From a virus (taxonomy: Duplodnaviria; Caudoviricetes), in the IMG/VR virus record IMGVR_UViG_3300047440_000490, positions 730 through 64,729 of that record: 64,000 nucleotides of DNA; one strand, written 5' to 3'. Positions 1 to 64,000 of this stretch are shown piece by piece. A program made the translations under genes and the position numbers. The notes under the pieces were generated by a model. It was given only the letters and a program-made list of their open reading frames with translations. It made no database searches and had not been told where the DNA came from. Position 1 is the stretch's first letter, and the number at the start of each line of letters is the position of its first letter.

Positions 1-93
1 CCGGCGCGTATGGATCATGTTCCGAACCCGCTGGTTTCCACGCGGTGGTGTCCGTCGATTTGCTCGTTTTCCCATTCAGTTCCCTTTCAATTT

Positions 94-801
94 TTACAAT
101 TCGATCACTTCGCAAATATCATCGAACCGCCGAACGATTGACGGATGGACTTGGCCGGAGGCTGCCAGTTCTCGAAGGCTCAGATTGCTAGTCACAGTGA
201 GTCCCAGATTTCGCCGGTAGATTGTGTCAATCAAATCAAAAAGAACTTCGAATTTGAAATCTGTCGCCTTGAATTTATCCACATCGTCAATCAGCAAGTG
301 AAATCGGTCCGCATAGCGGCAACGATCGCGCACCTGACAGAAATACTCGCGGTCCATTTCAGCGTGACGAAGTTCGGTCACAAGTTCCGCCATCGACATA
401 CCCAAGCAGGGATACTCAATCCGCACCAGGTGAGCGTACTGGGCCACTGCAAGGTGTGTTTTGCCTCGGGCATAGTCGCCGAAGATATAGAAGCTGCCAG
501 TGAACTTTCCGGAGACTTTCTCGAGGGCTTTCTGCTGTAGAGCGTCTGTGGGAATGTAACTGGCAAATGAGGCTTGGCGAAACCGTGCGGGAATTGCTGC
601 GAGTTTCTGTGTGATAACCCTCTGTTTCTGGCATTCACAGCGGCACACTCCCCCGATCATTCGCACATAACCGGTATCCGCACAGACCGGGCAGTTTGGC
701 TTAGCGTTCTCGTGGGATATACGGTTTGGTGAATTCTCCACCGCCGAAGAGATTTGCTCCCGAAGCTTGTCCAGTTCTTTCTCGTTTCCCGTTGGTTCCA
801 T
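94..801 (-). CDS. DnaC/IstB-like helicase loader ATPase
   Basis: N-terminal CPVC..CRCEC Zn motif, Walker A variant GDYARGKT, Walker B LLIDD, and TSN motif. Lies directly downstream of the initiator gene. Confidence 0.85.
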   Translation of the reverse strand: MEPTGNEKELDKLREQISSAVENSPNRISHENAKPNCPVCADTGYVRMIGGVCRCECQKQRVITQKLAAIPARFRQASFASYIPTDALQQKALEKVSGKFTGSFYIFGDYARGKTHLAVAQYAHLVRIEYPCLGMSMAELVTELRHAEMDREYFCQVRDRCRYADRFHLLIDDVDKFKATDFKFEVLFDLIDTIYRRNLGLTVTSNLSLRELAASGQVHPSIVRRFDDICEVIEL

Positions 802-1474
802 TTCCGTTTCCTCCGTTCCGCTTTTCGAATTTCACTGAGTTCCGCATCCATGTCCGCCAGGTGGCAATCCAGTCGACCCACAGATTGCCATGCCGGCGGT
901 GGTGGTCGAGCATGGCTTCCGTTTCGGTTTCCAGGTTCACTGTGACCCCGTTTGTCGCTGCCCATTTCCGCATGTCTTCCGTGATCGCGATCGACTCCGG
1001 CGCCTCGGTCTTCTGCCTTATATTCTTTCCCCTTTGGGTTAATTTGGGTTCTCCTTTGGGTTCCGGGGGGCGCTGTGCCCCTACCTCGGTGTCGTCAATG
1101 CCCCTACCTAGTGGACTCTCTGCCCCTGGGGGCGCTGTGCCCCTAGGGGCACCTTGCCCTTGGTCGTAGGGGCTTTGTGCCCCTACTATACCCGGCTCCG
1201 TATTCTTTACTGTGTGGGGGCGGTGTGCCCCTACCATTAGCGTGTAAAGGGTTGTATCGGTTCCGCGTTGTCGGCGGGTTATCAGTTGAAGTTCCTCAAG
1301 GATCGTCAATGATCGCATGACGGTCCGTCGGTCAAGGCCTGTATCGTGTGTGATTGAACTTAGAGACGGAAAGCACTGATGGGATTTGTTCGCGCGGTTG
1401 GCAAGGATGAAAAGAACGTACTTACAGGTGTGCGGCGCCTTTTGCTTTAATGCCCAATCGATGTCCTTGTTCAA
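701..1474 (-). CDS. Phage replication initiator (lambda O-like, N-terminal HTH)
   Basis: N-terminal KYVLFILANRAN...CFPSLSSI...HTH and C-terminal DW.ATWRTW motif. TTG start with AGGTG SD. Internal iterons. Confidence 0.85.
   Translation of the reverse strand: MNKDIDWALKQKAPHTCKYVLFILANRANKSHQCFPSLSSITHDTGLDRRTVMRSLTILEELQLITRRQRGTDTTLYTLMVGAHRPHTVKNTEPGIVGAQSPYDQGQGAPRGTAPPGAESPLGRGIDDTEVGAQRPPEPKGEPKLTQRGKNIRQKTEAPESIAITEDMRKWAATNGVTVNLETETEAMLDHHRRHGNLWVDWIATWRTWMRNSVKFEKRNGGNGNGTNGKRERTGQASGANLFGGGEFTKPYIPRER
1021..1233. repeat. Iterons / probable replication origin inside the initiator gene
   Basis: TGTGCCCCTA at 1074, 1136, 1176 and 1224, plus variant TCTGCCCCTG at 1119. T-rich tract at 1021-1050. 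Same arrangement as the lambda ori within O. Confidence 0.7.
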
Positions 1475-1614
1475 CGGTCATCACCTGTACATCACCGAAA
1501 GTTGAGAAGCTGGCGGACTCAATGTCCGGTGATGGGAGACTTCACTCCAGGGGATCAATCCCGAAGCAGTCCGCCAGCGAGGGGATTCTCTGCCCCCTCG
1601 CCGGGGACTGTCAA
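1475..1614 (-). promoter_or_regulatory. Sigma70-like promoter and structured 5' leader of the initiator gene
   Basis: TTGACA-N18-GAGAAT. 11-bp stem 1509-1519/1568-1578. Internal CATCACCG is complementary to the SD region. Confidence 0.55.
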
Positions 1615-1621
1615 CAGGATT

Positions 1622-2131
1622 CTACGGAGCGTCGTTGACTTCGAGGGTTAAATTGAGATCGATCCGGAGGGTATTGGAGATAATCGGCCAGTTGGCGCCA
1701 CTGGCACGCCGGATCAGCAAACTGTTGGATCCTTGGGAGGCAATGACATAACAGGTTTCCCATACGCCGGCGTTTCCGTTGTCGGTTGCCATCAGGGCGG
1801 CCGATGTGACGGTCCGGCCAGCGGTACGTCCCTCCGGAATCTTAACGGTGATAAATGCGCTGGCCGGCGCGCCGGAAGTCGACGAGTTGAGGATATCCAC
1901 CATGAGATGCAGCTGCTTGTTGTCGTCGACGTTGTAACGGTAAGTATTCTGGGTACCGACGGCAAATGTCATTCCGGCGGTTGCGCCGAAATTAGTCGAA
2001 TCGTAGGGAACCGTGGTGTAGGCACCGGTACCCAGGGTTGCGTGGACCGGGCGGTCGGCAAACTGAAACAAACCGACAGTTAGAGCAACGAGCATCAGCA
2101 AGACAAGAGCGCGTGGAAAGTGAAGCATCAT
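1622..2131 (-). CDS. Signal-peptide protein with receptor-binding-head-like beta domain
   Basis: Hydrophobic N-terminus ending VHA. Mature region resembles 31197..31601 by eye. Confidence 0.55.
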   Translation of the reverse strand: MMLHFPRALVLLMLVALTVGLFQFADRPVHATLGTGAYTTVPYDSTNFGATAGMTFAVGTQNTYRYNVDDNKQLHLMVDILNSSTSGAPASAFITVKIPEGRTAGRTVTSAALMATDNGNAGVWETCYVIASQGSNSLLIRRASGANWPIISNTLRIDLNLTLEVNDAP

Positions 2132-2155
2132 GTAATCTCCTTTGAATTGAACCTT

Positions 2156-2521
2156 TTAATTGACTGAACCACTACTCGGGCTCGCTAGTATTGCCCGAAT
2201 CTTTTCGATATCTGGAAGTAAATCCTTCGCCAGCGCGAACGCCAGCCACGCCTTGGAGACCACTTCCCCTGGCGAGTCGCCCGGATGACAGCCGCGGAAC
2301 TGACCGTCGGCCATACACGCACACAGCTTCCAGGCGCACGGCTCGGAATTCTCCTGGGGCTGATAGAGTCGCGATCCCTTGGGCAGTTCCCGGAACAGGA
2401 TCGGCCAACTTTCGTCGCTATACCAGTCGCGCGTACAGCACACGCACACACAATCATGCTTATGGTGTTCGGTGCCGCGCATCTGTGAAATCTGGCGGCT
2501 GATTCGTTCCTGAAGTGTCAT
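2156..2521 (-). CDS. Hypothetical protein (NinX/ABA-sandwich-like)
   Basis: DWYSDESWPILFREL...EVVSKAWL pattern. Overlaps the stop of the upstream HTH gene. Confidence 0.45.
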   Translation of the reverse strand: MTLQERISRQISQMRGTEHHKHDCVCVCCTRDWYSDESWPILFRELPKGSRLYQPQENSEPCAWKLCACMADGQFRGCHPGDSPGEVVSKAWLAFALAKDLLPDIEKIRAILASPSSGSVN

Positions 2522-2721
2522 CGGTCTATCCTCTTGTAAGAAATTCGAAGGATCTTTTCGAGTTCCTCGACGTTCGATAATGTCGGATCGGTTTCCCCAC
2601 CGAGCATCCGGTAAAGCGTTGAAAAGGATATCTTGCAGGTATAGGCCAGATCGGTTACCGATATCCTCTGCCGATCAATTTCAGACTTAATCGCTTTGAT
2701 TCTCGGCGAAAGCGTTTTCAT
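2518..2721 (-). CDS. Cro-like XRE HTH regulator
   Basis: SVTDLAYTCKISFSTLYRMLGGETDPTLSNVEEL. Probably leaderless (TATGAT-N8-ATG). Confidence 0.85.
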   Translation of the reverse strand: MKTLSPRIKAIKSEIDRQRISVTDLAYTCKISFSTLYRMLGGETDPTLSNVEELEKILRISYKRIDR

Positions 2722-2809
2722 GGTGCGGCATCATACACAAATTGCGCATTTGCATCTATGCAAACTTTATTCTTGACGCTTTTTCAGGTTCCGAGTACTG
2801 TTCCGGTCC
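2722..2809. promoter_or_regulatory. Divergent promoters with operator-like palindrome
   Basis: Plus strand: TTGACG(2773)-N17-TACTGT-N8-ATG(2810). Minus strand: TATGAT-N8-ATG. Palindrome TTTGCAT-CT-ATGCAAA at 2749-2764. Confidence 0.7.
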
Positions 2810-2992
2810 ATGCCGACCGAAAAAGCGCCGCTGAATATTCTGCTGACTGTCGACGATGACGTCCGGATGGACCACAAGCTACCGCTGGATCCGTTTCCGC
2901 ATTCAATTCCCCATCAGGACGAAAGCGGGATGCGGGAGCTCTGGGCGGCCGAGGCTTATGACCGAACGTTTGCCGGCATGTGGAGGTACTGA
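2810..2992 (+). CDS. Hypothetical protein (leaderless first gene)
   Basis: ATG lies 8 nt after a -10 element. Confidence 0.5.
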   Translation: MPTEKAPLNILLTVDDDVRMDHKLPLDPFPHSIPHQDESGMRELWAAEAYDRTFAGMWRY

Positions 2993-3088
2993 GATGACCG
3001 AATCAATTTTCGTTGTAGGGCTGATGGTGTTCGCCGGAGCGGTCCTGGTGCTGGTGCTCTCCTATATCGAAGCAACGAAAGGAAAGCC

Positions 3089-3385
3089 ATGAGCGAATAC
3101 GACAAGCCGATAGGACCGCCGGAAAAGCGTTACCTGGGCGACAGTGTCTACATCGAGTTTGATGGTTACTGCGTGATCATCACCACCAACAACGGCTATC
3201 CCGACGATCCGCGAAACAGGATCGCAATGGAACCTGAAGTCCTGCGCAAATTCAAACTGTGGACGAAGGAGCTGGGCGAATTCATCCGGGAATACATGAG
3301 ACGGCAGGACCGCGAACCAGGAGTTGTCGATGTAACGCCAATGCCACCGAGCAAAGAGGAGAACGATGTCACGAACGAAGGCTGA
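3089..3385 (+). CDS. Hypothetical phage protein
   Basis: YLGDSVY...NRIAMEPEV pattern typical of small phage proteins. SD present. Confidence 0.65.
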   Translation: MSEYDKPIGPPEKRYLGDSVYIEFDGYCVIITTNNGYPDDPRNRIAMEPEVLRKFKLWTKELGEFIREYMRRQDREPGVVDVTPMPPSKEENDVTNEG

Positions 3386-3529
3386 CCCGATTCAAAAACT
3401 GAAAGATACCATCATTCAACTGCCGGCAGAGGCAATGGAGAAACTGTATCTCTGGCTGCAAGCGGTTCGAGATGTCAACATTGAGAACGCGCGGCGCGAA
3501 GCTGCCAAAAAGAAAGAAGGTTCCACCAC

Positions 3530-4393
3530 ATGAGTCAAGAAGATCCAAACGCCAAACGCGTTGAAGCCGAGGTCGTTCCGCCGGATACATCGATTGCCGC
3601 CACACAGGCGGCCACGGTCGAACAGCTCGCACAAACCGAGGAAGGCCTTGTCGTACTCGAGCGCGGCATTGAAATCATGAAAGTGCTGCGTGCGGCATCG
3701 ATCGCCCTGACTTATCCGCACGACTGGGTTCTGTTCAAGGCCGATGACCGGATTACCGGCTACTGCCAGGATGCCGGCTGCCAACGGTTCTCCGATATCT
3801 GGGGAATCGAAATTTACAATCTGGGGGAATGGCTTCGCGCAGAAGATCCGGACGACAAGACATTCTCCTGGACGATCACCGGCGACGGTATGTCGAAGCG
3901 TACCGGCCAGATTGTGACCGGAATCAGCGGGACGCGCTATTCCTACGAGGACTTCATCACCAAACGTCGACTTCCGCGGCTGCAGGTAGAAACCGAAGTG
4001 AAGAAAGCCGCACGTGCCAACTTGCATGGAAGCATTGTGCGTGAGCTCGCGGGTATGAAGTCCGTTCCAATGGAAGAACTTGACAACATCTGGAAAGTTG
4101 CCGGAATGGGCGAATACAAGACGACAAAGCTCTCTCCAAAAGGGCGAGGGTTTGGTACCGCTGACGAACGCGCTGGCGGATCCAGCGACAAGAACGGGGG
4201 CGTGGACGTTCAGGATATTCCATTCTGCTCGTTCTGTGAACCACCGGAGCGGCTGGTGTTCCGTCCAGAAAAGAAGTTCTGGGGCTGCCGGAACTACAAG
4301 AAGCACGAAAGCGACAAAATGATTATCCAGCATGACGTTTTGCTGAAGCAGATTGCCGATCGAAAAGCGAAGGCCGACGATGCCAAAGGATAG
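3530..4393 (+). CDS. Putative single-strand annealing/recombination protein with C-terminal Zn ribbon
   Basis: Sits before a Cas4-like exonuclease. KKAA.AN motif and C-terminal CSFC...FWGCRNY. Function inferred from context. Confidence 0.5.
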   Translation: MSQEDPNAKRVEAEVVPPDTSIAATQAATVEQLAQTEEGLVVLERGIEIMKVLRAASIALTYPHDWVLFKADDRITGYCQDAGCQRFSDIWGIEIYNLGEWLRAEDPDDKTFSWTITGDGMSKRTGQIVTGISGTRYSYEDFITKRRLPRLQVETEVKKAARANLHGSIVRELAGMKSVPMEELDNIWKVAGMGEYKTTKLSPKGRGFGTADERAGGSSDKNGGVDVQDIPFCSFCEPPERLVFRPEKKFWGCRNYKKHESDKMIIQHDVLLKQIADRKAKADDAKG

Positions 4394-4655
4394 TTCGAAG
4401 CGCGCATTTCCTGTCAGTTGGCTGGAAAGTGGGATGACCGTGGCAAACGAAGGAATGACCCTCCGGCAATGGTTCGCGGGTACGGCGCCCGATATCGCTG
4501 GGTTGATCGACACCCTTACTGTAGGCCAATGTGCGGAAATTCTGGGAATTGAGCCATCCACTTATCATTGGCGGACTCACTTCATGGAGTTAGTCGCAAG
4601 ACTCCGTTTCGAATATGCCGACGCAATGATCGCCGAAAGTGAGAAGAACGTATGA
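4380..4655 (+). CDS. Conserved phage protein (AFP..GMTLRQWFAG..YADAMI family)
   Basis: Characteristic motifs. Start moved to the ATG at 4380. Confidence 0.75.
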   Translation: MPKDSSKRAFPVSWLESGMTVANEGMTLRQWFAGTAPDIAGLIDTLTVGQCAEILGIEPSTYHWRTHFMELVARLRFEYADAMIAESEKNV

Positions 4656-5863
4656 GCACGGAAGAGAAGATCGTCAAGCCCGAAGAGATGACCGCGGTTC
4701 AGATGGGACAGGCCATTGAAACGGCGTGGGCCCAGTTCATGAATCAGGACTCGCGGCCAATGTCCAAGCGTAACAACGTCTACGCATCGGCCTACCGGGA
4801 GTGCACACGCCAGATGGTTCTCGATATGACCCACGGCGACACGCTGCCCGGCTTCGATGCCGATACCCTTGCGCGCTTTCGTCGTGGAAATGATCGGGAA
4901 CGTGACCTAATGGCCGACTTGAAGAAAGTCGGCCGTAATTCCGAACCGTCGTTCGAAGTGGCTGGCGAACAGGAACGGTTCGAGATACGGGACAAGAAAG
5001 GGCGCGTGTGCATCACCGGCAAGATCGACGGCCGTCTGGTGTTCCGCGATTACAAGAACCTGAAGTTCCTGCACGGACAGCGGAGTACTCCGATCGAGGC
5101 CAAGGCCTGGAGTGCACAGTTGGTTGCGCACATCGACGTATTCGAGGATCTGTTCAAGAGCCGCTGGACTCGAGCCGGTGCCTACCAATTGCTGTCCTAC
5201 ATCTTCGCAGAGAACGTACCCTTGGGATTCTTCCTGCTCGATCGTAGCGGACTGCCGGCGTTGATACCGGTGGAGCTCTATCCGAATCTGGACAGGGTTG
5301 AAAAGTTCCTCGTGAAGTCCGAACAGGCAATGGATCACAAGGAAGCCGGCACGCTTCCCGACTACACGGCCGAAAAGGAAGAGTGCAAGTTCTGTCCGCA
5401 TTTCGGACGGAATTGCAATCCACCGATGGACTTCGGCGCCGGCGCCCAGGTGTTCACGGATCCGGAGGTAATCACCAAGGCTGAGCGCTTCAATGAGCTC
5501 GAGCGGAAGATGACCGACGAGGAATGGAGCGAATTCAATCGGCTCGACAAGTGGAAGAGCCAACAGTTCCGCGGGGTGGAAACCGGTGTCGCTGGTGGTT
5601 TGCTGATCACTGGCAAATGGAAAAAGGGAAAGGAAGTCACAATCCCGGAAGCCGACCAGGCCGACGTCAACCTGAAGACAATCGAGTTCCAACAGTTCAT
5701 GGAGAAGTACACAACGGAGAATCCGAAGAAACAGTTTTCCGTGAATCTGATCCGTGTGAGCGACGTTCCTCCGCCGGCGGCTCCGAAGGAAGAGAAGGCG
5801 GCCGCGGCGCCGAAGGAACCCAAGAAGCGAAAGAAAAAGGGCGACGATCAACTGTCGCTTTGA
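4652..5863 (+). CDS. Cas4-like PD-(D/E)XK exonuclease
   Basis: YAS...C.RQ, GKIDG, IEAK, YQLLSY and CKFCPHF..C (Fe-S cluster cysteines). Confidence 0.8.
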   Translation: MSTEEKIVKPEEMTAVQMGQAIETAWAQFMNQDSRPMSKRNNVYASAYRECTRQMVLDMTHGDTLPGFDADTLARFRRGNDRERDLMADLKKVGRNSEPSFEVAGEQERFEIRDKKGRVCITGKIDGRLVFRDYKNLKFLHGQRSTPIEAKAWSAQLVAHIDVFEDLFKSRWTRAGAYQLLSYIFAENVPLGFFLLDRSGLPALIPVELYPNLDRVEKFLVKSEQAMDHKEAGTLPDYTAEKEECKFCPHFGRNCNPPMDFGAGAQVFTDPEVITKAERFNELERKMTDEEWSEFNRLDKWKSQQFRGVETGVAGGLLITGKWKKGKEVTIPEADQADVNLKTIEFQQFMEKYTTENPKKQFSVNLIRVSDVPPPAAPKEEKAAAAPKEPKKRKKKGDDQLSL

Positions 5864-5864
5864 T

Positions 5865-6021
5865 ATCCCCCACTGCCAAGGAGGGGATCGCCGCGGGATG
5901 TCTGCGGCGTAAACAGGGGAGGCCGGTGGCCTTGGCAGGAGACCGGCCGAACCTTCTTGTCAGTCACTACTGGGCGGCTGATGTGCGAAAGGGCGCGCGA
6001 TGACAGCCGCCCAGATTTTTG
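5865..6021 (+). ncRNA. Candidate structured RNA with kissing loops and a terminator-like hairpin
   Basis: Four hairpins. Loops CTGCCAAGG (5873-5881) and CCTTGGCAG (5930-5938) are exact complements. 11-bp stem 5970-5980/6004-6014 is followed by ATTTTT. Confidence 0.55.
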
Positions 6022-6221
6022 AGGATCTATGGTAGCGATCATTCTGGCGTGCGACGAAGCGACGAAGTCCGAGGCTTTCAAGGCCGGATTCAAGGAACAG
6101 ACCGTTCTTGTTAAGCATGAACCCTGTGCGTCGACGCCGGAAAACAAATCGCGAGTCACCATTGAGACCAAAAAACTGCGGCCGTTCCAGTTCCTTGTTT
6201 CTGACTTCTGGGGCATCACCA

Positions 6222-6449
6222 ATGACTGACGAAGAACGTTCGATCGAGGGTTACCGGCTGTTCCAGAAGATTCAAGAGAAACTGGAGGTCGGCGCCACAT
6301 TCAAGAATCCGAAGTCTGCGGATTTCTTCTCCAGCCAGATCCCGCGGTTCAATCGGCGATTCGAAAAGACCTATGTTTCCCGCGCCCAGTTGAAATGGCT
6401 CGCGGATATAAACAAAGGCCAACTCACCAAAGGAAGGAAGTCGAAATGA
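6222..6449 (+). CDS. Hypothetical protein
   Basis: S.AQLKWL.DI motif. Translationally coupled to the next gene. Confidence 0.6.
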   Translation: MTDEERSIEGYRLFQKIQEKLEVGATFKNPKSADFFSSQIPRFNRRFEKTYVSRAQLKWLADINKGQLTKGRKSK

Positions 6450-7042
6450 ACATCTGTTTCGTGGATACAGAGACCACCGGTACCGACAAGGAAAGATCCG
6501 GATTGATCCAGCTGGCCGGCGCAATCGCCATAGAAGGCAAGATCGTCGAGCGGTTCAACCTCACCGCGGCGCCGTTTGACGATGACCTGATCGCCGAGGA
6601 AGCCCTGCAGGTCAATGGATTGACGAAGGGAATTATTCGCGGATATCAGGAGCCGCGTCGTGCCTACCTGATATTCATCAAAATGCTGGGACAGTACGTC
6701 GACAAATACAATCCGAGGGACAAGTTCCAGCTTTGCGGATTCAACGGGGACTTCGACGCCGACATGATTCGTAGTTGGTTCAAGAAGAACGGCGACGACT
6801 ATTTCGGTTCCTGGTTCTGGTGGCCGGTGATCGACGTCGCCAAGCTGGCCGGGATCCGCTACATGGATACGCGCGGTCAGCTTCCAAACTTCCGGTTGAC
6901 CACGGTCGCTAAGTTTGCCGGCCTGGAGGTCGACCAGGCAAAGGCCCACGACGCGATGTACGACATTGACCTGACGATGCGCCTCTTCGAGATGTTCACG
7001 CGCGATCTGACGAATCTCGATTTCAAATTGGAGTTCGCATGA
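6446..7042 (+). CDS. DEDDh 3'-5' exonuclease (DnaQ-like)
   Basis: FVDTETTG, GFN..FD and AHDAMYD motifs. Confidence 0.9.
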   Translation: MNICFVDTETTGTDKERSGLIQLAGAIAIEGKIVERFNLTAAPFDDDLIAEEALQVNGLTKGIIRGYQEPRRAYLIFIKMLGQYVDKYNPRDKFQLCGFNGDFDADMIRSWFKKNGDDYFGSWFWWPVIDVAKLAGIRYMDTRGQLPNFRLTTVAKFAGLEVDQAKAHDAMYDIDLTMRLFEMFTRDLTNLDFKLEFA

Positions 7043-7213
7043 AGTTACCCGAACAGACCGCCGGCGACTATCAGGACACCGGCTTCTGTATGTACTGCCT
7101 GATGACACTCGAGGCCAAACAACCTGGCGGACGCGATGCGCGGCACAAGAGCACGCAGACGCCGTACAACCAATGTCCGCAAGCCCTGAAAGCATTGAAG
7201 GAGAAAAGGTGAA

Positions 7214-7693
7214 ATGGCGCGAAGTCCTGCAACAGGCAAAGCGACGAAGCAAAACGTTCCGCGGCGCAGTATGGCTGCCGAGCGTCAATCCCCGATCGTG
7301 GCTGACGAGGAACTTCGCGATGCCACCTGCACCGAATGTGGTTGTACGGAAATGGGTTGTTGCGAAGGTGGCTGCTTCTGGGTGGAAGTCGATCGGGAGA
7401 AGGGAACCGGGATCTGTTCCCGATGTAAGCAAATGAGCGGGGAGGAGACACGGCCGTCGCGGCCGATCAACAAGCTCTGGGCCGTCTACCGGCAGATGAT
7501 TCCTCGAGATGCGACGTTGACGCAGATCAAGGAAACCCGTCGGGCCTTCTATTCCGGAGCCGCGGCCATGTTTCAGTTTATGGTCACAATCTCCGAACAG
7601 GACGAAGGCAAGGCAACTGTAGCAATGACGGCGATCGACGACGAAGTGCGCGCGTTCTTCGCCGGCGTTGGCAATGCGGACGATCAAAACTGA
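7214..7693 (+). CDS. Hypothetical protein with Cys-rich Zn finger
   Basis: CTECGCTE..C..GC.WV...CSRC and Q.KETRRAFY.GA motifs. Confidence 0.7.
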   Translation: MARSPATGKATKQNVPRRSMAAERQSPIVADEELRDATCTECGCTEMGCCEGGCFWVEVDREKGTGICSRCKQMSGEETRPSRPINKLWAVYRQMIPRDATLTQIKETRRAFYSGAAAMFQFMVTISEQDEGKATVAMTAIDDEVRAFFAGVGNADDQN

Positions 7694-7968
7694 TGACATG
7701 CTCGCGCATTGTATTGCCCGACGGGAGAATCGGAATCATTTGCGGCCGACGATGGCCGAAAAAGCACCGGTGTTTCTATTGCCCGGCGGTTGCGGAGTAC
7801 CAGTGCGATCACCCGGTATTCCGGAACAACAAGCGCGGCACCTGCGATACCTGGATGTGTAAGGACTGCAGGAACGATATCGGCAAGGAATTGGATCTGT
7901 GCCGTCCGCACTTCAATTTCTGGCGCAGCAACGGCAACCGGTTTGTTCTCGGAGGGCTTGCTCGGTGA
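7693..7968 (+). CDS. Hypothetical Cys-rich protein
   Basis: TGATG coupling. CD...TCD..C..C...DLC..H pattern. Confidence 0.7.
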   Translation: MTCSRIVLPDGRIGIICGRRWPKKHRCFYCPAVAEYQCDHPVFRNNKRGTCDTWMCKDCRNDIGKELDLCRPHFNFWRSNGNRFVLGGLAR

Positions 7969-8071
7969 AAGGAACCATGTACACCGGAGCTCGCAACAAA
8001 GGCGGCAACGCGAAGGTTCGGCTCGCTCGGATTGCAGCCAAGTTGAAAGCGCGAAGAAAGAAACGGTCGAA

Positions 8072-8521
8072 ATGAAACGCAAAGACCTGTTCATGGGTTC
8101 GACTGAGATTGAAGCCATCCGGACAATAGGGGACATCCAGTCCTACCTTGTTCGTATGGGCGCGACGCAGATCGCCACGCAGTTCGAAAAAGGGGAACCC
8201 TCCGGGCTGTACTTTACGTTGCTGGTCGGCGGCAATACCATTCCTTTTCAGTTGCCGGCACGGATCGAGCCGATCTTCAAAATTATCAACGGCGACGGCT
8301 ACTCACGGGACAAAGCCAAGGATATGTCGCAAGCGAAACGGGTAGCCTGGCGCCAGATCTACCGATGGATCCAAGCTCAGGTTGCTCTTGTGGAAACCGG
8401 AATGGCCAAGGCCGATGAAGTCATGATGCCGTACATACAAGTGGCGCCAAACGAGACGCTTTATCAACGAGCCGTCAGCAGTGGATATCAGAAACTACTT
8501 CCGGCACCGTCCGAATCGTAA
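8072..8521 (+). CDS. Conserved hypothetical phage protein
   Basis: QA.RVAWR...WI.AQ.A..E motif. Start moved to the ATG at 8072. Confidence 0.7.
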   Translation: MKRKDLFMGSTEIEAIRTIGDIQSYLVRMGATQIATQFEKGEPSGLYFTLLVGGNTIPFQLPARIEPIFKIINGDGYSRDKAKDMSQAKRVAWRQIYRWIQAQVALVETGMAKADEVMMPYIQVAPNETLYQRAVSSGYQKLLPAPSES

Positions 8522-8530
8522 AGGAGAACA

Positions 8531-9244
8531 ATGTTCCAAACACCAAAGATTCCCGCATTCATTCAAGGCGCATCCCTCGAGGGAAAAGAAGACGCCCAGA
8601 TGGTTCGTTTCAAGATCTATATCACGCCGATTCCCCATGCGCTGGCGTGCGAGGTCTCGCCGGCGATCGCCGACCGCATCTTCAAGTTCGACGCTTCGAA
8701 AACTCCGCAACCGATTCCGGAGATTCAATCCGTCAACTTCGATATCGGTACCGTCGACCTGCAAACGATGATCATGTATCCGGTCGACGATCCGGCAATG
8801 GACGATCATGCCGTGATGCTGAAGGCCGTCCAGATCTCGAAAATCAGCGCGCGGAAGTTGTTCCCGGAGGATCCGAAGTTCTCGTTGATCTTCGACGCCG
8901 AGTTGCCCAAAGACGATCTGTCGTTCTCCATGATGGGAAAGTACTTCAAGCGGAAAGTGTTCCTGACGTTCGAAACCATGCAACAGGAACTGCCGCTGAG
9001 CGGAGTTCCCACCTGCGAGTACTGCGAGAATCCGGCCGTTGCCCAGGACTCGGAAGAAACGTTCCTCTGCGAAAAAGACCTGAAGACTAAGGCTGTCGGC
9101 GAAGTGAAGTTCATCGCTAAGAAGGAAACGCCGGCAGAGGCAGAGAAACGCGCCGTAGCGGCAGCCGCGGCCGCTACTGCGCCGGCGGATCCGGACGACG
9201 ATCGCAAGGATACCAGTCACATCAATCGTAAACGCAAGAAATGA
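8531..9244 (+). CDS. Hypothetical protein
   Basis: Strong AAGGAG SD. 237-aa ORF within the operon. Confidence 0.75.
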   Translation: MFQTPKIPAFIQGASLEGKEDAQMVRFKIYITPIPHALACEVSPAIADRIFKFDASKTPQPIPEIQSVNFDIGTVDLQTMIMYPVDDPAMDDHAVMLKAVQISKISARKLFPEDPKFSLIFDAELPKDDLSFSMMGKYFKRKVFLTFETMQQELPLSGVPTCEYCENPAVAQDSEETFLCEKDLKTKAVGEVKFIAKKETPAEAEKRAVAAAAAATAPADPDDDRKDTSHINRKRKK

Positions 9245-9247
9245 GAA

Positions 9248-10165
9248 ATGGACTTCTACAACGAATGGGATCCATATGCTGCGGACTGGCTGGAAAACCT
9301 GATCGCCGCGGGTCATATTCCGGAAGGGAAAGTTGATCGACACAGTATCGGAGAAATCACGCTTGCAAACCTTCAAGACAGCATCCACGCCCATTTCTTC
9401 GCGGGGATTGGAGGCTGGCCGCTTGCCTTCCGGCTCGCTGGCTGGCCAGCAACTCGGCCTGTTTGGAGTGGATCCTGTCCCTGTCAGCCGTTCAGTATCG
9501 CCGGCAAGCGAAAAGGCCACGCCGACGAGCGAGACCAGTGGCCACACTTCCGAAGACTTATCGCGCTCGGAGAGCCTCCAACAGTCTTTGGAGAACAGGT
9601 TGCGTCACCGGATGGACGTCGGTGGTTCGCCGGAGTACGTAATGACCTGGAGGCATTGGGCTATGCCGTCGGGTGCGCCGATCTGTGCGCTGCGAGCGCG
9701 ACAGCGCCTCATATCCGACAACGGCTTTACTGGGTGGCGTTCACCCGATCACAACAAAAGGGGGGGGGCAATTCAGGATCCAGCCAAAGTGCTGGCTCGG
9801 ATGGAAGCCGGTCACCAGATCAATCTGGAGGATCAGGTCATGCTCACCGGTTGGTCGACAGCGTCCAGCCGGGATTGGAAGGATACGCCGGGAATGGCGG
9901 CGGAGGGAACCAATCCGGACGGATCGAAACGATCGAGGAACGACCAATTACCACGGCAAGCGGCAACGGTTTCTGGAACAACTTCGATCTTGCATTTTCA
10001 ATCGACGGGAAAACGAGGCGCATTGAACCCGGAACATTCCCGCTGGCTCATGGGGTTCCCGCCAGAGTGGGGAAGCTGCGCGCCTACGGTAACGCGATCT
10101 GCGTCCCGACGGCGGTCGAGTTCATAAAAGCGTTCATGGAGATTCGAGATGCCAGCACTACCTAA
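9248..10165 (+). CDS. C5-cytosine DNA methyltransferase, alpha polypeptide
   Basis: HFFAGIGG (motif I), SCPCQPFS (IV), GEQV (VI), HIRQRL (VIII) and YGNAI (X). Motif IX is absent from this frame. Confidence 0.9.
   Translation: MDFYNEWDPYAADWLENLIAAGHIPEGKVDRHSIGEITLANLQDSIHAHFFAGIGGWPLAFRLAGWPATRPVWSGSCPCQPFSIAGKRKGHADERDQWPHFRRLIALGEPPTVFGEQVASPDGRRWFAGVRNDLEALGYAVGCADLCAASATAPHIRQRLYWVAFTRSQQKGGGNSGSSQSAGSDGSRSPDQSGGSGHAHRLVDSVQPGLEGYAGNGGGGNQSGRIETIEERPITTASGNGFWNNFDLAFSIDGKTRRIEPGTFPLAHGVPARVGKLRAYGNAICVPTAVEFIKAFMEIRDASTT
9333..10127 (+). CDS. C5 methyltransferase beta polypeptide in an alternate frame (start uncertain)
   Basis: Fully nested open frame carrying motif IX ALNPEHSRWLMGFPPEW. 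M.EcoHK31I-type arrangement. Confidence 0.75.
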   Translation: MIDTVSEKSRLQTFKTASTPISSRGLEAGRLPSGSLAGQQLGLFGVDPVPVSRSVSPASEKATPTSETSGHTSEDLSRSESLQQSLENRLRHRMDVGGSPEYVMTWRHWAMPSGAPICALRARQRLISDNGFTGWRSPDHNKRGGAIQDPAKVLARMEAGHQINLEDQVMLTGWSTASSRDWKDTPGMAAEGTNPDGSKRSRNDQLPRQAATVSGTTSILHFQSTGKRGALNPEHSRWLMGFPPEWGSCAPTVTRSASRRRSSS

Positions 10166-10361
10166 AACACGCGAGGGCCTCGAGGCGGACGGCTTCAAGT
10201 ACAGCACAGAGGGAAAGTGCCGTGGATGTCCGGCCCAGATCCAATGGTTCGTCACCCCTCGAGGTCAATGGATGCCCTTCGACATGCCCGACGAGAAAGG
10301 CGAGTTCATCAATCATTGGGCGACCTGTCCATCGAGGAAAAGCTTCAAGAGGCGCACATGA
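10149..10361 (+). CDS. Hypothetical Zn-finger protein
   Basis: CRGC.A.I.W..T..G..MP.D...HWATCP. Confidence 0.75.
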   Translation: MPALPKTREGLEADGFKYSTEGKCRGCPAQIQWFVTPRGQWMPFDMPDEKGEFINHWATCPSRKSFKRRT

Positions 10362-10572
10362 TCGGCGACAAGTGGATATGGGAAGGCCTCCGGACCGCGG
10401 AGAAGATCGTCGCGGCCGAGTCTCTCCGGCCGGCTGGACACGCGTTCGATCCACAGAAGAGAAGGGTTCGCATGAAAGCAAAGAAGAAACGAAAGTACTA
10501 TCCGTCGAATCCGTACCCGCGGGATTCGAAACTTCACAGGCTGGCCAATGCCTATCGGCCGAGGGATCCGAA

Positions 10573-11133
10573 ATGAAACCGACACTCCTGCAGTTGGCCG
10601 AGATATTTCACAGCGACAAACTCCACTGGCACTCCTACATTCCGAAATACGAGGAATTGTTCAAGGACCGCAAGGTGGAAACACTACTGGAGATTGGCAT
10701 CGGCTACGCGGACCTGATGACGCCGTTCTTACCAGAGGGTGTTTCCTACATCCACGGATCCAGCCTGTACATGTGGCAGGAGTACTTTCCGGACGCTGAG
10801 ATATTCGCGTGCGACATTCGGGAAGGGACACTGATCAATGAAGGCCGGATCCATTCTATGGTGTGCGATCAATCTTCGCGGAGCGATCTGTTTAAGGTGG
10901 CCTACGAATGCAAGCGATTCCCAGACGTGATCATCGACGACGGTTCCCACATCTACGAACACCAGAGAATTACGGCGCAGTTCTTTGTTCCATACATGCC
11001 AGTTGGCGCGCTGTACGTGATCGAAGACGTTTGGGACAACGAAAAAGGGCACGCATTGGCAACTGAGTTCGGTGGGGAACTCTGGCGCGGCGAGAAGGGA
11101 CGCGACGACAACATGGTGGTGATCCAGAAATGA
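10573..11133 (+). CDS. SAM-dependent O-methyltransferase (sugar-MTase-like)
   Basis: SDK..H.Y...Y, LLEIGIG, IIDDGSH and YVIED motifs. Confidence 0.85.
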   Translation: MKPTLLQLAEIFHSDKLHWHSYIPKYEELFKDRKVETLLEIGIGYADLMTPFLPEGVSYIHGSSLYMWQEYFPDAEIFACDIREGTLINEGRIHSMVCDQSSRSDLFKVAYECKRFPDVIIDDGSHIYEHQRITAQFFVPYMPVGALYVIEDVWDNEKGHALATEFGGELWRGEKGRDDNMVVIQK

Positions 11134-11864
11134 ACATCGTAATGATAACGACCTACAGGCGGCCGTTGCTGTTTCAGCAAACAGTAGCAAGCCTGTTGAA
11201 TAATGCTGCAGATCGAAAATCCCACCACCTGACGGTCGTGTTCGATCTTCAGGACGAGCACGACGAAACTCCGCCAATGTACAACGACGTCTCGATCGTG
11301 CTGACAAAGTACGGCGCCTCGAGGGCACGTAATATCGGCGCCGGATCGATTCCCCGGTACCGCCGGCAGGAACACGTTCTGTTCCTGGACGATGACGTGT
11401 ATCTCTGCGACAAGTGGGACGAGCGACTCAACAGTCTGGCAAATTGGGCGCCGAACGCAATCATTTCGGGATACTCCCATCCGTTTAATCACTGCGAACC
11501 AAAGATCGGTCACAACATCATCGAACGCGATTCCGAAGGCAGCGTGAAGATTATGGAGGAGGTCCGATACGGCGAGCCGTTGGTAATCTCCTCGGTGGCC
11601 ATGATGATGCCGTGGAGCGTTTTTGACTACGTGGGCCCGTGGGACGAACCCGGCGGCCCTGGAGGATCCGAAGACTTCGCATTGTGTATGCGCGCGCGGG
11701 ACAAGTTCGGCTACCGCTTCGCGGTGACGGATCCGCAATGCGTGATTCACACGGGCCTGATGAGCTCCGGCGATACCGCGATCGCCGGCTACAAAGAACT
11801 GTGTGAACAGAACGACAAGCTTCTGGACTTCTGGAATATTCGAGGGAGGGTGACTTTTCAATGA
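11130..11864 (+). CDS. GT-A (GT2-like) glycosyltransferase
   Basis: ITTY.R, ARN.G, FLDDD and SED..LC.R motifs. Confidence 0.85.
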   Translation: MNIVMITTYRRPLLFQQTVASLLNNAADRKSHHLTVVFDLQDEHDETPPMYNDVSIVLTKYGASRARNIGAGSIPRYRRQEHVLFLDDDVYLCDKWDERLNSLANWAPNAIISGYSHPFNHCEPKIGHNIIERDSEGSVKIMEEVRYGEPLVISSVAMMMPWSVFDYVGPWDEPGGPGGSEDFALCMRARDKFGYRFAVTDPQCVIHTGLMSSGDTAIAGYKELCEQNDKLLDFWNIRGRVTFQ

Positions 11865-12586
11865 AACTCGCTGTACTCACGTGTGCCGCATTCCCAAGTG
11901 AGGGGGAAGCCCGGCGGAAACTGTGGATCTTTCTCCGATCGTGCGAGAAGTTCAAGATCGATCCGATCCTGTACGGGATGGGCACCCCTCAGTTCCAGGG
12001 CTACAAACGGATGATGCTCGATATGCAGTTGGAAGCATTGTGGAATATCCCGGCTGGCTACACTCACGTTCTATTCACTGATGGCTGGGACGCGTTCTTC
12101 ACGGCGCCACTAGAAGAAATCATCGAGAAGTACGTCCGCATGGGTTCCCCGCCGTTCCTTGCTTCTGCCTATATCGGCCTTGGGAACGAATCGGATATGT
12201 CGAAGTACGATGGTTGTTTCGACACAACTATCCCCTACCGGTACCCGAATCGAGGCGGCTATCTCGCCGAACTTCGGAAGGCAATATACGCATTCGAACG
12301 CATGGTGGACATGCCGGAGCAAACCGGTGATGACTGCTTCAACTGGTACGAGGGCTGGCGCGAGGGGTGGTTCCGTCCGACGTTGGACAGTGAATGCCAG
12401 ATCTTTCAGGTGTCGGACTTAAATCTGATTTGCTCCAACAATCCGACTCCCGGAACAAACAGACTGCTCAATACAGTGACAGGCTCACATCCCTGCATCC
12501 TCCACCTGTCCGGCGGCTACACGGATCCAGAAACCGGCAAAGACGAAGCCCTGAAGCCGTGGGCGCGCGCGCTCGGAATCATATGA
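11861..12586 (+). CDS. PLOD-type GT-A glycosyltransferase
   Basis: VLFTDGWD, YRYPN.GGY, DD, LD..CQIFQ and P.ILH.SG motifs. Confidence 0.8.
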   Translation: MKLAVLTCAAFPSEGEARRKLWIFLRSCEKFKIDPILYGMGTPQFQGYKRMMLDMQLEALWNIPAGYTHVLFTDGWDAFFTAPLEEIIEKYVRMGSPPFLASAYIGLGNESDMSKYDGCFDTTIPYRYPNRGGYLAELRKAIYAFERMVDMPEQTGDDCFNWYEGWREGWFRPTLDSECQIFQVSDLNLICSNNPTPGTNRLLNTVTGSHPCILHLSGGYTDPETGKDEALKPWARALGII

Positions 12587-12731
12587 GTTCCGCGAAAAGG
12601 CCATCGTGGGGCCACATATCTCGAAGGTGCCGAATCTGTTGGAATGTCGGTCCGCGGTGTCAAGTTGTGGGCGGATGGAAGCACTACCGCTGCCTAACGA
12701 AAGAAGAGAAAAAGGAGAGGAGAAACCGCAA

Positions 12732-13289
12732 GTGAAAACCTTCGATGAAGTCTGGAAATTTACCGACACGGTACCGGGATCGTTCACGCGCTTGAGCGCG
12801 GAGAAGCTGTACGAGCTGGGACTCTGTGTTCCGTGGGGCGGCAACGTTGCCGAAATTGGAGTGGACCAGGGACGAAGCCTGAGCGTGATGCTGTTTGCCA
12901 CGCTGGGCCTTTCACCGATGTTCTACCTGGTCGACAGTTGGGAAAGCGTCCTGATCGACAACCAGGCCAAGGTTGAAGATATGATCAAGCGGTTCGAGCC
13001 AACACCGAACTACGCCGTGCTGCAGATGAGATCGGCCGCGGCCGCTAAACTGGTGATGGCAACGCTGGATCTGATTCACATCGACGCACACCACTTTGAC
13101 GATATCGAGGACGGTGGCCCATCAAAGGATTGCGAACTGTGGCTGCCGAAGGTGAAGTCCGGAGGGGTGGCGTGCTTTCACGACTACCACAGCTGCTTTC
13201 CTGACGTGACAACCGCTGTCGACAAGTGCTGCGCCGGGTGGGAAGACCTGGGCGACTGGGACGGCCTTGCGATCCGGAGGAAGCCATGA
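12732..13289 (+). CDS. SAM methyltransferase (Methyltransf_24-like)
   Basis: EIGV..GRS, IHIDAHH and GG...FHDY motifs. GTG start with GGAG SD. Confidence 0.85.
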   Translation: MKTFDEVWKFTDTVPGSFTRLSAEKLYELGLCVPWGGNVAEIGVDQGRSLSVMLFATLGLSPMFYLVDSWESVLIDNQAKVEDMIKRFEPTPNYAVLQMRSAAAAKLVMATLDLIHIDAHHFDDIEDGGPSKDCELWLPKVKSGGVACFHDYHSCFPDVTTAVDKCCAGWEDLGDWDGLAIRRKP

Positions 13290-13525
13290 GCACGCTAAAA
13301 ACCCGATTCAGAAATATTCCGTGGAGTGAAGTGATGAAAGTCCACGAGCCACACCCACAGGATATACCCGAAGCTTGGGAGAGAATGAGAGGACAGCCGG
13401 TGGAAATCATGGTCCCAGCGAATGCCTTCAAAGAACCGGATCAAGCATGTGACGAGCCGCACTATCGCGTTCTCGGAGCGGGACGCGAAGCTTACTGCAG
13501 CCATTTAATTGAGATCGGAGACTGA
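13286..13525 (+). CDS. Hypothetical protein
   Basis: ATGA coupling and GGAGG SD. Confidence 0.6.
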   Translation: MSTLKTRFRNIPWSEVMKVHEPHPQDIPEAWERMRGQPVEIMVPANAFKEPDQACDEPHYRVLGAGREAYCSHLIEIGD

Positions 13526-14065
13526 ATGCTGACGTTTGAACAGGTCTACGACTTCACACAGACGATCGGATCCCACACGTCGTTCGAGATGGAAGAGTGT
13601 GCGGCGTACTTCGGCATTCTGATGTCACTGCCTGAAAAATCTACGATTGTTGAAGTGGGACTGGAGTATGGCAGATCCAGTTCAATCGCCCTACAGGTGG
13701 CGACGGAGAGGCAGTTGGGGTACTGGGGAATCGATCCGGATATTAAACTGGAGTTCCGAAAAATGCTGGCGGCGATTCCGAAACTTCCACAAATGAGCCT
13801 GTCCCCCTATCGGAGTCAAGAAGCTGATCCCCATCTATCAATCGCGGCAATTTTGATCGACGGTGATCATTCTTACGAGGGCGTACTGGCCGACTGCGAA
13901 CATTTCCTGCCGCACGTGGTGAGAGGTGGATATGCCATGTTTCACGATTTTCAGAGAGAGAGTTTGCCGGACGTGACAAAGGCCGTTACCGAGTACTTCC
14001 ACAACCGGCTTCACTGGATGCAACTTCCGACCGTGGGCACGCTGGGAATCTGGAGGAAACTATGA
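13526..14065 (+). CDS. SAM methyltransferase (Methyltransf_24-like)
   Basis: VEVG..YG.SS, LIDGDHSYEGV..D and FHD motifs. Confidence 0.85.
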   Translation: MLTFEQVYDFTQTIGSHTSFEMEECAAYFGILMSLPEKSTIVEVGLEYGRSSSIALQVATERQLGYWGIDPDIKLEFRKMLAAIPKLPQMSLSPYRSQEADPHLSIAAILIDGDHSYEGVLADCEHFLPHVVRGGYAMFHDFQRESLPDVTKAVTEYFHNRLHWMQLPTVGTLGIWRKL

Positions 14066-14277
14066 AGGCCCGAATCTGCGAATGCTGCAAGCTAACGTTC
14101 TCTGACGTCAACAAGGAAATGCTCTACTCGCTGGATATCACCGAAGCGGAAGGCTATGTCGCCAATAGCGCGGCCGAAAAGAAACTCCTGCTGTCCCTGG
14201 AGGATGTCTGTGACGTCTGCACGGCAAAATTGAGGGCGGCGATTCAATTCATCCTGAAAGGTGCGAAGAAAAAATGA
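14062..14277 (+). CDS. Hypothetical Zn-binding protein
   Basis: CECC...DVC..C. Coupled to both neighbours. Confidence 0.65.
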   Translation: MKARICECCKLTFSDVNKEMLYSLDITEAEGYVANSAAEKKLLLSLEDVCDVCTAKLRAAIQFILKGAKKK

Positions 14278-14903
14278 GCGACGAAAAACTGGGGACAGAC
14301 AGAAAACAATTCCACACTTCAAAAGAGCTCGGGGACTGGTATGACAACAAGTACCTGGAGATGGGCGACGGCTGGAACACGCCGGCCGAGGAAGTCAATC
14401 AGCACCTGAACGAGATGGGAGTCCCATTCGATAAATCGAAGTGGCTGCTCGACGTCGGCTGCGGCGCCGGTCATTTCCTACGGGAAGCCACAAAGCGCGT
14501 CAGTTGCGTCGGCATTGAATTGAGCCGGATAGGAATTGCTCACACGACGTTGCGCGCTCCGGATGCGAAACTGATTCTCGCTGACATCGGGAACGGATTG
14601 ACCCTTCCGGTGTTCGATGACTTCTACCCGGCCAAGTTCGACTACGTCGTCAGTATCGGTTCGCTGGAACACATCGTCGATCTTCCCTCGGCGCTCGACA
14701 ACATCCACGCGTTGTTGAAGGACACCGGCTGGTTCTACTTCTATTGCCCGAACGAACTGTGGATGCACTTCGACCAACCGAATGAACAGACGAAGACGGA
14801 TGCCGACTGGATCCAGTTGTTCGCCTCACACGGACTCTTCACTCACCGGGCTACCCGGTGGAGCGACAACACGGCCTTTTTTGGAGACGGATTCTCGATA
14901 TGA
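14274..14903 (+). CDS. Class I SAM methyltransferase
   Basis: LLDVGCGAG and SLEH motifs. Confidence 0.9.
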   Translation: MSDEKLGTDRKQFHTSKELGDWYDNKYLEMGDGWNTPAEEVNQHLNEMGVPFDKSKWLLDVGCGAGHFLREATKRVSCVGIELSRIGIAHTTLRAPDAKLILADIGNGLTLPVFDDFYPAKFDYVVSIGSLEHIVDLPSALDNIHALLKDTGWFYFYCPNELWMHFDQPNEQTKTDADWIQLFASHGLFTHRATRWSDNTAFFGDGFSI

Positions 14904-15667
14904 AGTTAGCAATTGTGACGGCTCATGCAGGAGCGGAGTCGCTTCAGGCTGCTGTTAAAAGCTGGATCAACATCGATTCTGTTGAAGCGAATCCGTTTGT
15001 TCACGGTAACGTTGCGATCCAGGTGGGATATCCGGTTCCTGCGATTGTCGTAAATGGGGCTAGGGGCATGATGTGGGCCTATGATTACGCATTCCAAGGC
15101 AGTACCTTTGAACTGACAGATAAGTTCGATGTTCTGGCCTACCTTCACGACGACACCCTCATCAACGATCCGGACTGGGTTGATCGAGTCCTGAAGGAAT
15201 TCGAGGATCCGAAGGTTGGCCTGGTGGGTTTCGGTGGCGCGATGGGCCACGGCGATCCGCGTCTGTATCTGAAGCCGTACGAGTATCAACAGCTGGCGCG
15301 TAACGATTTCTTCTCCAACATGGTCGACGCGGAAAACCACGGCAAGCGATTCACCGGGCAATGCGACGTTGCCGTGCTCGACGGCTTTGCATTGATCGTC
15401 CGAAGGGAAGTACTGGAGAAGGTCGGCGGCTGGCCACTGAACACGCCGATCGGTTACGTCTGCTACGACTACTGGCTGTCCTGCATGACGCGCCGGCTGG
15501 GCTACAAGATCCGCCTGGTGGGCGTTCCCTGTCAGCACTTGGGCGGTCAGACGTTCGTGAAGCTCGGTATGGGCCGGGACGAGAAGCACTGGAAGCAATA
15601 CATCGACTCGCACCGATACATCTACGACGAATTCAAAGACGTTCTTCCCTATGAGGTACCACGATGA
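14900..15667 (+). CDS. GT-A (GT2-like) glycosyltransferase
   Basis: YLHDD, VGLVG..G, VAVLDG and YD...S motifs. Confidence 0.85.
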   Translation: MKLAIVTAHAGAESLQAAVKSWINIDSVEANPFVHGNVAIQVGYPVPAIVVNGARGMMWAYDYAFQGSTFELTDKFDVLAYLHDDTLINDPDWVDRVLKEFEDPKVGLVGFGGAMGHGDPRLYLKPYEYQQLARNDFFSNMVDAENHGKRFTGQCDVAVLDGFALIVRREVLEKVGGWPLNTPIGYVCYDYWLSCMTRRLGYKIRLVGVPCQHLGGQTFVKLGMGRDEKHWKQYIDSHRYIYDEFKDVLPYEVPR

Positions 15668-16176
15668 TCGGACTCAACTGCGGTAGCGGCCAGCGGCCGT
15701 TTGACAAGAAAGAAGGCTGGATCAACATCGATATCAATCCGCGCTGGAATCCCGACATTCTAGGGCATTGGAACAACCTGACGCCCATCGAGGACAACAG
15801 CATCGATTTTGTGGTGTCTCATCATTCCCTCGAGCATGTGGGCTGTGGGGAAGGGAACGGCTTCGTCAGCGAAGCTTGGCGCGTGCTGAAGCCCGGCGGA
15901 AGCCTCCTGATATTCGTTCCCGACATGAAGAAGCTGGCCGAGATGTGGTTGCGTGGTGAGCTCACCGAGCAGCTTTACATGACCAATGTCTACGGCGCTT
16001 ACATGGGTGACGAAGCCGACCGTCATGCCTGGGGGTTCTCAGGCGACGGAATTCTGGACTACCTTCGAGCGACTGCAAATTGGAGCACTGTTCGCACCTT
16101 CGACTGGAGAACAATTCCGGGGGCTGATATCGCTCGGGATGATAGGTGGATCGCGGGAGCCGAGGCCATCAAATGA
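15664..16176 (+). CDS. SAM methyltransferase (type 11-like)
   Basis: LNCGSG, WINID, HSLEH and RVLKPGG..VPD motifs. Confidence 0.9.
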   Translation: MIGLNCGSGQRPFDKKEGWINIDINPRWNPDILGHWNNLTPIEDNSIDFVVSHHSLEHVGCGEGNGFVSEAWRVLKPGGSLLIFVPDMKKLAEMWLRGELTEQLYMTNVYGAYMGDEADRHAWGFSGDGILDYLRATANWSTVRTFDWRTIPGADIARDDRWIAGAEAIK

Positions 16177-16354
16177 GCACCAAAAGCCGCCGTTCAAAAG
16201 CAGGTCGACGCACGCTGGTTCGCGCGCTCAAGGATATCAAACAGACCATAAGAGACGACTGGTATCGCTTTGGAGGATTCGCCAGTGAAGCGGATGCGCG
16301 GCGTGCGATCGACAAGAATGCGGACTACCTAATGACAGAGAAAGTGATCCAGTA

Positions 16355-17137
16355 GTGGCGGCGAGAACCAGACCAAACTTAAATCCATTTCGTGAATGCC
16401 GCAACTGCGGTGGGGAATTCCAACCGTCACGCAGCGATGCCTTGCATTGCTCATTGCGTTGCACGAAACAAGCATCTGTAAAGAGACATCCTCGCAAGCA
16501 CCGGCTACGGGGTTCCGCCAAATACTACGAAGCGCAGAAACTTACGGCTGAAAATCTGCGCCGCTGCTCAGGCTGTGAAAAGGTGCTCCCCATCGAAAAC
16601 TTCTGGAAGGGTCAGCCGGGGAAACGATTGTCGAAATGTGCGGACTGCTCAAACGCAAAACAACGCACCAGCCGGAAGAAAGACACCAATGTTCCTAAGA
16701 TCCGCGAACGATCACTGCGATGGAGACTCGCGCATCCACAGTTGTTCAAGGAAAGGATCGCTGCTTGCATAAAAGCAAATCCGGCACCCAGAACAGAAGC
16801 AAGTCGTCGACGGCGAATGCTTCAATCGCAGAACGGCGTTTTCGTAGTAACGCAACGTGACCTTCATCGACTCCTGATTCGCCAGGAGGGATGCTGCTAT
16901 CTTTGCAAGCTTCCGATTCTCGACAAAGAGTTGGATCACATTATTCCTGTCAGTAAAGGCGGCCGCCACAGCATCGGAAATCTCGGCTGGGCGTGCCACA
17001 AATGCAATAGATCGAAATCAAATAAACTGCTCTCTCAATTCAGATTTGGAGGAAAGAATGAACGATGCCGTTCCAGTAATCATGTTGTGCCGAAACGCCT
17101 TGGAGTTGACGAAACCCGCCATTGCGTCAGTGCTTGA
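16355..17137 (+). CDS. HNH endonuclease with N-terminal Zn fingers
   Basis: CYLC...LDHIIPVSKGG.H...NL..AC..CN.SK. Confidence 0.9.
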   Translation: MAARTRPNLNPFRECRNCGGEFQPSRSDALHCSLRCTKQASVKRHPRKHRLRGSAKYYEAQKLTAENLRRCSGCEKVLPIENFWKGQPGKRLSKCADCSNAKQRTSRKKDTNVPKIRERSLRWRLAHPQLFKERIAACIKANPAPRTEASRRRRMLQSQNGVFVVTQRDLHRLLIRQEGCCYLCKLPILDKELDHIIPVSKGGRHSIGNLGWACHKCNRSKSNKLLSQFRFGGKNERCRSSNHVVPKRLGVDETRHCVSA

Positions 17138-17774
17138 ACAGGACGTCCCAACGCAAATAACAGTTGTCGACAATTGCAGTTCAGATGGAACTGAAGAATG
17201 GTTGGCGCAACAAGGAAATCGAGTTTTCTCGCAGCGATTTTGTCCCCCGTTGGGAGTATCGGCAAGCTGGAATTGGGCTCTCGTAACGGCCTTCAGATCC
17301 CACGATGTCGCCGTCGTTCTGAACAACGATATCGTCCTGCGAAAAGATTGCGTGCGCTCCCTCCTCGAGGACGGTGGCGGGTTCGTAACGGCTGTCAGCG
17401 TCGACAACCTTGGCGGGATCCAGGGCGAATGGCGAAAGGCGCCGCGGCCACATCCGGACTTCAGTTGCTTCCTGATTCGAAGCAGTGTCTGGCAGAAGGT
17501 GGGTGCCTTTGACGAATCGATGCACCTGTACGCATCCGACGGCGACTATCACCTGAGAATGCACAAGGCTGGGATTGAGGCCTACACGATCGGGATCCCG
17601 TTCTTTCATTACGCCAGCGGAACGTTGAAGAGCGCCACGGCCGGCGAGAAAGCTTCAATCTCCGAACAGGCCGACAAGGACCGGTACACCTTCGAGCTAA
17701 AGTGGGGCTGCAAGGTTGGATCCAAGCAGTACTACGAGATGTTCGGACATGGGGCACCTGATGAGAAAGATTAA
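17058..17774 (+). CDS. GT2 glycosyltransferase
   Basis: VVDN.SSDGT, SWN, LNND and GAFDE motifs. Confidence 0.9.
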   Translation: MNDAVPVIMLCRNALELTKPAIASVLEQDVPTQITVVDNCSSDGTEEWLAQQGNRVFSQRFCPPLGVSASWNWALVTAFRSHDVAVVLNNDIVLRKDCVRSLLEDGGGFVTAVSVDNLGGIQGEWRKAPRPHPDFSCFLIRSSVWQKVGAFDESMHLYASDGDYHLRMHKAGIEAYTIGIPFFHYASGTLKSATAGEKASISEQADKDRYTFELKWGCKVGSKQYYEMFGHGAPDEKD

Positions 17775-18222
17775 GCCGAAACCGAAACTCAAGAAGCCGG
17801 CGCGACGGGTACGCCGAAGTCCATACGGCCGCGCGCTGGAACTGGCGACGAAACGGTACGAGAAGGCCATCGCGGAGTACATCAAGTGTCAAACTCGTAT
17901 GGCCGCGCTCGAGCAGGAGATTCCCAGTCTCGACGAAGTCAAGCGCGTACTCGAGGGCCACATGCACGGAGGCAAATCCACAGCTCCGGCGCTGAATCCG
18001 TTGCCGGTGCGGGAATCGCCACGGCCGCCGGCGCCGCCAGTGGAACTGCCAGCGGCCGTCATAAGCCGTGTTCCACCACACTTGCTGCGTTACATTACCC
18101 CTCACCCGTCGATTGCGCGCGGATCACAGGCCCAGGGAAGCGTTGTGAAAACGAATCTTCCCGGCGGTGATGATGACGACAGGTTCCTGCCCGAACCGGG
18201 CGGCGTAGAAGTTTTGCCATGA
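17761..18222 (+). CDS. Hypothetical basic/coiled-coil protein
   Basis: ORF within the operon. Start estimated. Confidence 0.55.
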   Translation: MRKIKPKPKLKKPARRVRRSPYGRALELATKRYEKAIAEYIKCQTRMAALEQEIPSLDEVKRVLEGHMHGGKSTAPALNPLPVRESPRPPAPPVELPAAVISRVPPHLLRYITPHPSIARGSQAQGSVVKTNLPGGDDDDRFLPEPGGVEVLP

Positions 18223-18235
18223 AAGGATTGAATGA

Positions 18236-19540
18236 ATGAGAGTCCCGCTCCTGATCATCTCCGATGCACCGTCGGCTTCAAGTGGACTGGGCCGAATCAC
18301 CCGCGACCTGGCGCTGGGAATCCATCACAATCTTCCCAATGAATACGAAGTTGCCACCTTTGGATATGGAGGTAGCGGCGATCGCAACCTTCCGTTCATT
18401 CAGTACCCAATCGAGAACATGCACGAATGGTTCCTGCCCACCCTGCAGGACGTCTGGTACAACTTCGCCGGCACCCGCAAAGGCGCCGTGTTGTGCGTAT
18501 GGGATCCGGCGCGGCTGCTTTGGTTCGGTCGGCCAGACCAGAAGCTATGGAGCCGTAACAAGGAAATGAGCGAATGGCTGATGACGAAACCATTCGAAAA
18601 GTGGATCTACGCGCCGATGGATGCCGAAGGACCGATGGGGAAATTGTCGATCGCCAACGCTGAATGTTTGTACGGGTTCGATCGGATCATCGCCTACAGC
18701 GAATGGGAAAAGAAAGTCATCGAGGAAACCTACTCGGAATTCGACTGCAAAGCGCGCGACCTGATCGCAATTCCCCACGGCATTCACACCCACGTTTTTC
18801 ACCCACGCCGGGAAGCGGATCGCCGCGGTGTGTTTCGCCAGGACTTCGGCTTTGTCGGCAACGTACTCGAGGACTACGAAAAGATCGTGGGAATCGTCGC
18901 CACCAACAACACGCGGAAGGATTACGGCTTGGCGATCGGAGCGCTGTCAGAAGTCAATAAAGAGGTACCGATTCGGGTTTTCATTCAGATTGATCAGGTC
19001 GAGAAGAACTGGGCGATCGGTACCTTGCTGCAGGACTTCAATATGATCCACCGCGCGTTCATCAGCGTCAAGTTGGTCAGCGACGATGCAATGGCGAAAG
19101 CCTACTCCGCGTGCGACCTGACCCTGGGCATCGGTCCGGAGGGATTCGGCTTTCCGATCTTCGAGAGCCTGGCATGTGGAACACCGGTGATCGCCGGCAG
19201 CGTCGGCGGCCACGCCGAACATATGGACCCGGAGTACCTGATCAAGCCGGATCTGACACGTCTGGAGAGTGTATTCAACTGCGTACGGCCGGTCTATGAC
19301 CCGAAGAAATGGGCGTGGAAGATCAAAAAGGCATTAACTCGGAACGACGCGACACCGCACCGCTTTCTGGTTGGGAAATCGCTGTTACCGCCGCGGCTGG
19401 ACTGGAAGAACCTTTGGGCTGCGGAGTGGGGCCCGTACTTCAAGAGACAGCATCAAAGATTTCAATCGCCGGAGCCGATTCTGGTTGTCCCCAGCAACAG
19501 TCCCGAAATGGACACGGCGCCAGAGGCCCGTCGCACGTAG
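18236..19540 (+). CDS. GT4 (GT-B) glycosyltransferase
   Basis: SD.P...SG.G, IPHG, N..RK and EGFGFPIFESLACGTPVI motifs. Confidence 0.9.
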   Translation: MRVPLLIISDAPSASSGLGRITRDLALGIHHNLPNEYEVATFGYGGSGDRNLPFIQYPIENMHEWFLPTLQDVWYNFAGTRKGAVLCVWDPARLLWFGRPDQKLWSRNKEMSEWLMTKPFEKWIYAPMDAEGPMGKLSIANAECLYGFDRIIAYSEWEKKVIEETYSEFDCKARDLIAIPHGIHTHVFHPRREADRRGVFRQDFGFVGNVLEDYEKIVGIVATNNTRKDYGLAIGALSEVNKEVPIRVFIQIDQVEKNWAIGTLLQDFNMIHRAFISVKLVSDDAMAKAYSACDLTLGIGPEGFGFPIFESLACGTPVIAGSVGGHAEHMDPEYLIKPDLTRLESVFNCVRPVYDPKKWAWKIKKALTRNDATPHRFLVGKSLLPPRLDWKNLWAAEWGPYFKRQHQRFQSPEPILVVPSNSPEMDTAPEARRT

Positions 19541-20360
19541 ACAGCTGCTTATCCGGGAGCTCGGTAACGCGTCTCACGATATCGAGCTTCCGTTTCGCCA
19601 TATCCCGGATTCGTCCCGCTTCGAGCTCACCAGGCAATGGTATCTCCACAACGAATAAGGACTCCTGCAGCACGTCGTCTTCGAACATGGCCTGGAGCCA
19701 GGTATGCCGGTCAATCTCGTCGTGCTCCTCGCGAAACACCGGGATCCAGGTTTCCTTGAATCCCTCGATCGTTCCGCGGCTTCGTTTCTTGAATCTCAAA
19801 CTACTTTTCTGCGGATGCAACAGCGCCTTGGACCAGAACCCGTGGCGCCGGCCGCCGCTCATCGGACCCATCTGCGCGACGATCATTTGCATCGGCATTT
19901 CCAACATGCAGACTTCCCCGATACCGAACCAGGAACGAACCTCATGTTCTTTGCGGTCTTCGTTCCAACTGGAAACCGGAAGAAACCGTCGAAGGGTCGT
20001 TCCGGATGGATCCAACAGCGCAGAATAGTTCCACGAAGAACCTTTTGTATGGACTTGCAGCCACGGCGGGGTATTCGGCTTTCGAATCGCGGAGGCAACC
20101 AGATCGGCGATCGCGGCGTGATTCATCACCGATCGGTACAGGTTGATACCCTCGGCATCCAGTCCGCGATCAGATGCCAGCGTTACCAGTTCTTCGCCGG
20201 CGGACTCGCCGTAGTCGTCGCGGTCTTTCTCGAGGAGGGCAGCGGAAACGGCACGTCGAACCAGATCGGTTGACGTCATCCTGTGCTTTTCCCAGCGTCG
20301 GGCCCAGTAGCCGCGCCGGTTGCACATTTCGTATGCAGTAAGGATTTCAGCGGAATTCAT
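19440..20360 (-). CDS. Divergent Cas4-like/PD-(D/E)XK-fold protein
   Basis: N-terminal S...L..Y..C.R and C-terminal C......CPF..CC. Catalytic D/EXK not evident. Confidence 0.55.
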   Translation of the reverse strand: MNSAEILTAYEMCNRRGYWARRWEKHRMTSTDLVRRAVSAALLEKDRDDYGESAGEELVTLASDRGLDAEGINLYRSVMNHAAIADLVASAIRKPNTPPWLQVHTKGSSWNYSALLDPSGTTLRRFLPVSSWNEDRKEHEVRSWFGIGEVCMLEMPMQMIVAQMGPMSGGRRHGFWSKALLHPQKSSLRFKKRSRGTIEGFKETWIPVFREEHDEIDRHTWLQAMFEDDVLQESLFVVEIPLPGELEAGRIRDMAKRKLDIVRRVTELPDKQLSTCDGPLAPCPFRDCCWGQPESAPAIEIFDAVS

Positions 20361-20364
20361 TGAA

Positions 20365-20436
20365 CTGAAGGGGGAGGATTCGAACCTCCGATGGGCACAT
20401 TAACAGTGTGCTGCCTTACCGCTTGGCTACCCTCCA
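20365..20436 (-). tRNA. tRNA-Asn(GUU), CCA not encoded
   Basis: TGGAGGG TA GCCAAGCGGTAAGGC A GCACA CTGTTAA TGTGC CCATC GGAGG TTCGAAT CCTCC CCCTTCA G folds as a full cloverleaf. Confidence 0.9.
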
Positions 20437-20442
20437 TTTGCC

Positions 20443-20509
20443 TTGTCCCGGTTGGACTCGAACCAACAACCTTCTTTGGCATGACGCTCTGCCGCTGAGC
20501 TACGGGACA
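20443..20509 (-). ncRNA. tRNA-like RNA with collapsed anticodon arm
   Basis: Perfect acceptor (TGTCCCG/CGGGACA), D arm and T arm (GTTGG TTCGAGT CCAAC). Only 18 nt between the D and T arms, giving at most a 2-bp stem around ATGCCAAA. Confidence 0.7.
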
Positions 20510-20626
20510 GGCGAATGGAGGATACCACGTGACTTAAAATCAAGGATCGTCCGCGGTCGCCGGCGCGCGGCTAATCTCCTAAACGAACCCGTTTGGATAT
20601 CGAAGGGTTCCCATTCCGGGAATATA

Positions 20627-22948
20627 TCACGGAGTCGGACGGCCCAATGCTTCCTTGGCTTCTCGAGGGTTTGTGACGGTACCGGCTGCAGCTCCGGTTC
20701 GAATCCAGGCCTGTATCGCCGGCGACACCGTGATCGGCTGGTGCGCGGCCGCGGTCTGATTGATCACCGTTTGGATGTTGGCTTTCACCTGCTGACGGAC
20801 CGCCGGTGGCAGCTTGTCCGCTGCAGCCAGATCGGCCGCCGTTGGTTTTGAAATGAAGTCGATGAAACCGTCGGTTTTGAGAAGCGCCGGAATTCCGAAT
20901 CGAATCGCCGGTACCGCCAATGCCGTCCAGAGATGTCCCTGACTGAGCGCATACAGGGCGCCAGCCGCGGTGACCACGTCGTACTTGGATCCTCGTCCCA
21001 TTCCGTAGGCTTGCGTGCGAGCGCGCTCGGCTTTGGTATCCATGATTTCGCCAACGGTTGGAGCGGCCGGCCCCGGTACCTGTGTCCGAGGCGTGACCTG
21101 GGGAGCGACTTCACCGGGGATCGGCTGCAGCGTTGCCATCGCTCGCGGTCCTGTGGCCTTGGGAGTCGGCGCTGTGGGCAACGGCTTCTCCGAAGGGATC
21201 TTCAGTGCTCCGCGCTGTCCGTACGCTGTCCTGAGCCGTTCTGTGGTCGCTGCGAGGGCATTGACGGCATCGGCGTACTGCGTGGGGATTGCGCGCAACT
21301 TCGCGGCGCCGACGCCGGCGGCCTTACCTTTGGTGAAGGGCTCGGAATAGTATTCCGGATCCAGCACGCCGACACGTCGACGGACGTTGGCAACGGCGCT
21401 GTCCTTGTCGTAGAACGCATCCTGATATTTGTTCCAGAAGCCGTCGGCCTCCTGAAGCTCGAGCCCGGCGCCATTGCGTTCGGCGATTTCGGTCTTTGCT
21501 GCGTCAACCTGTTCCTTCAGATATTTGACAGCCTGGTAAACGTCACCCGGTAGACCACCTTCAGCCAGCTTGCGGCCGAGTTCGGAGGAATAACCCTGAA
21601 GCTGATCGAAAGGAAGATTCTCCGGCTCGCCGAGAAGGCCTTGATCCTCCATCAGCTTATAGAGTCCAGTGCCCGGTTCCGGCTTCACGCCGTTGACCAT
21701 CTGGCCGGTAGCATCCTCGTCTGCGGCGCCTTTCCTCATCAGGTCGTTGAACTGACGAATGCTCTCCGGTGCGCCCTTCAGCTTTCCCTGCGCTTCCTTT
21801 GCGGCTGCTGCGATATCGGAAAGCGGAACGCCCGGATCGTCCCCAACCTTCGCGCGTACGGCCTCATACTTGCCGTTTCCTTCCTGACGAAGTTTCTTGT
21901 CCAGATCGACGACATCGTTGCCCAGTTGCTCGCTTCCTTCGCGAAGCTGACTGTCCAGGGTGGCCGCCTGGTTCTTCAACTGAGCAACGTTCTGGTTGTG
22001 TGTGGTGGCTTCCTGCGTTGCGGCCTGGTGAGCTTCCTGCTGGATCTTGTTGGCCTTCGCCGTCGCCGCGGTGTTCTGTTCGGTGTCGATATCGGCCTGA
22101 GTCATAGATGACTCATTTTTGGCGATGACCTTCTGTTGATTGGTCGCGGTCTTCTGCTGTGCCGCCGTCTGGGCATCCGCGTTGGCTTTTGCCACGTTAG
22201 CGTCGGATTCCGCCTGTTTAACCTTTGCGGCGTCGGCATCCTGGTTGTACTTGTCCACGATCTTGTCGGTGGTTTCGTAGGCGCTGGCGCCGACTTTGCC
22301 TTGTGCGATCGCGCGTGTACTTTCACGCAGTGCACCGACCTTGCTCAGTCCACCCACCGTTGCGTCGACGGCCAGCTTCGGCGCCTCCGACATCGTCACA
22401 CCTTCGGCCGCTGCAGCGATGTTCTGAGGCGACAGATTGATGTTGAGCGGACCGACCTGCGTGCCGGGTCCGGCTGGCTCGGCAGTGCGGATGATGTCAC
22501 CGATGATTGGCAACTGTTTCCCGTACTCGAGTGCTTGCCCGGCCCAGCCTTCACCGCGGAGCGAGGCCGCCGCCCGATTCGCTTCGGCGTTCTCAACAGC
22601 GTTGGCCATTGTTGCCGGAATGTTGAACAGCAATCGCGGAACGATGGGAAGTTTGCTCTCGAGCTCCTTCGGGGTGTAATGCGTGTCCGGCGGATTCATT
22701 AACGCTTCGGGGGCGCCCTTCAATGCCGTGAGTCCACGTTTGACGGCGCCGAGAATCGCGCTTCCGTATCCTTCTGGCGCCGGCGCCGCGGCCGGAGCTG
22801 TAGGGGCGGTTCCAAGGTGGGCATCGAGCGCCGCGTTCAGTTTGTCCTTTTGCTCCGGCGTCATTCGGCCGAGCAACGCGGTCTGACGTTCTCGAGGAAG
22901 CGCCTGGAATGTCGTAACAAGATCGTCGACTTCTGGAGTTGTGGGCAT
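20627..22948 (-). CDS. Internal virion/DNA ejection protein (putative)
   Basis: Large Ala/Gln/Lys-rich helical ORF at the end of a podovirus-type structural operon. Confidence 0.6.
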   Translation of the reverse strand: MPTTPEVDDLVTTFQALPRERQTALLGRMTPEQKDKLNAALDAHLGTAPTAPAAAPAPEGYGSAILGAVKRGLTALKGAPEALMNPPDTHYTPKELESKLPIVPRLLFNIPATMANAVENAEANRAAASLRGEGWAGQALEYGKQLPIIGDIIRTAEPAGPGTQVGPLNINLSPQNIAAAAEGVTMSEAPKLAVDATVGGLSKVGALRESTRAIAQGKVGASAYETTDKIVDKYNQDADAAKVKQAESDANVAKANADAQTAAQQKTATNQQKVIAKNESSMTQADIDTEQNTAATAKANKIQQEAHQAATQEATTHNQNVAQLKNQAATLDSQLREGSEQLGNDVVDLDKKLRQEGNGKYEAVRAKVGDDPGVPLSDIAAAAKEAQGKLKGAPESIRQFNDLMRKGAADEDATGQMVNGVKPEPGTGLYKLMEDQGLLGEPENLPFDQLQGYSSELGRKLAEGGLPGDVYQAVKYLKEQVDAAKTEIAERNGAGLELQEADGFWNKYQDAFYDKDSAVANVRRRVGVLDPEYYSEPFTKGKAAGVGAAKLRAIPTQYADAVNALAATTERLRTAYGQRGALKIPSEKPLPTAPTPKATGPRAMATLQPIPGEVAPQVTPRTQVPGPAAPTVGEIMDTKAERARTQAYGMGRGSKYDVVTAAGALYALSQGHLWTALAVPAIRFGIPALLKTDGFIDFISKPTAADLAAADKLPPAVRQQVKANIQTVINQTAAAHQPITVSPAIQAWIRTGAAAGTVTNPREAKEALGRPTP

Positions 22949-24486
22949 TATCGTCCCCTGGAACCGGCTGGAACGCTGATCTTATCGAGCTTTTTGAGAA
23001 TCTCGTCATCGGTCGTCGACGTCGGCGCCGGCTTGCCGGAAGCCGAATCCAGTGCGGCCTTTGCTGAGCGCTGATTGTCGTAGGCCACCGAAATCAACTG
23101 GTTTCGAATATTGTCAGGCAACGCGCCGCTGGTGATGTTATTCATCCACTGCTCGAATGTGTTGCCAAGACCAGCGTTTTTGATCATCGTGTCATACTCG
23201 GCCATGCTGAACCGGCCGGAAGCTTCACGCGCCATTCGGATTGCCAGGTTGCGATCACTGAGCGCGCTTTTCTTTTCCGCGGCCGCTTTCGCCAAATCGA
23301 CAATGCCGGTAGCTTTGTCGAAGTTGACTTTTGCTTCCTGATACGGCTTCGAGGCTTTGCTGGCGATCACCTTCGGAGCTCCGCCGGGTTGCGGCAGTAA
23401 CGATCGGGCTTCCGCCGGAGTCTTCGGTAGTCCGGCACCGCCCCCCGGTGCTCCAGCCGGGGAGACAGTTGGTGCACCTGTTGGCGTGGGTACCGAATTC
23501 GGTGGAGCGGCGCCACCGGTACCGACTGGACCAGACACCGTCGTTTTCGGAATCGAAATGATGTTCCCGAATCCGTCATCGGTAATGTAGTCGGTCGTCG
23601 TGATTCGGCCGAACAGTCCCGGCGGTGGAACAGCGTCTGGATTTTCAGTGCCGGGAATACGGTGATTGTTGGCGTCGAGCATGATCGACAGCGGTTTGTT
23701 CGTCGTGGGATCGATGATCCAGGCCTGTTTGTTCTTCACCGGAGCGAACTTGTCATCCGGGACGAATCTCTTGAGAACTTCCGGATCGACCGGATTCCCC
23801 TGGAAATCGGTCGTCGTGTTTAGTGCCTTACTGTGGTGAAGCGTGACCCGCTTTCCATCCAGCGTTCCGGTAAGATCTTCCCACTGCCCGGATCGTTCGG
23901 CCGGAGGTTTCAGTAGCGTAGCCGGAACGCCGGCAAGTGTGGCCTGAAGATCCTGCAGCACGTCGTCTGGAATATTGTGTTTCTGCGCCCATGCGATCGT
24001 GGCATCGTTATTTTTCTGTTTGATCTTCTGTACAACGTCGTTGTTGAGACCTTCGATTTCACCGCTGGTACCGGCTTGCTCGATCTGTCCGGCGCGCGTT
24101 GTGTTGTATTCCGGCAACTTCGCCGTGGCCATCGCCGTGTCCGCCGAAGCATTCGCGCGCGGATCAGGAACCGGAGCATTTCGCGCCTGTCCGGTGAGCG
24201 TTCGAAGCCGCTGCAATAAGGCCGGCGTCTCATGAGGCGGATAAAGAGCATTGTGTTGTTTGCTGAGCTGGTTGAGTTGATCGATCAACGGCGCGGCTTC
24301 AGGCTTGTCCTTACCGCCGATTCGAACGATATTGGCCGCGACTTCCTGCATCTGCTGATGAATCGCATCGGCCTGTTGATCTCGTACCTTTCTTTGCTCC
24401 AAATGTCGTTGACGAAGAACGTCCCCGATCTGGCCCAGACCTTCACCCAATCCGACCGCAATTCCTTCGGCTGCTCCTCCTGCCAT
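22948..24486 (-). CDS. Internal virion/DNA ejection protein (putative)
   Basis: Gly-rich N-terminus, Gln-rich coiled coil, and position in the operon. Confidence 0.6.
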   Translation of the reverse strand: MAGGAAEGIAVGLGEGLGQIGDVLRQRHLEQRKVRDQQADAIHQQMQEVAANIVRIGGKDKPEAAPLIDQLNQLSKQHNALYPPHETPALLQRLRTLTGQARNAPVPDPRANASADTAMATAKLPEYNTTRAGQIEQAGTSGEIEGLNNDVVQKIKQKNNDATIAWAQKHNIPDDVLQDLQATLAGVPATLLKPPAERSGQWEDLTGTLDGKRVTLHHSKALNTTTDFQGNPVDPEVLKRFVPDDKFAPVKNKQAWIIDPTTNKPLSIMLDANNHRIPGTENPDAVPPPGLFGRITTTDYITDDGFGNIISIPKTTVSGPVGTGGAAPPNSVPTPTGAPTVSPAGAPGGGAGLPKTPAEARSLLPQPGGAPKVIASKASKPYQEAKVNFDKATGIVDLAKAAAEKKSALSDRNLAIRMAREASGRFSMAEYDTMIKNAGLGNTFEQWMNNITSGALPDNIRNQLISVAYDNQRSAKAALDSASGKPAPTSTTDDEILKKLDKISVPAGSRGR

Positions 24487-24493
24487 AGTTCAC

Positions 24494-25084
24494 CTACCCT
24501 GCGAGATTTCCGAGTGCACCTTTTAGTCCGCCGCTGAGTCCGCCGCTGGCCAAGTTGATACCACCGCTTATTAAGGATCCCCACATTTTTGCCGCCGCTG
24601 CGTCCTTCTCAGATACGTCCCTGTGAAGAAGACTACTCAGGTTCGATTCGGTACCGCTGGAGATCCCGAGTGCATTCATCGACTCCCCGACTTCGCCTTC
24701 TCCGAGCGCTCCCAGTTTTTCGGCCGCGCTGGTTTGCTGTTCGCCGAGTAAGGACGAAATCAGAGCATGAGTGTGATCCTCGATCTCCTGGTTCTCGCCG
24801 GCAACTCCACCGCCTCGAGCGGTACCGGTCTGTGCCCGTTCGCGTTTTGCTGCGTCGGAGGCGCCCACAGCCGCGTTGACCGCTGGCGCGACGGCTGTAC
24901 GATCACCACTAACAAGTCGCTTGTTGTAGTCGACGGCTGTGTCGAGGGCGTTACCCCCTTTTTCCCCGAGCCCGACGCCAGTTGAATACGTGGATGAGAA
25001 GAGATTGCCCAGGTTCTGGAATGTATCCGATTCCTGTTTTTTCTCTCCCTTTCCTGCTCCCTTAAAGGCATCGAAGATCGACAT
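24494..25084 (-). CDS. Small pilot/ejection protein (putative)
   Basis: Gly/Ala/Ser-rich with a hydrophobic Gly-rich C-terminus. GGAGG SD and TATAAT upstream. Confidence 0.6.
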   Translation of the reverse strand: MSIFDAFKGAGKGEKKQESDTFQNLGNLFSSTYSTGVGLGEKGGNALDTAVDYNKRLVSGDRTAVAPAVNAAVGASDAAKRERAQTGTARGGGVAGENQEIEDHTHALISSLLGEQQTSAAEKLGALGEGEVGESMNALGISSGTESNLSSLLHRDVSEKDAAAAKMWGSLISGGINLASGGLSGGLKGALGNLAG

Positions 25085-25120
25085 CGTTTCCTCCGTTCAC
25101 TCGCGCATTATAGCGCCCGA

Positions 25121-26482
25121 TCAGGATAGACGTTCCAAGCAAATGTAAAGAGCATATTTCGCCGTTCCGATGATGCCGACCAAGACGGTCGAATACGCGA
25201 TGTTTCCCGATTGAAGTTGAATGAAAAATACCCCTGACGTTCTTCCCAGCGCCGTCAACGGAAGTGCCGTGCTCGATACGGTCACCGCACCGGCCGCGTC
25301 GGTAAACGTGACCTGCAACTGAATCGTGCCGGCCGTCAGATCCAATGTTGTATCTTCCAGGTAATAGCTGACGCGATAGGTTCCTGCAGTTCCACCGTTG
25401 GCGAAATTCGTCGATCCGATCGCTGCCCCCTGATTGGTGAGCGCAACCGTATCAGAGATCCTATTGTATGAAACACCGGTACCACCGTTCGCTGCAGGAA
25501 CCACAGCGAAACCAGCATCCTTCACCAGGGCGCCACCACCACCAAACAAAAAGTTGTTAAGTGTTAATACACTTGTTTCGTAGGTGATGTTCCCATCGGC
25601 GTCTGGAAACGTGTACGTGCGATCGGCGGAATTTGCATGAGTAAGCTTCCCGAAAAAACTTCCTACCCTGAAGCGGATCCCGTTGAAGAGCACCTGGAAG
25701 TAGTCGGCCAGCGCAGCACCGAGAACTTTGAGTTGAACCGTCCACGCCGCGGTTTCGGTACCGGCTGCGGCGCTGGTCCAGAACGTATCCAACGCCGAAG
25801 CATCGGTAAGCGCATTGGAGTTGTTATCCAGTTCCGTTCGTGCGATTGCACCGAAACCGGCCGCTGGCACGCCAGTTGAGCGGTGCGCCATCCGGAACAC
25901 ATTCGACGACGCCGCGGTGACCGCATCGGTAATGACCTGCCGGAGTCCTCCGACTGTGATGAACTTCGTACCCGTCCAAAGGTAATCCGTCAGTTCGGTC
26001 GTGTCCGTGGCGACAAACGAGAATCCCGCATCGTTCAATCCCAGATCATTCGGAATTGAAGCAATCGCGCCCGTCATCATGCCGGCGCCGAATACCCACG
26101 CCGGTATACCTGCGTTGGTGATGTAGTAGATCGCCGTACGATCCGTTTCGATGAAAAGAGTACCGACCGGCTGACTGGCTGCGCTGAAGGAAACAAGCCT
26201 CGTGGAGTGCGTTCCGACGATGATCGTAATCGCGGCCCCGCCGCCGCCGCCGCCCCCTCCGCCACCACCACCGCTGAAGGTATTGTTAACGGTCTGCTGA
26301 ATGACCTGCTGAAGTGCCTGGCTGGACACCCCGGCCGTGGCGGCAATCTCCTCTACCTGCTTGTGCAGGAAGAACAGGTTGTCGACGATCATTTTCGTCG
26401 CTTTTTGTACGGGGACGCTTTCACGGTGGATGTCAGTCGGATATTGAAGTCCTGGTCGTCCTCGATCCTCGTTGGTGCTCAT
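25121..26482 (-). CDS. Tail fibre/spike-like protein
   Basis: Short coiled coil, poly-Gly linker, ADRTYTFPDA and VPAANGGTG fibre motifs, beta-rich C-terminus. Confidence 0.65.
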   Translation of the reverse strand: MSTNEDRGRPGLQYPTDIHRESVPVQKATKMIVDNLFFLHKQVEEIAATAGVSSQALQQVIQQTVNNTFSGGGGGGGGGGGGAAITIIVGTHSTRLVSFSAASQPVGTLFIETDRTAIYYITNAGIPAWVFGAGMMTGAIASIPNDLGLNDAGFSFVATDTTELTDYLWTGTKFITVGGLRQVITDAVTAASSNVFRMAHRSTGVPAAGFGAIARTELDNNSNALTDASALDTFWTSAAAGTETAAWTVQLKVLGAALADYFQVLFNGIRFRVGSFFGKLTHANSADRTYTFPDADGNITYETSVLTLNNFLFGGGGALVKDAGFAVVPAANGGTGVSYNRISDTVALTNQGAAIGSTNFANGGTAGTYRVSYYLEDTTLDLTAGTIQLQVTFTDAAGAVTVSSTALPLTALGRTSGVFFIQLQSGNIAYSTVLVGIIGTAKYALYICLERLS

Positions 26483-29400
26483 CCTTCACCAACGCCGACT
26501 GCGGCTTCAATATCCCGGATGATTCTGTAGCCTTCGGCCCGGCCCCACTGTCCGACGTAGAATTCCGAATCGCTCAAATACGGCTGCCATTCCGCGTCCG
26601 CGCAATCGGCGGTGATGAAGTACAGCATCCCTTTGTTGAACGTCGGCTTGAACAAAGTTTTCTGATATGCGCCGGCCGTCGATGGCAGCGTGATCACGGC
26701 CGGCGATGTTCCATCGTAGACGGTAATCGTCAGCGTGACCGGCGCCGTGGACTTATACGCGAACAGGATTTGCCAGATGTGCTTGTAGCCCATCATTCCG
26801 AATGTCGTGCCCTGGTTCTTCCAGAGATTGAGCGACACCGGTACCGACTGGAACATCGGCTGCCAGGACCGAAGCAACGTCGGGACACTTTGCTGTGTGA
26901 AGTCATCGATCCAATCCAGGAGTACTCCCATGTAGCTCAGCTCGAGCCCGATGGGAACATTCGTGTGCTGCCGTGTCGCGGCCGTTGGAATGACAAATAC
27001 CGGCTGAACGGACGATCCCCCCTCGAGAATCGTGGCGTTGACACCGTTGACGGCCGCCGGAATCAGGTCGATGAATTCGTCGTTGTAGAGCTCATTGGAG
27101 CGGACGTCACCGCCGTTCCATTCGAATGTCGCCACGGCCCCAGCGATTGGAACGTCACGGTCGTTGACCAGATCTTCTTGAACGTGAACCAGCCCGTTGT
27201 CGTCGCCCATCACCAATGCGTCGTAGATCGATCCGGTCGATAGCAGCGTGCCGGCCTGTTGCTCGACGTTGTAGTGAACGCCGATCGGATCCGCATACTC
27301 ATCGACCGACCAGGCCGGGTTCGCGCGATCGCGAAGGTCGCAAACCAGCGTGCGCGGGAGACCTTCGGAGTCTCGATAGTCCGCGTAGAGATAGTTGTTC
27401 TTGAAGCAAAGCCGGAACAACGACGCGTATTTGTAATCCGGAGCGTGCACAGTCAGACCGCCGTAGGTGTAATCGCGGCCGATAACGCCTTCATGCGGGA
27501 AGATATTGTGCAGATCCTCATCGGTGAGGTTCTGCCCTTGCGTGGTCCAGATTCCGTCTTTTGCCCAGAAGTAAACCACCACCCCGTCTGTTGCGTGCGC
27601 GTACGGCGCCACCAATCCTCGAGGGACCGGCGCCTCCACGGCCTGGTACCGATTGCCGGATCCGAAATTCGGGTACAGCGCCCACCACCGTTTGGTGCTC
27701 GAGACCAAGGCCAGACCGTTGATGACTTCACCACCCATCAGCGGTTCAGAAGGATTGGTGAGCTCCTGATTGAACTTGTCCGGCGCCGAGTCCGGATTGA
27801 AGGATTTGCAGAAGTACACGTTTCCAGGCCGGAACGGATCGCCGGCGCCGAACACAGTTCCCTCCGCGTCTGGGCCCCACAGATAAGGAAGATCCTGATT
27901 CGCAACGATCGGCTCTTTAATCGTCAGCGTCTGAGGAGTCGCTGTGCCGGCGTTCTCGAGAAGCCGGAACATATACGCGAAATAGTGTGCTGCCGGCGGC
28001 GACGTCAGCGTCACCGCTGTCGGCCGATTCCATAGCGTATACGCATTGAGGTTGTCGAGCGTCATCAGTGTGCCAGGCAGCCATCGCAGAATTGTTGCCG
28101 GTGCCGGATCGGTGAACACCGAAGCCGACGAATAAATCACCAACACGACGGTACCGATGACTTCGATCGTGATCGTGATTCCACCACCACCGCCGGCCGT
28201 GACGTTGTATGGCAGATCGATCGTAGGCCACGGCTGGAAATTGTCGAATTCGATGACGGATCCACCCAGCGCCGCGGTGTCGAAATAGTTGTCGGTGAAC
28301 GTGTCGAGACCGCCAGTGTTTTGCGTGCTGCCGATATAGCGGAACGTGTTGACCGCACCCCCCATGCGGAAGATGTCCCAGGTATCGGCCTGAGTATCGA
28401 GAACAGTGTCCTGCATGGACAAATGGACAGATTGACGTCGCGAAGTGATGCCGTAGCGTGTGGCCGGCGAAGGATTCGACGCCGCACCGGTCAAGCTGCT
28501 GCGAGTACGCATCCGATAGAAGTAAGGGGAGCCGGTCGGACCGATATCCGGCTGATCGCCGATTCCGATCGTATTCGGACCGAATCGAACATTGATCGTT
28601 CCTGTGGTTTCGATCTGCATCCGGAAGCCATTGCAGTCCGACAGTGTCAATCCGATGTTGCTTCCGAACCGTTTGAGCGACGTGATCGGTACCAGAAGCG
28701 TTGTGTACTGGCTTGACGGCAGAATCGACAGCGCGTTGACCTGGGCCGTCAGTTGCGCGAGAGTGATCAATCCTTCATTGAACTTAGCAAACAGCGCGTC
28801 GACCTGAGTCTGTACAGGCGGGTGAGCGATCAATTGCGAAGCGTCAGCCTGGTAATAAAAACCGTCGTCGGTGAAGTTGATCGTCGGATTCGTGTTGAAA
28901 ATGAACGTCACCGCCACGAGACGTTCAAGATCGCTGATATTGACGGAAAAGCCGACATAGTCGTACTGCTGCGTCACCGCGCTTCCATCTGACGAAACAA
29001 CGTTGAATGGGCTCGTGACAAACGGTGAAACCGAAACAGTACCGATGCCGGCGCCAGTCTGAAGGTACGTGATATCTGCGGTCGTGATTGTCGCTCCGGT
29101 AGATGCTGGCGATATCCCCTGGCATCCGAAAGCCGGAACTCCGGTGATTGTGTCGCCGGCGACGAAGGCCTTGACTGTGTCCGCTTCGAAACAGACAGTT
29201 CCATCCGGACCCACCGTCACACTGAGAACGAAGACGAACTCGGTACCGACGCCGCCACTGAGTTCCACAATCGAGCCGCGCACCAATGCTGCAAGTGGAC
29301 TGGTCGAGTAAGGAGAAGGCGCCGTGCCGGATATCTGAAACGCGTTGGAAACCGGGCTTTGTATGGGAACGATGACACACTGCCCGGTGGCGCCGCCGGA

Positions 29401-29997
29401 GAGATAGAAGATCGATTCGATCGCAATCGGCGCGCCGCCGTTGATTTCCGGATAGATCTCCGTCACGGCGGTATCTTCACCGGTACTGAAATGCGTGGCC
29501 ATTCCGATCTGAAGGCCGTCGAGCGTGCTGACCTGAACACTGGCCTTGATATCGGTGACGCCTTGTTCGGCCGGATCGGCAAGGATGGTTCCTGCGGTAT
29601 CGGAGTAACGAACGGTGTCGGCAAGGCCGCTGGCTGTTCCGCCGGCTACCCAGACGACCGCGGGACCAGAATAACTGGTGAACTCAAAATCATTCGGACA
29701 AGCGCCAGGCGCATCATGTTGCTCCTCGATTCCCACTTCTTGTTCGATGACACCCTGCGTCACGATGTCCGGAGCGGAGTACTTCTTGTAATCCTCGGCG
29801 CCGGCAACGTACATCCAGGCTTGGGGAGACGCATTCGGCCGATACGGAATCATGCACGCGCCCTGCGAAGTGCCGCTGAGCGTGCCAACCTGTCCGCTGT
29901 CGACGAAGATCCGGTTGGACGAATCTCTCACTAGGAGAACCGGGAAGTTGTCGGTCTCGAGGGTGGAGTAAGCCCGAATGTCTGTAATCGCTGCCAT
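26479..29997 (-). CDS. Tail nozzle/tubular protein B-like (lacks the usual N-terminus)
   Basis: 1172-aa beta-rich protein with VYFCKSFNPDS.P and VYFWAKDGIW propeller patterns. Confidence 0.65.
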   Translation of the reverse strand: MAAITDIRAYSTLETDNFPVLLVRDSSNRIFVDSGQVGTLSGTSQGACMIPYRPNASPQAWMYVAGAEDYKKYSAPDIVTQGVIEQEVGIEEQHDAPGACPNDFEFTSYSGPAVVWVAGGTASGLADTVRYSDTAGTILADPAEQGVTDIKASVQVSTLDGLQIGMATHFSTGEDTAVTEIYPEINGGAPIAIESIFYLSGGATGQCVIVPIQSPVSNAFQISGTAPSPYSTSPLAALVRGSIVELSGGVGTEFVFVLSVTVGPDGTVCFEADTVKAFVAGDTITGVPAFGCQGISPASTGATITTADITYLQTGAGIGTVSVSPFVTSPFNVVSSDGSAVTQQYDYVGFSVNISDLERLVAVTFIFNTNPTINFTDDGFYYQADASQLIAHPPVQTQVDALFAKFNEGLITLAQLTAQVNALSILPSSQYTTLLVPITSLKRFGSNIGLTLSDCNGFRMQIETTGTINVRFGPNTIGIGDQPDIGPTGSPYFYRMRTRSSLTGAASNPSPATRYGITSRRQSVHLSMQDTVLDTQADTWDIFRMGGAVNTFRYIGSTQNTGGLDTFTDNYFDTAALGGSVIEFDNFQPWPTIDLPYNVTAGGGGGITITIEVIGTVVLVIYSSASVFTDPAPATILRWLPGTLMTLDNLNAYTLWNRPTAVTLTSPPAAHYFAYMFRLLENAGTATPQTLTIKEPIVANQDLPYLWGPDAEGTVFGAGDPFRPGNVYFCKSFNPDSAPDKFNQELTNPSEPLMGGEVINGLALVSSTKRWWALYPNFGSGNRYQAVEAPVPRGLVAPYAHATDGVVVYFWAKDGIWTTQGQNLTDEDLHNIFPHEGVIGRDYTYGGLTVHAPDYKYASLFRLCFKNNYLYADYRDSEGLPRTLVCDLRDRANPAWSVDEYADPIGVHYNVEQQAGTLLSTGSIYDALVMGDDNGLVHVQEDLVNDRDVPIAGAVATFEWNGGDVRSNELYNDEFIDLIPAAVNGVNATILEGGSSVQPVFVIPTAATRQHTNVPIGLELSYMGVLLDWIDDFTQQSVPTLLRSWQPMFQSVPVSLNLWKNQGTTFGMMGYKHIWQILFAYKSTAPVTLTITVYDGTSPAVITLPSTAGAYQKTLFKPTFNKGMLYFITADCADAEWQPYLSDSEFYVGQWGRAEGYRIIRDIEAAVGVGEG

Positions 29998-31188
29998 TTA
30001 AGTATCCGCACAGGTTATGAAAACCTGTGCACCGTTGCTATCTGCGTGGGAACCAGTTGACACAAACGCCGATGACGACTCGAAAGATACAATCGAATTG
30101 AGATTATTTACGTTCAAAGGCGGCGCATCTTCTACGAAAAGAATTCCGTCGCTGGAATGAGCAAACGTACCGTTAAAGCCTCCGGCACTACTACCCGGAC
30201 CCGCTGCCAGAAACAGTCCCAGAGACGTAGACCAGGCCACTCCGTTATAGAGTCCAGCTCCCGATGGAAATACCGGGATAGTTCCGAGCGTCCATGACAT
30301 TCCGTCGGAGGAGTGCATTGTCCGATTGTCGACGCCGGAACCAAGTCCACCGACGGCGACAATCAGTCCGAGCGTTGGCGAATATGCCAGAGCATGCCAT
30401 TCGTTATCGCTGACGGCGGTCCGTTGAGTCCAGACGACGCCATCGGGAGAAGTAACAACGGGCTGATTCAAACTGGGATCTGTCCCAACCGAAATGAACA
30501 GATTCAGTGCGGAAACCCAGATAACCGCATTGGGCAGCTGATTGAAGTTACCCGGAAACGTCTGGAGCGTCCAAGTGACTCCATCTGGAGACGTCATCGC
30601 AAGGGGTAGTCCGGACCCGGACTGGTCGCTTCCGACGGCAACAAACTGGCTCTGTTCATGGGACCAACAAACTGAGGTCCAATCGAAATTTGGAGCCGTC
30701 GTTTGCTGTGTCCATGCTGAACCGTTGGCCGATGTCATCACGTTGGCTGTTCCTCCACCATTGCGGGAACCAACAGCACAGAAGATCATCAGATCTGGGG
30801 ACCAGCACATACCGACAGCCGTCATTCCCAAAATTCCCAAGCTGTGCCCTGTCCACGTAACGCCGTCGATCGACGTCGCGGATCTTTCCGTAGTGCCCGT
30901 ATTTCCTATCGTCAAAAGAAGCGGAATCTCAGGAGCATAAGCCAGAACATCCCAAACAGCGGTGGGGCTCGTCACGGCCTCGTCGGTAAGCAAGAGTGAC
31001 GAACATCCCGTCGGAGTCGGGTTGGTATCAAACAGGAGCGCGTAGCCTGGCCGAGTCTGGAGCGATTTCACGTACCGGACATTGCGAGCGTACGGGTACT
31101 TCGTCGGCGGCATCTCGTCGGCCGCCGTGTTTGTTTTCATTCCACCGAAGTTGTATCTCCATCCGCCTTCCGGCCGTTGGAATCCCAT
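29998..31188 (-). CDS. Nozzle-type N-terminal segment fused to a BNR/Asp-box beta-propeller
   Basis: FGGM.T....DEMP..KY..A.NVR....L.TRPG followed by repeated (T)S.DG..WT / W..V.WS..L..FVAVG units. Confidence 0.7.
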   Translation of the reverse strand: MGFQRPEGGWRYNFGGMKTNTAADEMPPTKYPYARNVRYVKSLQTRPGYALLFDTNPTPTGCSSLLLTDEAVTSPTAVWDVLAYAPEIPLLLTIGNTGTTERSATSIDGVTWTGHSLGILGMTAVGMCWSPDLMIFCAVGSRNGGGTANVMTSANGSAWTQQTTAPNFDWTSVCWSHEQSQFVAVGSDQSGSGLPLAMTSPDGVTWTLQTFPGNFNQLPNAVIWVSALNLFISVGTDPSLNQPVVTSPDGVVWTQRTAVSDNEWHALAYSPTLGLIVAVGGLGSGVDNRTMHSSDGMSWTLGTIPVFPSGAGLYNGVAWSTSLGLFLAAGPGSSAGGFNGTFAHSSDGILFVEDAPPLNVNNLNSIVSFESSSAFVSTGSHADSNGAQVFITCADT

Positions 31189-31196
31189 TGTTCACA

Positions 31197-31601
31197 TTAC
31201 GTCCAGAAGACGATCTGGCCTTCGATATTCATTGCACCAGAGGTCCAAAGCACCGAGTACGGCAAAAGCAGTAACTGGGATGTTGCAGCAACAATTGCCG
31301 CAATCAGGGATTGAGTAGCCAATCCCTGTGGAGTACCGTAGAAATTCGTATCGACCCGTTTGGCGGCAACCAGCCCGAACGGCAGCGCGATCTTTGCTTG
31401 TGCTGGCGTACCGCTGAGACTGCCACCGTTGATATTCAGGCTCCAGATATAGACATTGTTCCCGATCTTAATCAGGTTGTTCGTAGTGACTTGGCCGCTG
31501 GTGACAGTCCATGTTCCAGACGACGCCGTATAATCACCAGCGTTGAATGGAACATCCTGCGGTTGGGCAATAACTAGATCGTTGTTGACCTGTACGGGCA
31601 T
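31197..31601 (-). CDS. Small receptor-binding-head-like virion protein
   Basis: Beta-rich with KIGNNVYI..I.LPF pattern. Lies in the tail region. Confidence 0.55.
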   Translation of the reverse strand: MPVQVNNDLVIAQPQDVPFNAGDYTASSGTWTVTSGQVTTNNLIKIGNNVYIWSLNINGGSLSGTPAQAKIALPFGLVAAKRVDTNFYGTPQGLATQSLIAAIVAATSQLLLLPYSVLWTSGAMNIEGQIVFWT

Positions 31602-31610
31602 GTCGGTCTC

Positions 31611-31808
31611 CTATTTCTTGTAGTTCATTCCCATCGAACGCTTCGGCAGTCCCCTCTTTCGCGTGATTCCGCGGCTGCCGGGAGTTTTGATCGGCTTCAG
31701 ATTCATTTTCACGCCTAAACTGTCCTTGCTGCTGGGGCCTTGAATATCGGCGCTCACTCCATTCTTCTGCATGGTGTCTCCTTCTCCGTTTGCGTATTGA
31801 TCGTTCAT
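31611..31808 (-). CDS. Hypothetical basic protein
   Basis: AAGGA SD. Within the operon. Confidence 0.55.
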   Translation of the reverse strand: MNDQYANGEGDTMQKNGVSADIQGPSSKDSLGVKMNLKPIKTPGSRGITRKRGLPKRSMGMNYKK

Positions 31809-31818
31809 GGTCGATTCC

Positions 31819-32253
31819 TTAACACTTTTTCGCAGCGCCCATCTTGCGAGCGTTTCCGCCGCCGTATTTCTTCGCGGCGGACTTTGTCAAAACCCTTTCG
31901 CCTGTATGAATCAACGCCAAGCCGCCCTTTTTCACCCGGCCGCCCTTCTTGTAAGCGAAGGGCTTCGCCTGTTTCTCGTTCGCCTGGCGCTTCAGCATGT
32001 CGTCAGGGGTATCCTGCTTGGTATCGTTCTTCATGTTCAGGCGCCCAAGGGCCTGACGCGAGGCCGCGGTCTTGTAGTCATCCGGCGTCGGAATTTTCAG
32101 CGATAAGCGCTTCTGTTCGATCTTCTCTTCGTCCGGGTCGGTAGCCTTGTTCTCCATCGCATTCCCTTTGGCTTCCTCGGGAGTCATTTTCTTATGCGTG
32201 ATCGTCTGCTTTGTGGCCTTGGCCTCTTCCGCGGTCATCTTCTTATCGGGCAT
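31819..32253 (-). CDS. Basic protein with KKGG.VKK.GLA.IH.GE.VL motif
   Basis: GAGGAGG SD. Motif visible in the translation. Confidence 0.7.
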   Translation of the reverse strand: MPDKKMTAEEAKATKQTITHKKMTPEEAKGNAMENKATDPDEEKIEQKRLSLKIPTPDDYKTAASRQALGRLNMKNDTKQDTPDDMLKRQANEKQAKPFAYKKGGRVKKGGLALIHTGERVLTKSAAKKYGGGNARKMGAAKKC

Positions 32254-32262
32254 AGAACCTCC

Positions 32263-32877
32263 TCAGTTACAAACCCAGCCGTTGTTCAGCCGCTTTGCGA
32301 TCGCTCCGGTACCCCCGCTGGCGCACGGCGCCGCGATCGTGCAATTGGTACAGTACTTAATCGTTCCGTTGTTGGGCGTTCCCAATGCCGAAAACAGAAC
32401 ACCATTGAACGCGAGCGAATCCAGCGTTGTCGCCGCTAATGTCGTTACGCCAGTCACGGTCAACGTCGTCGCGTTGATCGTCGTGATCGCATTGGAATCG
32501 AACAGGCCCACACCTGACAACGTGAATGATGTCGGAAGACCGCCCCCACTCAGGACCACATCGTAGAGACCTTGTGCGGCATAGAACTGCCATGATCCGT
32601 TCGATTGCGCCGTGAAAGGATTACCCAGTGGTGTCGGTGAACCGGCATTGTCGGAAAAGATCGTCGCCGGCGTACCGGTACCAGCCAGAAAAACCGTAAC
32701 GGTGCATGAAGGAAAGGACTTCTGCACTTTCGTCGTCGATGCCAGGCCGCCGGTCGACACGGTCTGATTGCCGTACTCGCACCAGCCGCGCGCCGCGGAA
32801 TTGGCTTTCGTTGGCTGCAGTGTGTAATAGAACAGCGCCGTGAGAATGACCGAAAGAATGACGAGTTTCTTTTTCAT
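32263..32877 (-). CDS. Signal-peptide-bearing tailspike head-binding-like protein
   Basis: MKKKLVILSVILTALF..TKA signal, then TVTVFLAGT.TPATIFSD..GNPFTA...G...FYA..G.YDV. Six Cys. Confidence 0.65.
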   Translation of the reverse strand: MKKKLVILSVILTALFYYTLQPTKANSAARGWCEYGNQTVSTGGLASTTKVQKSFPSCTVTVFLAGTGTPATIFSDNAGSPTPLGNPFTAQSNGSWQFYAAQGLYDVVLSGGGLPTSFTLSGVGLFDSNAITTINATTLTVTGVTTLAATTLDSLAFNGVLFSALGTPNNGTIKYCTNCTIAAPCASGGTGAIAKRLNNGWVCN

Positions 32878-34229
32878 GACTTCACCGTTGTTGAATCCTG
32901 TCCCTGAAAGGATGGATGGAGTTGTTCATCGCTCTGACCGCGGCCGTCCAGGAACTCGAGGTACAGCGACAGCGCAGACAGCTTCGAGTTGTACAGCGTG
33001 CAACGTCGCAGAAAGTTTCCATGCAACGGAAACGTCTCGGCGAACTCGGCGCCGCCACACTTGAAGGTGGCAAGGTGTTGAGCCTCATCCAGAACGGCCG
33101 AAAAATCGTCACGGCCGACTTGGATAAAATCGGCATCCAGCGACGGCAGCACCATGTTGCGCACCACACTCGCGGTAACAGAGAAGCCCGTCGACGTCGG
33201 CTGGGCAGCGAGCGCAATCATGTTCAGGCCGGCATAGTAGAGTTTTGTCGGCGTCCCAGGCGTGGCACCCTGCCAGTTGGCATCGTAGGAATCACCGGCC
33301 GTCATCGATACTGGGATAACGGGAATGTTGTTGATACGCGCGCCCAGGAGTGCCGGCGCCGATCGCATGGCGTCGAGTCCTTCCTTGTAACGCATGTCGC
33401 AGTACTTTTCCCGGTAGGGATCTGAGGCAACGCTGTCACGGCCCAACAGTTGTGACAGCGCGCCCCACTTTGCCACCCAGCACCAATCGTTGGGAATTGG
33501 CAAAACCGTGGCGCTCAGCGTCGACAGATCCGCACCGGCATTGACCGTGAGGATGTCGTACTGGCCCGGTACCGCCGGCTGAATGTCGACGTCGAAGGCA
33601 AGGGGCGGTTCCGTCGACAGCCGATACGTCAACGGGATCCCCGGTGCGGCCTGTACAAAGTCGGACTCAAATGCTTGCTGGGCCCAGAGGTCGGATGGCA
33701 CCAGCGTATTCAAGCTGTAGCCGAGCCCGGTATTCGGGATCCAGACCACACGCCGGAGTCCGATGACGGTTTGCACCATAAACGTCCTGCCAGCGGCCGC
33801 GGCGATCAAGCTCTCGGTGATCGTGCATCGGCTTTCGGACAGAACTTCATCTCTCACCTGCTGGATCGCGTTGAGGATATCGGTCAGGTTGAATTGGAGG
33901 GAACCAGTCCATGCCAGGGGATAGGTGGGAGTCTGGGGCTCCAACAGGTGATATTCGATCAAACTGATAAGGGTCTGATCGGTTTCCGAAAGCGCGCGCA
34001 ACGTTGCCGGCATCTGCGTCACGTTGGTCATGTCATACCAGGTCACATTCGCTTGCGAGTTGAAGACAAACTCTTCCCGGTAGAAGTTGGCAAGGGCATT
34101 GAAGCTCTGCAGGGCTTCTTTGATGTAGGCCCCCAGCTCGGCGTCGCTGGTGAACTGCTTTGTCGGATCACCGAGCCGTTCTGCCAGCGCTGTCTTTGCC
34201 TGGGCGAATGTGGAGTAACTATAGGCCAT
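32874..34229 (-). CDS. Head-tail adaptor-like protein (tandem domains)
   Basis: TF......LA.RLGD....F.SD.EL..YI.EAL N-terminus. A second similar helix internally. Confidence 0.65.
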   Translation of the reverse strand: MAYSYSTFAQAKTALAERLGDPTKQFTSDAELGAYIKEALQSFNALANFYREEFVFNSQANVTWYDMTNVTQMPATLRALSETDQTLISLIEYHLLEPQTPTYPLAWTGSLQFNLTDILNAIQQVRDEVLSESRCTITESLIAAAAGRTFMVQTVIGLRRVVWIPNTGLGYSLNTLVPSDLWAQQAFESDFVQAAPGIPLTYRLSTEPPLAFDVDIQPAVPGQYDILTVNAGADLSTLSATVLPIPNDWCWVAKWGALSQLLGRDSVASDPYREKYCDMRYKEGLDAMRSAPALLGARINNIPVIPVSMTAGDSYDANWQGATPGTPTKLYYAGLNMIALAAQPTSTGFSVTASVVRNMVLPSLDADFIQVGRDDFSAVLDEAQHLATFKCGGAEFAETFPLHGNFLRRCTLYNSKLSALSLYLEFLDGRGQSDEQLHPSFQGQDSTTVKS

Positions 34230-34290
34230 TGTGTTATATTCCAACCCGTAGCTGCTCTCGCTGGAGCCTCTACCCTTTTCTGCTCAAATC

Positions 34291-34321
34291 CGGCCGGGAC
34301 CGCGAATCCCGGCCGTTTTTT
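34291..34321 (+). terminator. GC hairpin with T-tract on the plus strand
   Basis: CGGCCGGGA-N7-TCCCGGCCG followed by TTTTTT. Antisense to the operon, possibly bidirectional. Confidence 0.5.
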
Positions 34322-34499
34322 ATTTCCCGACCGGAGGAACGACGTAAGCCGCTTGATTGGTGAGTAAGCGCATACCGATGTTGGCAACAGCCATTGTCGG
34401 CATTGAATACTTCGGTGGAATTATTCCTGACGCTCCAATGGAAATCGCACCACCGAGCAAGTTCAGCCAGAACGTTTTCGAAGCGAAAATTGATTTCAT
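34320..34499 (-). CDS. Small holin-like membrane protein (59 aa, not in ORF track)
   Basis: AGGAGG SD. MKSIFASKTFWLNLLGGAISIGASGIIPPKYSMPTMAVANIGMRLLTNQAAYVVPPVGK. Adjacent to the endolysin. Confidence 0.65.
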   Translation of the reverse strand: MKSIFASKTFWLNLLGGAISIGASGIIPPKYSMPTMAVANIGMRLLTNQAAYVVPPVGK

Positions 34500-34507
34500 G
34501 ATTCCTC

Positions 34508-34900
34508 CTAAAGTTTTTTCTTCGTGCCCGTTGGGTATAGCCAGACCACCTGTTGATCGAGAGTCGTCGAATCGTCCAAATGAATAAAAGTGTCACCGAT
34601 TCCAATCCGCTTGAACCCCAGGCGAAAAGCGTTCGCTAGAATCGCGTAGCGCGTCCTCGAGGCCAAACAGCGAATGTCGGCTGCTTCCCCGGTCAGATGA
34701 GCGGAGCCGGTTTCCCCGCCGACGGCCGCGTTATGCTCCGGCGTGCGGAATCCCGAATCCACGATCAACGGGAAACCGCACTCATCCCTGAGAATGTCCA
34801 GCTTCTTGACGAAGCCAAACTTCATCCCTTCGCCGGATCCAGGCAGGTCCGGACTATCGAACTGCTTTGAATCGAAGAACTGAACCCCTGGCCAGTTCAC
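34508..34900 (-). CDS. Peptidase M15A-type endolysin
   Basis: SGFRTPEHN..VGG...S.H..G.AADI and IG....FIHLD motifs. Confidence 0.9.
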   Translation of the reverse strand: MNWPGVQFFDSKQFDSPDLPGSGEGMKFGFVKKLDILRDECGFPLIVDSGFRTPEHNAAVGGETGSAHLTGEAADIRCLASRTRYAILANAFRLGFKRIGIGDTFIHLDDSTTLDQQVVWLYPTGTKKKL

Positions 34901-35157
34901 GGTTTTACACCACCGAAATATCGATCCATTTGAGCTTCAATCCGTCCCACACGATAGGAGACTCCATCCAACTGCGCTGTCACCCTGCCGGTAACATAAG
35001 CCGCACCGAGAATTTGTATCGCAAGGCTGACAATGATTGCCCACACCCAAGGCTGAATTCGCAAGCCGCCGGAGCTGTTACGATCTTCTTCATTCACCAT
35101 TTTCAGTGTCTCTACTCCCCTCATCCTGTGCTGCGGCTTGAACAATTCTATAGGCAT
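34897..35157 (-). CDS. Single-TM protein, lysis-associated (putative)
   Basis: Hydrophobic segment plus short coiled coil. Coupled to the endolysin. Confidence 0.55.
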   Translation of the reverse strand: MPIELFKPQHRMRGVETLKMVNEEDRNSSGGLRIQPWVWAIIVSLAIQILGAAYVTGRVTAQLDGVSYRVGRIEAQMDRYFGGVKP

Positions 35158-35166
35158 CGATGCTCC

Positions 35167-35562
35167 TTATCGCGTAATGAGAAGCGTCGTACTGACATCG
35201 TTGGTCAGTGTCACGACTCGCCCACGAACGTACTTGGGCCAGGTAAATCCAATCGCAGCGCGTCCAAAGTTGCTCGAATTCACCGCAACGATGGTGACGA
35301 TTGACACGTAGGCAGCGTCAATGTCCTGCTCCGCGGCCTCGATATCGATTTCGAATACTCCGGGAGGGCCGGAGAAATTCACCTGTAGAGCGGCCCCCCA
35401 CGGGTAATTAGCGGACTTCTGTCGCTCCAGCTCCACGGCAACGCTGGCTTGTGTCGCAAGCACCCGCTGATTCTGCCAGAGGAAGTACTGATGTCCGGCG
35501 TTGAGTAAGCGAGCCTGTCCGGGCTGGTAGAATCCCGGCTGTTGCAATGATCCAAAAGGCAT
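35167..35562 (-). CDS. Virion structural protein (putative)
   Basis: Beta-rich, ending YVRGRV. AAGGAG SD. Confidence 0.6.
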   Translation of the reverse strand: MPFGSLQQPGFYQPGQARLLNAGHQYFLWQNQRVLATQASVAVELERQKSANYPWGAALQVNFSGPPGVFEIDIEAAEQDIDAAYVSIVTIVAVNSSNFGRAAIGFTWPKYVRGRVVTLTNDVSTTLLITR

Positions 35563-35573
35563 AAACTCTCCTT

Positions 35574-36584
35574 CTACCGGCCGACGTTCAGTTGGCCGCC
35601 GATGGTTGCAAACGGCTGACCGGTGGCGCCGATGGCCGCATATCGAACAAATCTCCGGAAGTACGTCATCATCTTGTCACGGTCCAGATCCGCACAAATT
35701 TTCAGTTTCTTGAGGAATTCCTTATCCGCACGCTCCGATAGGAATCTCCAGTCGGCGCCAGCGCCGCGAGCGATCCCCTCACCCTTTTGCGCTTCCTTCC
35801 ACTGATAGGCGACTTCCTTCGCGCGCCACATGATCAACTCTTCGTTCAGCGGTGGTGGTACCGTATCGGTCGGCGCCGACAAAAGATCACCGCGGCGCAA
35901 GTACGCGAAGTTGTACGGCCGAACCGCGAGCGGATGTGGCCACAGTTCATAGAGCATGTATCCAAGAGTCGGACTTCCCGCCCGCGCGTCGACCTCGTAG
36001 GGAATCGCAAACGCCGGCAAGTTGAAGTTGGTCCGTTGCGGATCGTCCAATGCCAGATCGTCACGCGTCTTTGTCCAGAAGTCGATCGGTGCGGCATTGA
36101 CCGGATCCTGGATTTCAAAGAACCGTTTGAAGTCGATCACCGGTACCGGGAAATAACACTGATAGACCATGTAGGTCAGTCCGGCGCCGGGAACATCCAT
36201 CCACGGCCGGTCGATCGTGAACGTGTTGACACCATCGAACGCCACGATGTTGTAGATCGAATAGAACGGATTTCGGATCTGAAACGACGTCAGAAGCGGC
36301 AATGTGCCGGCTGTCTGGTACGCGAGCCACGCCGCGGCCGCGGTTGCATCGCCCACGATCTGATCACTGTATGCCGTCGCCGTGATCGTTCCGGCGCTCT
36401 GAATCGGGCTGCCGACCTGGAATAGCAAACCAGGCGTAAGCCAGCCAGATTCCTTGAACTGAAACGACCACATCAGAACGTCGTAGCAGTGACCCAGCGC
36501 CTCGTTGATAAAACTCTGAGCCAGCGGAAATTCCAGGCCCGGTACCTGGCCGTGAAGGCTGAAACTCATGTTTGAATAAGCCAA
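35574..36584 (-). CDS. Head-tail adaptor-like protein
   Basis: FINEAL......WSF and ELWPHP...Y...Y.R...L....D..P motifs. Confidence 0.7.
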   Translation of the reverse strand: MAYSNMSFSLHGQVPGLEFPLAQSFINEALGHCYDVLMWSFQFKESGWLTPGLLFQVGSPIQSAGTITATAYSDQIVGDATAAAAWLAYQTAGTLPLLTSFQIRNPFYSIYNIVAFDGVNTFTIDRPWMDVPGAGLTYMVYQCYFPVPVIDFKRFFEIQDPVNAAPIDFWTKTRDDLALDDPQRTNFNLPAFAIPYEVDARAGSPTLGYMLYELWPHPLAVRPYNFAYLRRGDLLSAPTDTVPPPLNEELIMWRAKEVAYQWKEAQKGEGIARGAGADWRFLSERADKEFLKKLKICADLDRDKMMTYFRRFVRYAAIGATGQPFATIGGQLNVGR

Positions 36585-36595
36585 CGATTTACCTC

Positions 36596-36766
36596 TTACC
36601 GCTTGTTCGCGATCTTTTTCATGTTCTCAGCGAAGACGGCTTCCTTTTTCATGACGCCGCCCTTTTTCTTGCCGGCGGAAATCTTCTTTGCAGTCGCCTT
36701 GCCGAACTTACCGACAGTCCCCTTTTCTTCCATCCCTTCGACTGCTTTCTGAATGAATTTGGCCAT
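36596..36766 (-). CDS. Small basic protein (56 aa, not in ORF track)
   Basis: GGAGG SD. MAKFIQKAVEGMEEKGTVGKFGK...AVFAENMKKIANKR. Confidence 0.7.
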   Translation of the reverse strand: MAKFIQKAVEGMEEKGTVGKFGKATAKKISAGKKKGGVMKKEAVFAENMKKIANKR

Positions 36767-36782
36767 TGCCCCTCCTTAAACG

Positions 36783-36822
36783 AAAATGGCGCCCGTCCGA
36801 AAACCGCCGGACGGACGCCATT
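36783..36822 (-). terminator. Intrinsic terminator after the capsid accessory genes
   Basis: ATGGCGTCCGTCCG/CGGACGGGCGCCAT stem followed by TTT. Confidence 0.55.
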
Positions 36823-36843
36823 GCCCCTTGCTCGTACCCTAAC

Positions 36844-37167
36844 TCAATACGTCCCGCCGAGTCCTCCCAGGACCACGGTTTCAGCGGATAGATTGACTCC
36901 ATTTGCGACCTCGGCGCCGGTTGCGAACACGATCCAGCGCAACTTCCAGGTCTGGCGTGGACCGGGACCTGAAGGAATTGGCTGGACCGTGAACGTACCG
37001 CTAACCGTGATCGCGCCGTGCAGAACATCGATGTAGTTCTGGAAGGCATTGATCGAAACCGGATCCCTGGTGGCCTGGGAGTAGGATGTCGGTCCCGTCC
37101 CAAAGCCAGCGAAGGCAAGCCGTTTTCCGATCCTGTCGGGATAACCCTTATACAGTTGCAGATTCAT
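36844..37167 (-). CDS. Head decoration-like protein
   Basis: GP.SY and EVANGVNLS motifs. Downstream of the capsid gene. Confidence 0.6.
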   Translation of the reverse strand: MNLQLYKGYPDRIGKRLAFAGFGTGPTSYSQATRDPVSINAFQNYIDVLHGAITVSGTFTVQPIPSGPGPRQTWKLRWIVFATGAEVANGVNLSAETVVLGGLGGTY

Positions 37168-37175
37168 GCGACTCC

Positions 37176-37775
37176 TTACCCTTGCAGTGAAGGCTGATCC
37201 ATCAGCACAAGGCCCAGTGTGTTCGGGCTTGGCGGAGACAGCGCGACACCCAGATTTGCGGCGTCGATGGTCTGAGCCGTCGTGTCCTGTCCGACACCGA
37301 GTGTCGTATAGGTGATCACGTCGCCCGTTGCCGGAGCGGCCTTCTGCAGTGTGGCGCCCATCAGCACGCTTGCAACACCGAGCTCCTGAACGAAGCCGTA
37401 GTTGCCAGGCGTGATCGCGTTCAAGAACACCACGACGTGGGCCCCGACGATGCCCTTGTCGAAACTGGTGACGCGATTCAGCTGGGGTTGTCCACCGGCC
37501 AGCATCAGACCGACAGTTCCGACCTTGACGTTGCTCGACGTCGCGCCGGAGTCGACCAGAACGCGTCGATATCGGCCGGCATGGAGTTGCACCTGTGGCA
37601 ACGTCGTGTAGGACAACTGATTGGCTTCGGATTCGGTCAAGTCAAAGAAGTCGCCCAGGTTCAGTCCACCGGCAAAAATCGGATTGCCAGTGCGAAGATC
37701 GGTCAGAGACGTCGGAGACGTATCATTGGCCGCGTTGAGAGCAAACCATGTGGGAAGAATTGGTTGAAAAGGCAA
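37176..37775 (-). CDS. Capsid cement/decoration-like protein
   Basis: G.YR.V and ITPGNYGFVQ..G motifs. Immediately after the capsid gene. Confidence 0.6.
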   Translation of the reverse strand: MPFQPILPTWFALNAANDTSPTSLTDLRTGNPIFAGGLNLGDFFDLTESEANQLSYTTLPQVQLHAGRYRRVLVDSGATSSNVKVGTVGLMLAGGQPQLNRVTSFDKGIVGAHVVVFLNAITPGNYGFVQELGVASVLMGATLQKAAPATGDVITYTTLGVGQDTTAQTIDAANLGVALSPPSPNTLGLVLMDQPSLQG

Positions 37776-37787
37776 TGTCGTTCTCCT

Positions 37788-39026
37788 TTAAGCCTGGAAG
37801 CCGTACGCCTGAGCGTTGTGGCGTGGCATGACGTTGTAAAGGTTCGTGCCCAGTCGCATAAACAGGGCGTCCATGCTGACGTTGTTCGGCATCGGCGCCC
37901 GACGCAGTCCGTAGTTCCAGCCCTTCTTGTTCGTCGGCCGAATCTTGAAGGATGACGCCTCGAGGAAGAACAACACTTCGCCGACCGTGATTGTCGTGTT
38001 CGAAGGGATATTGGATCCGGTCAGAGAAATTGCACCGGTGGCCAATCCTGCGTACGTGGGCGACAGGAACGATCCTGTCTGCGTCGACAGGCCGGAGCCG
38101 TCGACGAGATTGTTGTTTCCACCGATACCGCCTGTTGCTGCCAGCGACAGGAAGTCGGCTGCCAGGGACGAGGGAGCCAGCGGATCGGCGAAGATTTCAA
38201 CGCCGTTGAACGTCAAACCATCCCACTGAATATCGTGGTTCTTGTTGGACACGTCGCGCCGTTGCGCATCGAGCGCGTTGGCGATCGCGACAAATCCAAG
38301 CACGTTGGTAATACCCAGGTCGGGCTTACCGCCGGTGACTGTGGTCTGACCCCAGAGGCGCATCAGCGCGTTGAAGTCGATCTGGCCGGGAGTACCGGAG
38401 GAATTTCCAAGGAACAGCGGCACGCTGTTCAGTGCCGGCCCGATGACCGTGTTTCGTGTGGCGCCACCGTAGGTCGTGAAGATGTTTCCATCCCACGACG
38501 GATCGACACCGTTATTCAACGCCTCGGACAGTCCGTTGGAGTTGAGAACGCGATTCTGGGAAACGCCGGTACCGGAGGCCTGACCGTGACGGAACGAGTC
38601 CATCTCCAACATGGTGTTGATCATCTCGACCATGTTTTCCATCAGGATCTGGTACTGGTTCGCGATCATCGACGGACCAGAGTTGATCACGCCGCCGGTA
38701 CCGGAGCCGTCATCGAGCTCCCAGTCATCGAGCGGGTTCCAGGAGACGTAGGCCTTTGGCTGGAACTTCATACCTGTGTTCTGCTGCTGACGGGTGACCG
38801 TCACCGTAGAACCAGGAGCAACCGCGGCGCCCTGGGGACGTCCGTAGATGAAACCTTCGAACATTCCCGAACCGCCCAGGAACGGATCCCAGACGCCGGC
38901 ACGTCGCAGCTTCGCCTGAAACGGCGTGTCGACGAACAGGTTCTGGAACACGACGTTCTTCCGGACCGATTCCAGATTTGTCGCGTCGATTTCGTTATAG
39001 AGCGGATCACCTAGAGTAAAAGGCAT
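37788..39026 (-). CDS. Major capsid protein
   Basis: 412 aa, follows the scaffold gene. NGL, YGG..R, PDL.IT, F.GV.I..D and PRH patterns. Confidence 0.8.
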   Translation of the reverse strand: MPFTLGDPLYNEIDATNLESVRKNVVFQNLFVDTPFQAKLRRAGVWDPFLGGSGMFEGFIYGRPQGAAVAPGSTVTVTRQQQNTGMKFQPKAYVSWNPLDDWELDDGSGTGGVINSGPSMIANQYQILMENMVEMINTMLEMDSFRHGQASGTGVSQNRVLNSNGLSEALNNGVDPSWDGNIFTTYGGATRNTVIGPALNSVPLFLGNSSGTPGQIDFNALMRLWGQTTVTGGKPDLGITNVLGFVAIANALDAQRRDVSNKNHDIQWDGLTFNGVEIFADPLAPSSLAADFLSLAATGGIGGNNNLVDGSGLSTQTGSFLSPTYAGLATGAISLTGSNIPSNTTITVGEVLFFLEASSFKIRPTNKKGWNYGLRRAPMPNNVSMDALFMRLGTNLYNVMPRHNAQAYGFQA

Positions 39027-39042
39027 TGAGAAACTCCTTCAG

Positions 39043-39900
39043 CTAGTTCACGGTCGAACTGGCGTTCTGCGCGATGTCCTGGTTAATGAGCGACTGTGTG
39101 TACTGGTGTCGCTCCTGTTTGCTCATGGAGAGCGGATCCTTAACTGTCTTGGAATCCACACCCTTTCTCAGATTCGTAAACTCCGACGGTGCGCCCATCC
39201 GCACGTTCGGGTTATTGCCGAGGCGTTCGACCAGTTCGCGTTCCTTTTTCTGGAAACGCTCGTTGACCTGCTTTTCGATTTCGGCATTCTGGCGTGTCGC
39301 AACGATCTCGGCACGCTTGGCCTCGAAGTTGTACTTCTGCGCGACATGGTCACGGAACTTCATGTGCCGGCCTTCGGCTTCGGCCGAAAGTGTTTCGATG
39401 TCGTCCGGGATCGGAGCTCCGTGCAGCCGCTGATACTCGCTGACCGCCCATGTGGCATTGGCCACCGCGCGGAGGCCCTCTTCCTTCGTCATAAACGAGG
39501 GGGAACCCGGTACCACGTTTGTATTGGCAACGTATCCGTTGGGATTGGGATTCGGGTTCGGATTGGGATTCGCGTTCCGGTTGTATCCGGGAGCTTCCTT
39601 GGGAATAAAACCGTTAGCGCGACCCTGTTCGTTCTGAGTGCGATAGAACTGGAGCTCGGCTTCGAGCATCGTTTTTTCGTTGCCCCACTGATCCAGCGCC
39701 GGCGCGATCTTCGTGTCGTACTGCTGGGCCTGTGCACGCTGGGCCGTTTCGGCCTGTTCCTTCAGTTGCGCGGCCGACTGACGGGCCTGTTCTGCGGTTG
39801 TCAGAACGGTGTCGAAGCCGGCGATAATTCGGGCATCGAGCCCGGCGATCTGTTCGTCGGTGAGTCCGGAAGCTTTCAATGTTTCTGCAACGGTTGGCAT
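39043..39900 (-). CDS. Scaffolding protein (with NP repeat)
   Basis: Coiled coil, located just before the capsid gene. Confidence 0.65.
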   Translation of the reverse strand: MPTVAETLKASGLTDEQIAGLDARIIAGFDTVLTTAEQARQSAAQLKEQAETAQRAQAQQYDTKIAPALDQWGNEKTMLEAELQFYRTQNEQGRANGFIPKEAPGYNRNANPNPNPNPNPNGYVANTNVVPGSPSFMTKEEGLRAVANATWAVSEYQRLHGAPIPDDIETLSAEAEGRHMKFRDHVAQKYNFEAKRAEIVATRQNAEIEKQVNERFQKKERELVERLGNNPNVRMGAPSEFTNLRKGVDSKTVKDPLSMSKQERHQYTQSLINQDIAQNASSTVN

Positions 39901-39909
39901 ACTTTCTCC

Positions 39910-40188
39910 TTAAACGGGTGGGTTCTGCTCCGGTCCTGGTTGCGGAGCCTGGGACAGCATTGCCGATTGCGCTTCCTGGATTCCCGCCGCGGCCTTTTCA
40001 AGTCCTGCCGACAGCACAGGAGATTCCTGCGAGAGTCGTTTCAGAACCTGGTAAATCTGGGCGAGTATGACTTGCTGGGGATTCGCTGGTGCCTGAGATG
40101 GTGGGGCGCCGCCTGGCGCGCCTCCGGGAGCGCCGCCTTGTGGCGGTGGTGCTCCTCCTCCCATCGGCGGTGGGGTAGGTGACGACAT
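39910..40188 (-). CDS. Pro/Gly/Gln-rich small protein
   Basis: Directly follows the stop of the preceding small gene. Confidence 0.6.
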   Translation of the reverse strand: MSSPTPPPMGGGAPPPQGGAPGGAPGGAPPSQAPANPQQVILAQIYQVLKRLSQESPVLSAGLEKAAAGIQEAQSAMLSQAPQPGPEQNPPV

Positions 40189-40287
40189 TTACTTTTTGCG
40201 TCCCTTTCGTCCGCCACGCTTCATACCACCAGCCATCTTGCGCATGTGCGGCTTGTGAGCGGACACGATCTTCGTTTTCTTCCCCAT
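40189..40287 (-). CDS. 32-aa highly basic peptide (not in ORF track)
   Basis: GAGGAG SD. MGKKTKIVSAHKPHMRKMAGGMKRGGRKGRKK. Confidence 0.6.
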   Translation of the reverse strand: MGKKTKIVSAHKPHMRKMAGGMKRGGRKGRKK

Positions 40288-40303
40288 CGCTTCTCCTCGG
40301 GCC

Positions 40304-40342
40304 AAAAAAATCGGCCCAACAACAATTCGTTGCTGAGGCCGA
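40304..40342 (-). terminator. Intrinsic terminator in the leader of the head genes
   Basis: TCGGCCTCAGCAAC-GAATT-GTTGTTGGGCCGA-TTTTTTT. Confidence 0.8.
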
Positions 40343-40389
40343 CTTTGGATCTCTCGCGAGAGAGGCAAAACGGAATCTCGTGACGCACA

Positions 40390-40420
40390 AGAATTACGCC
40401 AACAGATTCAACACTGTCAA
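40390..40420 (-). promoter_or_regulatory. Candidate promoter for the head genes
   Basis: Perfect TTGACA at 40420-40415. Weak -10 (GTAATT/TAATTC). Confidence 0.45.
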
Positions 40421-40427
40421 CCGAATT

Positions 40428-40661
40428 CTACTGCATGCCTAAAATTTCGCGGATCTTATCGCGCTCCGGAGACGTCGCGCGGGTGCGCTCAATGAGAACA
40501 ATCGTGCGAATTCCGCCTTCCTTGAGAGACAACGTCAACTGTCCAGTCGTCCGCTGGGATCGGACAACTGAAATCAATTTCTCGATCGACACGCTCGAGT
40601 CCAACACGGTTTCCGTAATCAGGTAATCTTCGTTCTTTTTGATGATCGCGTCAGTATTCAT
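40428..40661 (-). CDS. Small DUF2292/YezD-like protein
   Basis: TGQLTLSLKEGGIRTIVLIE beta-hairpin pattern. Confidence 0.5.
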   Translation of the reverse strand: MNTDAIIKKNEDYLITETVLDSSVSIEKLISVVRSQRTTGQLTLSLKEGGIRTIVLIERTRATSPERDKIREILGMQ

Positions 40662-42820
40662 TTGCTGGTTTTGATGACCGGCCGCGGATTGGTTTTCTTA
40701 TCCTTGACGATAAGTTTCGGTGGCGCCTGGTCCGATGCCGGTCGGCCGCCTCCGTGAACGCCCTGGTGTGGTGGTGATTTTTGCGGCGCGCCGGGGCCGC
40801 CTCCGCTTGGCGCACCGCCGCCTTCTGGTGGAGGCGCACCGTTGGGAGAAGCACCACTGTCGGGACCACCGATGCCGAGCTCGGCGGCGAACTGACGTTC
40901 CTGCGCAAGAATCGCGATCTGGATCTTCTTCCAGTTCACCCACTTTTCAAACTCGGTATCGCCAGGAATCTCACCGAAGTTTTCAATCCCCAGTTTCTTT
41001 GCGACCGTATGCGGCGATATCGGAAAGTCGCGGCTGTAGAGTGCCATATACTTCGCCTGTTCCTGCGCCTGTGTGATCTTCAGCAACGTCGACGGAACCG
41101 AAACGAGTCGAAGTTTCTTGGCAAAACTGCGTGCGCGCGTGAGCTGGTCGTACATCGACGCTCGGCTGACGACTTCGCCTTCGACCATATCGAAAGGCAA
41201 TTCCCCGTTTACATACTCGTCTATCAGATGGGACGGAATCATGCTGGAGGGATCGAAGTCCATCAGAACGGAGGTGACCTTGTCGGGCCCAACGTATTCG
41301 ATGATCCTGGCCGTATCCATCCACTGAGGGATCATCACCTTGAGCATGTTGGCCACTTTGGCGTTGCCCGATTCCATCGACGTCGCAATTCCTTTTGCGA
41401 TCGGGCCAACGCTTTCCAGTGCCTTGTCGAAACTGTCGGGCGATAGATTCAGTTTCGCGTCCATCAGCGAACCAAGGTCGTTGATGCCCAACTGCCGTTC
41501 TTCCTGCTCCTTTAGGAATTGCTGAAACTTGTAATTCGTATCGGTGATCTGGACTTCGTCAGGTAGGAGCGACTGAAAGGTTTGCTTCGGGATCCCGTCG
41601 CCACCCATGCGAACGTTGGGCTCGAAGATATCGAAGTTTTCAACTTTCGGGCCACCCGTCGATGTTCGATCGTAGCCCATCGGCGGATTCATGCGCGCGG
41701 TTAGTACTTCGTCCATTCCACGTTCATGCTTGCGCTTTGTCTGCTCAACCGAACTGACCGATTCCACCAGCGACAGCCCTAACGCTTCCCACGGCCAGTC
41801 GTCGACGGTATAGGCTACGGCCGGCATTTTCCCGTGCCAGTCAAACGCCGGCCCGTCATACATCGGCATCGACACTCCGGGATTGGTGATCATCAGGCGA
41901 AGATTGGGATACACACGGCAGTCCTGCAGTTGCGCTTTACGCATGACGTGCTGATTGTTCAGGACACCGCCGGGAATGTCCTGGCCCAGCGTCGGCACCT
42001 TGTAAAACCAACTGGTGTCAACATCGCCCATCGGTAGTTCGAACCCAGTTTTGTTGATCCGAAGATCACGGACGAACGTGTAACGGATTTCGCAGTACAG
42101 GTTTCCCCAGTTTCTGGTTTCTCCGCCGTATCGAAACTTCTCGGCCCAGTCCAGCCGCTTTGCCGTCAAGCGCGAAGGATACGTGCATTGATTCACCGGC
42201 AACAGGCTTGCCTGAAACAACGGGAATCGCGCGTGAGCTTCGGCGATCGGCATGTACTCGTAGATGGTGACTGCGTAGGCTTCCTGGATATCGTTGTTTG
42301 CCGGTACCTGAACCGGAAGCACATCGAGCAATCCCAGGGCATCGAAAATGATCTGTCGTTCGCCGAAGCCATAATCCTCGGCTTTGCATTTGGGCCAAAG
42401 ATATCCAACGCCGGTAACGGCGGCCCACTGAAGAGCCTTGCGCAACTGCCGCGGAAACTGAGCCTCCGTGTAGATGCACTTCATCACGTTGTTTTCGATT
42501 TCAGCGAATTGCTTATACTGTGTGGCGTCTGAACCGACAGTACCGATTTCGCGAACGTCGGAGATGGTTTCGACAAACTTGCGGATGTTGTACTTCAGGT
42601 CATTACTGACCAGAGTCGATCGCCGGCGATCATTGAAGATGCCGTCGAATATCCTCATGTTGTGGGCCAGGTTCCGGTAGGAGCGCTGGCCGGAGATGTA
42701 ACCCTCACCCTCTTGGATGGCTTCCTCTACCCAGCCGAGGCGAATCGTCGGGGCTGCCTCAAAAGGTGGTACCTGCCAGCTTGTGCTTGTGGGCAGGACT
42801 TCTCGAAGTACGACGCTCAT
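40658..42820 (-). CDS. Portal protein
   Basis: 720 aa, between terminase and scaffold, with Pro/Gly-rich tail and NPP motif. Confidence 0.8.
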   Translation of the reverse strand: MSVVLREVLPTSTSWQVPPFEAAPTIRLGWVEEAIQEGEGYISGQRSYRNLAHNMRIFDGIFNDRRRSTLVSNDLKYNIRKFVETISDVREIGTVGSDATQYKQFAEIENNVMKCIYTEAQFPRQLRKALQWAAVTGVGYLWPKCKAEDYGFGERQIIFDALGLLDVLPVQVPANNDIQEAYAVTIYEYMPIAEAHARFPLFQASLLPVNQCTYPSRLTAKRLDWAEKFRYGGETRNWGNLYCEIRYTFVRDLRINKTGFELPMGDVDTSWFYKVPTLGQDIPGGVLNNQHVMRKAQLQDCRVYPNLRLMITNPGVSMPMYDGPAFDWHGKMPAVAYTVDDWPWEALGLSLVESVSSVEQTKRKHERGMDEVLTARMNPPMGYDRTSTGGPKVENFDIFEPNVRMGGDGIPKQTFQSLLPDEVQITDTNYKFQQFLKEQEERQLGINDLGSLMDAKLNLSPDSFDKALESVGPIAKGIATSMESGNAKVANMLKVMIPQWMDTARIIEYVGPDKVTSVLMDFDPSSMIPSHLIDEYVNGELPFDMVEGEVVSRASMYDQLTRARSFAKKLRLVSVPSTLLKITQAQEQAKYMALYSRDFPISPHTVAKKLGIENFGEIPGDTEFEKWVNWKKIQIAILAQERQFAAELGIGGPDSGASPNGAPPPEGGGAPSGGGPGAPQKSPPHQGVHGGGRPASDQAPPKLIVKDKKTNPRPVIKTSK

Positions 42821-43158
42821 ACTTTTTCCTCAACAGGCACGTTGAACGATCGGCGAGTGTGATAGCCACCTGTTGGGGTTCTCAATTTTTCGTCGTCGGG
42901 ATCGCCTTTATCCAGAACCCAGAATCGTGCACCGTACGGGATTTCAATCAAGTCTGGCAATGTGTAGAATTTTTTGCAGTCGTAACATCCTGGAGGCGTG
43001 GGACTCCAGTTCCCTTCGAAGAAACCGTTGTACCAGATTCCAATACGGCCATCTGGCGCAATAACCATGTTGTTTCCGCTGTGTCCGTCGTCAGACAGCC
43101 GACCGGTACCACAATTCGGACACATCAGCGGCCTACACTCTTCGTAAGTGAAACTCAT
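42817..43158 (-). CDS. Hypothetical protein
   Basis: Coupled to both neighbours. Confidence 0.6.
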   Translation of the reverse strand: MSFTYEECRPLMCPNCGTGRLSDDGHSGNNMVIAPDGRIGIWYNGFFEGNWSPTPPGCYDCKKFYTLPDLIEIPYGARFWVLDKGDPDDEKLRTPTGGYHTRRSFNVPVEEKV

Positions 43159-43637
43159 CAGTGTCCATCCTCATATCCGACGATATGCTGGAAACTCTCG
43201 CGCTTCATCTTCTTGTTTTCCCAATCCTCGTCGAGTCTGGCGATCGCAGCGCGACAGAACTCGCGATTGACTTCGTTTCGCGCGTTCATCATGGACGTGA
43301 CCAGTTCGGCGCGTACCTGTTGACGAATTGGACCCTCAATGGATTCGCGCTGTTCGTCGGTCATTTCGTTTTCGCGCTTTTCCTGCTCGCGATATTTCTT
43401 GTCCCAGCGATCGACTTCCGACGCCGTCCTGCAGACGATCTTCTCGAATCCCATTCTTGCGAACAGCGAAGGAAGCGGGAATTGCTCCGGAGCTCCGACC
43501 ATGATCCGGCCGGTCGACTTCTGGTGATAGAACACGATCGCGATCTTCTTGACGGCCGGCCGACTCTGGCCAGGGATCCAGATTTCGGGCGCTCGCTGGC
43601 GCGGCGCCATGCTCGCTGGTAAGAAGAGCTTTGTCAT
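43158..43637 (-). CDS. Hypothetical protein
   Basis: Coupled to both neighbours. Confidence 0.65.
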   Translation of the reverse strand: MTKLFLPASMAPRQRAPEIWIPGQSRPAVKKIAIVFYHQKSTGRIMVGAPEQFPLPSLFARMGFEKIVCRTASEVDRWDKKYREQEKRENEMTDEQRESIEGPIRQQVRAELVTSMMNARNEVNREFCRAAIARLDEDWENKKMKRESFQHIVGYEDGH

Positions 43638-43879
43638 CGCTTATACGGTAACGCCTTCTCCGAGACTTTCTTCGAAGGCGGTGCTTTCGCAATCGATCGG
43701 TTCGGAATCCCGCTGGACACTTGTTTCCGGGAATTGACGATATCGTTAATCTTGCCCTGAGTGGCCTTGTTCTTTGCCGTCTTCGCAACGTCGGAAGCGG
43801 TCTGTTGCTGCTTTGCGTACTGTGTCGCCAAGCTATCCTGCTCCGCGATTGGCCCGACGCTTTTCTCTGGGGTATCCAT
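43634..43879 (-). CDS. Hypothetical basic protein
   Basis: GGAG SD. Confidence 0.6.
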   Translation of the reverse strand: MDTPEKSVGPIAEQDSLATQYAKQQQTASDVAKTAKNKATQGKINDIVNSRKQVSSGIPNRSIAKAPPSKKVSEKALPYKR

Positions 43880-43908
43880 GTTTTTGTTTCTCCAGACTTG
43901 GGTAGTGG

Positions 43909-46029
43909 TTAGTCTCCTACGCTCATCGACGCCACGTTAGCATATTCCTCTTTCAATTCCGGCAAAGTTCCTTTCCGTATCTGATAGGTCTTCTCACTGC
44001 GTTCGGCCGTCACGTCCATGTGGTGGCGGGTGAAGTAAGCCATCGCCGCGGCGCGAACGCGATCGTCCTTTTTGTTTTTCTGGTGTTCGATTTTGGTTTT
44101 GCCGGCGACGGTGATCTTTCGTTCCAGATCCTGCATTTCCAGGATCAGCCATTTGCTGTTGGCCTTATACCAGCCGTTGGTCACAGCATCGATGAAACGA
44201 TTCATCAGAATCGGTACCGACCAGGTTCCGGAGTAGAAGCCGTCTTTGACGGAGTTGGTCTCAACGACTTTCTTGTTGTCGTACCGGATCATCTGATGGT
44301 GGTAGAGAAAGCCCATCATTTTCAACTGGTGCTGACAGTCATCGCCGGGCCGCTCGCGCTGCTCAATACAAAACTTCGCGCCTCGAGGATCGCGGCATTT
44401 CTTTCCGTACCATGCGCCGAGCGCCGCAGCAAATCCGACAGCTTGCGCCGGATTGACTCGCAAACTGGTGAACTCGGCAACCTGGACGTCGGGGAAATTG
44501 CCTTTCGCGCTATTGGTGACGTTGATCACCGTACGATCCTCATCGGGCTTATTCATGCCATCGGCCGTGTCGATGCCGATGGAATAATCGCGGCCAGACT
44601 TCGGTTCCTCGTAGATGATCAAACGATCCAGCCACGGCGTTTCTTCCTTTTCGCTGATCGGCAGCAACGGAACGAGGATCCAACTGTAATCTTCTCCGCG
44701 GTGGGATCGCCATTCGATCTCGATGCGATCGGCTTCGTAGTCGACCATTTCCGGATCCGGTTCGAAACCGTCGTCGATGGACTTTCCCAACACGGCGTAG
44801 GATCGAAAATCCACCTTTCGCGCTTCGGTTTGGACTTCGATGACATCGGGTCCGAACACGACGTCGTTCTTGCCGGTGAGCGCCTCTAAGTCGTCGGCCG
44901 GCATCTGCGAGGCCCAAGTCCGTTCGGTGTGTTTCTTCAGCGCCTCAAGGTAATTGAATTCCCAGAACCACTGTTGCTCGCGCGGCATGTGCCAGGTTGC
45001 GCCGGCCACTTCAGAAAGAAACGGCGTCGATCGGATGTAGAGCTCGCAGCGCTGAACGTGCTTGCGAGTTTCCTTGATCGGCATCCAGTCTTCAGGGATC
45101 GGGAACTTCTTGACCCAGTCCGCCTCCGGATACAGATCCGTTGCCAGCGGCCAGGGGATGAACAGCGGACAGAACCTGGAAATCCCCAGAGGAAACCCTT
45201 CTTTTGCGGTGCGCCAGAAGTCAGCTTGCCATCCGGTATTTCCGCCGCCGGTACCTTCGAAGACCTGGAAAAGTTTTCTCGACGGGTGAGTGGCGCGCAA
45301 TACGCCTTCCTCGATTGTCTTTTTGGGATTGGGAATATCGGCGAGCTCGGAAATATGAATCGCTGTCGGCGTCCATCCTTGCCCGATGCCGGTGGCCTGG
45401 GATCCAGACTGGATCGATAGGAGCGATCCATTGCTGAATCCCATCTGCCCGATTCGATCTTTGGTCTGTCGCGGTACCAGCCACCACGGGCAACGCTGAT
45501 AACAAATCTCGATGATGCGGCCGATCAACTCGGACTTGTCCTGCTGGACCGAAGCCATGACGGCTTGTGTGTTGGGAATGAACAGGAGCCGATGAAGGAA
45601 CAACAGCGCGGTCTCAGTCGAGATTCCGACCTGGCGCGCCTTGAGTACGAAGATTTCGATCGCGACTTCCAGGTCTTCGAAATGCGCGACAAGCTGAAAG
45701 AAGATTTCCTGCGAGATGCGTGGATCGAAGCGGAAAATGTCGCCCTTCTCATCGCAGATAAACGCGTAGCGGCTTTGGAAGTAGTGAGCGTCACAGGCAC
45801 AGATAATCTGTTCGTTCTGAACCCAGCGCTTGAGTTGACGTTTTTTGTTTTCCGTCATGCGCTGCGTGACCTGCACGTAGGAGTTTTTAGAATTGCTGAC
45901 GATCTTTGTGACTTTGTTGACGTATTCCTTGAACTCGCTGATCTGGTCGATGGTGTGATAGACCATTTCCCATTTCAGCTTTTGCGCGTAGGCGTGGAGC
46001 TTCTGTTCGATCAACCGCTTTGAGTAGAT
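43909..46029 (-). CDS. Terminase large subunit (probable ATC start at 46029; ORF track uses TTG at 46014)
   Basis: LKARQVGIST (Walker A), HISE (Walker B), EGTG, GIDTADG and KDDRV.A nuclease motifs. Confidence 0.9.
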   Translation of the reverse strand: MYSKRLIEQKLHAYAQKLKWEMVYHTIDQISEFKEYVNKVTKIVSNSKNSYVQVTQRMTENKKRQLKRWVQNEQIICACDAHYFQSRYAFICDEKGDIFRFDPRISQEIFFQLVAHFEDLEVAIEIFVLKARQVGISTETALLFLHRLLFIPNTQAVMASVQQDKSELIGRIIEICYQRCPWWLVPRQTKDRIGQMGFSNGSLLSIQSGSQATGIGQGWTPTAIHISELADIPNPKKTIEEGVLRATHPSRKLFQVFEGTGGGNTGWQADFWRTAKEGFPLGISRFCPLFIPWPLATDLYPEADWVKKFPIPEDWMPIKETRKHVQRCELYIRSTPFLSEVAGATWHMPREQQWFWEFNYLEALKKHTERTWASQMPADDLEALTGKNDVVFGPDVIEVQTEARKVDFRSYAVLGKSIDDGFEPDPEMVDYEADRIEIEWRSHRGEDYSWILVPLLPISEKEETPWLDRLIIYEEPKSGRDYSIGIDTADGMNKPDEDRTVINVTNSAKGNFPDVQVAEFTSLRVNPAQAVGFAAALGAWYGKKCRDPRGAKFCIEQRERPGDDCQHQLKMMGFLYHHQMIRYDNKKVVETNSVKDGFYSGTWSVPILMNRFIDAVTNGWYKANSKWLILEMQDLERKITVAGKTKIEHQKNKKDDRVRAAAMAYFTRHHMDVTAERSEKTYQIRKGTLPELKEEYANVASMSVGD

Positions 46030-46030
46030 G

Positions 46031-46453
46031 TCAGTCTCCTAGAAAATATCTTTGGGTCCGAATCACGATCTGTCGTCCGATATCGCCTAACGCATAGCAG
46101 AACTTTTCCTCGCGGTCCATTCTTTCCATGAACGACTGTTGCGGAAACTTTCGGCGATACCACACAAGCGCAGCGTGTCCGGATTCGTGCGTGATGATGT
46201 TCATTGTCAGACTACGTCGAACGAAGAGCATTTCTCCCATCTTGGGACGTGAGCGGCCAACTTTACCCCTGTAATCCACGGTATGGCGAGAGACCACGAT
46301 TGCTTCGAAGCCGAGTCCTACTCTCTTGAAGCCCCTCTGAGACTTTTTGTAGTAGCGATACATTGCCTTCTTTGTTTCAAAAACGGCGACGGAAAAGAAC
46401 AGCGTCGATCCCACAGGATGAACACGGAAGCGCGTTATTGGAGCCAGTTTCAT
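46031..46453 (-). CDS. HEXXH-motif protein (putative Zn metallopeptidase)
   Basis: IITHESGHA...EEKFCY. Confidence 0.6.
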   Translation of the reverse strand: MKLAPITRFRVHPVGSTLFFSVAVFETKKAMYRYYKKSQRGFKRVGLGFEAIVVSRHTVDYRGKVGRSRPKMGEMLFVRRSLTMNIITHESGHAALVWYRRKFPQQSFMERMDREEKFCYALGDIGRQIVIRTQRYFLGD

Positions 46454-47184
46454 TGGCCATCCGTCAACAGCATCTGCGTCGACTCGAGGTCGGGAAATAG
46501 TTCGTCGACGTCGGGCTCTTCCGGGTGTGTCGTATCCGGAGTCGGATCCGGAGTCTCGGGCGTGCCGCCGGCGAAGTACTTGCCGATGAATGTTGCGCCC
46601 TTCGGTTGTGGCAGGAATCCCATTGCGGTATCGATCGCGTCGCGGTCCTTGTAGCCTCGAGGCGTTTTTGCAGCTTTGATTCGCGCGCGTATAACGTCGG
46701 GGTGAGAAGTGATTGCCAACACCTTAACGGCGTTTACCGAATGCTGGCGCAACGCGAAGATGATTTCGCCCAGCAACGTGTTCATGTCGACTTTGGCTTT
46801 GACCCCCCACGCTTCAAACGGAATTGCAGCGCGATCGCGTTCACTGGCCCGATCGTATTCCCGAAGAAACTTGACGATCGACGGATCGGTGGAAAATCGC
46901 ATGGCGGTGACGACGGCCGGGATTCCGCCTTCGGCTTCCTCGAGGATGGGAGTCAGCCTGGCCGCACAGCGGAGCTCGTCTTCGTCCACGTCGTGTTTAA
47001 CAAGCAGGGCTTCGATAAGTTCTGTGCTGAACTTCTCAGTCTTTGGTTTCTTCGTCGTCTTCGATTCCAGGTCCGGTTGGGAATTTTTCTTTTTCGTCGG
47101 GGTGGGCTTTGATGTACGCGGCCTCTCGCGGACCGAGCGTTGTCCACTCGTCGATTGGTTCGTCGCTTTCGCCTTGGTCTGCAC
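46450..47184 (-). CDS. Possible terminase small subunit
   Basis: Position upstream of the large subunit, helical core and basic N-terminus. Inferred from context only. Confidence 0.4.
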   Translation of the reverse strand: MQTKAKATNQSTSGQRSVRERPRTSKPTPTKKKNSQPDLESKTTKKPKTEKFSTELIEALLVKHDVDEDELRCAARLTPILEEAEGGIPAVVTAMRFSTDPSIVKFLREYDRASERDRAAIPFEAWGVKAKVDMNTLLGEIIFALRQHSVNAVKVLAITSHPDVIRARIKAAKTPRGYKDRDAIDTAMGFLPQPKGATFIGKYFAGGTPETPDPTPDTTHPEEPDVDELFPDLESTQMLLTDGQ

Positions 47185-47374
47185 GCAACTGCTCCTCTGG
47201 TGTCAGTATGTGCGTGATTGTAGCGTCAGCGGGTTTTTTCCGTTTCGGAAAAGTTTTGCGGTGATGCCTGTAGAGAGTTTTGCCGATGCCATCGAGTGTA
47301 CCGGCGATGAAGTCGAACGTCTCGGCCATCGACTCGAACGCAACGACGAGCCGCTCTTCCTGTTCAGGTGTCAT
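47036..47374 (-). CDS. Hypothetical protein
   Basis: Coupled to the upstream gene. Overlaps the next gene by ~150 nt. Confidence 0.55.
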   Translation of the reverse strand: MTPEQEERLVVAFESMAETFDFIAGTLDGIGKTLYRHHRKTFPKRKKPADATITHILTPEEQLRADQGESDEPIDEWTTLGPREAAYIKAHPDEKEKFPTGPGIEDDEETKD

Positions 47375-47586
47375 TTTACGATTTTGAATTTGAACTTGTC
47401 GGAGTTGAGAAAGAACATCGTCGGATTCTTATCCACGAACGGTTTCAGGAAAGGTTCGTCGTACTCGTGACAACAGACGCCGGGTGGATGAACTACCGCA
47501 CACTTACGGTTTCCGCGTTTGAAGTCGCCACCGCACAACAGGCAGTGATAATAGGAATCCTTGGGAAGAACTCCATCGAATTTCAT
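47371..47586 (-). CDS. Hypothetical Cys/His protein
   Basis: C..C...C.V.H.PG.CCH..D motif. Confidence 0.6.
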   Translation of the reverse strand: MKFDGVLPKDSYYHCLLCGGDFKRGNRKCAVVHPPGVCCHEYDEPFLKPFVDKNPTMFFLNSDKFKFKIVK

Positions 47587-47819
47587 TTCCTCACCATGAA
47601 GCTTTCGCCGACAAATTCGACAAACATCGAATCGGAGTACTCTGGATTGTCAAAAACTTCCTTCAATCCTGGATGAACCTGATAATCGTCGCCCATCCTT
47701 GACGCAATATAACGAGCAGTTCCGAGGGTCATCAATCCGCTCGATGGTCCTATGTCTCTAACTTCGGCCGCAGACTCCCACATTTCCTGGAGCGATTCGA
47801 AATCGATTTCTTCTGTCAT
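47583..47819 (-). CDS. Hypothetical acidic protein
   Basis: ATGA coupling. Confidence 0.5.
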   Translation of the reverse strand: MTEEIDFESLQEMWESAAEVRDIGPSSGLMTLGTARYIASRMGDDYQVHPGLKEVFDNPEYSDSMFVEFVGESFMVRK

Positions 47820-48067
47820 TGAATTGCCGGTGGTGCATCGAATCCCCACTCCTGCAGGAGATTCCCGTGTATGTCGACCGAGAACCAGACGTTCTCGATC
47901 GGACCCGAGTGTAGGCCGTCGCCGGTACCGGGCTGGACGCGCCCTTCCATGAAGGCCTGCCGGAACCAGGGGAACCGGCCCAGAACGGCCAGATGCCAAG
48001 GATCGGGCACTATTGCAAAGTGGTGATGCTGGGGAGTCAGCTTTGCGAAGCGCTCTTCGGTGGTCAT
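47816..48067 (-). CDS. Hypothetical protein
   Basis: Within the operon. Confidence 0.55.
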   Translation of the reverse strand: MTTEERFAKLTPQHHHFAIVPDPWHLAVLGRFPWFRQAFMEGRVQPGTGDGLHSGPIENVWFSVDIHGNLLQEWGFDAPPAIQ

Positions 48068-48076
48068 AGACCGCGC

Positions 48077-48511
48077 CTACTCTTTTTCGGCGCCAGCCTT
48101 CTTGGCATTCTTCGCCGCGGCTTTCGCGTTACCCTTGCGTGCGTAGTGCACTCGCCGGACTTCCTTGCGGCCGCCGGAGTCTTCCGTCATCACCGGAACG
48201 CCCTGTCCACTTTCGCGGCGAACGACGTTTGGTGGCTCGGTGGGAATCTCCTGAACCGTGGTGAGCTCGAGAGCGCCTTCCGCTTCAGGATTGAACGGAA
48301 CACCGGACTCCGCGACGATTGTCTTTTCGACAACGGCACTACGGCCGCAATCGATCGCGCGGATCTTGATGGTGATCTCTCCGGAGAAGCTTTCGTAGGC
48401 CACACTGGGATTCAGATAGCAGTCCTGAATCAGTTGCTGCCGAATTCGGAATATGAGCGCTTCGATAATTTCCTGTCCAGACAGTGGTTCGGGGATCGCG
48501 ATTTCAGCCAT
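48077..48511 (-). CDS. Hypothetical protein
   Basis: GAGGG SD. Confidence 0.65.
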   Translation of the reverse strand: MAEIAIPEPLSGQEIIEALIFRIRQQLIQDCYLNPSVAYESFSGEITIKIRAIDCGRSAVVEKTIVAESGVPFNPEAEGALELTTVQEIPTEPPNVVRRESGQGVPVMTEDSGGRKEVRRVHYARKGNAKAAAKNAKKAGAEKE

Positions 48512-48893
48512 TGTTTTCCCTCAATTGTTTTGGTTTTTCGGGCGTTACGTTTCGAATTCCTTGCTCACTGTCGGCGGCCCGTCGATCCAGATCCGCGTAC
48601 AGGGCATCCCATGTATCAAAGCGCTTCATGTACTGGAGAATGTCCAACTGCTGGCCCCAGTCGTATTTCATCAGACGTTCGATCAGATCGTTGCGCGTCC
48701 GCGGCCGATTCTTGCCGGAGAACGGGCCGTCTTTAACGATTGGCGGCGCGACCGGAACTCCAGGGAAAGTACCCAGTTCGGTAAAGTGGATCCCATCAGC
48801 GGTGCTGTAGATCGTCGTGTAGTCGGCGCCGCTCGCTACGTCGACGCTGACAATCGGCTTTTCACCGTGCCAGTAAACCTTCTCGTCGCTCAT
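48504..48893 (-). CDS. Hypothetical protein
   Basis: GAGG SD. Coupled. Confidence 0.55.
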   Translation of the reverse strand: MSDEKVYWHGEKPIVSVDVASGADYTTIYSTADGIHFTELGTFPGVPVAPPIVKDGPFSGKNRPRTRNDLIERLMKYDWGQQLDILQYMKRFDTWDALYADLDRRAADSEQGIRNVTPEKPKQLRENNG

Positions 48894-49048
48894 CGTTTCC
48901 TCGCTGCGCGTTTTCCAGCGATTCGCTTCGCCTTCCCCATGTGTTTAAAGTTGTCAGTGACTTCAGCTAGTTTGACTTGCTTCAGATCGAATTTCTTTCC
49001 GCTGGGCCCTTGATACTCATCCGGTCCGACCTTTTCGAATGGCATGGC

Positions 49049-49252
49049 CTATCCCTCCAGGATTGGAACAACGTAGGCGAAAATTTCGTCATAGTGTGCT
49101 TCGATAAGCGCATCGTTCGGCTTGCCCGGTCGTTTCTGAAAAAATCGATCTCCCCACACTATGACATCTGGCATCGGCTGGAAAGCAGGTAGCTCCACTG
49201 GAGCGACGAGCTCACTACCGGCGTTCAGCTGGACTGTGGTGAACATTGCCAT
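49049..49252 (-). CDS. Hypothetical protein
   Basis: AGGAG SD. PDVIVWG.RFF motif. Confidence 0.65.
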   Translation of the reverse strand: MAMFTTVQLNAGSELVAPVELPAFQPMPDVIVWGDRFFQKRPGKPNDALIEAHYDEIFAYVVPILEG

Positions 49253-49270
49253 GAAATCTCCTGATTGATT

Positions 49271-49403
49271 TTGCCGAAGGGATCATCGCTTTCGAAAGGT
49301 ATCTCGGTCTTCACGCCTAGAAAGCGGTTCTCTCTCCGCCCACCAGTTACGCCGGTGAATGCGCCGGCACAGCCCTCCTTCCGTTGGCTCCCCCTATCGG
49401 CAA
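49271..49403 (-). ncRNA. Candidate structured RNA abutting the tRNA 3' end
   Basis: Closing stem TTGCCGA(T)AGGG/CCCTTCGGCAA encloses several hairpins. Confidence 0.5.
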
Positions 49404-49477
49404 TTGCGCGGGTACGAATTGAACGTACGGCCTTTCGCTTATAAGGCGAATGCTCTAACCAACTGAGCTACCGCGCG
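49404..49477 (-). tRNA. tRNA with UAU anticodon (nominally Ile) and fMet-like acceptor stem
   Basis: CGCGCGG TA GCTCAGTTGGTTAGAGC A TTCGC CTTATAA GCGAA AGGCC GTACG TTCAATT CGTAC CCGCGCA A. Confidence 0.9.
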
Positions 49478-49491
49478 ATTTCGACACGATA

Positions 49492-49902
49492 CTACTTCTG
49501 GTGCGTCCCTTCCACACCGCGAGCGATACGCGCTCGAGTACGACGCTGACAGCACTCCAGAAATGCTCTCAGGTGGAATAGCGCCTCTTCGTTGTCCGCA
49601 CAAGCGTACGGACCCTTCTGGAATCCTTCAAAGCGATCGATCAATATCGCGGCTTCGGCTTCGTGAGTCGTGCCGTTCACGCCGACTTCCTTGATCGGGC
49701 CGTTTTGGAACAGCCGCAGCGCATCAACGCCCGGCGAACCATGCTTGGCAGTCCAAGGGTCGGAAACGTTTGTCTGCGAATTGAACCCGGAAATCCGATA
49801 TAGGTGATTCGCGTTGCCGGCGCCGGGCTCATCCATCACTTCGATCTTCAACTGGTGGTTGGCCGAATCTCCTTGAACGATATGTGCTGTCAGTTCTCTC
49901 AA
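49492..49902 (-). CDS. tad1: Tad1-like anti-defence signal sponge
   Basis: G.A.H.Y, FQNGPIKEVGVNG.T.E, IDR.EGFQ.GPYAC..N and RT..R..RGVEGT motifs. Confidence 0.8.
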   Translation of the reverse strand: MRELTAHIVQGDSANHQLKIEVMDEPGAGNANHLYRISGFNSQTNVSDPWTAKHGSPGVDALRLFQNGPIKEVGVNGTTHEAEAAILIDRFEGFQKGPYACADNEEALFHLRAFLECCQRRTRARIARGVEGTHQK

Positions 49903-50053
49903 ATTAGCCTCACTTCAGGTTGGTGTTGTTCGCAGAAGCGAGCTTCCGGAATGGGTTCTCCGGGGAACCACAGTTCGCAAACAACGGGTTTACCGCACAG
50001 TGTTGCAACGTTTCGTTGCGCGTCGAAATCCACTTCAAATTCGCACGCGCTCA

Positions 50054-50296
50054 TTACTTCACAATCGTTGTCGAACCGGTTTCCGGTTCCGGCGACGGCT
50101 CGTCGGCCTGGCCGACAATTTCTCCGGCACGGCCAACGCTGGCCGCAACCGCCTGTCCGGCCTTCTCCCAGGCCTCCTGAATCCGGACCTGAAGGTGATC
50201 GTAGGTCGGCAGTTCGGCGCCGCTGACCAGGCTCTTGTTGTTTGTGAACTTACAGTAAGCGTCGTAACCGATGTTACCCAGCGTTTTTGTTCTCAT
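50054..50296 (-). CDS. Hypothetical phage protein
   Basis: G..GY.AY......KSLVSG..LP.Y..L....Q.AW motif. AAGGAG SD. Confidence 0.7.
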   Translation of the reverse strand: MRTKTLGNIGYDAYCKFTNNKSLVSGAELPTYDHLQVRIQEAWEKAGQAVAASVGRAGEIVGQADEPSPEPETGSTTIVK

Positions 50297-50493
50297 GCAA
50301 TCTCCTTTGGTTTTCGTCTGCCGCGAATAGCGGACTTCGCAGCTTCAATGACATTTTCGTATGCGTACTCTAAAGCTTCCGAGTATTCCAGTCCGTAGGA
50401 TTTCTCCGAGTTGCGCCTGAGTTTCTCAGGACGATCGAAACTGGAAATCCGCTTGAGTGCTGCCCAGTACCGAGCTTCGTTGGTTTCAGCCAT
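50293..50493 (-). CDS. Hypothetical phage protein
   Basis: ALKRI....PEKLRR.SEK.YGL...EALE.AYEN motif. Confidence 0.7.
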   Translation of the reverse strand: MAETNEARYWAALKRISSFDRPEKLRRNSEKSYGLEYSEALEYAYENVIEAAKSAIRGRRKPKEIA

Positions 50494-50773
50494 CGTATTC
50501 CTTCGAGAACGGATTGACGGCCCAATATTCTGACCTCGAAACAGTCGCACCGACTTCGTTCTCGCAAACGACCTTGACGCGAGTTTCCACCCTCCCGGAT
50601 AGTAAAACGCGGATTCGATCCTTCCAGTCAAGAGTCCATCGGCTGTTCACATGAAGCACGTCCTTGAACTCGGATGGTGCATCAGGAAGATCCACGTACT
50701 TCGCCGGGAAAAGTCGGTCAAATATCGTTCTCTTTCGCGGCGGAACACTAAAGCAATTCACTGTCTCAGTCAT
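50486..50773 (-). CDS. Hypothetical protein
   Basis: GGAGG SD. W.DR.RVL.SG motif. Confidence 0.65.
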   Translation of the reverse strand: MTETVNCFSVPPRKRTIFDRLFPAKYVDLPDAPSEFKDVLHVNSRWTLDWKDRIRVLLSGRVETRVKVVCENEVGATVSRSEYWAVNPFSKEYDG

Positions 50774-50927
50774 CGTTCCTCCAGTTCGTTCCGGACCATC
50801 CGGGGAGATTCCCTCATAGCGTGCTCGGTTAGTATCCCCGGCGGCCGGATACGCTACTCGCCTCTTTCCCTTCCGCCCCACTCTGATAGCGACAAGTGGA
50901 AAACTACGGAGGCTTTCGTCATGAATA

Positions 50928-51077
50928 TCAAACCTGTATCTGCTTCACCTGAGCCAAAACCTGATTCGCGTGAGCAACGTTCAATGCTGCCTGAGAGTAT
51001 TTCAATGCGGCATCTGAACTATCGCTGCCCACTGCTTTTTCAATCAACTTTTCCACATGCTTTTCAACATCATTCAT
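50928..51077 (-). CDS. 49-aa helical protein flanked by RNA structures (not in ORF track)
   Basis: MNDVEKHVEKLIEKAVGSDSSDAALKYSQAALNVAHANQVLAQVKQIQV. GGAG SD lies in a hairpin loop. Confidence 0.65.
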   Translation of the reverse strand: MNDVEKHVEKLIEKAVGSDSSDAALKYSQAALNVAHANQVLAQVKQIQV

Positions 51078-51134
51078 GGGTTCTAACTCCATAGAATTGC
51101 CAGCAATTGAAGGCGGTTTGCCGGCGTTGACCGC

Positions 51135-51437
51135 TCAATCCCCTCTTTTGAAGCCCGGCGAATAGCGCCGTTCCATCGACTGGACCGCAAGGTTATCCAG
51201 TTCGCGGTCTCGCGCTGCCTCCATCCAACCCGCATCAAACTCATTTCCGATCTCACGAACATCCTTGTTGAAGTGCAGGGTCAGTTCGATCTGGACCGGC
51301 TCAATCTTCAACAGTTTCGACAAGTAAGCCTCTCGAGCCTGACACATTCGAGTGTAGGCGCTCATTCCGCCACTTTCGTCCGGCTCGCGTCCATGATGAT
51401 CGGAAGTAACACTGCAGCCGCCTTCTCGCCGTCGCAC
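51135..51437 (-). CDS. Hypothetical protein (start probably at MSAY, ~51365)
   Basis: ORF within the operon. Confidence 0.45.
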   Translation of the reverse strand: MRRREGGCSVTSDHHGREPDESGGMSAYTRMCQAREAYLSKLLKIEPVQIELTLHFNKDVREIGNEFDAGWMEAARDRELDNLAVQSMERRYSPGFKRGD

Positions 51438-51975
51438 TTCGGGCAGGTCGCCTTGATCGCCGCGAACAACGGACTCTCTTTGCCTTTGATCATCGAACCG
51501 GCTCTTTCTCTTGAAGCGATTTCAGTTTCGCGTCGGCTCGCTTTATCACCAGACGACGGCGCCATTCCCTCATTTCCTCTCGGAATACCTGGCAATGAGC
51601 TCCGTGACCAATCATCACCCTTCCGTGGATCCGACACTGATACACCGGGCACATCAGCGCTTCGCCCCTTCCAATTTAATCAACTTGGACCGGACCAGGC
51701 ACTCGCTATCCGTCATCGCCTGGACCTGGGTTTTCGAGAAATACCGCTTCAACATGCACCGGATCTTCCGAATTCGTGGATATCGCATTACTCGGACCGT
51801 CCCTTCTCGAGATATCGAACCACCAGCGCCAAAATCAGGAATCCCACCGACGCCAGTCCCTCGGCGGTCCAGAATTGCCTCGTGGTGGTCACTCCCGGCA
51901 TGATCGCCACCATCCCCGTCGTCAGCCACAACGTGACCTGCGTCATAAGCAGAATCCGGAGCCAGATCCGCGGTT

Positions 51976-52404
51976 TCACGTCTGCTCCAGCTCCTGGGGA
52001 ATCTCGATTGACTGGATCGCTAACGCCACCTTCAGCAACGCCGCTCGCCTCTTCTCGTTATATTCGGCAGCCGACGGGCCCGGTATCCGGCGCGCCACCA
52101 CTTCTACAAATTTGCCAATGGAATCGAAAATCACCTGGTACCCCTCACCTATCAGCCAATCCAGCAACTTCGCCGAATCCTCTTCGTTCTCGAGATAATC
52201 CGGCATCGTCCCGCACTCCTCGCACCCGTACCGGCCGCCGTCTTTGACCCAAATTCTACGGACGTGGTCGGTCGCCGGTATCCGTTGCTTTGGGGAAATC
52301 CCGTGCCCCTCCTGCCATTCGTAGATCGCCGCGGCCCCCTCGAGTCGCTCCAACCCGTGGATCTTCTCCGTCAACTGCCATTGCGCTTCCAGGATTGTGA
52401 TCAT
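51976..52404 (-). CDS. Hypothetical protein (ABA-sandwich-like)
   Basis: PDY......SA.LL..L ... A...VAL pattern. Confidence 0.5.
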   Translation of the reverse strand: MITILEAQWQLTEKIHGLERLEGAAAIYEWQEGHGISPKQRIPATDHVRRIWVKDGGRYGCEECGTMPDYLENEEDSAKLLDWLIGEGYQVIFDSIGKFVEVVARRIPGPSAAEYNEKRRAALLKVALAIQSIEIPQELEQT

Positions 52405-53180
52405 CGGGAAACCTCTTCGGAATACTCATATTCGGCCGCAGCACAGAAAAACGAACAGGAAAACCCCGGCTCCGCCCCCATATCCCCGAGCCCTTCAGGC
52501 AGTTCCCGCAGTGACATTCGCTCCTCTTTCCGCGGACCACTTCGAAATCGCAGGAAATACGCCCCCGGCCCGATCGATTCCTGAATCACGGCGATTTCCT
52601 CGAACTCCGCCGGAAAGTGATGCCGGATCCACTGCCAGTACGCCTGACCGCCTTTCGGACACCCGATGCAGTTGGCGTTGTCGAAGCCCAGCCGGTACAT
52701 CCGGGGAATTTCAATGCCAGCCCTGAGCACCATCGTCAAGCAATCGTTTTTGCTCAATCCTCGCTCAATCAACGGCGCCTTGAACCGTTTCTCCGGAAAG
52801 TTCTTCTGAATGTCCTGAAACCGGCCATCTTCCTCCGACGTGTATCCCAGGACCACCACGTCGCCGGGCATCTGAACCGACTCGAGTACCGACCGTTTCA
52901 GAGCCTCCGAACACGGAGCTCCCCGCTGCCCTTTAATGAACTGCCGCTTCATCCAAACGTTCTTCGTCGACGCGCCGTACTTCCGATCCCGAAGAACGCT
53001 TACCGGGTGGCCGAACCACTTCTCGCAATCCGCCAGGAACCGACGATTATCCGCCTCCTCCTCGACGACGAACGCGTTCACGATCAATACCCGCTCGGCC
53101 CCGAATTCCGCCAGCGTCAGTTTCGTCGCTACCGCCGATGCCGCACCGCAGCTAAACTGACATACGTACCTCGTCTCCAT
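52401..53180 (-). CDS. PAPS-reductase-like (PP-loop) phage protein
   Basis: QFSCGAASAV, APCS..LK, GYT.EE..R, PLIE and P.MY.LGF..ANC.GC.KGG..YW motifs. Confidence 0.85.
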   Translation of the reverse strand: METRYVCQFSCGAASAVATKLTLAEFGAERVLIVNAFVVEEEADNRRFLADCEKWFGHPVSVLRDRKYGASTKNVWMKRQFIKGQRGAPCSEALKRSVLESVQMPGDVVVLGYTSEEDGRFQDIQKNFPEKRFKAPLIERGLSKNDCLTMVLRAGIEIPRMYRLGFDNANCIGCPKGGQAYWQWIRHHFPAEFEEIAVIQESIGPGAYFLRFRSGPRKEERMSLRELPEGLGDMGAEPGFSCSFFCAAAEYEYSEEVSR

Positions 53181-53437
53181 CACCGCGGACTCCTCTTCAA
53201 CTGCCAGTCCGACTTCCGCAACCCCGCCTTCACCGCTCGCTTCGCATCCCGGAACTTCAACAACACCACCCTCGTCGGCGCATGGTTGCACAGTTCGATG
53301 TTCTTCACCGTGCTCGCGTGCACTCCCATCAACTCCGCCACGTCTTCTCGCGACAATAAGTTCGTCTTCCGAAATCGCTTCATTTGCGCCGAAAATCGCC
53401 TCTTTTCGCGATTCGTTTCCAAAATTCCTACTGACAT
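53180..53437 (-). CDS. XRE HTH regulator
   Basis: LSREDVAELMGVHASTVKNIE...P. Confidence 0.85.
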   Translation of the reverse strand: MSVGILETNREKRRFSAQMKRFRKTNLLSREDVAELMGVHASTVKNIELCNHAPTRVVLLKFRDAKRAVKAGLRKSDWQLKRSPR

Positions 53438-53701
53438 CGTGGCGTCACTCTACTTTTTTTTTGGAGTTTTGAAAACCTCTTTGTCTTCACTTTGTCCGAT
53501 TTATTTTTTTGTAATTTGTGAATCAAGACGTGAAAGGCGTCGACGCCGGCGCGCCGCGGCCAGGTCCGGACAACTCGAAAATGCCCGGATCTGGGCAAAA
53601 CTTGGGATTTCTCCGGTCTCTGATGGCAGGAAGACGGCGTCAAGAGCTCCGTTATGATCTCGGCCGCGCGCAAGTCGAATGATTGCGTTACTTACAATTC
53701 A

Positions 53702-53729
53702 ATGTCGTATAACGGTTGTTATGGTGCGG
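53702..53729 (+). other. dif/cer-like XerC/D recombination site
   Basis: ATGTCGTATAA-CGGTTG-TTATGGTGCGG has the 11-6-11 layout with inner ATAA/TTAT. Confidence 0.6.
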
Positions 53730-54244
53730 AATCCGATGACTACCTAAGACGTTGAAAACGCTGAAATGCGGGATTTTCGGCCAGCTCTGATCCGGTATCG
53801 GCAACTCTCTCTCACGGCTTGACAGTACCACATGCTGTCTTTCTCTCTCAATCAAGAGTGTACAGACGGGAAAGCTTCGCGTGTCTTCCTTCCTTCGGAA
53901 GACTGGTTTATGGAAGGGCTCGTTTCGCTATCGCTGCACTTCGGCCTGTCGGCAACGTGGTAAGGGAAAGAGATATACATCAGGGATCCGGGGATTGATC
54001 CGGGGATGACTGAGAACAGAGAGACAAAAGGGCTTGACGTAGATTGTCATTTTCGATGCGAAAACATGTCACTTGGAAATGCCAGGCGTAAAGGCCGGCG
54101 ATGATTGGATTTAACCCGTAAACGTTGAGGTAAACGCGTGTAAACGAGTGACAGGAAGTGTCAAAACGGGATCAGAGGGAAAATGGATCTCGTTGATATT
54201 GCAGGGAGTTACGCATTGGCCGGGCCCGTGCTTTACCAGAGTGC

Positions 54245-54490
54245 ATGGGAACACGATACAGACGGGATGATGTCAGGCGGTGCGAGTGTGAAGATCCGGG
54301 ATGCTGGGAACACGCCGAGCAGTATCGGTGCACCAACAAAGCGATTGGGACAGCATCATCGGACGATGATCAATGGTCTGTCGACATGTGCGCAGAATGC
54401 GCAGCAAGCGATATCACGGGCTTAGAGCTGGGCCCGGTCACTTGGGAATTATTCGAAGCATTCGAGGGAGGAAACGACGATGTTAAGTAA
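54245..54490 (+). CDS. Hypothetical Cys-rich protein
   Basis: CECE..GC..H....C...MC.ECA. Confidence 0.55.
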   Translation: MGTRYRRDDVRRCECEDPGCWEHAEQYRCTNKAIGTASSDDDQWSVDMCAECAASDITGLELGPVTWELFEAFEGGNDDVK

Positions 54491-54673
54491 TGCGGAACAG
54501 ACTTGGGTTTTGCTGATGACAGAGACCAATAAGCAGATTTTCAGCAAGTCGACAGTGAAGCCGGTTTTCGGCCGAGTTGTGGCCATAACAGTGAATTCGA
54601 CGGATGCGACAGCGAAGGCCTTGCAGGTTGCCGAAGTACCTGTTCGTCTGGTTTGTTCCAATGGTGGCCGATC

Positions 54674-54847
54674 ATGAAAACGCGCGAACAGATCGAGACG
54701 GAACTGGCAAAGCTTCGGGCCCGTTTGGAAGCGGATGATTTTGACGGCGCCGAAGATAACGATGAACCAGACTGGGCCGATACCTCGAACCGGATAACAG
54801 CTCTGGAATGGATTCTCGGGATCAGCGACGACAGTGAGGGCTTGTGA
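54674..54847 (+). CDS. Hypothetical protein
   Basis: MKTREQIE...ALEWILG pattern. Confidence 0.6.
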   Translation: MKTREQIETELAKLRARLEADDFDGAEDNDEPDWADTSNRITALEWILGISDDSEGL

Positions 54848-55025
54848 CGTTCGGACAGAAGTTAACACTCGGCTTCGGGCTCGTTGTTCTGATCTGGTTT
54901 GCCGCGCTGGTGATGGTATACGGCCGCTAACACGGCGCCCGAGGGCTCGAAACCCTCGCAGCGAATCCGGAAACGTCATGATGACGCAATCCGGTATCAC
55001 GTTCGGAAAAAGGGAGAATACTCAC

Positions 55026-55874
55026 ATGTTTAACTCAACTGCTCATAACTTCACAACAGGCGCCGCCATTCGACGCAATACGCCATTGTCCTTGGATGAC
55101 ATTCGACGCGCGGCGCCGTCTGCATTCGCGACAGAGGCCTATCATGATCGATCCAACAGGTACGCTTACATTCCCACTTCGGCCGTCATCGAGGGAATGA
55201 TGTCGAATGGCTTTATGCCGTTTCAAGCTTCCCAGTCTCGTACGAAAATCGAGGATAAACGCGAGCACACAAAGCACATGATCCGGTTTCGCGCGCCTAA
55301 CGCTTCGCTCGTTGTTGGCGATTCGTTCCCTGAGATTGTCCTGATCAACTCGCACGACGGATCCAGCGCTTATAAGCTGATGGCCGGGATTTTCCGCCTT
55401 GTCTGCTCGAACGGGCTCGTTGTTGCGGATTCGATGATTGAGTCTATCCACGTCCGCCATAGCGGCAACATCATTGCCGAAGTTTCGCGCGGTACCGTTG
55501 AGCTCGTTGAGAACATGCCCAAGTGCATTGACGCTATCGAACGTTGGAAGGGAATCCAGCTCGACAGGGCCCAACAGACAGCGTATGCCGAAGCCGCGCA
55601 TCACGTACGCTTCGCGGACTCTGATGGCCATGTCAACACGCCGATCCGGCCCGAGCAGCTGCTAGGCTCGCGACGGTACGACGACAAAGGCCAGGATCTT
55701 TGGAGTACGTTCAATCGAGTGCAGGAAAACGTCATCAAAGGCGGCATTAGCGCTCGGGCCAACGGCGCCGCACGCCGAACAGGTATGCGCGAAGTAAAGG
55801 GCATTGATCAGGATGTGAAACTCAATCGCGCTTTGTGGATGCTGGCCGAAAAAATGGCCGAAATCCGCGGCTAA
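55026..55874 (+). CDS. DUF932/DUF945-family protein
   Basis: APSAFA...H..S.RY..IPT, KHMIRFR, NSHDGSS, FRLVCSNG, DLW..FN.VQE and LN.ALW motifs. Confidence 0.9.
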   Translation: MFNSTAHNFTTGAAIRRNTPLSLDDIRRAAPSAFATEAYHDRSNRYAYIPTSAVIEGMMSNGFMPFQASQSRTKIEDKREHTKHMIRFRAPNASLVVGDSFPEIVLINSHDGSSAYKLMAGIFRLVCSNGLVVADSMIESIHVRHSGNIIAEVSRGTVELVENMPKCIDAIERWKGIQLDRAQQTAYAEAAHHVRFADSDGHVNTPIRPEQLLGSRRYDDKGQDLWSTFNRVQENVIKGGISARANGAARRTGMREVKGIDQDVKLNRALWMLAEKMAEIRG

Positions 55875-55983
55875 CGTGGTACGGGCTCGGACTCCCTCCG
55901 GGCCCAGTTAGTGCGCAGGGCCCGGAGGATTGAGTACCCTCCGGGCTTCCCAAACTTCAATCAATCCAAGGAAGGAATACGAT

Positions 55984-56433
55984 ATGAAAAAGATAGAGCG
56001 AAACGCAATTCTGGCCGGGCTTCGATGTCTGCAGGCTGGTTTCTCAACGGGCCGGTTAACTCACGACATGTTTGACATTCTCAACGACGGTATCGACAAG
56101 CCGATTACGCTCGGCGCCATTGACACCTTGTGCGAGCAGATCAACTTCTCTGAAGTCGACTTCGAACGGCCCGATTATGGCGAATTCGAAGTGGAACGCG
56201 TACACCTGCCGATCAACGAACCAACGGCCGAAGTTTGCAAAGAGGGCACATGCGGCAATCGGCATTACTTCGCAGTGTACAAACGGGATCCGAAAAACGG
56301 GCTTGCTGACTGGCAATCGGATCATGCGACAGAGCAGCTGGCCAGAACGGCCGCGGCCGCCTATCGTAGCGGCGCCATCACACGGGCCCACGACGAAAAC
56401 ATAGCCGGGCTTGCTGCGCAGGTAGGCTACGAG
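55984..56433 (+). pseudogene. 5' part of a phage gene interrupted by IS1595
   Basis: Frame ends ...AQVGYE at the target duplication and resumes as LGAKNPR at 58858. Confidence 0.75.
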
Positions 56434-56481
56434 GGCACTTATATACTTGGGTGACCTGAGAGAACCGCGTAAACTCGTTAG

Positions 56482-56739
56482 ATGATTAACGAGAAGAACT
56501 TACGCGATGCTTTGCTTTCTCTGATTGCCGACCAGAAGTCTCAATACGTCGTGATTGCTTCTTTGATGGCTGAGCTTCACGCATTACGCGAGACGGTTCG
56601 CGGCTTAGATCCGACTTTCGCAGAGGTTTTGGAGCAGAAGAGGCGTCAGTATTCCGCAGAAAACGATTCAACTGTTCAGTCAATAATTGCTGGATACGGC
56701 GCGAAATTTGAAGCAGTGAAGAATGGCTATGTTTGCTGA
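56482..56739 (+). CDS. IS passenger hypothetical protein
   Basis: ORF inside the TIRs, lower GC. Confidence 0.6.
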   Translation: MINEKNLRDALLSLIADQKSQYVVIASLMAELHALRETVRGLDPTFAEVLEQKRRQYSAENDSTVQSIIAGYGAKFEAVKNGYVC

Positions 56740-56784
56740 GCTTCATTGCCTTGATTACATCATGGGTGTCAAGGCGCAGCTTTT

Positions 56785-57570
56785 ATGACGTCGCATCCGC
56801 TAGATGATGCAAGGCTCAAAATCGTCTGGGCTGATAAGCATCTCGAAACCTTTAAGCGAGTGGCCGGGGAGTACGTGAAAACGAAACCCAATACCATCGC
56901 TATCGAGAATACACACGAATCTTTCCAGGCCATGCTTCGAGAAGAAGCTGTCCCCGGTCCCCCTGATGATCTGCGATGTATCGCCGGGGATTGCGTTACG
57001 AATGCCCGTGCTGCCCTGGATTACATTGTCTGGGCTCTCGCTTCCAAGTACTTCTCTCCCGTCTTTGACAATGCCAACCGAAACGATAGAAGGATCACAG
57101 CCTTCCCTTTGACCCGCGATCCCACTGATAAGGGATATGCGGACAGGCTGAATTGTTTGTCGAATCGCCAAATTCCCGCAGGTGCCATTGACGAAATCAA
57201 AAGGGTTCAGCCGTTCAATGCTCGGTATGCGCCTCTCTGGAATCTCCACCAGATCGTAAACAGAGACAAGCATCGTCTCCCGGCCTTGATAGCTGGAAGG
57301 ATCACTGCAATCGGTCCTATGAGTATTTCGGCTATCAGCGACGATGGTAAGCGCGTCGATACCGCCGTAGGAATCGGGATCGCGAACGGCGTGGACATTG
57401 ATACAAGCCATCTTTCCGGCTATTTCAAAGTGCAGGTGCACACCAATGCGGCCCTCTATGTAACGTTCTCGGATCCGCCGATGCCAAGCAGGCAACCTGC
57501 GGATGTTACGCTTGAGGAGATCGTCGAATGCGTCGCGGAAGTTATTCAGGGATTCAGTAGATTTTTTTGA
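56785..57570 (+). CDS. IS passenger protein (possible HEPN-like)
   Basis: GD...N.R.ALDY, I...QP and N.DKHR motifs. Confidence 0.65.
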   Translation: MTSHPLDDARLKIVWADKHLETFKRVAGEYVKTKPNTIAIENTHESFQAMLREEAVPGPPDDLRCIAGDCVTNARAALDYIVWALASKYFSPVFDNANRNDRRITAFPLTRDPTDKGYADRLNCLSNRQIPAGAIDEIKRVQPFNARYAPLWNLHQIVNRDKHRLPALIAGRITAIGPMSISAISDDGKRVDTAVGIGIANGVDIDTSHLSGYFKVQVHTNAALYVTFSDPPMPSRQPADVTLEEIVECVAEVIQGFSRFF

Positions 57571-57629
57571 AGACACTCCCACCTTTCCGCCTCACCGTGA
57601 TAGTGTGAGGACGGTAGTGGAAAGCGATT

Positions 57630-57773
57630 ATGGGCAGTAAACCGCGAGAAATGGTCGAGGGCCGGGAAGCATTCAACCGTTTCCGCAATGCGCTTAAAGC
57701 TGCACTATCTGTGCCGAAAGAAAACCTGTCACCACGAACGAAGAAGCAAGCGAAGAAGAAATCGAAATCCTAG
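57630..57773 (+). CDS. Small basic IS passenger protein (47 aa, not in ORF track)
   Basis: MGSKPREMVEGREAFNRFRNALKAALSVPKENLSPRTKKQAKKKSKS, convergent with the transposase. Confidence 0.6.
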   Translation: MGSKPREMVEGREAFNRFRNALKAALSVPKENLSPRTKKQAKKKSKS

Positions 57774-57806
57774 TTTCGTTTCCCTCTTCCTTGCCGCTTT
57801 GCTTCC

Positions 57807-58799
57807 TTAGGCGTTAGTTTCCGGACTAGCATTCTCCTCTTTTCCTGTCAGTGCCTTGTATGTCAGACGTTTTCCAATGACGCCTGTTAACGCCGACAAG
57901 AAACGATCCGCGTCATTTCCTTCGCGAGTATTGAAACGAAATGCCTGTTCGTCAATGTAACGAAACGCATGGAACGGCTCAATCGAAATGTAGGTGCCTT
58001 TGATTCCACGTTTGAACAGGGACCAGAAGTTTTCGATTCCGTTCGTATGAACCGCACCATCCACGTAGTATTCCGCGTGCCTCACAAAGGCGTGCTGGAA
58101 GCCATTATCGGCAAGGTGTTTGTAGGAACCGTGTTCGTCCGTATAGATGCTGGTTCCCGGTTCCACCGTGGTCTTGATGATTGCATTCACAGTCTCTTTC
58201 CATTGGTCCGGAACCACATGAGCACGAACCTTGGATTTACCCTTTTCAGTGTGTCGGGCCAGTAACCCGAAGATCGCCGTTTTGCCAGAACCACCACCAC
58301 GGTATTTCTTGGCCCGTTTGTCGGCGTGCATGTTCTTCGCGAGTCCGCCAATATAGGTTTCGTCCACCTCGACCGTTTCGCCTTCGCCGCCGATCTTCTC
58401 AAACGTGCCCTGCTGGATCGCTTCGCGGATACGATGATCCATAAACCATGCCGTCTTTTGCGTCACCTTCAAATCACGGGCCATCTCGCAGGAAGAGATA
58501 CCATTCTTGCAGTTCACGACCAGCCAGAACGCCATGAGCCATTTATCCAGGCCGATAGGTGAATCCTCGAAGATCGTTCCGACTTTGAGGGAGAACTTCG
58601 GGCGGTCGTGCCTTGCGTAGCACTTCCAGACACGCGCATTTTCCAGATAGGTCACTTCGTCGCTTCCACATCGCGGACAGATCACCTTGCCGTCGGGCCA
58701 GCGCAAATCCATCAAGAGTTTGTGGCAGTTCTGGTAATCGGCGAAATAGACCGTAGCCTGTTGAAGCGATTCGGGAAACTTTGCAGTGTTCTTAGCCAT
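57807..58799 (-). CDS. IS1595-family DDE transposase
   Basis: RWP...CP.CG Zn ribbon, VEVDETYIGG, YTDE, HTNGIENFWS..KR and FR.N motifs. Confidence 0.95.
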   Translation of the reverse strand: MAKNTAKFPESLQQATVYFADYQNCHKLLMDLRWPDGKVICPRCGSDEVTYLENARVWKCYARHDRPKFSLKVGTIFEDSPIGLDKWLMAFWLVVNCKNGISSCEMARDLKVTQKTAWFMDHRIREAIQQGTFEKIGGEGETVEVDETYIGGLAKNMHADKRAKKYRGGGSGKTAIFGLLARHTEKGKSKVRAHVVPDQWKETVNAIIKTTVEPGTSIYTDEHGSYKHLADNGFQHAFVRHAEYYVDGAVHTNGIENFWSLFKRGIKGTYISIEPFHAFRYIDEQAFRFNTREGNDADRFLSALTGVIGKRLTYKALTGKEENASPETNA

Positions 58800-58848
58800 G
58801 AATAGCACTTTACCAAATCAAGAATGGTCTGTCAAGTATATAAGTGCC

Positions 58849-59124
58849 GGCTACGAGCTCGGCGCCAAAAATCCCAGAGCCCTCAAAGCGCGCGAAATAA
58901 TGTCACATGGTGATGGCTGGGCCGGATTCATACAAGGCCTTTTCGAATGTGCCAACGTGCTTACTGAAGTGGAAGGCGTATACCTGAATTTCGACTGGTA
59001 CGACACCATTGACGCGTTGACAGAGGCCTTTATTGCCGATCCTTCCCAGAGCCGTTCGGCATGGAAGGAAACGATCGCACGTCTGCGCGCAACGTTGGAC
59101 ACCAAAGCCAAGGAAACCAGATAA
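58849..59124 (+). pseudogene. 3' part of the interrupted phage gene
   Basis: In-frame continuation GYE-LGAKNPR...ETR*. Confidence 0.75.
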
Positions 59125-59182
59125 CGATGGGCCCGGCCGTTAGGGCCAGGGCTCGCACAACTTCAAATCAAAAGGGGAACAT

Positions 59183-59563
59183 ATGCCAAACGATGAAACG
59201 TCCAACAAAATGCCCGACAATTTCGACAGACTGCTAGGCGCCTTGCATGGCTTACCGGATGTTGTTTCGACGCGCGAGTCTGTCCTACGCGTGGTACCAC
59301 CTTTAGGTGTCGGTGGATCCCAGACTTTCATAGTCCAGACTTACCGGCAAAAGGATCAAGGCGATACCATTTTCCTTGAGTGCGTTGATCAATCGGGAAC
59401 TGTCCGAATAGTACTCCCTGAGAAAGTGGCGGCCGTGATCGCACGCCAGCGGGATCAGCTGTCAGCCAAGTCTCGAAGCAAGTCCGCGAAACTCGTTGCG
59501 CAGGATCGTAAGGATCGTGGCGAATTGCCGGGCTTCATGAAGTACAAGAACAAAAAACGCTAA
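59183..59563 (+). CDS. Hypothetical protein
   Basis: AAGGGG SD. Confidence 0.75.
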   Translation: MPNDETSNKMPDNFDRLLGALHGLPDVVSTRESVLRVVPPLGVGGSQTFIVQTYRQKDQGDTIFLECVDQSGTVRIVLPEKVAAVIARQRDQLSAKSRSKSAKLVAQDRKDRGELPGFMKYKNKKR

Positions 59564-59625
59564 CGGCCGGCGGCCGGGCTCGTTAGGGCCCGGTCTCACA
59601 TCATCACGAATAAAAGGGAGTATTT

Positions 59626-61206
59626 ATGCAAACCACAGAACTGTCCAAAGCCCAGGCAACAACGGAAGTAACAGACGGCCGCCAAAACCTGCGAATGTCG
59701 AGGGATTTCAAGTTTCCGCCAACATGGCGCGCGCGGCCGGGCTCGTATCTCAGGATTAAGCCGGATGGTACCGTTTCGTACCAGAATCCCAACTGCCTGA
59801 AGGATGCGGCGCCGGGCTCGAAGCCGTTTCGCTTACCTGCCATGAATCCGCGCAACGACGGCGCCGCGGCAACGTTCGAACGTCTGAAAGATGCCATCGT
59901 GAAACGCGCGGCAAAGGATCGCGCGCAAAATAACGCGCGCTGGATCGGCCGGCCGGTGCAATTCGGTTACTACATTGCAGCGACAGACGGGCCCACGTGC
60001 CTATTAGGCAAGGGGCCAGGATCCGGAGAACCCTCGACAGCATTCGAGACGACTTTCAACAACTCGAAACTTGTCTGCTCAATTACGGATCCGGAATTCC
60101 ATCACGTGGTAAAGCGCGCGCTGGTAATGGCTGGGCCCTCAGACAAAATCCAGCTTGTCTGCTCGTTGAATCCGCAAGGCGTGATGACGTTGAAGATCGC
60201 GAGCTCGGACGATAGCGGCAGCTTCTGTGAAGCCCTCGCGAGCAATAGCGCGACGTCATGGCATGCGGCCGTAAATGGGAAGTACTTAGAGCAGCTGTGC
60301 GGCGCATGGCCTTTACACGTCTGGTATCAGGGCCCGGCGCATGCCCTGATGTTCGAACCGGCCGAAGGGGAATTTCGTTACATTGTGATGCCATTCAAAG
60401 ACACCTTGACGGATCCCGAGCGCGCCGACATTGAGTCTGTCGATTACGGGCCGGTCTCAGCTGATCCGGATCCGATTCCGGAAACTACAGCAACTGTCGA
60501 AACCAACGAACCGAAGGGAGAAATTATGTCGAATAAGATCCCATGCCCACAATGCGGCAGCCAGGATACCAGCTACTACGATGGGGCCCTTGGTTACGAA
60601 GCCGTGCGGTGTAACGCGTGCAACGAAGAGACGGATCTGAACAACGATCATGCGCATAATCCGCGGCCGGATCGGCCAGCCGCGGCGCCGCCGGAGGGAT
60701 CCGAAGCGTACAAGCTGGCCTATGTGAAGCACGGCGCCGCGGCCAAAGTGTATCGGGAAGCCTGCAAGAAGTACCGCGCGAAGCTGATCGGTGATCGCGA
60801 GTTTATCGCAGCTCGCACGGCCTACGATGCCGAAGCCCTCGAATTCGACAAAGCGCTGGAAGCCGAGCAGAACAAACCAGCGCCGGAAAAACCGGCGCCG
60901 CCGGCCGTGGATCCGGGCCCAGGGTATACGCGTATGGTGATCGGTGAAACGATAAGCGCCGATCAGGTTAGGGCCGTGGCCAGCGAAATGCAAAACCATT
61001 TGCTGGGATGCTCGGCGCCGATCGGCGCGCGCGTGCTGGCCGAAGAAGCCGGCAACATGGTCGTGATGACAATCGAATTCCGAACGCTGGCCGACGCGCT
61101 CGCGTATACGTCGACGCGCTGGTATCGCGATTTCGTCGAGAAAATCAATCATCTGCTCGTTGGCAATCTGGTTCACAAGGTTTTCCAAAACAAGGGGGGA
61201 TTATGA
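59626..61206 (+). CDS. Protein with a sliding-clamp-like domain plus Zn-finger/helical C-terminal half
   Basis: AATDG and VN.KYL...F.YIVMP match beta-clamp patterns. Internal SD+ATG at 60526. Confidence 0.6.
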   Translation: MQTTELSKAQATTEVTDGRQNLRMSRDFKFPPTWRARPGSYLRIKPDGTVSYQNPNCLKDAAPGSKPFRLPAMNPRNDGAAATFERLKDAIVKRAAKDRAQNNARWIGRPVQFGYYIAATDGPTCLLGKGPGSGEPSTAFETTFNNSKLVCSITDPEFHHVVKRALVMAGPSDKIQLVCSLNPQGVMTLKIASSDDSGSFCEALASNSATSWHAAVNGKYLEQLCGAWPLHVWYQGPAHALMFEPAEGEFRYIVMPFKDTLTDPERADIESVDYGPVSADPDPIPETTATVETNEPKGEIMSNKIPCPQCGSQDTSYYDGALGYEAVRCNACNEETDLNNDHAHNPRPDRPAAAPPEGSEAYKLAYVKHGAAAKVYREACKKYRAKLIGDREFIAARTAYDAEALEFDKALEAEQNKPAPEKPAPPAVDPGPGYTRMVIGETISADQVRAVASEMQNHLLGCSAPIGARVLAEEAGNMVVMTIEFRTLADALAYTSTRWYRDFVEKINHLLVGNLVHKVFQNKGGL

Positions 61207-61547
61207 AGTCAGCAAAAGCGCAGAAGCATACGCACAATTGCGGACAGACGGGCCCGGCCGGCGTGCTGGGGCCCGTCTGCAAAAAAGACTGCGAATGCTG
61301 GTGCCATCTCGTGAAATTCATGGTGATCAGCTACGACAATGACCAACAGGTTCCCTATGCTGATGCCGTGATGGCAGCCGGCCCAGAGCAAGCGCGCGCA
61401 ATTATCGATGACATCCGGCCCAACTGCGTTTCGGTGATCGCGCTGGATGCTGACGATCTGCAGACATGGAAAAAGGATCTTGACGGCCGGCGCGAAACAA
61501 CAATCGTCCGCTGGATGGCAGCCAGCAAAAAGGCGGCGCAATCATGA
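61203..61547 (+). CDS. Hypothetical protein
   Basis: ATGA coupling. Confidence 0.6.
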   Translation: MKSAKAQKHTHNCGQTGPAGVLGPVCKKDCECWCHLVKFMVISYDNDQQVPYADAVMAAGPEQARAIIDDIRPNCVSVIALDADDLQTWKKDLDGRRETTIVRWMAASKKAAQS

Positions 61548-61921
61548 GCAGCTACACAACAGTCATTGAATCCAATGGCAGCAAGTGGGCCGGCCAGGCG
61601 CCGGATCACATCGAGAAACTTTACGAAGTACTTCAGTCTTACACGCTGAATCCGGTATTCGAGAAGTACGGGGATTTCTGGTTCTGGGCGCCGTCTGGCG
61701 ATCACCAGCCGGCAATGCTGAGATTCTGGGGAAACTTCTTTGAGCTCTCGCACGTGTTCTCAATCGACACCAACGATCCGTGCGTTATCGAGCAGCTGAC
61801 AACGTTGATCATTAACAACAAGTGCACGCCGGCCTATCAGGAAGCCCGGCGCCAGGTGAGAGAGGATGACGAACGCAAGGCGCGCGAGGAACAACGACTG
61901 ATGAAACGGCGCCGGGCATGA
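61544..61921 (+). CDS. Hypothetical phage protein
   Basis: SNGSKWAG..PD...L.P.FE..G.F...F.GNF..LS..F.I.T motif. Confidence 0.75.
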   Translation: MSSYTTVIESNGSKWAGQAPDHIEKLYEVLQSYTLNPVFEKYGDFWFWAPSGDHQPAMLRFWGNFFELSHVFSIDTNDPCVIEQLTTLIINNKCTPAYQEARRQVREDDERKAREEQRLMKRRRA

Positions 61922-62143
61922 GAACACGACGAAGTCCGCGGAATCAGGAAATACTCTGGCGCCGGCTCGGACAGATCGCCACGCCATTTGACCGCCGGCC
62001 GTGCTGCGTGAAATGCGGCGCGCGGTACTACTTGTCCATTGTGCATAAATGCCGGCCGAGCGATCTGGGCCGGCACTGGGAAATGTTGAAAAAGTTTCGC
62101 AGCCAGGATGATTAGGGCCGGGGCTCGAACGATGATGAACCAA

Positions 62144-62176
62144 ACGGCCGGAGAGTAGAAATACTCCCCGGCCGTC
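62144..62176. terminator. Hairpin between convergent arms
   Basis: ACGGCCGGAGAGT-N6-ACTCCCCGGCCGT. Confidence 0.65.
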
Positions 62177-62180
62177 GTGT

Positions 62181-62705
62181 TTACGGGTTGGGATCGTCGA
62201 CAGGGACCGGATCAGGCGTGGGCGCCGGATCCGGAACCGGCGTGGGATCCGGAACAGGAACAGGGTCGGGCATGGGCGCTGGTACCGTGTTCGTCGACAG
62301 CGCGGCCTGAATCGCATCGGCTTCGGAGCGAAGCTTTGACGCGAGTCCGGTGATTGACGCCAGGTTCTGCGGCAGGGCGCCGTTGTTGACGTCGGCCGCT
62401 ACAGCTGCATCGATCAATGCCGGCACGGATTGAATGTATTTGATTGCCGAATCAGCGACTGTGGTTTCGGCTTCGACTGCTGCCGTGAGATCTGCGACAG
62501 CTTGAGAAAGTGGATCCATAGAACGTTCCTCCGAGGTCGGGGTTGTACCCGGCGCGCCGGCTGGCGCCGTAGAGCCGAGGGCGGTTGAAAGTTTCGAACT
62601 AGAACGGGACAGCAATTCGGTTGCGGCGCGAATCTGCTCAGATATGCCGGCAGCCTTGGTTTCGTCGGGAATATGAATGTGGATATGAATCTCAATAAAT
62701 TTCAC
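62181..62705 (-). CDS. Ala-rich coiled-coil protein with Pro-Asp repeats (second in-frame start at 62519)
   Basis: GTG start at 62705. GGAGG-ATG at 62519. (PDP.PV)n tail. Confidence 0.6.
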   Translation of the reverse strand: MKFIEIHIHIHIPDETKAAGISEQIRAATELLSRSSSKLSTALGSTAPAGAPGTTPTSEERSMDPLSQAVADLTAAVEAETTVADSAIKYIQSVPALIDAAVAADVNNGALPQNLASITGLASKLRSEADAIQAALSTNTVPAPMPDPVPVPDPTPVPDPAPTPDPVPVDDPNP

Positions 62706-63259
62706 TTCGTCATGCTCCAGGTCTTGACGGCGCAATTTAGCGCAGCATCGCACACCGCGAGTCGAAAAACGTGCGCGCCGGCGGAAACTGATTTCGCGTT
62801 CCAGCGAACATAGAACGAGTTTGGTAAAACGTCCAAGCCATTTCCGAACGGGGTAGCGATTTTTCCATCGACTTCCAACTTTCCGATCACAACTCCCGTG
62901 TTGTCGGTCGCTGTTACCGTCGCGGCCAGGCCGGCCGTCGCCGTTACCAGTTTTACGGCGCCGCTGGTGATATCGATGCCGGCGCTATTGGTGACGCTGG
63001 CGATGACGGGAAGTTCCAGGTCCGTCGTCGCTGGCGTCGTGCTGACGGATACGTCGAAACGTGGGTTCGGCACATTCGTAAACTTGAACGTGATGGCCGG
63101 CCCGTCGCCGATGGTGGGAAGGCAGCTGTATGCAACGTCGTGATCGGGGAACGATTTCACGGGCAGTTGCGCGGCGTCCATTAAGCTCATTATTGGCCAA
63201 GCGACGACAGTGGCCAGCAATCCAGTAATCAGCAGGTTCCACGGAAACTTCAATTTCAT
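62702..63259 (-). CDS. Exported/membrane protein with C-terminal Ig-like domain
   Basis: N-terminal hydrophobic helix. ATDNTGV...VDG...WN......G.H.....A.DAA.N pattern. Confidence 0.7.
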   Translation of the reverse strand: MKLKFPWNLLITGLLATVVAWPIMSLMDAAQLPVKSFPDHDVAYSCLPTIGDGPAITFKFTNVPNPRFDVSVSTTPATTDLELPVIASVTNSAGIDITSGAVKLVTATAGLAATVTATDNTGVVIGKLEVDGKIATPFGNGLDVLPNSFYVRWNAKSVSAGAHVFRLAVCDAALNCAVKTWSMTK

Positions 63260-63567
63260 ACTTTCTCCTTTTTCTGCGCCGGCGGTATCACGCCGGCAGC
63301 TCTCAAATACGATCGAACAGTCTTCGGGTCGCAGTCCATGACCGCGGCAATCTTGGCCATCGTCCAGCCTTCCACCGTGTACATCTTCGCCATGTCGGCG
63401 CGGACGGCCGCTTTGCCGCGGGGCTCGTCGTCGTCCTGCTCCAGAACGATTGGACGTAGGCGCGGTCTGTGACCGCGCTCTAACGCTGTCACGCGTTCCA
63501 CCAGGTTCGCCAGGACGATACCAATCAGGGATCCAGGCTGATCGTCTACGGTTTCGTCGGCGGCCAT
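63256..63567 (-). CDS. HTH DNA-binding protein
   Basis: MY...GWT...IA....C...TVR.YL..AGV. Confidence 0.7.
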   Translation of the reverse strand: MAADETVDDQPGSLIGIVLANLVERVTALERGHRPRLRPIVLEQDDDEPRGKAAVRADMAKMYTVEGWTMAKIAAVMDCDPKTVRSYLRAAGVIPPAQKKEKV

Positions 63568-63749
63568 TCGCTCATCGGGTGTAGGCGATCGGTTGGAAGT
63601 GGCGGCGTCGGCGTGGCCGGCTGAACCAGCTGCGGCGCCGGGCCCGAATTGATTTGAACATCAAATTCCACGCCTTGAAAATCCTCCGGCACGCATGAAG
63701 TCACGCTCAACGTGCATAAAATCGCGAACAGTCTGCCTACTTTGCCCAC
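63546..63749 (-). CDS. Small putative lipoprotein
   Basis: MGKVGRLFAILCTLSVTS-C lipobox-like N-terminus. Pro-rich. Confidence 0.45.
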   Translation of the reverse strand: MGKVGRLFAILCTLSVTSCVPEDFQGVEFDVQINSGPAPQLVQPATPTPPLPTDRLHPMSEWPPTKP

Positions 63750-64000
63750 AGTTTGGGCTCCTTCCGTTTTTTCGTTTTGAGCACGGGATACTTGATCGCG
63801 TGGATCGTCTCACGTTGCGGCCGTTCGTAGACGATGTATGCCGAGTCTGGCAGCTGCAGCGCGTATCCCAATTGCGCCAGGCCGAACGCATCGGCCATAT
63901 TGTGATCCAGGATCGGTAATCCGGCTTTCTGAACGCACGCGAGCATCATGTCTTTGTCGGCATTCCCATTGCCAGTGACAAATTTCTTAACGGACTTCGG
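63737..64000 (-). CDS. RuvC-like Holliday junction resolvase (5'-truncated by window edge)
   Basis: P.SVKKFVTGNGNADK..M...D.N.ADAFGLA. Confidence 0.85.
   Translation of the reverse strand, partial: PKSVKKFVTGNGNADKDMMLACVQKAGLPILDHNMADAFGLAQLGYALQLPDSAYIVYERPQRETIHAIKYPVLKTKKRKEPKLWAK

What the first reader, a model, noticed from the sequence alone, without database searches (positions are those of the whole stretch)
49404..49477. Initiator-like tRNA with a UAU anticodon: possible phage-specific initiation or anti-defence system
Seen: C1xA72 mismatch, G2-C71, C3-G70, A73, a TTCAA T-loop and loop CT-TAT-AA, one base from the fMet CT-CAT-AA. It also has an elongator-type D stem and only the middle (G30-C40) of the three initiator G-C pairs. 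Known: C1xA72/G2-C71/C3-G70 are formyltransferase determinants and disfavour EF-Tu use; bacteria normally read AUA with lysidine-CAU; anticodon-mutant initiators can start at matching non-AUG codons; unmodified U34 can wobble widely. Inference: (a) an initiator that opens AUA/AUC/AUU starts such as the terminase ATC, acting as a translational late switch, or (b) a replacement initiator resistant to tRNA-fMet-cleaving toxins such as VapC, which fits its position 14 nt after tad1.
Basis: partly seen in the sequence, partly recalled or inferred. Interest (0 to 1): 0.85.

Follow-up and report, generated by a model that had tools for sequence, protein, structure and literature searches.

The report
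Isoleucine tRNA with initiator-like acceptor end
A soil phage carries a transfer RNA whose body and anticodon are those of an isoleucine tRNA for the rare AUA codon, but whose tip looks like that of the special tRNA that starts proteins, an odd hybrid whose purpose only bench tests can settle.

Summary
A 74-nt tRNA lies on the minus strand at 49477..49404, 14 nt after a Tad1 homologue. It has C1xA72, G2-C71, C3-G70, G4-C69, A73 and a UAU anticodon. Contigs from two other sequencing runs span it and are identical, so it is not a sequencing error.

It is a hybrid. The D arm, anticodon arm and variable loop are isoleucine-type. My isoleucine covariance model beats my initiator model by 22 bits, at the low edge of the isoleucine range. 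The acceptor stem scores as initiator-type, outside all 89 comparison Ile tRNAs.

The proposed link to the terminase ATC start is not supported. ATC, ACG and CTG starts recur at that codon in relatives in which no Ile tRNA was found. ATA is not enriched as a start codon. The phage encodes no formyltransferase or deformylase.

No orthologue was found, so conservation cannot be tested. IMG/VR does hold phage CAU tRNAs with the same initiator-type tip on an elongator-type D arm, and one Arg(CCU) tRNA.

Best reading, at 0.5: an AUA-decoding elongator with an unusual, possibly formylatable tip. Initiator, anti-defence and decaying-gene readings remain open.

The parts
49404..49477 (-). tRNA gene, 74 nt, anticodon UAU (Ile, codon AUA); no CCA encoded
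   Evidence: Rfam RF00005 70.5 bits. ARAGORN Ile(tat). Folds as a cloverleaf with C1 and A72 unpaired, -26.8 kcal/mol, z -2.9. My Ile model scores 86.2 bits and my initiator model 64.0 bits.
49471..49477 (-). 5' strand of the acceptor stem, C1 G2 C3 G4 C5 G6 G7
   Evidence: Read. Acceptor log-odds of initiator against Ile is +18.7 bits; the initiator mean is +22.0, the Ile mean -28.1 and the Ile maximum +10.2.
49404..49411 (-). 3' strand of the acceptor stem C66 C67 G68 C69 G70 C71 A72, plus discriminator A73
   Evidence: Read. A72 (49405) faces C1 as a mismatch. Identical in contigs of runs X10 and X15.
49441..49443 (-). anticodon U34 A35 U36 in the loop CUUAUAA
   Evidence: The same anticodon arm occurs in 20 bacterial tRNAs with GAU (8), UAU (11) or CAU (1) anticodons.
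49492..49902 (-). upstream neighbour: Tad1 (Thoeris anti-defence 1) homologue, 136 aa; its stop ends 14 nt before the tRNA
   Evidence: PDB 8kbb E 1.2e-11, 7uav E 3.3e-06 and 8y6v gp184 E 9.7e-15. phrog_2428 E 1.7e-24. No Pfam hit.
43909..46029 (-). terminase large subunit, probable ATC start at 46029-46027 (tested for a link to the tRNA; none found)
   Evidence: phrog_5989 and phrog_2. AGGAG lies 6 nt before the ATC, and an in-frame stop lies 3 codons upstream. Homologues begin M-Y-S/A at that codon.

Best explanation
This is a phage-encoded isoleucine tRNA that reads the rare codon AUA through a U34-A35-U36 anticodon. The host IleRS charges it and it works mainly as an elongator. It supplements a codon that this phage uses 3-4 times more often in its small accessory and early genes than in its structural genes.

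It is probably co-transcribed with the tad1 anti-defence gene and cut out by RNase P and 3' processing. The host adds the CCA end.

The top of its acceptor stem (C1xA72, G2-C71, C3-G70, G4-C69, A73) is of the initiator type. This should weaken EF-Tu binding and make Ile-tRNA a possible, probably slow, substrate of the host formyltransferase. The tRNA would then be a less efficient elongator than a normal one, and a fraction of it may be formylated.

Shown: the sequence, the fold, the Ile-type body, the initiator-type tip, and the genomic context.

Inferred: charging with Ile, use in elongation, partial formylation, and co-transcription.
For: - Body. The D arm, position 26, anticodon arm and variable loop score -26.7 bits in a log-odds of initiator against Ile. 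The Ile mean is -28.3 and the initiator mean +35.3.
- Anticodon arm. The exact arm AGAGCAUUCG(C/U)CU-NAU-AAGCGAAAGG occurs in 20 bacterial tRNAs with anticodons GAU (8), UAU (11) and CAU (1).
- Covariance models. Ile 86.2 bits against initiator 64.0, a difference of +22.2. The 35 Ile tRNAs give +20.4 to +49.1 and the 35 initiators -14.9 to -38.1.
- Ile identity. Of the bacterial Ile identity elements in Table 1 of PMC9976931 (passages read), A73, U12-A23, U20, U21, C29-G41, A35, U36, A37 and A38 are present.
- Precedent. U34-A35-U36 Ile tRNAs read AUA strongly and AUG weakly in B. subtilis (PMC3919564, abstract).
- Abundance of the type.
- Codon use. AUA occurs at 6.7 per 1000 codons in the ORFs at 46-55 kb and 4.7 in the plus-strand genes at 3-19.5 kb, against 1.7 in 17 structural genes.
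- Elongation with a mismatch. A CxA tRNA can still bind EF-Tu and elongate when it is not formylated (PMC6393288, passages).
- Transcription. No promoter-like or terminator-like site lies between tad1 and the tRNA.
Against: - The acceptor stem lies outside the range of all 89 comparison Ile tRNAs (+18.7 bits; Ile maximum +10.2).
- It has G4-C69, where 62 of 75 Ile(UAU) tRNAs have the Ile identity pair C4-G69. G16 is also missing.
- The four top pairs are the ones that PMC6393288 (passages) names as Fmt determinants (1x72, 2-71, 3-70). A formylated tRNA is barred from EF-Tu.
- AUA is rare in the phage overall, at 86 of 18,571 codons in a crude ORF set, so the benefit of supplementation is small.
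- No orthologue exists to show that the gene is maintained.
- The host is unknown, so its IleRS tolerance of U34 is unknown.
Confidence: 0.5

Rival explanations
1. Second initiator, or dual-use tRNA. IleRS charges it and host Fmt formylates it through the initiator-type tip. IF2 then delivers fIle-tRNA(UAU) to the P site, where it pairs with AUA by Watson-Crick pairing and with AUG by U34-G wobble. Some phage proteins would then start with formyl-isoleucine. This could act as a switch, or as a back-up when the host initiator is attacked.
For: - All four top acceptor pairs plus A73 match initiators.
- Fmt recognition sits in 1x72, 2-71 and 3-70, and loss of the 3 G-C pairs does not prevent formylation (PMC6393288, abstract and passages).
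- IF3 accepts weak pairs at the third start-codon position, and grafting initiator elements on an elongator tRNA made a working initiator (PMC11744186, introduction passages).
- G30-C40 is kept, and 29-41 and 31-39 are still G/C pairs.
- IMG/VR holds 8 phage CAU tRNAs with the same tip on the same elongator-type D arm, 6 of them with only two of the three G-C pairs.
- 10 of 60 phage initiators have C11-G24.
- The initiator-model score of 64.0 bits is 15 bits above the phage's other two tRNAs.
Against: - Only one of the three G-C pairs has the initiator orientation. In E. coli a 3GC mutant is formylated but inactive in initiation (PMC6393288, abstract).
- The overall model score is Ile-type (+22 bits; the hybrid CAU class scores +0.6 to +5.7).
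- ATA is not enriched as a start behind SD motifs.
- The terminase's near-cognate starts recur in relatives in which no Ile tRNA was found.
- None of the 108 ORFs scanned matches a formyltransferase, a deformylase or an initiation factor.
- It is a singleton.
- From recall, not read here: Ile is a poorer Fmt substrate than Met.
Confidence: 0.15
2. Anti-defence tRNA. The unusual tip, or the whole molecule, lets the phage keep AUA decoding, or soak up an effector, when a host defence attacks tRNAs through their acceptor end or their 3' tail. It would be part of an anti-defence cassette with tad1.
For: - It sits 14 nt after a Tad1 homologue.
- The two closest relatives (terminase 76% identical) carry a different, aberrant 113-nt tRNA-like gene at the same place after their tad1-like gene.
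- The same phage has a second tRNA-like gene with a truncated anticodon arm at 20443-20509.
- Phage tRNAs are known to counter tRNA-cleaving defences (PMC10264068, PMC11464382 and PMC11555353; search listings and abstracts only).
- Defence effectors that inspect the acceptor stem or cut the tRNA tail exist (PMC11559606 FaRel2 and PMC12851939 Cas12a3; abstracts only).
Against: - No call identified a defence known to target tRNA-Ile(AUA).
- Adjacency to tad1 is weak evidence.
- The published cases rest on anticodon-loop changes, and here the loop is a standard Ile loop.
- Nothing here shows that the host carries such a system; the host is unknown.
Confidence: 0.15
3. A drifting or decaying accessory tRNA gene. 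The CxA mismatch and the odd stem are neutral or slightly harmful accidents in a recently acquired gene, noticed only because the scan looked at very many windows.
For: - It is unique to this phage. ARAGORN finds no tRNA in 59 terminase-related loci, my Ile model finds 0 hits in 60 loci, and it has no orthologue in metagenome contigs.
- The phage and its closest relatives carry aberrant tRNA-like genes.
- CxA is one substitution away from C-G or U-A, both of which occur in phage Ile(UAU) tRNAs.
Against: - All other 20 cloverleaf pairs are intact and the Rfam score is high.
- Four separate atypical pairs would have to coincide (product about 3e-5).
- The sequence is identical in contigs from several soil and rhizosphere runs.
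- 1:72 mismatches are enriched in phage Ile(UAU) tRNAs: 7 of 62 against 3 of 326 other elongators, and 4 of 42 against 3 of 281 clusters. This hints at selection rather than decay.
Confidence: 0.1

Closest known systems
Elongator tRNA-Ile with a UAU anticodon. Bacterial examples were found in Patescibacteria, Planctomycetota and others. The B. subtilis tRNA1-Ile G34U suppressor is described in PMC3919564. Many phage copies turned up.
   Same: Anticodon loop CUUAUAA, A73, U12-A23, C29-G41, an identical D arm, an anticodon arm identical to the bacterial examples, and a 5-nt variable loop. The Ile covariance model scores 86.2 bits.
   Different: C1xA72 instead of a pair; all 11 bacterial UAU examples are paired. 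G4-C69 instead of C4-G69 (62 of 75). C3-G70 (5 of 75). The acceptor log-odds lie outside the Ile range.
Bacterial and phage initiator tRNA-fMet
   Same: C1xA72, G2-C71, C3-G70, G4-C69, A73, G6-C67 and G7-C66. That is six of seven acceptor positions as in the commonest phage initiator stem CGCGGGG/CCCCGCA. G30-C40 is also shared.
   Different: The anticodon is UAU, not CAU. Positions 29-41 and 31-39 are C-G, not G-C. C11-G24 and U12-A23 replace A11-U24 (44 of 60) and G12-C23 (55 of 60). C5-G68 replaces G5-C68. The initiator model scores 64.0 bits, against 78.6-95.8 for initiators.
Phage 'hybrid' CAU tRNAs seen here: an initiator-type acceptor on an elongator-type D arm (L349-L354, L356, L357), plus Arg(CCU) L359
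   Same: The first 26 nt are nearly the same as the window's (2 differences to L356), with the same 3' end ...CGCAA. L359 shows that the tip also occurs with another non-Met, rare-codon anticodon.
   Different: Those tRNAs keep CAU and at least two of the three G-C pairs, and most encode CCA. Their Ile-minus-initiator score is +0.6 to +5.7 (L359 +8.3), against +22.2 here. I know of no description of this class; I did not search the literature for it specifically.
Engineered initiator tRNAs with changed anticodons, or initiator elements grafted on elongators (PMC11744186, introduction passages; PMC6393288)
   Same: The same design logic: an initiator-type acceptor end combined with a non-CAU anticodon.
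   Different: Those are laboratory constructs that keep the three G-C pairs. This one is natural and lacks two of them.
Phage tRNAs that neutralise tRNA-targeting defences (PMC10264068, PMC11464382, PMC11555353; abstracts only)
   Same: A phage-encoded tRNA next to an anti-defence gene.
   Different: The known cases differ from host tRNAs in the anticodon loop and act against identified nucleases. No target is known here, and the difference lies in the acceptor stem.

Membership tests
tRNA (Rfam RF00005) | Cloverleaf with conserved D and T loop residues, scoring above the gathering score of 29 bits | tested here: met
   70.5 bits, full length 1-71. Cloverleaf minimum-free-energy fold.
Elongator tRNA-Ile (AUA-reading, UAU type) | Anticodon U34 A35 U36 with A37 and A38 | tested here: met
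   Loop CUUAUAA.
Elongator tRNA-Ile (AUA-reading, UAU type) | Bacterial Ile identity elements outside the anticodon: A73, C4-G69, U12-A23, G16, U20, U21, C29-G41 (PMC9976931, Table 1) | tested here: inconclusive
   A73, U12-A23, U20, U21 and C29-G41 are present. C4-G69 is replaced by G4-C69 and G16 by U16. Those elements were defined in E. coli.
Elongator tRNA-Ile (AUA-reading, UAU type) | Scores higher with an Ile model than with an initiator model | tested here: met
   86.2 against 64.0 bits, within the Ile range of +20.4 to +49.1 but at its low edge. These are my own models, not tRNAscan-SE.
Elongator tRNA-Ile (AUA-reading, UAU type) | Paired 1:72, as needed for normal EF-Tu binding and Pth sensitivity | tested here: not met
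   C1xA72.
Elongator tRNA-Ile (AUA-reading, UAU type) | Charged with isoleucine and used at the A site | not testable with these tools
   Needs aminoacylation and translation assays.
Bacterial initiator tRNA | Mismatch or weak pair at 1:72, with G2-C71, C3-G70 and A73 (Fmt determinants) | tested here: met
   40 of 55 phage initiators in the survey have a 1:72 mismatch.
Bacterial initiator tRNA | Three consecutive G-C pairs: G29-C41, G30-C40, G31-C39 | tested here: not met
   The stem has C29-G41, G30-C40 and C31-G39; only the middle pair fits.
Bacterial initiator tRNA | CAU anticodon (methionine identity, AUG reading) | tested here: not met
   UAU.
Bacterial initiator tRNA | A11-U24 in the D stem | tested here: not met
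   C11-G24. But 10 of 60 phage initiators also have C11-G24, so this is a weak criterion in phages.
Bacterial initiator tRNA | [quoted passage not shown] | not testable with these tools
   Needs Fmt, IF2 and reporter assays.
Phage anti-defence tRNA | Rescues infection from an identified tRNA-targeting defence | not testable with these tools
   Only the context next to tad1 is available.

The most novel reading that the evidence does not exclude
Phages carry an undescribed set of natural hybrid tRNAs that put an initiator-type acceptor end (1x72 mismatch, G2-C71, C3-G70, G4-C69, A73) on elongator bodies for rare codons. Examples are Ile-UAU here, Arg-CCU in L359, and CAU forms with a degenerate 3GC stem. 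Host Fmt would formylate this one, which would then start proteins with formyl-isoleucine at AUA or, by U-G wobble, at AUG. Alternatively, the tip removes it from the reach of an acceptor-directed host defence. The wider excess of unpaired 1:72 in phage tRNA-Ile(UAU) would belong to the same phenomenon.
Probability: 0.13. Interest if true: 0.85.

Novelty: new variant of a known kind. Interest (0 to 1): 0.5.

Why it matters
Initiator and elongator tRNAs are kept apart by a few nucleotides. Natural molecules that mix the two sets are hardly known outside the laboratory.

If this tRNA is formylated, it would be a natural case of initiation with an amino acid other than methionine, or of a phage tuning how a tRNA is shared between IF2 and EF-Tu. 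If the tip instead serves to escape a defence, it would extend phage tRNA counter-defence from the anticodon loop to the acceptor end.

If it is only an elongator, it still shows how much acceptor-stem deviation an Ile tRNA can carry. Either way, a few standard assays can test it.

Tried and rejected
- Orthologues for a conservation test. None were found. The IMG/VR scan for the anticodon arm gave 10 loci, none with this acceptor. The metagenome scan gave 1 locus, a different tRNA. The scan for CGC-starting tRNA(UAU) gave 0. The Tad1 search gave 1 locus (L326), with no tRNA by Rfam or by my Ile model.
- ARAGORN against Rfam. ARAGORN's '0 tRNAs in 59 terminase loci' missed the aberrant 113-nt tRNA-like gene that Rfam finds in L129 and L130. 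I therefore do not say the relatives have no tRNA-like gene. I say only that none has an Ile tRNA within the flanks held. About 29 of the 59 loci reach 3.6 kb upstream of the terminase, by my reading.
- Host. The phage collection gave only a 41-nt tRNA match. The IS1595-like transposase turned out to be a conserved phage gene, with one named relative at 61% identity in a Terriglobia MAG. BLAST of the tRNA against 301 genomes of that phylum gave only body matches, and the best ones I read are Arg tRNAs. So there is no host lead.
- Expression. No RNA holder was listed, so nothing can be said about expression. The four runs laid are contigs and show no variation.
- Register-shift origin. I considered that the stem arose by a register shift of the GCGCGCG/CGCGCGC stem of Patescibacteria Ile tRNAs. 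I dropped this because it needs indels on both strands plus substitutions.
- ARAGORN's 8-bp acceptor with U-1:A73. I read this as a scoring artefact of the mismatch.
- Promoters and terminators. The consensus scan found nothing above the shuffled expectation.
I did not ask for supplementary files of papers; the identity tables and tRNA lists in them might refine the Ile and Fmt determinant lists. No literature search was made for the 'hybrid' CAU class or for the 1:72 excess. My searches listed no paper whose title or abstract concerns a natural initiator-like tRNA with a UAU anticodon; that is all I can say about print.
Full report
WHAT IS THERE. The window is almost all of a 64,729-bp IMG/VR virus record with direct terminal repeats, at about 55% G+C. 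Rfam finds three tRNA-like genes, all on the minus strand. The best one is at 49477..49404, at 70.5 bits. ARAGORN names it tRNA-Ile(tat).

Read, it is CGCGCGG UA GCUC AGUUGGUUA GAGC A UUCGC CUUAUAA GCGAA AGGCC GUACG UUCAAUU CGUAC CCGCGCA A. No CCA is encoded.
- C1xA72, G2-C71, C3-G70 and A73.
- The T loop UUCAAUU and the anticodon loop CU-UAU-AA.
- C11-G24, an elongator-type D stem.
- G30-C40 as the only one of the three initiator G-C pairs in the right orientation. Positions 29-41 and 31-39 are C-G.

I add G4-C69. The RNA folds as a cloverleaf with C1 and A72 open. ARAGORN's drawing of an 8-bp stem with U-1:A73 is, I think, its way of absorbing the mismatch.

The ORF upstream (49902..49492, minus strand) is a Tad1 homologue. 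It matches solved 'Thoeris anti-defense 1' chains at E 1.2e-11, and it ends 14 nt before C1.

IS IT AN ERROR? No. Twenty-four soil and rhizosphere runs hold the stretch. Of the four that I laid, contigs of X10 and X15 span the whole tRNA with no difference, and one of X24 covers its 3' two thirds with no difference. Some of these runs may belong to one sampling campaign. They show no variation, so they confirm the letters but say nothing about selection.

WHAT KIND OF tRNA IS IT? I collected comparison sets from IMG/VR. A 15-base initiator anticodon-arm motif gave 116 loci. ARAGORN found 1018 tRNAs in the 325 sequences then held. Of these, 604 passed a strict cloverleaf parse, giving 62 unique initiators (3 G-C pairs plus CAU), 75 Ile(UAU) and 14 Ile(GAU).

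A position-by-position log-odds of initiator against Ile splits the window's tRNA cleanly:
- The acceptor stem scores +18.7 bits. The initiator mean is +22.0, the Ile mean -28.1 and the highest of the 89 Ile tRNAs +10.2.
- The rest of the body scores -26.7 bits with the anticodon and positions 29-31/39-41 left out. The Ile mean is -28.3 and the initiator mean +35.3.

Two covariance models built from these sets give 86.2 bits for Ile and 64.0 for initiator, a difference of +22.2. Thirty-five Ile tRNAs give +20.4 to +49.1 and thirty-five initiators -14.9 to -38.1. Those were training members, which flatters them. The molecule is classed as Ile, at the low edge of the Ile range.

The one scan of bacterial genomes shows that the exact anticodon arm belongs to cellular Ile tRNAs. 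It occurs in 20 tRNAs: 8 GAU, 11 UAU and 1 CAU, from Patescibacteria, Clostridia, Planctomycetota and others. All those I read have a paired or G-U 1:72. Most bacterial Ile identity elements listed in PMC9976931 (Table 1, read as passages) are present. C4-G69 and G16 are not.

HOW UNUSUAL IS THE TIP? Among the 75 other unique Ile(UAU) tRNAs:
- 1:72 is CxA in 2.
- 2:71 is G-C in 28.
- 3:70 is C-G in 5.
- 4:69 is G-C in 3, and C-G, the Ile identity pair, in 62.

The product is about 3e-5, and none of the 75 has even three of the four. No other viral tRNA(UAU) with this D arm begins with CGC (0 hits). Against a general background of 438 unique non-initiator tRNAs, the acceptor scores +10.9, and only 6 score above +10. 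Three of those are CAU tRNAs that look like degenerate initiators. So the tip is not what an Ile tRNA normally carries. I still discount for the look-elsewhere effect of a scan over very many windows.

A WIDER PATTERN. Two things in the comparison data bear on this.

First, 1:72 mismatches are commoner in phage Ile(UAU) than in other elongators. They occur in 7 of 62 unique sequences against 3 of 326 (Fisher 1.6e-4; 7e-4 without the window). Collapsed to clusters, the figures are 4 of 42 against 3 of 281. The seven are:
- CxA in L001, L008 and the window.
- UxU in a family of diverged tRNAs (L014, L042, L101, L121) whose 7:66 pair covaries while the mismatch stays.

The Ile(UAU) tRNAs were the target of the scan and the others are bystanders, so this is an uneven sample.

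Second, a scan for CGCG plus the elongator-type D arm gave 14 loci:
- Eight are CAU tRNAs with C1xA72 (L352 has C1xU72), G2-C71, C3-G70 and G4-C69. Six of them keep only two of the three G-C pairs.
- One (L359) is called Arg(CCU) by ARAGORN and has the full initiator-type tip plus CCA.
- One has a paired C1-G72.
- Four are aberrant.

The hybrid CAU class scores +0.6 to +5.7 on my Ile-minus-initiator scale, and L359 scores +8.3. The window's tRNA is about as similar to L356 (56 of 74 positions, my count) as to the Ile tRNA of L123 (57 of 74). So a family of phage tRNAs with this tip on this D arm exists, and the window's tRNA could descend from either side.

THE TERMINASE ATC. On the minus strand an AGGAG lies 6 nt before ATC (46029-46027), three codons after an in-frame stop. 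The first ATG/GTG/TTG (TTG at 46014) has no such motif. In 24 relatives examined, the protein begins M-Y-S/A-x-K/R at exactly that codon. The codon is ATG in 16, GTG in 2, TTG in 1, CTG in 1 (L135), ATC in 2 (L138, L146) and ACG in 2 (L140, L141).

The link to the tRNA fails:
- ARAGORN finds no tRNA in 59 related loci.
- My Ile model finds no hit in 60.
- The whole records behind L135 and L141 have none by Rfam.

Near-cognate starts in this gene therefore do not need a special tRNA. The normal initiator reads such codons at 0.1-1% of AUG (PMC11744186, introduction), which suits a protein needed in small amounts. UAU would also mismatch AUC at the third position. A scan for start-like sites (SD motif, 4-9 nt spacer, at least 70 open codons, within 25 codons of an upstream stop) found 25 ATG sites but only 3 ATA sites, among the lowest of all codons. 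None of the 108 ORFs scanned matches a formyltransferase, a deformylase, a synthetase or an initiation factor in Pfam.

CONTEXT. The tRNA is an accessory gene. The two closest relatives (terminase 76% identical) carry at the same spot, just after their tad1-like gene, a different 113-nt tRNA-like sequence with a long insertion. Rfam scores it at 46.4 bits and ARAGORN misses it. So the site after tad1 holds tRNA-like genes in this lineage, but not the same one.

No promoter-like or terminator-like site separates tad1 and the tRNA. AUA is rare but uneven: 1.7 per 1000 codons in 17 structural genes, 6.7 in the candidate small ORFs at 46-55 kb around the tRNA, and 4.7 in the plus-strand genes at 3-19.5 kb.

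HOW IT MOST LIKELY WORKS. By body and anticodon it should be charged by IleRS and read AUA. U34 Ile tRNAs do this with little AUG misreading in B. subtilis (PMC3919564, abstract).

The tip has consequences that are known for E. coli (PMC6393288, abstract and passages):
- The 1x72 mismatch with 2-71 and 3-70 is what Fmt recognises.
- The mismatch lowers but does not abolish EF-Tu binding.
- A CxA tRNA elongates when it is not formylated.
- A tRNA with the initiator tip but without the three G-C pairs is formylated yet inactive in initiation in wild-type cells.

Put together, the likeliest picture is an AUA elongator that binds EF-Tu less well and of which a part may be formylated. Whether that part is waste, a second initiator or beside the point cannot be told from sequence. 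I put the elongator reading at 0.5, a true initiator or dual role at 0.15, an anti-defence role of the tip at 0.15 and a drifting gene at 0.1.

VERDICT. It is a new variant of known kinds, a singleton that standard assays can test.

Noticed in passing
window 46027-46029 (-) and loci L135, L138, L140, L141, L146: The terminase large subunit gene of this phage family uses near-cognate start codons again and again at one conserved codon. The window has ATC (AGGAG 6 nt upstream). Among 24 relatives the codon is ATG in 16, GTG in 2, TTG in 1, CTG in 1, ATC in 2 and ACG in 2. This may be a way to keep terminase levels low.
   Followed up: partly
window 20443-20509 (-): A 67-nt tRNA-like gene lies 6 nt upstream of tRNA-Asn(GUU). 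Its acceptor, D and T arms are normal, but only 12 nt (UCAUGCCAAAGA) stand where the 17-nt anticodon arm should be. Rfam scores it at 50.4 bits; ARAGORN does not call it.
   Followed up: partly
L348 2231-2289 (-), L355 4651-4710 (+), L360 6517-6547 (+, cut by the locus end): Other phage contigs carry tRNA-like genes of about 59-60 nt with an initiator-type acceptor start (CGCGGGG or CGCGCTG) and a normal D arm that runs almost straight into the T arm, so the anticodon arm is missing. Together with the window's 67-nt gene, this suggests a recurrent kind of anticodon-less mini-tRNA in phages.
   Followed up: no
L130 6294-6406 (+), L129 3054-3166 (+), L188 1501-1613 (-): The closest relatives have a 113-nt tRNA-like element with a 49-nt insertion in or after the anticodon arm, directly after their tad1-like gene. 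Rfam scores it at 46.4 bits; ARAGORN misses it.
   Followed up: partly
L359 6628-6704 (-): A phage tRNA called Arg(CCU) by ARAGORN has C1xA72, G2-C71, C3-G70, G4-C69, A73 and an encoded CCA, with the unusual anticodon loop CCCCUAA. It is a second initiator-type tip on a rare-codon, non-Met anticodon.
   Followed up: partly
L014, L042 (identical tRNA in L125, L126, L127), L101, L121; also L048: A family of phage tRNA-Ile(UAU) has a U1xU72 mismatch that is kept while 7:66 and the T stem covary. Overall, 1:72 mismatches occur in 7 of 62 unique Ile(UAU) against 3 of 326 other elongators. The reason is unknown.
   Followed up: partly
L262 (497-kb viral contig): A tRNA called Ala(cgc) by ARAGORN has the acceptor CGCAAAG/CCTTGCA-A, that is C1xA72, G2-C71 and C3-G70 plus a second mismatch at 6:67. 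It lies in the same locus as an initiator.
   Followed up: no
window 57807-58808 (-): An IS1595-type transposase gene (DDE_Tnp_IS1595 E 4e-41, with its zinc ribbon) appears to be a conserved gene of this phage family rather than a recent insertion. Relatives at 91% and 84% identity lie on contigs of about 60 and 25 kb, and one hit lies on the 57,252-bp contig of L131.
   Followed up: partly
G006 contig C28, about 53.2-55.3 kb (the contig of L204): A Pyrinomonadaceae MAG contig ends in an array of at least 12 tRNA genes. One is a CAU tRNA with the same anticodon stem as the window's tRNA. The array may be a mobile element.
   Followed up: no
window 54834-55874 (+): A 346-aa protein with DUF932 (E 7e-45). 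Function not followed.
   Followed up: no
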